Of a stretch of DNA of 9,123 nucleotides, positions 1 through 9,123 are shown in pieces (the first letter of the stretch is position 1; every line of letters starts with the position of its first letter). A program made the position numbers and the translations under genes. The notes beneath the pieces were generated by a model. It did no database searches. It worked only from the letters and a program-made list of their open reading frames with translations, and had not been told where the DNA came from. The DNA lies in IMG/VR virus record IMGVR_UViG_3300005964_000039, positions 1 to 9,123 of that record. One strand, written 5' to 3'.

Positions 1-830
1 TTAGCGTGAAATTTTCGCAATAAATGAAAAAAATTGAAAATTCCAATATTTTTCGTTTTTTGCAAATTTTTCGTTTTTTTCGCAAAAATGTGTAGAAATT
101 GTAAATTCCAATTAATTTATCATTTCCAAATATTAATTGGAGCGGTGCAAAAAATTGTAAATTCCTAAATTCCAATTAATCTGTCATTTTGCGTTAATTA
201 CACAAAAAATGAGAAAAATTGTAACTTACTAATTTCCTAAATTCCAATTAATCTGTCATATTGTGTAATTTGCTAACTTAAGTTATAAAATTGTAAACTT
301 GTAACTTACAAATATTTGTACATTTTCAGATAAAAACTTTGGAGCTATTATATTTGTAAATTCCTAACTTACAACTAATTTGTTGTTTTGCGAATATATT
401 AGTTATTAACTAAGAAATTAATAGTTAGGGGCTAGTCAACTCCTAATTGCAAATTACAAGTTACTAAACATATTCAGAATTTATTTAAATTATAAATTAG
501 TGGGCACTCAACTCACAGTTTAAAACTAATAGTTACTAAACATATTAGTAATTAGCCTTTTTGTTTTGCACCGATTGTTTTCGCTAGTTTTTTTCGTGTT
601 GCGGTGTTGAAATTGGAAGTTTAGAAAGAAAAGCTTATTAACCCCAAGAAAGCAATTGTTATGAGTAGTGGGCACTATCTTTCTTTTTATTATTATACTA
701 TTAGACATGTTATTACAAACTAATAATATAATATAATAATTTGCTAACTAGTAGTTATATAGTTAGATAGTTATCATATATACTAACTAGTTAGTTAGTA
801 GTTATTAATTTAATAGTTAGAATTGGACCC
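1..830. repeat. Non-coding terminal (ITR-like) region with degenerate direct repeats
   Basis: AAATTG(T/A)AA-type units start at 31, 96, 152, 216, 288 and about 353 (56-72 bp apart). Exact 26-bp repeat TTCCTAAATTCCAATTAATCTGTCAT at 162-187 and 234-259; exact 16-bp repeat AGTTACTAAACATATT at 459-474 and 531-546; TAGTT-rich tract about 745-820. AAATTCCTAAATTCC (159-173) resembles the reverse complement of the AATTTAGG-type repeat recalled near rudivirus termini. The partner ITR is not in the window, so ITR status is inferred. Confidence 0.65.
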
Positions 831-1143
831 AAAATAGATTGTTTTTCGCAATTTCACCGTTACAAGACAATTTTGAGTTTGCATTTTGAAATTATTCCAA
901 CAACGTTCAGATTTGCATTTTCAAATTTGCACTCGTTTGGCCTTATTTTCAAACATTGAAAATCTGAACTTGGCCTCATTTACAAAACAATTTAGTTCAG
1001 GTCCAGATGAAGAAATTAGTGATTTTGGAAGGTCCTTTTGAAGAAAACAGTTTTTCTTAGGAGCAATGGAAGAAATTGGAGGAACAAATTTTGCACGTTC
1101 TCTATAAAGAGAGATGATGATAAGGTATAAAAAGGTAAAGAGG

Positions 1144-1171
1144 TAAAAAGATAGAGAAAGATTTAATAAGG
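1144..1171 (+). promoter_or_regulatory. Repeated early-type archaeal promoter (purine-rich BRE + TATA TTTAATAA)
   Basis: TAAAAAGATAGAGAAAGATTTAATAAGG is identical (28/28) to 2200-2227 and has one mismatch to 2800-2827. TATA starts 38 nt before ATG 1200. Confidence 0.85.
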
Positions 1172-1199
1172 AGTGAAGACAAGATAGATATGAGGAAAA

Positions 1200-1400
1200 A
1201 TGGTCTACATATTGATCACGCAAGATGGAAAGTCGAGAAAGTTCCTAACCGATTCTAAGTTAGAGATATATCTAAAGAGACATGAAGGTGTTTTTTATGT
1301 TTTTCAGCCGGGCATTAAATTTGCAGGCGTTTCAGTTATAGTTTCTAAGGATGGTGAGATAGAAAAATTAGCAGATCAAACTATTCATGTGCCGAAATAA
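1200..1400 (+). CDS. Hypothetical protein (66 aa), early-gene candidate
   Basis: Own repeated promoter, GAGG RBS at 1192-1195, T-rich tract after the stop. No recognised family. Confidence 0.75.
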   Translation: MVYILITQDGKSRKFLTDSKLEIYLKRHEGVFYVFQPGIKFAGVSVIVSKDGEIEKLADQTIHVPK

Positions 1401-1480
1401 TTTAGTCTATTTTTTATTTTGTATTCTATTTTTAGGCTAGATTATCGATAATTTTTCTCATTTCTGTTTTATTTTTTTAG
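1401..1480 (+). terminator. T-rich archaeal terminator region
   Basis: Multiple oligo-T runs right after the stop. Contains 22-bp AATTTTTCTCATTTCTGTTTTA (1450-1471), repeated exactly at 4378-4399. Confidence 0.55.
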
Positions 1481-1504
1481 CTTATATTTTTATGCTTATT
1501 TTTT

Positions 1505-1580
1505 CTCATGTTAGAGTTAAGATTACTAAACGTGATAAAATTACAAATCTAAAGATAAAGGAAGTTTTAAATTTGTCATA
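1505..1580 (+). promoter_or_regulatory. Promoter of ORF150 (BRE TAAAGGAAG, TATA TTTTAAAT, downstream TGTCATA)
   Basis: BRE-TATA at about 1557-1572 followed by a GTC motif; GTGA RBS at 1598-1601. The 67-bp block 1505-1571 is duplicated at 3389-3455. Confidence 0.75.
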
Positions 1581-1610
1581 AAGGATAAACCGATTTAGTG
1601 AGAAGAAAAA

Positions 1611-2063
1611 ATGAGTCAAAATAAAGTTTTAAGTGAAGTAATTAATGATTTGGAAACTTTAAAAGAACAGATTGATAAAATTAAGGCAAGATTAACAACT
1701 ACAAATCATGATGATGACATAAAAGATGTTTTTGACAAATTAAGAAAAATTGCACATGATCATTTAATTAACGCAGTAATTTTTAGTTCAGACGGTGAAA
1801 CAAAATATATAACTGCATTTGCTGAAAGTAATGGATATAAATGTCTTCTTGTTTTAAATAATAAAGCATATTATTTTTATGATTATTCAATTATCAAAAA
1901 TGTTTTAAAAATAAGATATTTTACACAATACGATATTTCGGAGGATATTACCAATATTTTGAAAAAGTTACCAGAATCAAATATTGATTATGCTGAGCCG
2001 ATATTTTTCAAATTATACTATATCTTGAAAAAAGGCTATTCAATAGATTTTATTAAGGGCTAA
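1611..2063 (+). CDS. Hypothetical protein (150 aa) with N-terminal coiled coil
   Basis: Long ORF with promoter, RBS and T-rich terminator. Heptad pattern in residues about 5-30. Central region weakly resembles ORF92 (LVLNNKAYYF vs LVMQNKPFYF). Confidence 0.85.
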   Translation: MSQNKVLSEVINDLETLKEQIDKIKARLTTTNHDDDIKDVFDKLRKIAHDHLINAVIFSSDGETKYITAFAESNGYKCLLVLNNKAYYFYDYSIIKNVLKIRYFTQYDISEDITNILKKLPESNIDYAEPIFFKLYYILKKGYSIDFIKG

Positions 2064-2182
2064 TATTATTTTTTTCTTTTTTATAAATCAAATGAGGAAG
2101 ATATTTTTAAATTTATCATATAGCATACTTATTACTTCAAAATTAAGGTAAATTTCTAAGTAAGGGATTAGACGATAAAAAT

Positions 2183-2260
2183 AACGAAAGATAGAGATCT
2201 AAAAAGATAGAGAAAGATTTAATAAGGGGGAGTTACATATGTTATGTTGGTGAAAAGGAA
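2183..2260 (+). promoter_or_regulatory. Repeated early-type promoter and GGTGA RBS, copy upstream of ORF136
   Basis: Tandem AAAGATAGAGA (2187-2197, 2203-2213), TATA TTTAATAA 2218-2225, GGTGA 2249-2253, ATG 2261. Confidence 0.88.
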
Positions 2261-2671
2261 ATGAGTTATCCCAAAAAGGAAGAAATGAATCAAGAAGAAG
2301 AAAAGTTAAGTCAGTTGGATATAGGTCAATTGACAACTGAACAGCTTGGTGAACTAGTTAAGAGGGCGATTGATGAAGGCAAAGATGAGGCAAAGTTCAT
2401 ACTAGTCCTAAGCGAGTGGATGAGACCAGGGCCTTCATTTACAGACAAAGCAGAATTTACAATTCTTTATGGTGAAGTTGAGACTGTATTATTGCATCAT
2501 TATTACAATTATCCGACGACAGATGATTATACGTATGCATTAATTCCAAAAACAAGGACGGTTGTAGTATTATTTAAATGGAAAAATGATTATAAAGGCA
2601 AATTGGAGAAACAGGCTATTCTTTATATTTTTACATATCATAAAGGATGGGTATCAATAGATCTATACTAA
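2261..2671 (+). CDS. Hypothetical protein (136 aa), paralog of ORF140; candidate anti-defence protein
   Basis: About 49% identity (56/114, hand-aligned, ungapped) to ORF140. Shared motifs FILVLSEWxRPGxSFTD, YYxYPTT, YAxIPK, LYxFTYxxGW. Function is inferred from context only. Confidence 0.9.
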   Translation: MSYPKKEEMNQEEEKLSQLDIGQLTTEQLGELVKRAIDEGKDEAKFILVLSEWMRPGPSFTDKAEFTILYGEVETVLLHHYYNYPTTDDYTYALIPKTRTVVVLFKWKNDYKGKLEKQAILYIFTYHKGWVSIDLY

Positions 2672-2782
2672 GATATTTCATTTTTTTATCTTTTTCAGTT
2701 CTTTTTATTAAGCTTAATTTTCTAATTTTATGCTGTATTTTTTTAAAAACTAAGATAATATTTGTATGTTTAGATTTAAAGA

Positions 2783-2860
2783 AACGAAAGATAGAGATCT
2801 AAAAAGATAGAGAAAGATTTATTAAGGGGGAGTTACATAGTATGTATTGGTGAAAAGGAA
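2783..2860 (+). promoter_or_regulatory. Repeated early-type promoter and GGTGA RBS, copy upstream of ORF140
   Basis: Exactly 600 bp downstream of the 2183 copy and near-identical to it. TATA TTTATTAA 2818-2825. Confidence 0.88.
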
Positions 2861-3283
2861 ATGAGTTATCCCAAAAAGGAAGAAATAAATCAAGAGGAAA
2901 CCCATGAAGAGCAAGATATAATTAAGTCAAAACAGGAAGAATTAAGTGACGAAGAATTAAAGGAGCTGATTAAAAGAACATTGGAAAAAGGAGATTTTGA
3001 AGCAGAGTTTATATTGGTTTTGAGTGAATGGAATAGACCTGGAGGAAGTTTTACCGACTTCGGAAAAATTCGACTGCTTTATGGAAAAATTGAAATGTTT
3101 GAGTTGGATAGTTATTATGACTATCCAACAACAAATCAAACTGTGTATGCTATCATTCCAAAAAGCAAACTGGTTATATTACTACATGAAAGCGGAGACG
3201 ATTACCAGGGAAAAATGCAAAGATACGAAAAACTATACGTCTTCACATATTCACATGGCTGGAAATCACTTTCTCTAGATTAG
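2861..3283 (+). CDS. Hypothetical protein (140 aa), paralog of ORF136; candidate anti-defence protein
   Basis: Same MSYPKKEE N-terminus and conserved core as ORF136, acidic N-terminal segment, followed by T-rich terminator. Confidence 0.9.
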   Translation: MSYPKKEEINQEETHEEQDIIKSKQEELSDEELKELIKRTLEKGDFEAEFILVLSEWNRPGGSFTDFGKIRLLYGKIEMFELDSYYDYPTTNQTVYAIIPKSKLVILLHESGDDYQGKMQRYEKLYVFTYSHGWKSLSLD

Positions 3284-3388
3284 TTCAATTATTTTTTTAA
3301 TTTATTTTCTTTTTGTTAAGTTAAGTTTTTTATTTTTTTATTTTTTGCATTCCTAATTATATGTCTTTTATTTTTATCTATAATTTTA

Positions 3389-3455
3389 CTCATGTTACAG
3401 TTAAGATTACTAAATAATAGGAAAATTTGAATCTAAAGATAAAGGAAGTTTTAAA
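3389..3455 (+). repeat. Duplicate of the ORF150 promoter block with no downstream plus-strand gene (orphan promoter)
   Basis: 3389-3414 matches 1505-1530 (25/26); 3430-3455 matches 1546-1571 (26/26). Identity stops at the TATA box. Confidence 0.85.
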
Positions 3456-3511
3456 ATATTTTTTGGGATCTGAAAAAAATTATTTATAAAAAAATAGAAT
3501 GAATTTTATAT

Positions 3512-3871
3512 TTAGAAATAAATTGAAAATAGATATTGTTTATTTTCTGCAAGATATATATCAATTCTGTCATCATATTCGTTAGTTTCCATTTCTTCCA
3601 CATCTTCAATTTTTGTTTTTCCGTATTTTAGCCTTAATATCACTTCAGTTTTTCTATCATTAGGTAAGAACGATATTTCGAATTTAAATAATTTTTTCTT
3701 CAATAATAGAAATCCATTTATTTCTATTTTTTGACGATTTATTGTTATGATTTCTGGCATTTCCGACATTTCGAAAAAGAACATTAATAGTTCTATAATT
3801 TGCTTTCGATTTAATTTTTTTGAAATTATACTTATGTTTTGTTCCCAATTTTCAAATTCTTCTAAGCCCAT
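3512..3871 (-). CDS. Hypothetical protein (119 aa), distant paralog of ORF92
   Basis: Own minus-strand promoter (3898-3919). 19/76 ungapped identities with ORF92. Confidence 0.85.
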   Translation of the reverse strand: MGLEEFENWEQNISIISKKLNRKQIIELLMFFFEMSEMPEIITINRQKIEINGFLLLKKKLFKFEISFLPNDRKTEVILRLKYGKTKIEDVEEMETNEYDDRIDIYLAENKQYLFSIYF

Positions 3872-3897
3872 TTTTATCGTATGTATGTTTTATAGAC

Positions 3898-3919
3898 TTA
3901 TGTATATAAAGTTTTCTGT
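3898..3919 (-). promoter_or_regulatory. Promoter of ORF119 (ACAGAAAAC BRE + TTTATATA TATA)
   Basis: Minus strand reads ACAGAAAACTTTATATACATAA, TATA starting 39 nt before ATG. 20/22 identical to 5033-5054 (+). Divergent from the ORF98 promoter. Confidence 0.8.
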
Positions 3920-3971
3920 GAATTTTTAGAGTTTGATAGGATGTTTATTGAGAGATAAAAAGATAAAAGTT

Positions 3972-4023
3972 TAGAGAAAACTTTATTAAGGGCCGAGTAC
4001 ATATGCTATAACAGTGATGTGTA
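3972..4023 (+). promoter_or_regulatory. Early-type promoter of ORF98
   Basis: TAGAGAAAACTTTATTAAGGG (3972-3992), then CATATGCTATAACAGTGATG (4000-4019), 18/20 identical to 4480-4499. Confidence 0.82.
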
Positions 4024-4320
4024 ATGAAAGAGATAAAAGTAAGAGATAGGGAACAAAAATTGAAGATAGAACAAAAAGATAGCGGGGAATATTACTATTG
4101 TCCAAAATGTGGACAATTGTTAGTTATATTATATAAAAACAATGAATGGGGAATGATGAGTTCTTGTAAAGATTTCCAATGGGAGGAAATGACAATTAGT
4201 TGTTTTGTTGGGATCGGAGACGAATGTGACCCACAGGAAATAAAGCGATTAAGGTATCAAAGTCTAATACAAATTTTTGACGATTTGTTTGTCAATTTAC
4301 TTATACCGAAGCAAAGTTAA
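4024..4320 (+). CDS. Cys-rich, putative zinc-binding protein (98 aa)
   Basis: YYYCPKCG knuckle plus three further Cys. Own promoter, GTGA RBS and oligo-T terminator. Confidence 0.85.
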   Translation: MKEIKVRDREQKLKIEQKDSGEYYYCPKCGQLLVILYKNNEWGMMSSCKDFQWEEMTISCFVGIGDECDPQEIKRLRYQSLIQIFDDLFVNLLIPKQS

Positions 4321-4450
4321 TTTTTTTATTTTTTTGTTTTTTACGTTCATAATTCTATGTTTTTTATTTTTATGTCAAATTTTTCTCATTTCTGTTTTAA
4401 TATTTCAGAATCAAGAAAATTGAAATACTATAAAATGTATATGTAAAAAA

Positions 4451-4502
4451 ATAGAGAGAACTTTATATATGAGTTTTGTCATATGTTATATCAGTGATGG
4501 AA
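4451..4502 (+). promoter_or_regulatory. Early-type promoter of the winged-helix gene
   Basis: ATAGAGAGAACTTTATATA (4451-4469), TGTCATATG at 4477-4485, GTGA RBS 4494-4497. Confidence 0.8.
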
Positions 4503-4739
4503 ATGGATAGGAAGAAACGAATAGGAAAAAAGGAAAAGGAAGTTTTAGATTTTTTAATACGGAATAATGGTACTGTGTGGAAATCCGATATTCTTGAAAG
4601 GTTTGTGTATGCAAGTCGTTATACTAGTATAATAGAAAAACGGCTTTATAGAATGCAGGAAAAAGGTTTGATATTCATTAACAAAGAGATAAACCCAAAG
4701 ACAGGTCGAGAAAAACAAAGGGTTTATTTAAAGCAATAA
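4503..4739 (+). CDS. Winged helix-turn-helix DNA-binding protein (78 aa from ATG 4503)
   Basis: Pattern KEKEVLDFL...TVWKSDILERF...IEKRLYRMQEKGLI...TGREKQRVYL is typical of wHTH. The ORF-track TTG start at 4476 is only 7 nt after the TATA box, upstream of the expected TSS. ATG 4503 fits RBS and TATA spacing (41 nt vs 42-43 in sister genes). Confidence 0.82.
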   Translation: MDRKKRIGKKEKEVLDFLIRNNGTVWKSDILERFVYASRYTSIIEKRLYRMQEKGLIFINKEINPKTGREKQRVYLKQ

Positions 4740-4760
4740 TTTTTTTAAATTTTTCTTTTT

Positions 4761-4964
4761 TTAAGTTAAATCATAAATTATTTCTTCTATCTCATCTTCT
4801 ATATCTTTTATCATTTCTATTATTCTTTTCTCAAATTCGTATTTCTCATAATTCTCATCAATATCATTATTTATTCTAATTATTTCTTTTAATTCTTTTT
4901 TAGCATTTTCTAAATCTTTTATTGTATCTTTTAAACTTTGTATTACCTTCTCATAGTTTGACAT
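4761..4964 (-). CDS. Small acidic coiled-coil / helical-hairpin protein (67 aa)
   Basis: Two amphipathic heptad helices, GAGGGA RBS (4973-4978), own promoter at 4994-5017, convergent with the wHTH gene. Confidence 0.8.
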   Translation of the reverse strand: MSNYEKVIQSLKDTIKDLENAKKELKEIIRINNDIDENYEKYEFEKRIIEMIKDIEDEIEEIIYDLT

Positions 4965-4993
4965 GTTATATATCCCTCTTTTTTAATTGCTCA

Positions 4994-5017
4994 TTATGAC
5001 ATTTTAAAATCTTTTTT
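4994..5017 (-). promoter_or_regulatory. TATA+GTC-type promoter of ORF67
   Basis: Minus strand AAAAAAGA-TTTTAAAA-TGTCATAA. Confidence 0.72.
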
Positions 5018-5032
5018 ATATTTCTTTTTTTG

Positions 5033-5054
5033 ACAGAAAGCTTTAAATACATAA
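5033..5054 (+). promoter_or_regulatory. BRE-TATA promoter upstream of the structured element
   Basis: ACAGAAAGCTTTAAATACATAA, 20/22 identical to the ORF119 promoter. TATA 5042-5049 predicts a TSS near 5071-5073. Confidence 0.75.
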
Positions 5055-5070
5055 CATGTAAAGTAAATAA

Positions 5071-5134
5071 TAGGCGTAGCGCCTAAGGTGAAGGGGAATC
5101 TGGCGTAGCGCCACATTCCCCGGATTATTTCTGG
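5071..5134 (+). ncRNA. Candidate small structured non-coding RNA with two GGCG-UAG-CGCC hairpins
   Basis: GC-rich island in AT-rich intergenic DNA. Hairpin 1 TAGGCG-TAG-CGCCTA (5071-5085); linker AGGTGAA; hairpin 2 GGGGAAT-C-TGGCG-TAG-CGCCA-C-ATTCCCC (5093-5121); possible third CCGGA-TTATT-TCTGG (5120-5134) with a G-U pair. Promoter at the expected distance, T-rich tracts at 5148-5170, no credible ORF. Confidence 0.68.
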
Positions 5135-5189
5135 AAAAAATTCTATATTTTTATTCTCTTTAGCTTTTTTAAAAACTTAAAAAAATAAA

Positions 5190-5522
5190 TTATTTCTTTC
5201 CTTTCCATAAAATTTCCAAACCTTGATTTTTATCCCAAGTTAGTCTTACATTTTTTAATTCTATTCTATCATGATTATTCAAATCTCCAGCAGTAATTTC
5301 TATATCTAAGCTTGATTTAAGAATATGTAAAAATTTATAATCGGGATTGTTTATCAAAAAATTCATTTCTACAAGACTTTCAAAGTCTGCAAAGGACAAA
5401 TCAACTAATGTTAAATTGAAAATATGTATATCATATAATCCATTCTCATATTTCCAATATTTAAAATCTAAACCGTTTTTCTTTAGAAAATCTAAAAGGT
5501 CTTTTCCTTCTTTTACTTTCAA
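5190..5522 (-). CDS. Hypothetical protein (110 aa), translationally coupled to thyX
   Basis: TTG start overlaps the thyX TGA stop (TTGA, 5519-5522); GGTGG RBS at 5529-5533. Confidence 0.8.
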
Positions 5523-6292
5523 AATAAACCACCGAATTTATTTCTAGCATTATTAATACATTTTGCTATATCATTTCTAGGAACGCCTTCTATACACCTT
5601 TTTGAAACGAAATTAGCACTTGAGGAATTTATTACACTTTCTATTGTTACAGGCTCAAAATTTACAAAGTTCTCATGTATCACGCAATTTGGCCCCGCAT
5701 ATTTAAATAGGATAGGATGGACTTTTTTGACTTCTTCCAACATTGCCCATGCTATCTTTCTGATCTCCCACTGTGATCTACTGCACAGCCTTAAGCTGAA
5801 GAAGTTATACAATTCTCTTGCGTTCATGGTCACTACTATGTTAGTGTTTACGCCATTTGGTAAAACATATCTTGCATCTTCTTCAGGAACGCCATTTTCC
5901 AAAAGAGAATAGTAATAATTATAAATTTGCTTATATGCAGTTTCAATAATACCTTTGGCCCTTTTTTCTACTGATTGTGGAACTACTGGTTTGAAAAATT
6001 CATCAATTGGTTTAGCAAATCTGTGGCTCATCTGTGTATAAGAGGCTATCCTGTGCCTGACCAACTGATGAGATGCCACTCTAGATATGTCCTCTATAGA
6101 GAAAGTATAAACTGAATGTTCCAAGACTGACCAATATCCGTGAAGTATGGCGTCTTTTATCCATGTTTCTATCTCTTCTTTTGTCATGTCTTTTTCATGA
6201 TGTTCCCATCCTTTCCTACTCCTAGACATCTTAGATGCTATGGCCACAATTTTCTCCCCATCTTGTGAAAAAGAAACTAATTGAACTTTCAT
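5519..6292 (-). CDS. thyX: Flavin-dependent thymidylate synthase ThyX
   Basis: Signature RHRx7S ([11 protein letters not shown]), plus [23 protein letters not shown] and TMNAREL...LR...QWEIR motifs. Confidence 0.97.
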
Positions 6293-6307
6293 TTATATCA
6301 TCTTTTT

Positions 6308-6496
6308 CTATTTTAATCTCATTATTTTTTCTATTCTGGCTTTTGGATTTGTTTCTTTTTCTAATTCCTCTTGTAAGAACTTTTGTAATGCTAACCGTAT
6401 TACTTCACTTCTATACATCCTATGATTTATAGCGTAAGTGTCCATTTTTATTATTAAATCTTCATCAGCTTTGAATACAATTACTCTAAGTCCCAT
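6308..6496 (-). CDS. Ribbon-helix-helix (CopG/Arc/MetJ) transcription regulator
   Basis: Beta strand RVIVFKA, helix DEDLIIKMDTYA, then RSEVIRLALQKFL. Start directly follows the ORF92 stop. Confidence 0.88.
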   Translation of the reverse strand: MGLRVIVFKADEDLIIKMDTYAINHRMYRSEVIRLALQKFLQEELEKETNPKARIEKIMRLK

Positions 6497-6775
6497 TTAA
6501 ATTACCCCCGTTACTTTTTTTGTTACGTGAGTTTTTCCTACCGTTACACCGATTGTGAACATTCCTTCAGATTTTAACTTATATATTCTTATTTCGAAAT
6601 AAAATGGTTTATTTTGCATAACTAAATATCCATTTATACTCATTTCCTTTTTCGCATAAAATAGAATTTCAAACTTTCCTGAAAAAAATATTGCACCGTC
6701 TAAAATATTATAAATATCTTCTTCTTCTAGTCTTTCAACTATCTTTTTCACTTCCTCTAATGTTGTGGAACTCAT
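6497..6775 (-). CDS. Hypothetical protein (92 aa), first gene of the ORF92-RHH-thyX-ORF110 operon
   Basis: GAGGG RBS, own TATA+GTC promoter, paralogous to ORF119. Confidence 0.85.
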   Translation of the reverse strand: MSSTTLEEVKKIVERLEEEDIYNILDGAIFFSGKFEILFYAKKEMSINGYLVMQNKPFYFEIRIYKLKSEGMFTIGVTVGKTHVTKKVTGVI

Positions 6776-6788
6776 GTTCCCTCAACAT

Positions 6789-6821
6789 AATGACGTAATA
6801 TGACGTTTAAAAACATTTATA
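6789..6821 (-). promoter_or_regulatory. TATA+GTC promoter with tandem ACGTCAT sites
   Basis: Minus strand TTTTTAAACGTCATATTACGTCATT; ATGACGT at 6790-6796 and 6800-6806 (10-bp period). Confidence 0.75.
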
Positions 6822-6837
6822 TTTTTAGACTTTTAGT

Positions 6838-7452
6838 TTAGAACAGAGATCCATAGCATTTTCCCTTAAACTCACAGTTCTTACAGAAATAGGAATTAAC
6901 AGGCGGTATATTTTTATGATCTTCCATCTTTATATACTCTTTGAATTTCTTAATCCATTCTATCGCTTTTTGTATATATTCATCTATCAATTTTTTATCT
7001 ATTAAGAATTGTTTAACTTCTCTATTTAGCCTATTCAAATATATAATATAGATATTGTCAATTTTATAATTCTGTTGTTGTAAAAGATAGTAATATATAG
7101 CGACTTGGTAAAGATGATATTCTTTTATTTGGAAATAATTAGTTGAAATAGTTTTTAACTCTATAAGATCATTATTACAAATTAGATCTATTCTCCCAGA
7201 TATTTTCATTCCTTCAATTTCGCCATTTATTTCAATTTCAGTCTTACAATTTAACTTTTCTTCAAAATAGTGCTCAACTTTTTCATGATATTGTTCACCT
7301 AGGTCAAGACTAATTTCATTTACTGCTTTCTCAAATTCAAATTTTCTACTGAAATAGCTTTTTCTAAAGCAAATTCCAATTTCGCTAGGAAATATTGTAT
7401 CTTCTGGATATTTCATTTTGAAACTTTGTTTTACAAATTCTTCATAATTCAT
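6838..7452 (-). CDS. cas4: Cas4-like (RecB/PD-(D/E)XK) nuclease, SIRV2 gp19-like, not CRISPR-associated
   Basis: [10 protein letters not shown] first Fe-S Cys, GRID...IELKT catalytic motifs, QxxxY (QVAIY), C-terminal CxxC-x5-C; GGTGA RBS. Confidence 0.93.
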
Positions 7453-7454
7453 AG

Positions 7455-8765
7455 TTATTCACCGCCAAAATTGCTAAATCTCATAAAATTAATTATTTGG
7501 TTACATATTTCATCATTAGTTTTTTGACCTATTTGAAGATCAATATCAAAGGCCTGAAGAATCAGTTGTATATCGATACTTTGTTCTTGTCTTCTGGACT
7601 GAAGAGTATCACAGATTACATAATTTGTTGTTTTATTAATCTTATCTTGAATGATTTCTACTAAGGCCTTCAAAATTGAAGGATATAAAACTCTTCCATT
7701 TATTACTCTTTCATAAGTTTTTTTCACTGCTAATTGTATAATATGAATTCTGTCTAGTATAGCAGAAGTAAATATTTCATAATTGGCTAAATAGTCCTCA
7801 AGGTCAGGAGTTTTTAGCCGATCTATTGTCATAGAATATGGATTTCCTGCGTAAATAATTGGAATACATTTTTGGATAGTTGCTGATTTGGATTCTGAAC
7901 CGGCCCCTCTTGTCCATATACAATTTTCAATTCCGGTTGATAAAGTTGAATTTATGGCATTTAATTCTTTTGCAGAAAATCCATCTTTCCAAGTTTGTAT
8001 TTCGTCAAAAATTAGGCCGTTTGATAGAAATACAGCACCATACATATTATTTCTTGCATCATAAATTAAATTTGCATATGTCGGTGATTCGGTATAATAT
8101 CTAAAGTTAAAAACTTCTTGAAGTATCATGAAAGTTGTAGTTTTTCCAGTTCCTCTATTTGAAATTTCGATATAATTTATCTGTCTTTTTGTAATTGGAG
8201 ATTTAAATAATGGGAACAATCTAGGCAGAAATAAAAATATATCATTTACTTCCATTTTTGTTGGGTCATATCCGAAAGCCTGAAGAAGAAGGGCATATGT
8301 TTGTTTTTCTGAATTAGCTATCTCGAATAATTCTTTTGCAATTTCGTAATTATTTGGTGGTTCAATTGAATAAATATCTGATATATACCAATTTTCTACT
8401 CCTTTTCTTATTTTAACAAACATGTAACTAGTTACTAAATTGTAAAAATCATCAGGATTATCAGCAATTTGGTGAGGATCAAAAGAGCCTACAAATCCAT
8501 TTTGAAATCTTGCTATTATTTCATTTCCTTTAACTTTAAAATTTGTTATCTTAGAGATGAATTTTATTTCATTGAAAAATGGCAAATTAGAGTTAAAATA
8601 TTGTTGATCAGTCCCACGTTTATAAGCCTTTAAAATTCCATTTTTCTTAGATTCTTCAATTTGTTTTTCACCAATTATGAGATTTAAAATTCTTTCAGTA
8701 TCACGGGGATTATAAAAAAATGTATGAGATTTTACTTTATCCAAAAGACTAACTGAACTGCTCAT
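7455..8765 (-). CDS. AAA+ ATPase (Lon/MCM-like), SIRV2 gp18-like putative helicase
   Basis: Walker A RGTGKTT, Walker B LIFDE, sensor-1 IYAGNP, Arg finger AILDR; 436 aa; lies between the SSB and Cas4-like genes as in rudiviruses. Confidence 0.9.
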
Positions 8766-8771
8766 GAAAAA

Positions 8772-8804
8772 AATGATAACTTATGACGTTTTAAAACTCT
8801 TCCT
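8772..8804 (-). promoter_or_regulatory. Putative internal TATA+GTC promoter of the ATPase gene
   Basis: Minus strand GAAGAG-TTTTAAAA-CGTCATAAGTTATCATT; TATA (8789-8796) overlaps the upstream stop codon and ends 24 nt before ATG 8765. Confidence 0.6.
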
Positions 8805-9123
8805 CAACGTTCTTTTTACTAGTCTTTTTTGTTTTTTCCGCTTTTTCACTTTCTTCTTCATCACCAAGTTCCAATTCTTCTTCTTGGACTCTATTATTAT
8901 TTCTACTAGTAAATCTTACGTATTCATTAAGCAAATCTGCATATTTTTCCAGAAACTCTGAGATTAGTCTTAAATCTTCAGCATCATTAGCAGTTATTCC
9001 TATCTGCTTCCTGAAGTTATTTTGACTATGGATAGTCATACTGTATCTTACTTTTCCGTCCTGAGGAATGGCATTTAGTTGCACTACAATTCGCTTTATA
9101 CCTTTGATTTTTAATATTCTAGA
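8791..9123 (-). CDS. Rudiviral ssDNA-binding protein (SIRV2 gp17-like), 5'-truncated by the window edge
   Basis: Frame is open to 9123: SRILKIKGIKRIVVQLNAIPQDGKVRYSMTIHSQNNFRKQIG..., matching the recalled SIRV ORF131 family. Acidic, disordered C-tail ending EEEF. The ORF-track start at 9084 is an internal GTG. Confidence 0.88.
   Translation of the reverse strand, partial: SRILKIKGIKRIVVQLNAIPQDGKVRYSMTIHSQNNFRKQIGITANDAEDLRLISEFLEKYADLLNEYVRFTSRNNNRVQEEELELGDEEESEKAEKTKKTSKKNVEEEF

What the first reader, a model, noticed from the sequence alone, without database searches (positions are those of the whole stretch)
1144..4739. Island of monocistronic small genes under a shared early-type promoter: candidate anti-defence genes
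Seen: a (T)AGAGA(A/G)A(GA/AC)TTTAWWA BRE-TATA precedes ORF66 (TATA 1162), ORF136 (2218), ORF140 (2818), ORF98 (3982) and the wHTH gene (4462), with a variant on the minus strand for ORF119 (3910). TATA-to-ATG spacing is 38-43 nt and each plus-strand gene ends in oligo-T tracts. Established: rudiviral anti-CRISPRs (AcrID1, AcrIIIB1) lie in terminal regions, are expressed early, and shared strong promoters have been used to predict archaeal anti-defence genes. Inference: these ORFs, none of which I recognise as a known Acr, are new anti-defence or host-takeover candidates.
Basis: partly seen in the sequence, partly recalled or inferred. Interest (0 to 1): 0.75.

Follow-up and report, generated by a model that had tools for sequence, protein, structure and literature searches.

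The report
Rudivirus early-promoter accessory gene island
This is the variable end of a Yellowstone hot-spring rod-shaped archaeal virus, where seven small single genes each sit behind a published type of strong "early" promoter used to predict anti-defence genes; it is a real but ordinary new example, and what the proteins do is still untested.

Summary
The purine-rich BRE plus TATA motif occurs at 1153, 2209, 2809, 3973 and 4453 on the plus strand, with a 2-mismatch variant at 3919-3904 on the minus strand. That is 6 hits at one mismatch or fewer against 0.46 expected, and none of 200 shuffles reached 6. Each site lies 35-43 nt before an ATG, and every island gene is followed by oligo-T runs.

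The window is the whole contig IMGVR_UViG_3300005964_000039, the left end of a rudivirus close to the Yellowstone Usarudivirus group. The motif is the published early "anti-defence gene" (ADG) regulatory sequence of Bhoobalan-Chitty et al. 2024. The same core precedes SIRV2 aca8, acrID1 gp03 and gp47.

Most of the genes belong to families already listed there as predicted ADGs:
- wHTH gene: ADG.02
- ORF136 and ORF140: ADG.05
- ORF98: ADG.20
- ORF119: ADG.21
- ORF66: the only unlisted family

All are real genes (dN/dS 0.12-0.51). They diverge much faster than the adjacent core, while their promoters stay 81-96% identical. None resembles a validated Acr, and the two AlphaFold models have no characterised structural relative. 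Anti-defence function remains guilt by promoter. This is a new member of a known kind.

The parts
1..1000 (.). ITR-like terminal repeat region of the linear rudivirus genome. It places the island at a genome end.
   Evidence: There are five copies of a ~47-nt unit at 87-396, spaced 63-72 nt, plus further repeat families. Bases 8 onward match the ends of Usarudivirus genomes.
1130..1199 (+). Early-type regulatory sequence of ORF66 (core 1153-1168, TATA at 1162).
   Evidence: It is 93-95% identical to the upstream regions of the ORF66 homologs in L006 and L013, while the coding DNA is 67-85% identical.
1200..1400 (+). ORF66, a 66-aa protein and the first gene after the terminal repeats. It is a new small family not listed among published ADGs.
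   Evidence: Homologs are found only in Yellowstone-type metagenome contigs. dN/dS is 0.12-0.26. There is no hit in the phage database, Pfam, PHROGs, NCBIfam or PADLOC.
1551..1610 (+). Variant promoter of ORF150: purine-rich BRE, TTTTAAAT, then GTCATA.
   Evidence: The same variant precedes SIRV9 gp08 (with a variant TATA), SIRV9 gp53 (ADG.18), the SIRV V3 homolog and the L009 homolog.
1611..2063 (+). ORF150, 150 aa (phrog_12890). It is the ortholog of SIRV9 gp08 and 34% identical to SIRV9 gp53 (ADG.18).
2186..2260 (+). Early-type regulatory sequence of ORF136 (core 2209-2224, TATA at 2218).
   Evidence: An identical promoter plus 5' leader precedes an unrelated gene (ORF96) in L006.
2261..2671 (+). 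ORF136, a member of family ADG.05 (phrog_10536).
   Evidence: The AlphaFold model has pLDDT 76.7. There is no PDB relative. The only structural matches are uncharacterised rudivirus and lipothrixvirus proteins.
2786..2860 (+). Early-type regulatory sequence of ORF140 (core 2809-2824, TATA at 2818).
   Evidence: It is 92% identical to the ORF136 upstream region, while the two coding regions are 62% identical.
2861..3283 (+). ORF140, the tandem paralog of ORF136 (ADG.05). The two are 46% identical in the family alignment and 53% identical pairwise.
   Evidence: dN/dS 0.20 between the paralogs.
3294..3462 (+). Repeated terminator-plus-promoter cassette ending in an orphan copy of the ORF150-type promoter. 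No plus-strand gene follows it.
   Evidence: Direct repeat D4, 1410-1571 against 3294-3455 at 70% identity, plus families D7 and D9.
3512..3871 (-). ORF119, family ADG.21 (phrog_28348). It is transcribed towards the genome end and is a distant paralog of the core gene ORF92 (SIRV2 gp20 family).
   Evidence: dN/dS is 0.43-0.51.
3872..3940 (-). Variant early-type promoter of ORF119 (core 3919-3904, TATA starting at 3910). It is divergent from the ORF98 promoter.
   Evidence: The inverted repeat 3906-3937 / 3955-3986 is 78% complementary. The region is 84-87% identical in L009 and L012.
3950..4023 (+). Early-type regulatory sequence of ORF98 (core 3973-3988, TATA at 3982).
   Evidence: The core and downstream part are nearly identical to the Aca8 promoter of L006.
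4024..4320 (+). ORF98, a cysteine-rich small protein of family ADG.20 with a zinc-ribbon-like N-terminal half.
   Evidence: C26, C48, C60 and C68 are invariant and C29 is nearly so. The AlphaFold model has pLDDT 75.8 and no PDB relative. There is a distant link to SIRV2 gp04.
4430..4496 (+). Early-type regulatory sequence of the wHTH gene (core 4453-4468, TATA at 4462). It is the best conserved promoter of the island.
   Evidence: It is 91-96% identical in L009, L011 and L012, while the coding DNA is 61-67% identical.
4497..4739 (+). Winged-helix protein of 78-80 aa (start at 4497 or 4503), family ADG.02 (phrog_9113). It sits at the boundary between the island and the conserved core.
   Evidence: Most family members give sub-threshold winged-helix Pfam hits. 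The best relatives are the C-terminal ~65 residues of PADLOC CARF3 models, matched by 7 of 9 members with best E 3.4e-7. dN/dS is 0.13.

Best explanation
Bases 1144-4739 are the variable accessory-gene island at the left end of a linear rudivirus genome. The virus comes from a metagenome of Yellowstone type and is closest to Usarudivirus SIRV4-11, V3, V60 and V65.

**Architecture (shown).** Seven small genes are each their own transcription unit. Each has a purine-rich TFB-recognition element abutting a TATA box, embedded in a shared regulatory sequence of about 55-65 nt. A short leader carrying a GGTGA-like ribosome-binding site follows, and oligo-T terminators come directly after the stop codon. 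This is the same regulatory sequence that drives the immediate-early genes of SIRV2, including aca8, acrID1 and gp47.

**Mechanism (inferred).**
1. On entry, host TBP, TFB and RNA polymerase fire all these promoters at once without needing any viral factor.
2. The promoters are later shut off by a virus-encoded DNA-binding protein that recognises the conserved flanks.
3. That protein is Aca8, encoded elsewhere in this genome as it is in the relative L006, and/or the island's own winged-helix protein (ADG.02).

**Gene products.** The products belong to the fast-evolving families ADG.05 (two copies), ADG.20 and ADG.21, an ADG.18 relative, and the new ORF66 family. They are most likely early host-directed proteins. 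Inhibition of host defence systems is the leading guess but is unproven.
For: **Motif is real and correctly placed.**

**Same motif in relatives.**
- Terminal genes of SIRV9, including Aca8 gp07.
- SIRV V3, where 10 of 12 hits lie in the terminal 3-4 kb.
- The syntenic contigs L009-L011.
- SIRV2 aca8 gp01/gp54, acrID1 gp03, gp05, gp07, gp08, gp47 and gp52.

**Literature.** PMC11065993 describes this regulatory sequence, its early expression in SIRV2 and its use to predict ADGs.

**Family assignments in that paper's Supplementary Data 1.** ADG.02 and ADG.05, ADG.21, and ADG.20 and ADG.18.

**Aca8 under the same motif in a relative.** Seen in L006.

**All ORFs are real genes.** dN/dS is 0.12-0.51.

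**The island evolves faster than the core.** Against the same relative (L009), amino-acid identity is 59-66% in the island and 86-99% in the core, and dN is 0.21-0.36 against 0.006-0.09. Meanwhile the 75 nt upstream of the genes stay 81-96% identical where the coding DNA is 61-70% identical.

**The wHTH protein is a winged-helix protein.**
Against: - No expression data exist for this virus. Early timing is transferred from SIRV2 by promoter similarity.
- No Aca8 gene is present in the 9.1-kb contig (best tblastn E 0.38), so the repressor is not shown.
- No member of ADG.02, .05, .18, .20 or .21 has been tested experimentally, as far as the paper and its supplement show.
- Neither AlphaFold model has a characterised structural relative.
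- No protein matches a validated Acr or a host protein.
- The published pipeline listed SIRV9 gp55 (ADG.21) without an ADG label and did not list SIRV9 gp08, the ORF150 ortholog.
- The paper itself notes that the same promoter type precedes housekeeping host genes. A strong promoter alone does not imply anti-defence.
Confidence: 0.7

Rival explanations
1. The genes form an early regulon whose main job is regulation and host takeover (transcription, cell cycle, DNA metabolism), not inhibition of defence systems. The wHTH protein is a temporal switch. The zinc-ribbon-like ORF98 and the other proteins bind host housekeeping targets.
For: - The wHTH protein is conserved in all usarudiviruses and ARV1 at a fixed position next to the core, with dN/dS 0.13.
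- ORF119 is a paralog of a conserved core gene next to the recombination operon.
- The same promoter type serves host housekeeping genes.
- No similarity to any validated Acr was found.
Against: - The island proteins diverge 3-50 times faster than the neighbouring core.
- They vary in copy number and content between close relatives. This is the usual signature of arms-race genes.
- The validated Acrs of SIRV2 sit in the same kind of island under the same promoter.
Confidence: 0.25
2. The promoter similarity is only a by-product of recent duplication and recombination of gene cassettes in the terminal region. It is similarity by descent and does not reflect selection for co-regulation.
For: - ORF136 and ORF140 are a tandem duplication sharing 122 nt at 92% identity.
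- Whole intergenic blocks, including terminators, are repeated: 1410-1571 against 3294-3455, and 1434/3318/4314.
- An orphan promoter copy sits at 3435-3462.
- In L006 the ORF136 promoter and leader are joined to an unrelated gene.
Against: - Across diverged viruses the upstream 75 nt stay 81-96% identical while synonymous sites of the attached genes are near saturation (pS 0.7-0.8). This requires purifying selection or continual homogenisation of the regulatory sequence.
- The same core is kept in Icelandic SIRV2 and Yellowstone viruses.
Confidence: 0.08
3. The motif matches and small ORFs are chance products of an AT-rich sequence.
For: The window is 72% A+T. One of the six pattern hits (4758-4743) looks like chance.
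Against: - 0 of 200 shuffles reach the observed count.
- All five plus-strand hits lie 35-43 nt before an ATG.
- Every ORF has homologs under purifying selection.
Confidence: 0.01

Closest known systems
Early 'anti-defence gene' regulatory sequence of Rudiviridae (Bhoobalan-Chitty et al., Nat Commun 2024, PMC11065993), as in SIRV2 gp01/aca8, gp03/acrID1 and gp47
   Same: - Purine-rich BRE directly upstream of a TTTAWWWA TATA box, within about 60 nt of shared flanking sequence.
- Single small genes clustered at the genome end.
- The same 16-nt core matches the SIRV2, SIRV9 and V3 promoters.
   Different: - This contig has no aca8.
- The downstream flank differs: GGGGGAGTTACATA here against AGTTTTTACATA in V3 and SIRV9.
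- Timing is not measured here.
Predicted ADG families ADG.02, ADG.05, ADG.20, ADG.21 (and ADG.18) of Usarudivirus SIRV4-11, V3, V60 and V65
   Same: - Sequence homology: 34-68% amino-acid identity to SIRV members by tblastn, and PHROG E-values of 1e-30 to 1e-60.
- The same terminal location and the same promoter type.
   Different: - A tandem duplication of ADG.05.
- ORF150 groups with SIRV9 gp08, which the paper did not list.
- A ThyX/ORF110/RHH62 block lies behind the island, where SIRV9 has none.
Validated archaeal anti-CRISPRs AcrID1, AcrIIIB1, AcrIA3 and AcrIII-1 (SIRV2 gp03/10/45/46, gp48, gp47, gp37)
   Same: Genomic neighbourhood and promoter type.
   Different: No detectable sequence similarity. 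Profile scores are below 3 bits and BLASTP E-values are 0.15 or higher. The ADG.05 model does not retrieve any Acr structure from the PDB.
Aca8, the wHTH/HTH anti-CRISPR-associated regulator of rudiviruses
   Same: A small DNA-binding protein under the same regulatory sequence. It is a candidate repressor of the regulon.
   Different: The window's wHTH protein is not Aca8. In SIRV10 and SIRV9 the two are separate neighbouring genes: gp04 and gp05, and gp07 and gp09. Aca8 finds nothing in the window.
C-terminal winged-helix domain of CARF-wHTH regulators (PADLOC 'CARF3--CARF' models; Csa3-type architecture)
   Same: 7 of 9 ADG.02 members align over their whole length to the last ~65 residues of profiles about 207 residues long, with best E 3.4e-7.
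   Different: - No CARF domain is present.
- The solved Csa3 structures were not retrieved by the ADG.02 profile at E<=10.
- That 'CARF3' means the Csa3 clade is my recollection, not checked.

Membership tests
Rudiviral early/ADG regulatory sequence (PMC11065993) | Purine-rich BRE immediately upstream of a TTTAWATA-type TATA box | tested here: met
   AGAGAAAGA or AGAGAAAAC followed by TTTAATAA, TTTATTAA or TTTATATA at five plus-strand sites and one minus-strand site.
Rudiviral early/ADG regulatory sequence (PMC11065993) | Regulatory sequence around the promoter shared among several single genes of the same genome (motif width of at least 30 nt) | tested here: met
   A 54-nt direct-repeat family has 5 copies at 63-98% identity. 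The consensus spans about 65 nt. The paper's exact MEME/RSAT thresholds were not run.
Rudiviral early/ADG regulatory sequence (PMC11065993) | Genes are single (not in operons) and cluster at a genome terminus | tested here: met
   Each gene has its own promoter and oligo-T runs after the stop. The island starts right after the ITR-like repeats.
Rudiviral early/ADG regulatory sequence (PMC11065993) | Transcription immediately after infection, then repression | not testable with these tools
   The source is only a metagenomic contig. Timing is known for SIRV2 promoters with the same core.
Rudiviral early/ADG regulatory sequence (PMC11065993) | aca8 under the same motif in the same genome (for the Aca8-type subgroup) | tested here: inconclusive
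   There is no Aca8 in the 9.1-kb contig. The rest of the genome is not available. The relative L006 has Aca8 under the motif at its terminal island.
ADG.02 / ADG.05 / ADG.20 / ADG.21 families | Sequence homology to listed members | tested here: met
   - wHTH against SIRV10 gp05 and SIRV7 gp03.
- ORF136 and ORF140 against SIRV7 gp01, SIRV9 gp01 and V3.
- ORF98 against V65 32221-32484.
- ORF119 against SIRV9 gp55 and the homologous SIRV8 gene; SIRV8 gp59 is the ADG.21 entry listed in the supplement, and I did not check that it is the gene hit.
AcrID1 family | Sequence or profile similarity to SIRV2 gp03, gp10, gp45 or gp46 | tested here: not met
   All profile scores are 3 bits or lower and BLASTP E-values are 0.15 or higher.
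AcrIIIB1 / AcrIA3 / AcrIII-1 | Sequence or profile similarity to SIRV2 gp48, gp47 or gp37 | tested here: not met
   There are no significant matches. There are no tblastn hits to SIRV2 from any island protein.
Aca8 | Homology of the window's wHTH protein to Aca8 | tested here: not met
   Aca8 against the window gives best E 0.38, inside the nuclease gene. Aca8 and ADG.02 are separate genes in SIRV9 and SIRV10.
Winged helix-turn-helix DNA-binding proteins | Recognisable wHTH domain | tested here: met
   - Among 9 family members, sub-threshold hits to Trans_reg_C (6 of 9), LexA_DNA_bind (5 of 9), MarR_2 (3 of 9) and HTH_24 (3 of 9).
- IclR N-terminal domain, E 0.021.
- PADLOC CARF3 C-terminal domain, E down to 3.4e-7.
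Csa3-type CARF-wHTH regulators | N-terminal CARF sensor domain | tested here: not met
   The protein is only 78-80 aa long and aligns only to the C-terminal third of the CARF3 profiles.

The most novel reading that the evidence does not exclude
The winged-helix protein (ADG.02, 4497-4739) may be a sensor-less copy of the DNA-binding domain of a Csa3-type CARF regulator. The published work notes that the viral early promoter type is shared with the host subtype I-A cas interference promoter, which Csa3b represses. The viral protein could therefore bind both promoter sets. It would shut off the viral early genes after their burst, and it would re-repress the host cas genes after Csa3b is released. 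That would make it an anti-CRISPR acting at the level of transcription and an Aca-like autoregulator in one protein.
Probability: 0.12. Interest if true: 0.65.

Novelty: new member of a known kind. Interest (0 to 1): 0.3.

Why it matters
The contig adds a clean, independent example of the rudiviral early-promoter regulon from an uncultured virus.

It also gives quantitative support to the idea behind promoter-guided discovery. The regulatory sequence is held at 81-96% identity while the attached genes drift to about 60% protein identity, duplicate, or are swapped.

It yields a short, concrete candidate list for testing in Sulfolobus or Saccharolobus:
- ORF66, a new family.
- The duplicated ADG.05 pair.
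- The cysteine-rich ADG.20 protein.
- ADG.21.
- The ADG.18-like ORF150.

It also points to ADG.02 as a regulator worth testing on both viral and host cas promoters. It does not change what is known about how such islands work.

Tried and rejected
- **Known domains.** Pfam, NCBIfam and PADLOC scans found no significant family for ORF66, ORF150, ORF136, ORF140, ORF119 or ORF98; PHROGs matched four families of unknown function (phrog_12890, 10536, 28348, 9113), and ORF66 and ORF98 had no significant PHROG hit either.
- **Solved structures by sequence.** There was no informative match.
- **AlphaFold plus Foldseek.**
  - The ADG.05 model gave a best PDB hit of E 0.17 with TM below 0.3, and only uncharacterised archaeal-virus proteins in BFVD.
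  - The ORF98 model gave a best PDB hit of E 0.69.
- **Aca8 in the window.** None was found.
- **Host homologs of ADG.02.**
  - The genome-contig scan found none.
  - The plasmid database gave no match.
  - An attempt to fetch Sulfolobus CRISPR loci, to obtain a Csa3 sequence, used a repeat pattern recalled from memory and found nothing. The direct ADG.02-against-Csa3 comparison could therefore not be made.
  - A literature search for the meaning of PADLOC's 'CARF3' label was uninformative.
- **Sources of distant ADG.05 relatives.** Cluster look-up gave only unnamed metagenome proteins.
- **Rfam and tRNA scans of the window.** Nothing was found.
- **Operator search.** An inverted repeat (GTAAAAA ... 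TTTTTAC flanking the BRE/TATA) is clear in SIRV V3 and SIRV9 promoters. It is only partly kept in the window, mainly at the wHTH promoter, so no operator is claimed.
- **Considered and rejected.** The minus-strand hit at 4758-4743 is not taken as a promoter, because no ORF follows it and it lies in a terminator T/A tract.

Full report
**What the window is**

The 9,123 bases are the complete contig IMGVR_UViG_3300005964_000039. Megablast finds only rudiviruses. The best matches are the Yellowstone Usarudivirus group (SIRV4-11, V3, V60, V65). Identity is 78-81% and is confined to the terminal repeats and the conserved core from about 6,840 onward.

The layout is as follows:
- Bases 1 to about 1000: ITR-like repeats.
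- Bases 1144-4739: the island under study.
- After that, on the minus strand: ORF67, ORF110, ThyX (5519-6292), an RHH protein, ORF92, a Cas4-like nuclease (6838-7452), a 436-aa ATPase (7455-8765), and the start of the gp17-like ssDNA-binding protein.

Syntenic contigs from Yellowstone metagenomes (L009 from a 34,310-nt contig, plus L010, L011 and L012) carry the same order: ADG.05, ORF119 on the minus strand, ORF98, wHTH, ORF67, ORF110, ThyX.

**Check of the observation**

The pattern AGAGARANNTTTAWWA matches six times at one mismatch or fewer. The expectation is 0.46, and none of 200 dinucleotide-preserving shuffles reaches six.

The five plus-strand matches start at 1153, 2209, 2809, 3973 and 4453. 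The ORF119 variant lies on the minus strand at 3919-3904 with two mismatches, and its TATA starts at 3910. The sixth match (4758-4743, minus) lies in the T/A-rich terminator after the wHTH gene and precedes no ORF. I treat it as chance.

TATA-to-ATG spacings are as follows:

| Gene | Spacing (nt) |
|---|---|
| ORF66 | 38 |
| ORF136 | 43 |
| ORF140 | 43 |
| ORF98 | 42 |
| ORF119 | 39 (TATA 3910 to ATG 3871) |
| wHTH, ATG at 4497 | 35 |
| wHTH, ATG at 4503 | 41 |

The second wHTH ATG is the one kept in L011.

Every island gene is followed by two to six runs of five or more T within 80 nt, and the first run begins 1-18 nt after the stop. Sense coding sequence has 0.28 such runs per 80 nt. The operonic core genes ThyX, ORF92 and ATPase436 have none.

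Three qualifications apply:
- The ORF136 and ORF140 sites belong to one tandem duplication: 122 nt at 92% identity.
- The shared sequence is about 55-65 nt long, not 16. It runs from a GAAAGATAGAGA-like element through GTAAAAAGAT, the BRE and the TATA box, to an ACATA element and a GGTGA-like ribosome-binding site.

**What the motif is**

It is the regulatory sequence described by Bhoobalan-Chitty et al. 2024 (PMC11065993). That paper reports the following:
- In SIRV2, 11 of 13 immediately-early genes share a consensus made of a purine-rich BRE and a TTTAWATA box with conserved flanks. These genes include aca8, acrID1 and acrIIIB1.
- The authors used such virus-specific consensus sequences to predict 'anti-defence genes' (ADGs) across archaeal viruses.

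The same 16-nt pattern used on the window finds the corresponding promoters in these genomes:
- SIRV2: aca8 (gp01/gp54), acrID1 gp03, gp05, gp07, gp08, gp47 and gp52.
- SIRV9: terminal genes including Aca8 gp07 and ADG.02 gp09.
- SIRV V3: ten of twelve hits lie in the terminal 3-4 kb.
- L009-L011: the island genes.

In the related contig L006, the motif precedes an Aca8 homolog, an ORF66 homolog, and an unrelated 96-aa gene. That 96-aa gene has a promoter and leader identical to those of ORF136.

**What the genes are**

Cross-referencing homologs to the paper's Supplementary Data 1 gives these assignments:

| Gene | Family | Evidence |
|---|---|---|
| ORF136, ORF140 | ADG.05 ('conserved among several archaeal viruses') | |
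| ORF98 | ADG.20, through its V65 homolog | |
| ORF119 | ADG.21 | |
| ORF150 | Ortholog of SIRV9 gp08 (not listed); 34% identical to SIRV9 gp53 (ADG.18) and shares its promoter variant | |
| ORF66 | New family | |

The ORF150 promoter variant is a purine-rich BRE, then TTTTAAAT, then GTCATA. ORF66 has no relative in the phage database or in the supplement. It has four homologs, all on similar metagenome contigs.

All of these are real genes. Nei-Gojobori dN/dS against relatives is 0.12-0.26 for ORF66, 0.20 for ORF136, 0.23-0.44 for ORF98, 0.43-0.51 for ORF119 and 0.13 for the wHTH gene.

**Evolutionary signature**

Against the same relative (L009), the island and the core differ sharply:

| Measure | Island | Core |
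|---|---|---|
| Amino-acid identity | 59-66% | 86-99% |
| dN | 0.21-0.36 | 0.006-0.09 |

In contrast, the 75 nt upstream of the island genes are 81-96% identical in the same pairs whose coding DNA is 61-70% identical. The clearest cases are the wHTH gene (96% against 64%), ORF66 against L006 (93% against 67%), and ORF136 against ORF140 (92% against 62%).

This reproduces, with numbers, the published qualitative remark that the regulatory sequences are far better conserved than the genes. It argues for selection on the promoter. Recombination clearly also moves promoter and terminator cassettes around. The evidence is the repeated intergenic blocks 1410-1571 and 3294-3455, an orphan promoter at 3435-3462, and the promoter swap in L006.

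**Function of the proteins**

None of the island proteins resembles a validated archaeal Acr. Profiles of the ORF66, ORF98, ADG.05 and ADG.02 families, and BLASTP with every window protein, find nothing significant in SIRV2 AcrID1 paralogs, AcrIIIB1, AcrIA3 or AcrIII-1.

*ADG.05.* A profile search finds 108 cluster representatives among 1.84 billion proteins. The AlphaFold model has pLDDT 76.7 and shows two N-terminal helices followed by eight strands. It has no PDB relative. In BFVD it matches only uncharacterised proteins of SIRV10, ARV2 and two lipothrixviruses.

*ORF98.*
- Cysteines 26, 48, 60 and 68 are invariant, and C29 is nearly so.
- The AlphaFold model has pLDDT 75.8 and no PDB relative.
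- The N-terminal CxxC...C region links distantly to SIRV2 gp04 (HMM E 1.7e-7 in a 24-protein set; hhalign probability 82%).

*The wHTH protein.*
- Most members give sub-threshold hits to winged-helix families.
- The best relatives are the C-terminal ~65 residues of PADLOC 'CARF3--CARF' profiles, matched by 7 of 9 members with best E 3.4e-7.
- It is not Aca8, which is a separate neighbouring gene in SIRV9 and SIRV10.

**Most likely mechanism**

*Shown:*
- Each gene has its own strong-type BRE/TATA promoter and its own oligo-T terminator.
- The promoters form one family shared with experimentally early SIRV2 genes.
- The proteins are fast-evolving members of viral accessory families.

*Inferred:*
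- Host TBP, TFB and RNA polymerase fire these promoters immediately on entry.
- Aca8 (encoded elsewhere in this genome, as in L006) and/or ADG.02 bind the conserved flanks and later repress the set.
- The remaining proteins act on host targets, with defence systems as the leading but untested candidates.

I put 0.7 on this overall picture. I put roughly even odds on at least one of the non-regulatory genes being a true defence inhibitor.

**Rivals**
- *An early regulon devoted to regulation or host takeover rather than anti-defence (0.25).* In favour: the conservation of ADG.02, the paralogy of ORF119 with core ORF92, and the fact that the same promoter type serves host housekeeping genes.
- *Promoter similarity purely by descent through cassette duplication (0.08).* Against: promoters stay conserved across viruses whose synonymous sites are saturated.
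- *Chance (0.01).* Excluded.

**Comparison with the known, and novelty**

This is a new member of a known kind. The regulatory logic and five or six of the seven gene families are already in the 2024 catalogue, which also analysed a contig of about 9 kb from a Yellowstone MAG carrying ADG.02, Aca8 and ADG.20.

New here:
- The ORF66 family.
- The tandem ADG.05 duplication.
- The quantitative contrast between promoter and gene conservation.
- The link of ADG.20 to SIRV2 gp04.
- The similarity of ADG.02 to the DNA-binding end of CARF-wHTH regulators.

The last point supports a speculative reading. The paper notes that the early promoter type is shared with the host I-A cas promoter, which is controlled by Csa3b. 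A sensor-less Csa3-like winged helix could therefore regulate both viral early genes and host cas genes. I could not obtain a Csa3 sequence to test this directly, and I rate it at about 0.12.

**Limits**
- Only 9.1 kb of the genome is available.
- No expression data exist.

Noticed in passing
window 5073-5122 (between ORF110 and ORF67): A G+C-rich double hairpin sits in an otherwise 72% A+T sequence: two copies of GGCGTAGCGCC, the second nested in GGGGAAT...ATTCCCC. Folding gives -27.6 kcal/mol with z = -2.76. The element is 92% conserved in L009-L012, with one compensatory pair (A-T to G-C in the outer stem). There is no Rfam or tRNA match. Its function is unknown.
   Followed up: partly
window 4995-5008, 6799-6812, 8782-8795 (all minus strand); 1565-1580 (plus strand): A second promoter class, TTTAAA(W)(N)GTCATA, precedes the core transcription units ORF67, ORF92 and ATPase436 (3 hits against 0.26 expected; 0 of 200 shuffles reach 3). 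With one extra base it also precedes ORF150. It probably corresponds to the 'virus-specific consensus element' reported for SIRV promoters. My memory is that this element is GTC after the TATA box, but I did not verify that.
   Followed up: partly
window 3512-3871 (-) and 6497-6775 (-): ORF119 (ADG.21) is a distant paralog of the conserved core gene ORF92, the SIRV2 gp20/ORF84a family that sits next to the Cas4-like nuclease. The evidence is shared PHROG hits, 37% identity over 49 aa, and a 48-nt DNA repeat (3674-3721 against 6590-6637). An accessory copy of a core protein could act as a decoy or variant subunit.
   Followed up: partly
window 1410-1571 vs 3294-3455; 1434, 3318 and 4314; 3435-3462; 2091-2125: Whole intergenic cassettes (oligo-T terminator plus the next promoter) are repeated at 68-79% identity. 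One copy ends in an orphan ORF150-type promoter with no gene behind it, and a degenerate copy follows ORF150. This suggests gene gain and loss by recombination between intergenic cassettes.
   Followed up: partly
L006 5102-5184 (-) vs window 2181-2263 (+): In a related virus, the promoter and 5' leader of ORF136 are joined, almost base for base, to an unrelated 96-aa gene. This is direct evidence that promoter cassettes are exchanged between different cargo genes.
   Followed up: no
window 5190-6496 (-): ORF110, a ThyX thymidylate synthase (257 aa) and the RHH62 gene lie between ORF67 and ORF92. In SIRV9 the homologs of those two genes (gp10 and gp11) are adjacent. L009-L011 share the insertion. 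RHH62 is 46% identical to SIRV2 gp21 (CopG-like).
   Followed up: no
window 87-396: Five copies of a ~47-nt unit, spaced 63-72 nt, carry the core AAATTCCAATTAAT. Further repeat families lie up to about 850. These are typical rudiviral ITR repeats. The contig starts inside the terminal repeat, so the true genome end is probably missing.
   Followed up: no
L009 604-918 and 3430-3726: The relative L009 carries two diverged paralogs of the ORF98 (ADG.20) family in one island, 37% and 60% identical to ORF98. In that virus ADG.20, rather than ADG.05, is the duplicated family.
   Followed up: no
L009 6861-8168 (homolog of window 7455-8765): The 436-aa core ATPase (SIRV2 gp18, annotated 'protease' in RefSeq) carries a precomputed Pfam BrxL_ATPase hit. 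BrxL is the BREX defence ATPase.
   Followed up: no

What the first reader, a model, noticed from the sequence alone, without database searches (positions are those of the whole stretch)
2183..3283. Tandem paralogs with homogenised promoters but diverged proteins (600-bp cassette)
Seen: 2183-2295 and 2783-2895 differ at only 7 of 113 positions (promoter, RBS, first 12 codons), five of them clustered at 2240-2246 near the predicted TSS, while the protein cores are only about 49% identical. Aromatic/Pro/Gly motifs (SEWxRPGxSFTD, YYxYPTT, DYxGK, GW) are invariant and the intervening residues vary. Inference: recent gene conversion or cassette exchange at the promoter, with diversification of a binding surface, consistent with a host-virus arms race.
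Basis: partly seen in the sequence, partly recalled or inferred. Interest (0 to 1): 0.62.

Follow-up and report, generated by a model that had tools for sequence, protein, structure and literature searches.

The report
Two stacked rudivirus anti-defence gene alleles
Near the end of a Yellowstone Sulfolobus rod-shaped virus genome, two old and very different versions of one predicted anti-defence gene sit side by side behind almost identical early promoters; the promoter type and gene family are already published, and comparison with other samples shows the promoter-plus-first-codons piece is swapped between genes by recombination.

Summary
Windows 2183-2295 and 2783-2895 differ at 7 of 113 bases, five of them at 2240-2246, and the proteins (136 and 140 aa) are 50% identical.

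The window is the left terminal region of a Usarudivirus-like (SIRV) metagenome contig. Both genes belong to phrog_10536, which is family ADG.05 of Bhoobalan-Chitty et al. 2024, a predicted and untested early anti-defence family. The shared block is that paper's conserved early regulatory sequence (BRE, TATA, leader) plus 12 codons. It occurs five times in the window and upstream of single-copy homologues in other rudiviruses, so much of the similarity is purifying selection.

The two cores are not sister copies:
- Synonymous sites are saturated (pS 0.74).
- Each core groups with genes of other viruses.
- A WA+WB clade is rejected (p-AU 1.5e-6).

The 5' module has its own, recent, mosaic history. 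It is shared by three deeply diverged alleles, is absent from their nearest core relatives, and is exchanged in 10-60 nt patches between samples that are identical through the gene body.

Gene-wide dN/dS is 0.11-0.20, which gives no signal of diversifying selection. WB in the second slot rests on one assembly. Interest is moderate.

The parts
2183..2260 (+). Reg1, the early-gene regulatory module of WA. It has two purine-rich direct repeats AAGATAGAGA (2188-2197 and 2204-2213), a purine-rich BRE-like stretch (about 2209-2217), TATA box TTTAATAA (2218-2225), an initiator-region patch (2236-2247; TSS inferred at about 2243-2248) and Shine-Dalgarno GGTGA (2249-2253), 7 nt before the ATG.
   Evidence: Read directly from the sequence. 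It is one of 5 copies of family D1, and it aligns with regions upstream of ADG.05 homologues in SIRV5-10, V3/V60 and IMG/VR loci. It matches the BRE + TTTAWATA consensus described in PMC11065993. The TSS position is inferred, not measured.
2261..2671 (+). WA, an ADG.05 / phrog_10536 protein of 136 aa. Codons 1-12 (2261-2296) belong to the shared 5' module; the core starts at about codon 13.
   Evidence: phrog_10536 E 1.3e-30. The family is listed as ADG.05 in the supplement of PMC11065993. Exactly the same protein is found in two other samples, L027 and L028. The nearest core is P0001 at 90%. AF2 model: pLDDT 83.7, a disordered N-tail, helices, and a 7-strand beta meander.
2672..2782 (+). T-rich terminator-like spacer after WA. 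Its first ~60 nt resemble the spacers after other cassettes. A unique junction stretch (about 2735-2782) leads into Reg2.
   Evidence: Alignment of cassette flanks. The stretch 2270-2811 is identical in L027 and 2200-2839 is identical in L028. Logan contigs of three runs span 2390-2812, 2229-2812 and 2379-2822.
2783..2860 (+). Reg2, the early-gene regulatory module of WB. It has the same elements as Reg1, with TATA box TTTATTAA (2818-2825), the alternative initiator patch (2840-2846) and SD GGTGA (2849-2853).
   Evidence: The initiator patch is identical to that of L019 (P0004) and of SIRV isolate V60.
2861..3283 (+). WB, an ADG.05 / phrog_10536 protein of 140 aa. Codons 1-12 belong to the shared 5' module. 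The core belongs to a different allele lineage (with P0008, P0006 and L011).
   Evidence: phrog_10536 E 1.2e-30; core tree; found only on the window's own contig.
3284..3471 (+). T-rich terminator-like spacer after WB. It is the common downstream flank of the slot and contains a copy of a second promoter-like motif (3425-3471).
   Evidence: The same flank follows the single ADG.05 gene of L019 and L020 and the 50-aa ORF of L028. Repeat families D2, D4 and D9.
1130..1199 (+). Regulatory module copy upstream of the 66-aa ORF (1200-1400).
   Evidence: D1 copy at 74%. It shares a 29-nt exact core, including BRE and TATA, with Reg1.
3950..4023 (+). Regulatory module copy upstream of the 98-aa zinc-ribbon-like ORF (4024-4320).
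   Evidence: D1 copy at 72%; alignment; only weak zinc-ribbon Pfam hints.
4430..4499 (+). Regulatory module copy upstream of the 79-aa wHTH ORF (4500-4739). That ORF belongs to family ADG.02, a putative MarR-like regulator.
   Evidence: D1 copy at 63%; phrog_9113 E 1.1e-30; its SIRV7 homologue YP_009362503 is listed as ADG.02.

Best explanation
The window is the left terminal region of a linear Usarudivirus-like (SIRV-type) genome from a Yellowstone hot-spring metagenome. Positions 2183-3283 hold two gene cassettes of the ADG.05 family, which is predicted to encode immediate-early anti-defence proteins of unknown target. Each cassette has three parts: (i) a ~78-nt early regulatory module with purine-rich repeats, BRE, TATA box, initiator and SD; (ii) an ORF encoding a disordered acidic N-tail, a short helical part and a seven-strand beta domain; (iii) a T-rich terminator-like spacer.

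Shown:
- The two ORF cores are old, separately evolving alleles of a slot that holds one gene in related viruses.
- The regulatory module is a genome-wide and lineage-wide conserved element.
- On top of that conservation, the proximal module plus the first 12 codons has been copied between unrelated alleles and patched in 10-60 nt tracts. This happened very recently, between viruses whose gene bodies are otherwise identical.

Inferred:
- The tandem arose when recombination through the conserved promoter and terminator modules placed a second allele next to the first (allele stacking). It did not arise by in-place duplication.
- Gene conversion between the adjacent modules then homogenised them. 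The direction is unresolved.
- Both genes fire together immediately after infection from these strong promoters and are later repressed by a virus regulator (Aca8 encoded elsewhere, or the ADG.02 wHTH at 4500-4739).
- Carrying two alleles widens the range of host defence variants that the virus can neutralise.
For: Identity of the element. The window has megablast hits only to SIRV genomes, 76-81% in the core genes, and it is an IMG/VR record of 9123 bp. WA and WB match phrog_10536, which is ADG.05 in the supplement of PMC11065993. The paper describes the conserved BRE/TATA regulatory sequence in front of terminal early genes.

Regulatory conservation. The window has five module copies. In the 78 nt upstream of the start codon, WA is 60-82% identical to homologues of other viruses, against 92% to WB.

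Old cores. pS is 0.74 and dN 0.43-0.45. WA pairs with P0001 (support 95/98), and WB groups with P0006, P0008 and L011 (89/92). A WA+WB clade is rejected at p-AU 1.5e-6, and a WA+WB+P0004 clade at p about 1e-32.

A one-gene slot in relatives. L019 has o150, P0004, then the same downstream flank. L020 (34 kb) has the same gene order with one copy.

Mobile 5' module. The N-terminus MSYPKKEEMNQEE and its leader are shared by WA, WB and P0004. P0001, which is 90% identical to WA, has another leader and N-tail, and its similarity to WA resumes at codon ~13.
- L027 (another sample) has 0 differences from the window over 2270-2811 but 11 differences in 2188-2269. At all 11 sites the window's WA equals the window's WB.
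- L028 (a third sample) has 0 differences over 2200-2839, then a different initiator/SD patch and an unrelated 50-aa ORF in the second slot.
- V3 and V60 have identical coding sequences but different promoters.
Against: WB directly after WA is seen only in the window's own JGI contig. Logan contigs break inside the repeats and do not bridge 2812-2857, and L028 has another gene in that slot. No Aca8 homologue is present in the window. No expression data, no TSS mapping and no functional test exist for ADG.05, which is only a prediction in PMC11065993. There was no fold or sequence link to any known inhibitor. The direction and number of conversion events cannot be fixed. L028 shows WA with the same proximal leader as in the window, so L027 may be the converted copy instead.
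Confidence: 0.72

Rival explanations
1. Assembly chimera. WA and WB are alternative alleles of the same slot in two co-occurring virus strains, and the assembler joined them through the shared regulatory module. The tandem would then not exist in any one genome.
For: The same metagenome (3300005964) also holds another rudivirus contig with a WB-like gene, L011. WB is found in slot 2 only in this one contig. L028 has a different gene in that slot after an identical 640 nt. Logan contigs do not bridge 2812-2857.
Against: The WA-spacer-junction-Reg2 arrangement is real. It is identical in L027 and L028 from other samples and in contigs of three runs, so a second cassette does follow WA. WB's leader combines a P0004-type initiator patch, a WA-type SD/codon-3 patch and WB-specific codons within 60 nt, which single reads would cover. 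In run X1 the WA-junction contig and the WB contig have similar low depth (5.8 and 4.5), while other variants are 100-1000 times deeper. The contig passes correctly through four other module copies.
Confidence: 0.13
2. Selection only. The 5' identity of WA and WB is due entirely to purifying selection on a regulatory element and translation-initiation region, with no gene conversion or recombination.
For: The module is conserved in front of unrelated genes in the window and in front of homologues of other viruses. The left border of the WA/WB identity (2183) coincides with the border of conservation in SIRV9 and SIRV10.
Against: The first 12 codons are 34/35 identical, although they encode a poorly modelled tail (pLDDT 53-58) that is unalignable among homologues. 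The closest core relatives of WA and WB carry different leaders and tails. The same gene body carries different module patches in three samples. V3 and V60 show the converse pattern.
Confidence: 0.07
3. A recent in-place tandem duplication, followed by very fast amino-acid divergence of the cores under positive selection (arms race), while the promoter stayed unchanged.
For: Tandem arrangement with a 600-bp period. The genes lie in an anti-defence gene neighbourhood.
Against: Synonymous sites are saturated as well (pS 0.74). Each core has closer relatives in other viruses, and the WA+WB clade is rejected. dN/dS is 0.11-0.20 in all informative pairs.
Confidence: 0.03

Closest known systems
ADG.05 family and the consensus early regulatory sequence of rudiviral anti-defence genes (Bhoobalan-Chitty et al. 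2024, Nat Commun 15:3699, PMC11065993)
   Same: Homologous proteins: the SIRV5-10, V3/V60 and SIRV1-XX members are listed as ADG.05. The genes are small and single, lie at a genome terminus, and each is preceded by a strongly conserved BRE + TATA module shared with neighbouring unrelated genes.
   Different: Here two deeply diverged family members stand in tandem, whereas every other genome or contig examined has one. No Aca8 is present in the 9-kb window. The paper does not discuss recombination; the word occurs 0 times in its main text. The function of ADG.05 is untested there.
AcrID1 paralogue clusters at the termini of SIRV1/2/3 (He et al. 2018, recalled from memory; summarised in PMC11065993)
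   Same: Multiple diverged copies of one small early gene lie close together near rudivirus termini, many behind the consensus regulatory sequence, and are interpreted as duplication and functional diversification.
   Different: There is no detectable homology: hhalign probability is 6.8% against a SIRV1-XX AcrID1 homologue, and there is no PDB sequence hit at E <= 1. Here the copies are shown to be non-sister alleles rather than local duplicates.
PeSL (promoter-early stem-loop) mobile regulatory cassettes of T4-type phages (Arbiol et al. 2010, PMC2839356; Comeau et al. 2014, PMC4122927)
   Same: Conserved promoter/terminator motifs flank small non-essential early genes in hyperplastic regions. 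Recombination between these motifs shuffles, inserts and replaces the genes (abstract). Searches show the same pattern here.
   Different: The promoters here are archaeal BRE/TATA promoters with T-rich spacers, not sigma-70 promoters with stem-loops. The virus is a rudivirus with a linear hairpin-ended genome. Mini-circles were not looked for. This is an analogy of mechanism only, with no family membership.
Variable peripheral genes of Yellowstone SIRVs (Bautista et al. 2017, PMC5454432)
   Same: Variable genes cluster at the genome periphery and are under purifying selection. Gain and loss, rather than sequence diversification, are proposed to drive the arms race. This fits dN/dS 0.11-0.20 here.
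   Different: That study did not resolve allele stacking or exchange at the level of single promoters.

Membership tests
ADG.05 / phrog_10536 (predicted rudiviral/lipothrixviral anti-defence gene family) | Significant sequence similarity to family members | tested here: met
   phrog_10536 E 1.3e-30 and 1.2e-30. tblastn hits to SIRV V3/V60/V65, SIRV1-XX and SIRV5-10 genes, which are listed as ADG.05. BFVD fold matches to SIRV10, AFV7, ARV2 and AFV2 proteins at E 8e-10 to 2e-6.
ADG.05 / phrog_10536 (predicted rudiviral/lipothrixviral anti-defence gene family) | Single gene preceded by the virus's consensus regulatory sequence with a strong BRE/TATA promoter, shared with other single genes of the same genome | tested here: met
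   Five copies in the window, two of them in front of WA and WB. The elements were read from the sequence. The criteria are those.
ADG.05 / phrog_10536 (predicted rudiviral/lipothrixviral anti-defence gene family) | Transcription immediately after infection | not testable with these tools
   This is an uncultured metagenome contig. Only DNA runs held it, none on record as RNA.
ADG.05 / phrog_10536 (predicted rudiviral/lipothrixviral anti-defence gene family) | Inhibition of a host defence system | not testable with these tools
   No member of the family has been tested. It is not mentioned in the main text of PMC11065993, and there is no informative fold match.
Acr-Aca8 locus (rudiviral) | An Aca8 wHTH gene in the locus | tested here: not met
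   tblastn of V3 Aca8 against the window found no hit at E <= 10. The window is about 30% of a genome, so Aca8 may lie elsewhere. An ADG.02 MarR-like wHTH is present at 4500-4739.
Acr-Aca8 locus (rudiviral) | Homology to a characterised archaeal Acr (AcrID1 tested) | tested here: not met
   hhalign probability 6.8% against a SIRV1-XX AcrID1 homologue. No PDB chain at E <= 0.43. AcrIIIB1, AcrIIIB2 and AcrIII-1 were not compared directly, but Pfam gave no hit.
Gene conversion / recombination tract between paralogous cassettes | A sharply bounded tract of near-identity inside otherwise saturated divergence | tested here: met
   7/113 differences against pS 0.74 in the core; borders at 2183 and 2296.
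Gene conversion / recombination tract between paralogous cassettes | Phylogenetic incongruence between the tract and the flanking sequence | tested here: met
   The core tree rejects WA+WB (p-AU 1.5e-6) and WA+WB+P0004 (p about 1e-32), although these three share the 5' module.
Gene conversion / recombination tract between paralogous cassettes | Compared with the same gene in a sister genome, the tract carries the states of the neighbouring paralogue; direction of transfer identifiable | tested here: inconclusive
   All 11 window-versus-L027 differences match WB. However, L028 carries WA with the window's proximal leader and a different neighbour, and the 2081-2199 segment may come from another virus. 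Exchange is shown; direction is not.
PeSL-type mobile regulatory cassettes | Composite sigma-70 early promoter plus stem-loop terminator in T4-type phages | tested here: not met
   The promoters are archaeal BRE/TATA and the spacers are T-rich without the PeSL structure. It works like PeSLs but is not a member.

The most novel reading that the evidence does not exclude
In rudiviruses the conserved early regulatory module (promoter, leader and first codons), together with the T-rich terminator spacers, may serve as portable homology for recombination. The genome termini would then behave as a cassette-shuffling system, an archaeal-virus counterpart of T4 PeSLs or of integron cassettes. That system swaps, stacks and replaces anti-defence genes and alleles on a timescale shorter than one substitution per 500 bp. 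The ADG.05 slot would be a hypervariable locus where long-lived alleles are maintained in the population and occasionally stacked.
Probability: 0.4. Interest if true: 0.6.

Novelty: new member of a known kind. Interest (0 to 1): 0.4.

Why it matters
Anti-defence genes of archaeal viruses are mostly unknown proteins, now found through their shared early promoter. This locus adds three points:
- The promoter module is itself a unit of exchange. The same gene body is found behind different module patches and next to different neighbours in three samples.
- The ADG.05 slot carries several deeply diverged alleles on an otherwise ~85-98% identical backbone.
- A virus may carry two such alleles at once.

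If confirmed, this gives a concrete mechanism for the gain-and-loss arms race proposed for SIRV variable genes. It also offers a natural pair of alleles for testing the specificity of an uncharacterised anti-defence family. It does not change the known picture of what these promoters or families are.

Tried and rejected
- Pfam: no family for WA or WB.
- PDB by sequence profile: nothing below E 0.43.
- Foldseek against PDB: no match at E <= 0.001.
- VIA-align wide search: best Z 5.9, which is below the stated noise level of 7-8. There were only weak Ig-like similarities (engineered protein, chagasin-like inhibitor EhICP2).
- ESM Atlas by features: no usable hit. By shape: weak DsbD-N and Inhibitor_I42-like rows, TM 0.42-0.52. 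These are not used as evidence of function.
- AcrID1 homology: rejected.
- Aca8 in the window: not found.
- Rfam and tRNA scans: nothing relevant.
- Laying Logan contigs of four runs confirmed WA-to-Reg2 but could not bridge Reg2 to WB, because the unitigs break in the repeats.
- An exact-pattern scan of metagenome contigs with the junction sequence found only the window's contig and L028.
- An early reading that the conversion ran WB to WA (from alone) was withdrawn after L028.
- The sigma-70 promoter/terminator scanner was not used, because it does not cover archaeal promoters.
- The large representative-protein search and the complex prediction were not run, because no claim here rests on absence of relatives or on binding.
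Full report
**1. What the window is**

The 9123-bp window (27.8% G+C) gives megablast hits only to Sulfolobus islandicus rod-shaped viruses. The hits are at 76-81% identity and confined to the conserved genes at 6837-9123 and to the terminal repeats. It is an IMG/VR virus record of exactly this length, estimated at about 30% of a genome. The record is JGI 3300005964, contig Ga0081529_120453.

Bases 1-900 carry the direct repeats typical of rudivirus termini. Next come small plus-strand ORFs. After them, on the minus strand, lie ThyX (5519-6292), a Cas4-like nuclease (6838-7452) and a 436-aa ATPase. A 34-kb Yellowstone contig (L020) has the same gene order.

**2. The observation**

Positions 2183-2295 and 2783-2895 differ at 7 of 113 bases: 2222, 2240-2242, 2244, 2246 and 2287. 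The borders are sharp. There is no similarity upstream of 2183, and identity falls to chance level a few bases after 2296. The exact runs of 39 and 40 nt compare with a maximum of 18 in 100 Markov resamples.

The ORFs WA (2261-2671, 136 aa) and WB (2861-3283, 140 aa) are 50% identical.

**3. What the block is**

Reading the sequence, the 78 nt before each ATG contain:
- two purine-rich repeats, AAGATAGAGA;
- a purine-rich BRE-like stretch;
- a TATA box, TTTAATAA in Reg1 and TTTATTAA in Reg2;
- an initiator region;
- GGTGA, 7 nt before the start codon.

The repeat finder reports five copies of this module in the window, at 1130, 2186, 2786, 3950 and 4430. Each lies in front of a small plus-strand ORF, and the ORFs are unrelated to each other.

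This is the phenomenon published by Bhoobalan-Chitty et al. 2024 (PMC11065993). Small single genes at rudivirus termini, including known anti-CRISPR genes, share a highly conserved regulatory sequence with a strong BRE/TATA promoter and are expressed immediately after infection. The paper uses the motif to predict anti-defence genes, or ADGs.

WA and WB match phrog_10536. Their homologues in SIRV5-10, V3/V60 and SIRV1-XX are that paper's family ADG.05, annotated only as 'conserved among several archaeal viruses'. The main text does not mention or test ADG.05. The 79-aa wHTH at 4500-4739 belongs to ADG.02, a putative MarR-like regulator. No Aca8 is in the window.

**4. How much of the identity is plain conservation**

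The same module stands upstream of single-copy ADG.05 genes in other viruses. WA's 78 upstream bases are 78% identical to those of SIRV10 and L016, whose proteins are only about 33% identical to WA. They are 60-82% identical to the other homologues, and 54-63% identical to the three non-homologous cassettes of the window. Against WB the figure is 92%.

The left border of the WA/WB repeat coincides with the border of conservation in SIRV9 and SIRV10. Purifying selection on a regulatory element therefore explains most of the similarity, but not all of it.

**5. The cores are old alleles, not a diverged duplicate**

In the core (about codon 24 to the end), nucleotide identity is 58%, pS is 0.74 (saturated) and dN is 0.43-0.45. 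Every other genome or contig examined has one family member.

In a 17-sequence maximum-likelihood tree of the core:
- WA pairs with P0001 (93% identity, support 95/98);
- WB falls with P0006, P0008 and L011 (89/92);
- holding WA and WB together costs 60 log-likelihood units (p-AU 1.5e-6, with a smaller set).

L019 carries a single allele (P0004) between the same upstream neighbour (the 150-aa ORF) and the same downstream flank. L020 carries yet another allele (P0003) in the same backbone. The slot is therefore a hypervariable one-gene locus, and the window holds two of its alleles.

**6. The 5' module has its own, recent history**

(a) The leader and the N-terminus MSYPKKEE(M/I)NQEE are shared by WA, WB and P0004. 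These three do not form a clade in the core (p about 1e-32).

(b) P0001 is 90% identical to WA. It has the same distal module up to the TATA box, then an unrelated leader and N-tail. Its identity to WA resumes at codon ~13, exactly where WA/WB identity ends.

(c) L027 comes from another sample (3300006179). It encodes the identical WA protein and shows 0 differences from the window over 2270-2811. It has 11 differences in 2188-2269, and at all 11 the window's WA has the base of the window's WB.

(d) L028 comes from a third sample. It is identical to the window over 2200-2839, but it has a different distal Reg1 (of the 66-aa ORF type), a different initiator/SD patch in Reg2, and an unrelated 50-aa ORF where WB stands.

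(e) The five clustered differences at 2240-2246 are two alternative patches. The WA form recurs in L027 and in both modules of L028. The WB form recurs in L019 and in isolate V60.

(f) Conversely, V3 and V60 have identical coding sequences behind different promoters.

The shared N-tail is modelled with low confidence (pLDDT 53-58) and is unalignable across the family, so protein-level constraint does not explain its nucleotide identity. Together these results show patchy recombination or gene conversion of the module, within and between genomes.

The direction of any single event is not resolved. alone suggests the window's WA was converted toward WB. However, L028 carries WA with the window's proximal leader beside a different neighbour. 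The window-specific segment 2081-2199 also extends beyond the repeat.

**7. Is the tandem real?**

The arrangement WA, spacer, unique junction, second module is reproduced in L027, in L028 and in Logan contigs of three runs. WB as the occupant of the second slot is seen only in the window's contig. Logan unitigs break inside the repeats and cannot bridge 2812-2857.

Three points argue against a chimera:
- WB's leader mixes a P0004-type initiator patch, a WA-type SD/codon-3 patch and WB-specific codons within about 60 nt.
- In run X1 the WA-junction and WB contigs have similar low depth.
- The contig passes correctly through four other module copies.

I put the chimera at about 0.13. In run X3 a contig continues 349 nt past 2822 with sequence unlike the window, which hints at a further slot-2 variant.

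**8. The protein**

AlphaFold2 with a 17-row alignment gives mean pLDDT 83.7 and pTM 0.71. The model has a low-confidence N-tail, helices at 7-17, 26-39 and 42-46, and seven consecutive beta strands from 48 to 134. BFVD matches are only family members from SIRV10, AFV7, ARV2 and AFV2.

No solved structure matches convincingly: Foldseek found none, and the best VIA Z of 5.9 is below the noise level. There are only weak Ig-like, DsbD-N and chagasin-like similarities. There is no homology to AcrID1.

They lie in strands and turns. The most variable parts are the N-tail, the helices, and strand segments 75-80, 105-109 and 115-120.

Gene-wide dN/dS is 0.11-0.20 in every informative pair, including WA against P0001 (dS 0.26, dN 0.03). 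This agrees with Bautista et al. 2017, who found purifying selection on SIRV variable genes. Diversifying selection on a surface is therefore neither shown nor excluded at the level of single sites.

**9. Mechanism proposed**

Shown: the shared early module, the old alleles, and the mosaic 5' module.

Inferred:
- The tandem arose by recombination through conserved promoter and terminator modules between co-infecting viruses.
- Conversion then acted between the adjacent modules.
- Both genes are expressed immediately after infection and later repressed.
- Two alleles broaden the range of host defence variants that are countered.

[quoted passage not shown] This is an analogy only.

**10. Verdict**

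The element type and the gene family are already published, so I file this as a new member of a known kind. It comes with an interesting and testable population-genetic twist, and interest is about 0.4.

Noticed in passing
window 5068-5122: A G+C-rich double hairpin (GGCGTAGCGCC twice; outer stem GGGGAAT/ATTCCCC) lies in the AT-rich spacer between two minus-strand ORFs. The RNA fold z-score is -5.5. It is conserved in L020 and L021 with one compensatory A-T to G-C pair change. There is no Rfam match. It could be a terminator, a small RNA or a protein-binding site.
   Followed up: partly
window 2081-2128 (also 1541-1587 and 3425-3471): A 48-nt insertion just upstream of Reg1 is absent from L027 and L019. 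It is a 77% copy of a second promoter-like motif found in front of the 150-aa ORF (family D9). A third copy downstream of WB has no ORF behind it.
   Followed up: partly
window 1410-1571 vs 3294-3455: A 162-nt direct repeat at 70% identity (family D4, spacing 1884) brackets the block 150-aa ORF - WA - WB. L020 lacks the 150-aa ORF in this position. The whole block may therefore be an insertion between repeated spacer modules.
   Followed up: no
L028 761-913: In a third sample, an unrelated 50-aa acidic ORF occupies the slot that WB holds in the window. It sits behind a Reg2 whose distal 57 nt are identical to the window's.
   Followed up: partly
L003 (OM401712, V3) and L005 (OM401713, V60): The two cultured isolates have identical ADG.05 coding sequences (dS 0) but clearly different promoter and leader sequences. 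The gene lies at record positions 1496-1894 in V3 and on the complement strand at 33950-34348 in V60, that is, near opposite ends as deposited.
   Followed up: partly
window 1-900: The terminal region has direct repeats of about 47 nt spaced 63-72 nt apart (families D3 and D6) and a 72-nt spaced pair at 415-553. Bases 158-237 match the annotated repeat_region of Stygiolobus rod-shaped virus at 81.5%.
   Followed up: no
window 2379-2822, run X3: One Logan contig (793 nt) matches the window up to 2822, just inside the TATA box of Reg2. It then continues for 349 nt with sequence that does not fit the window. This may be another occupant or leader variant of the second slot.
   Followed up: no
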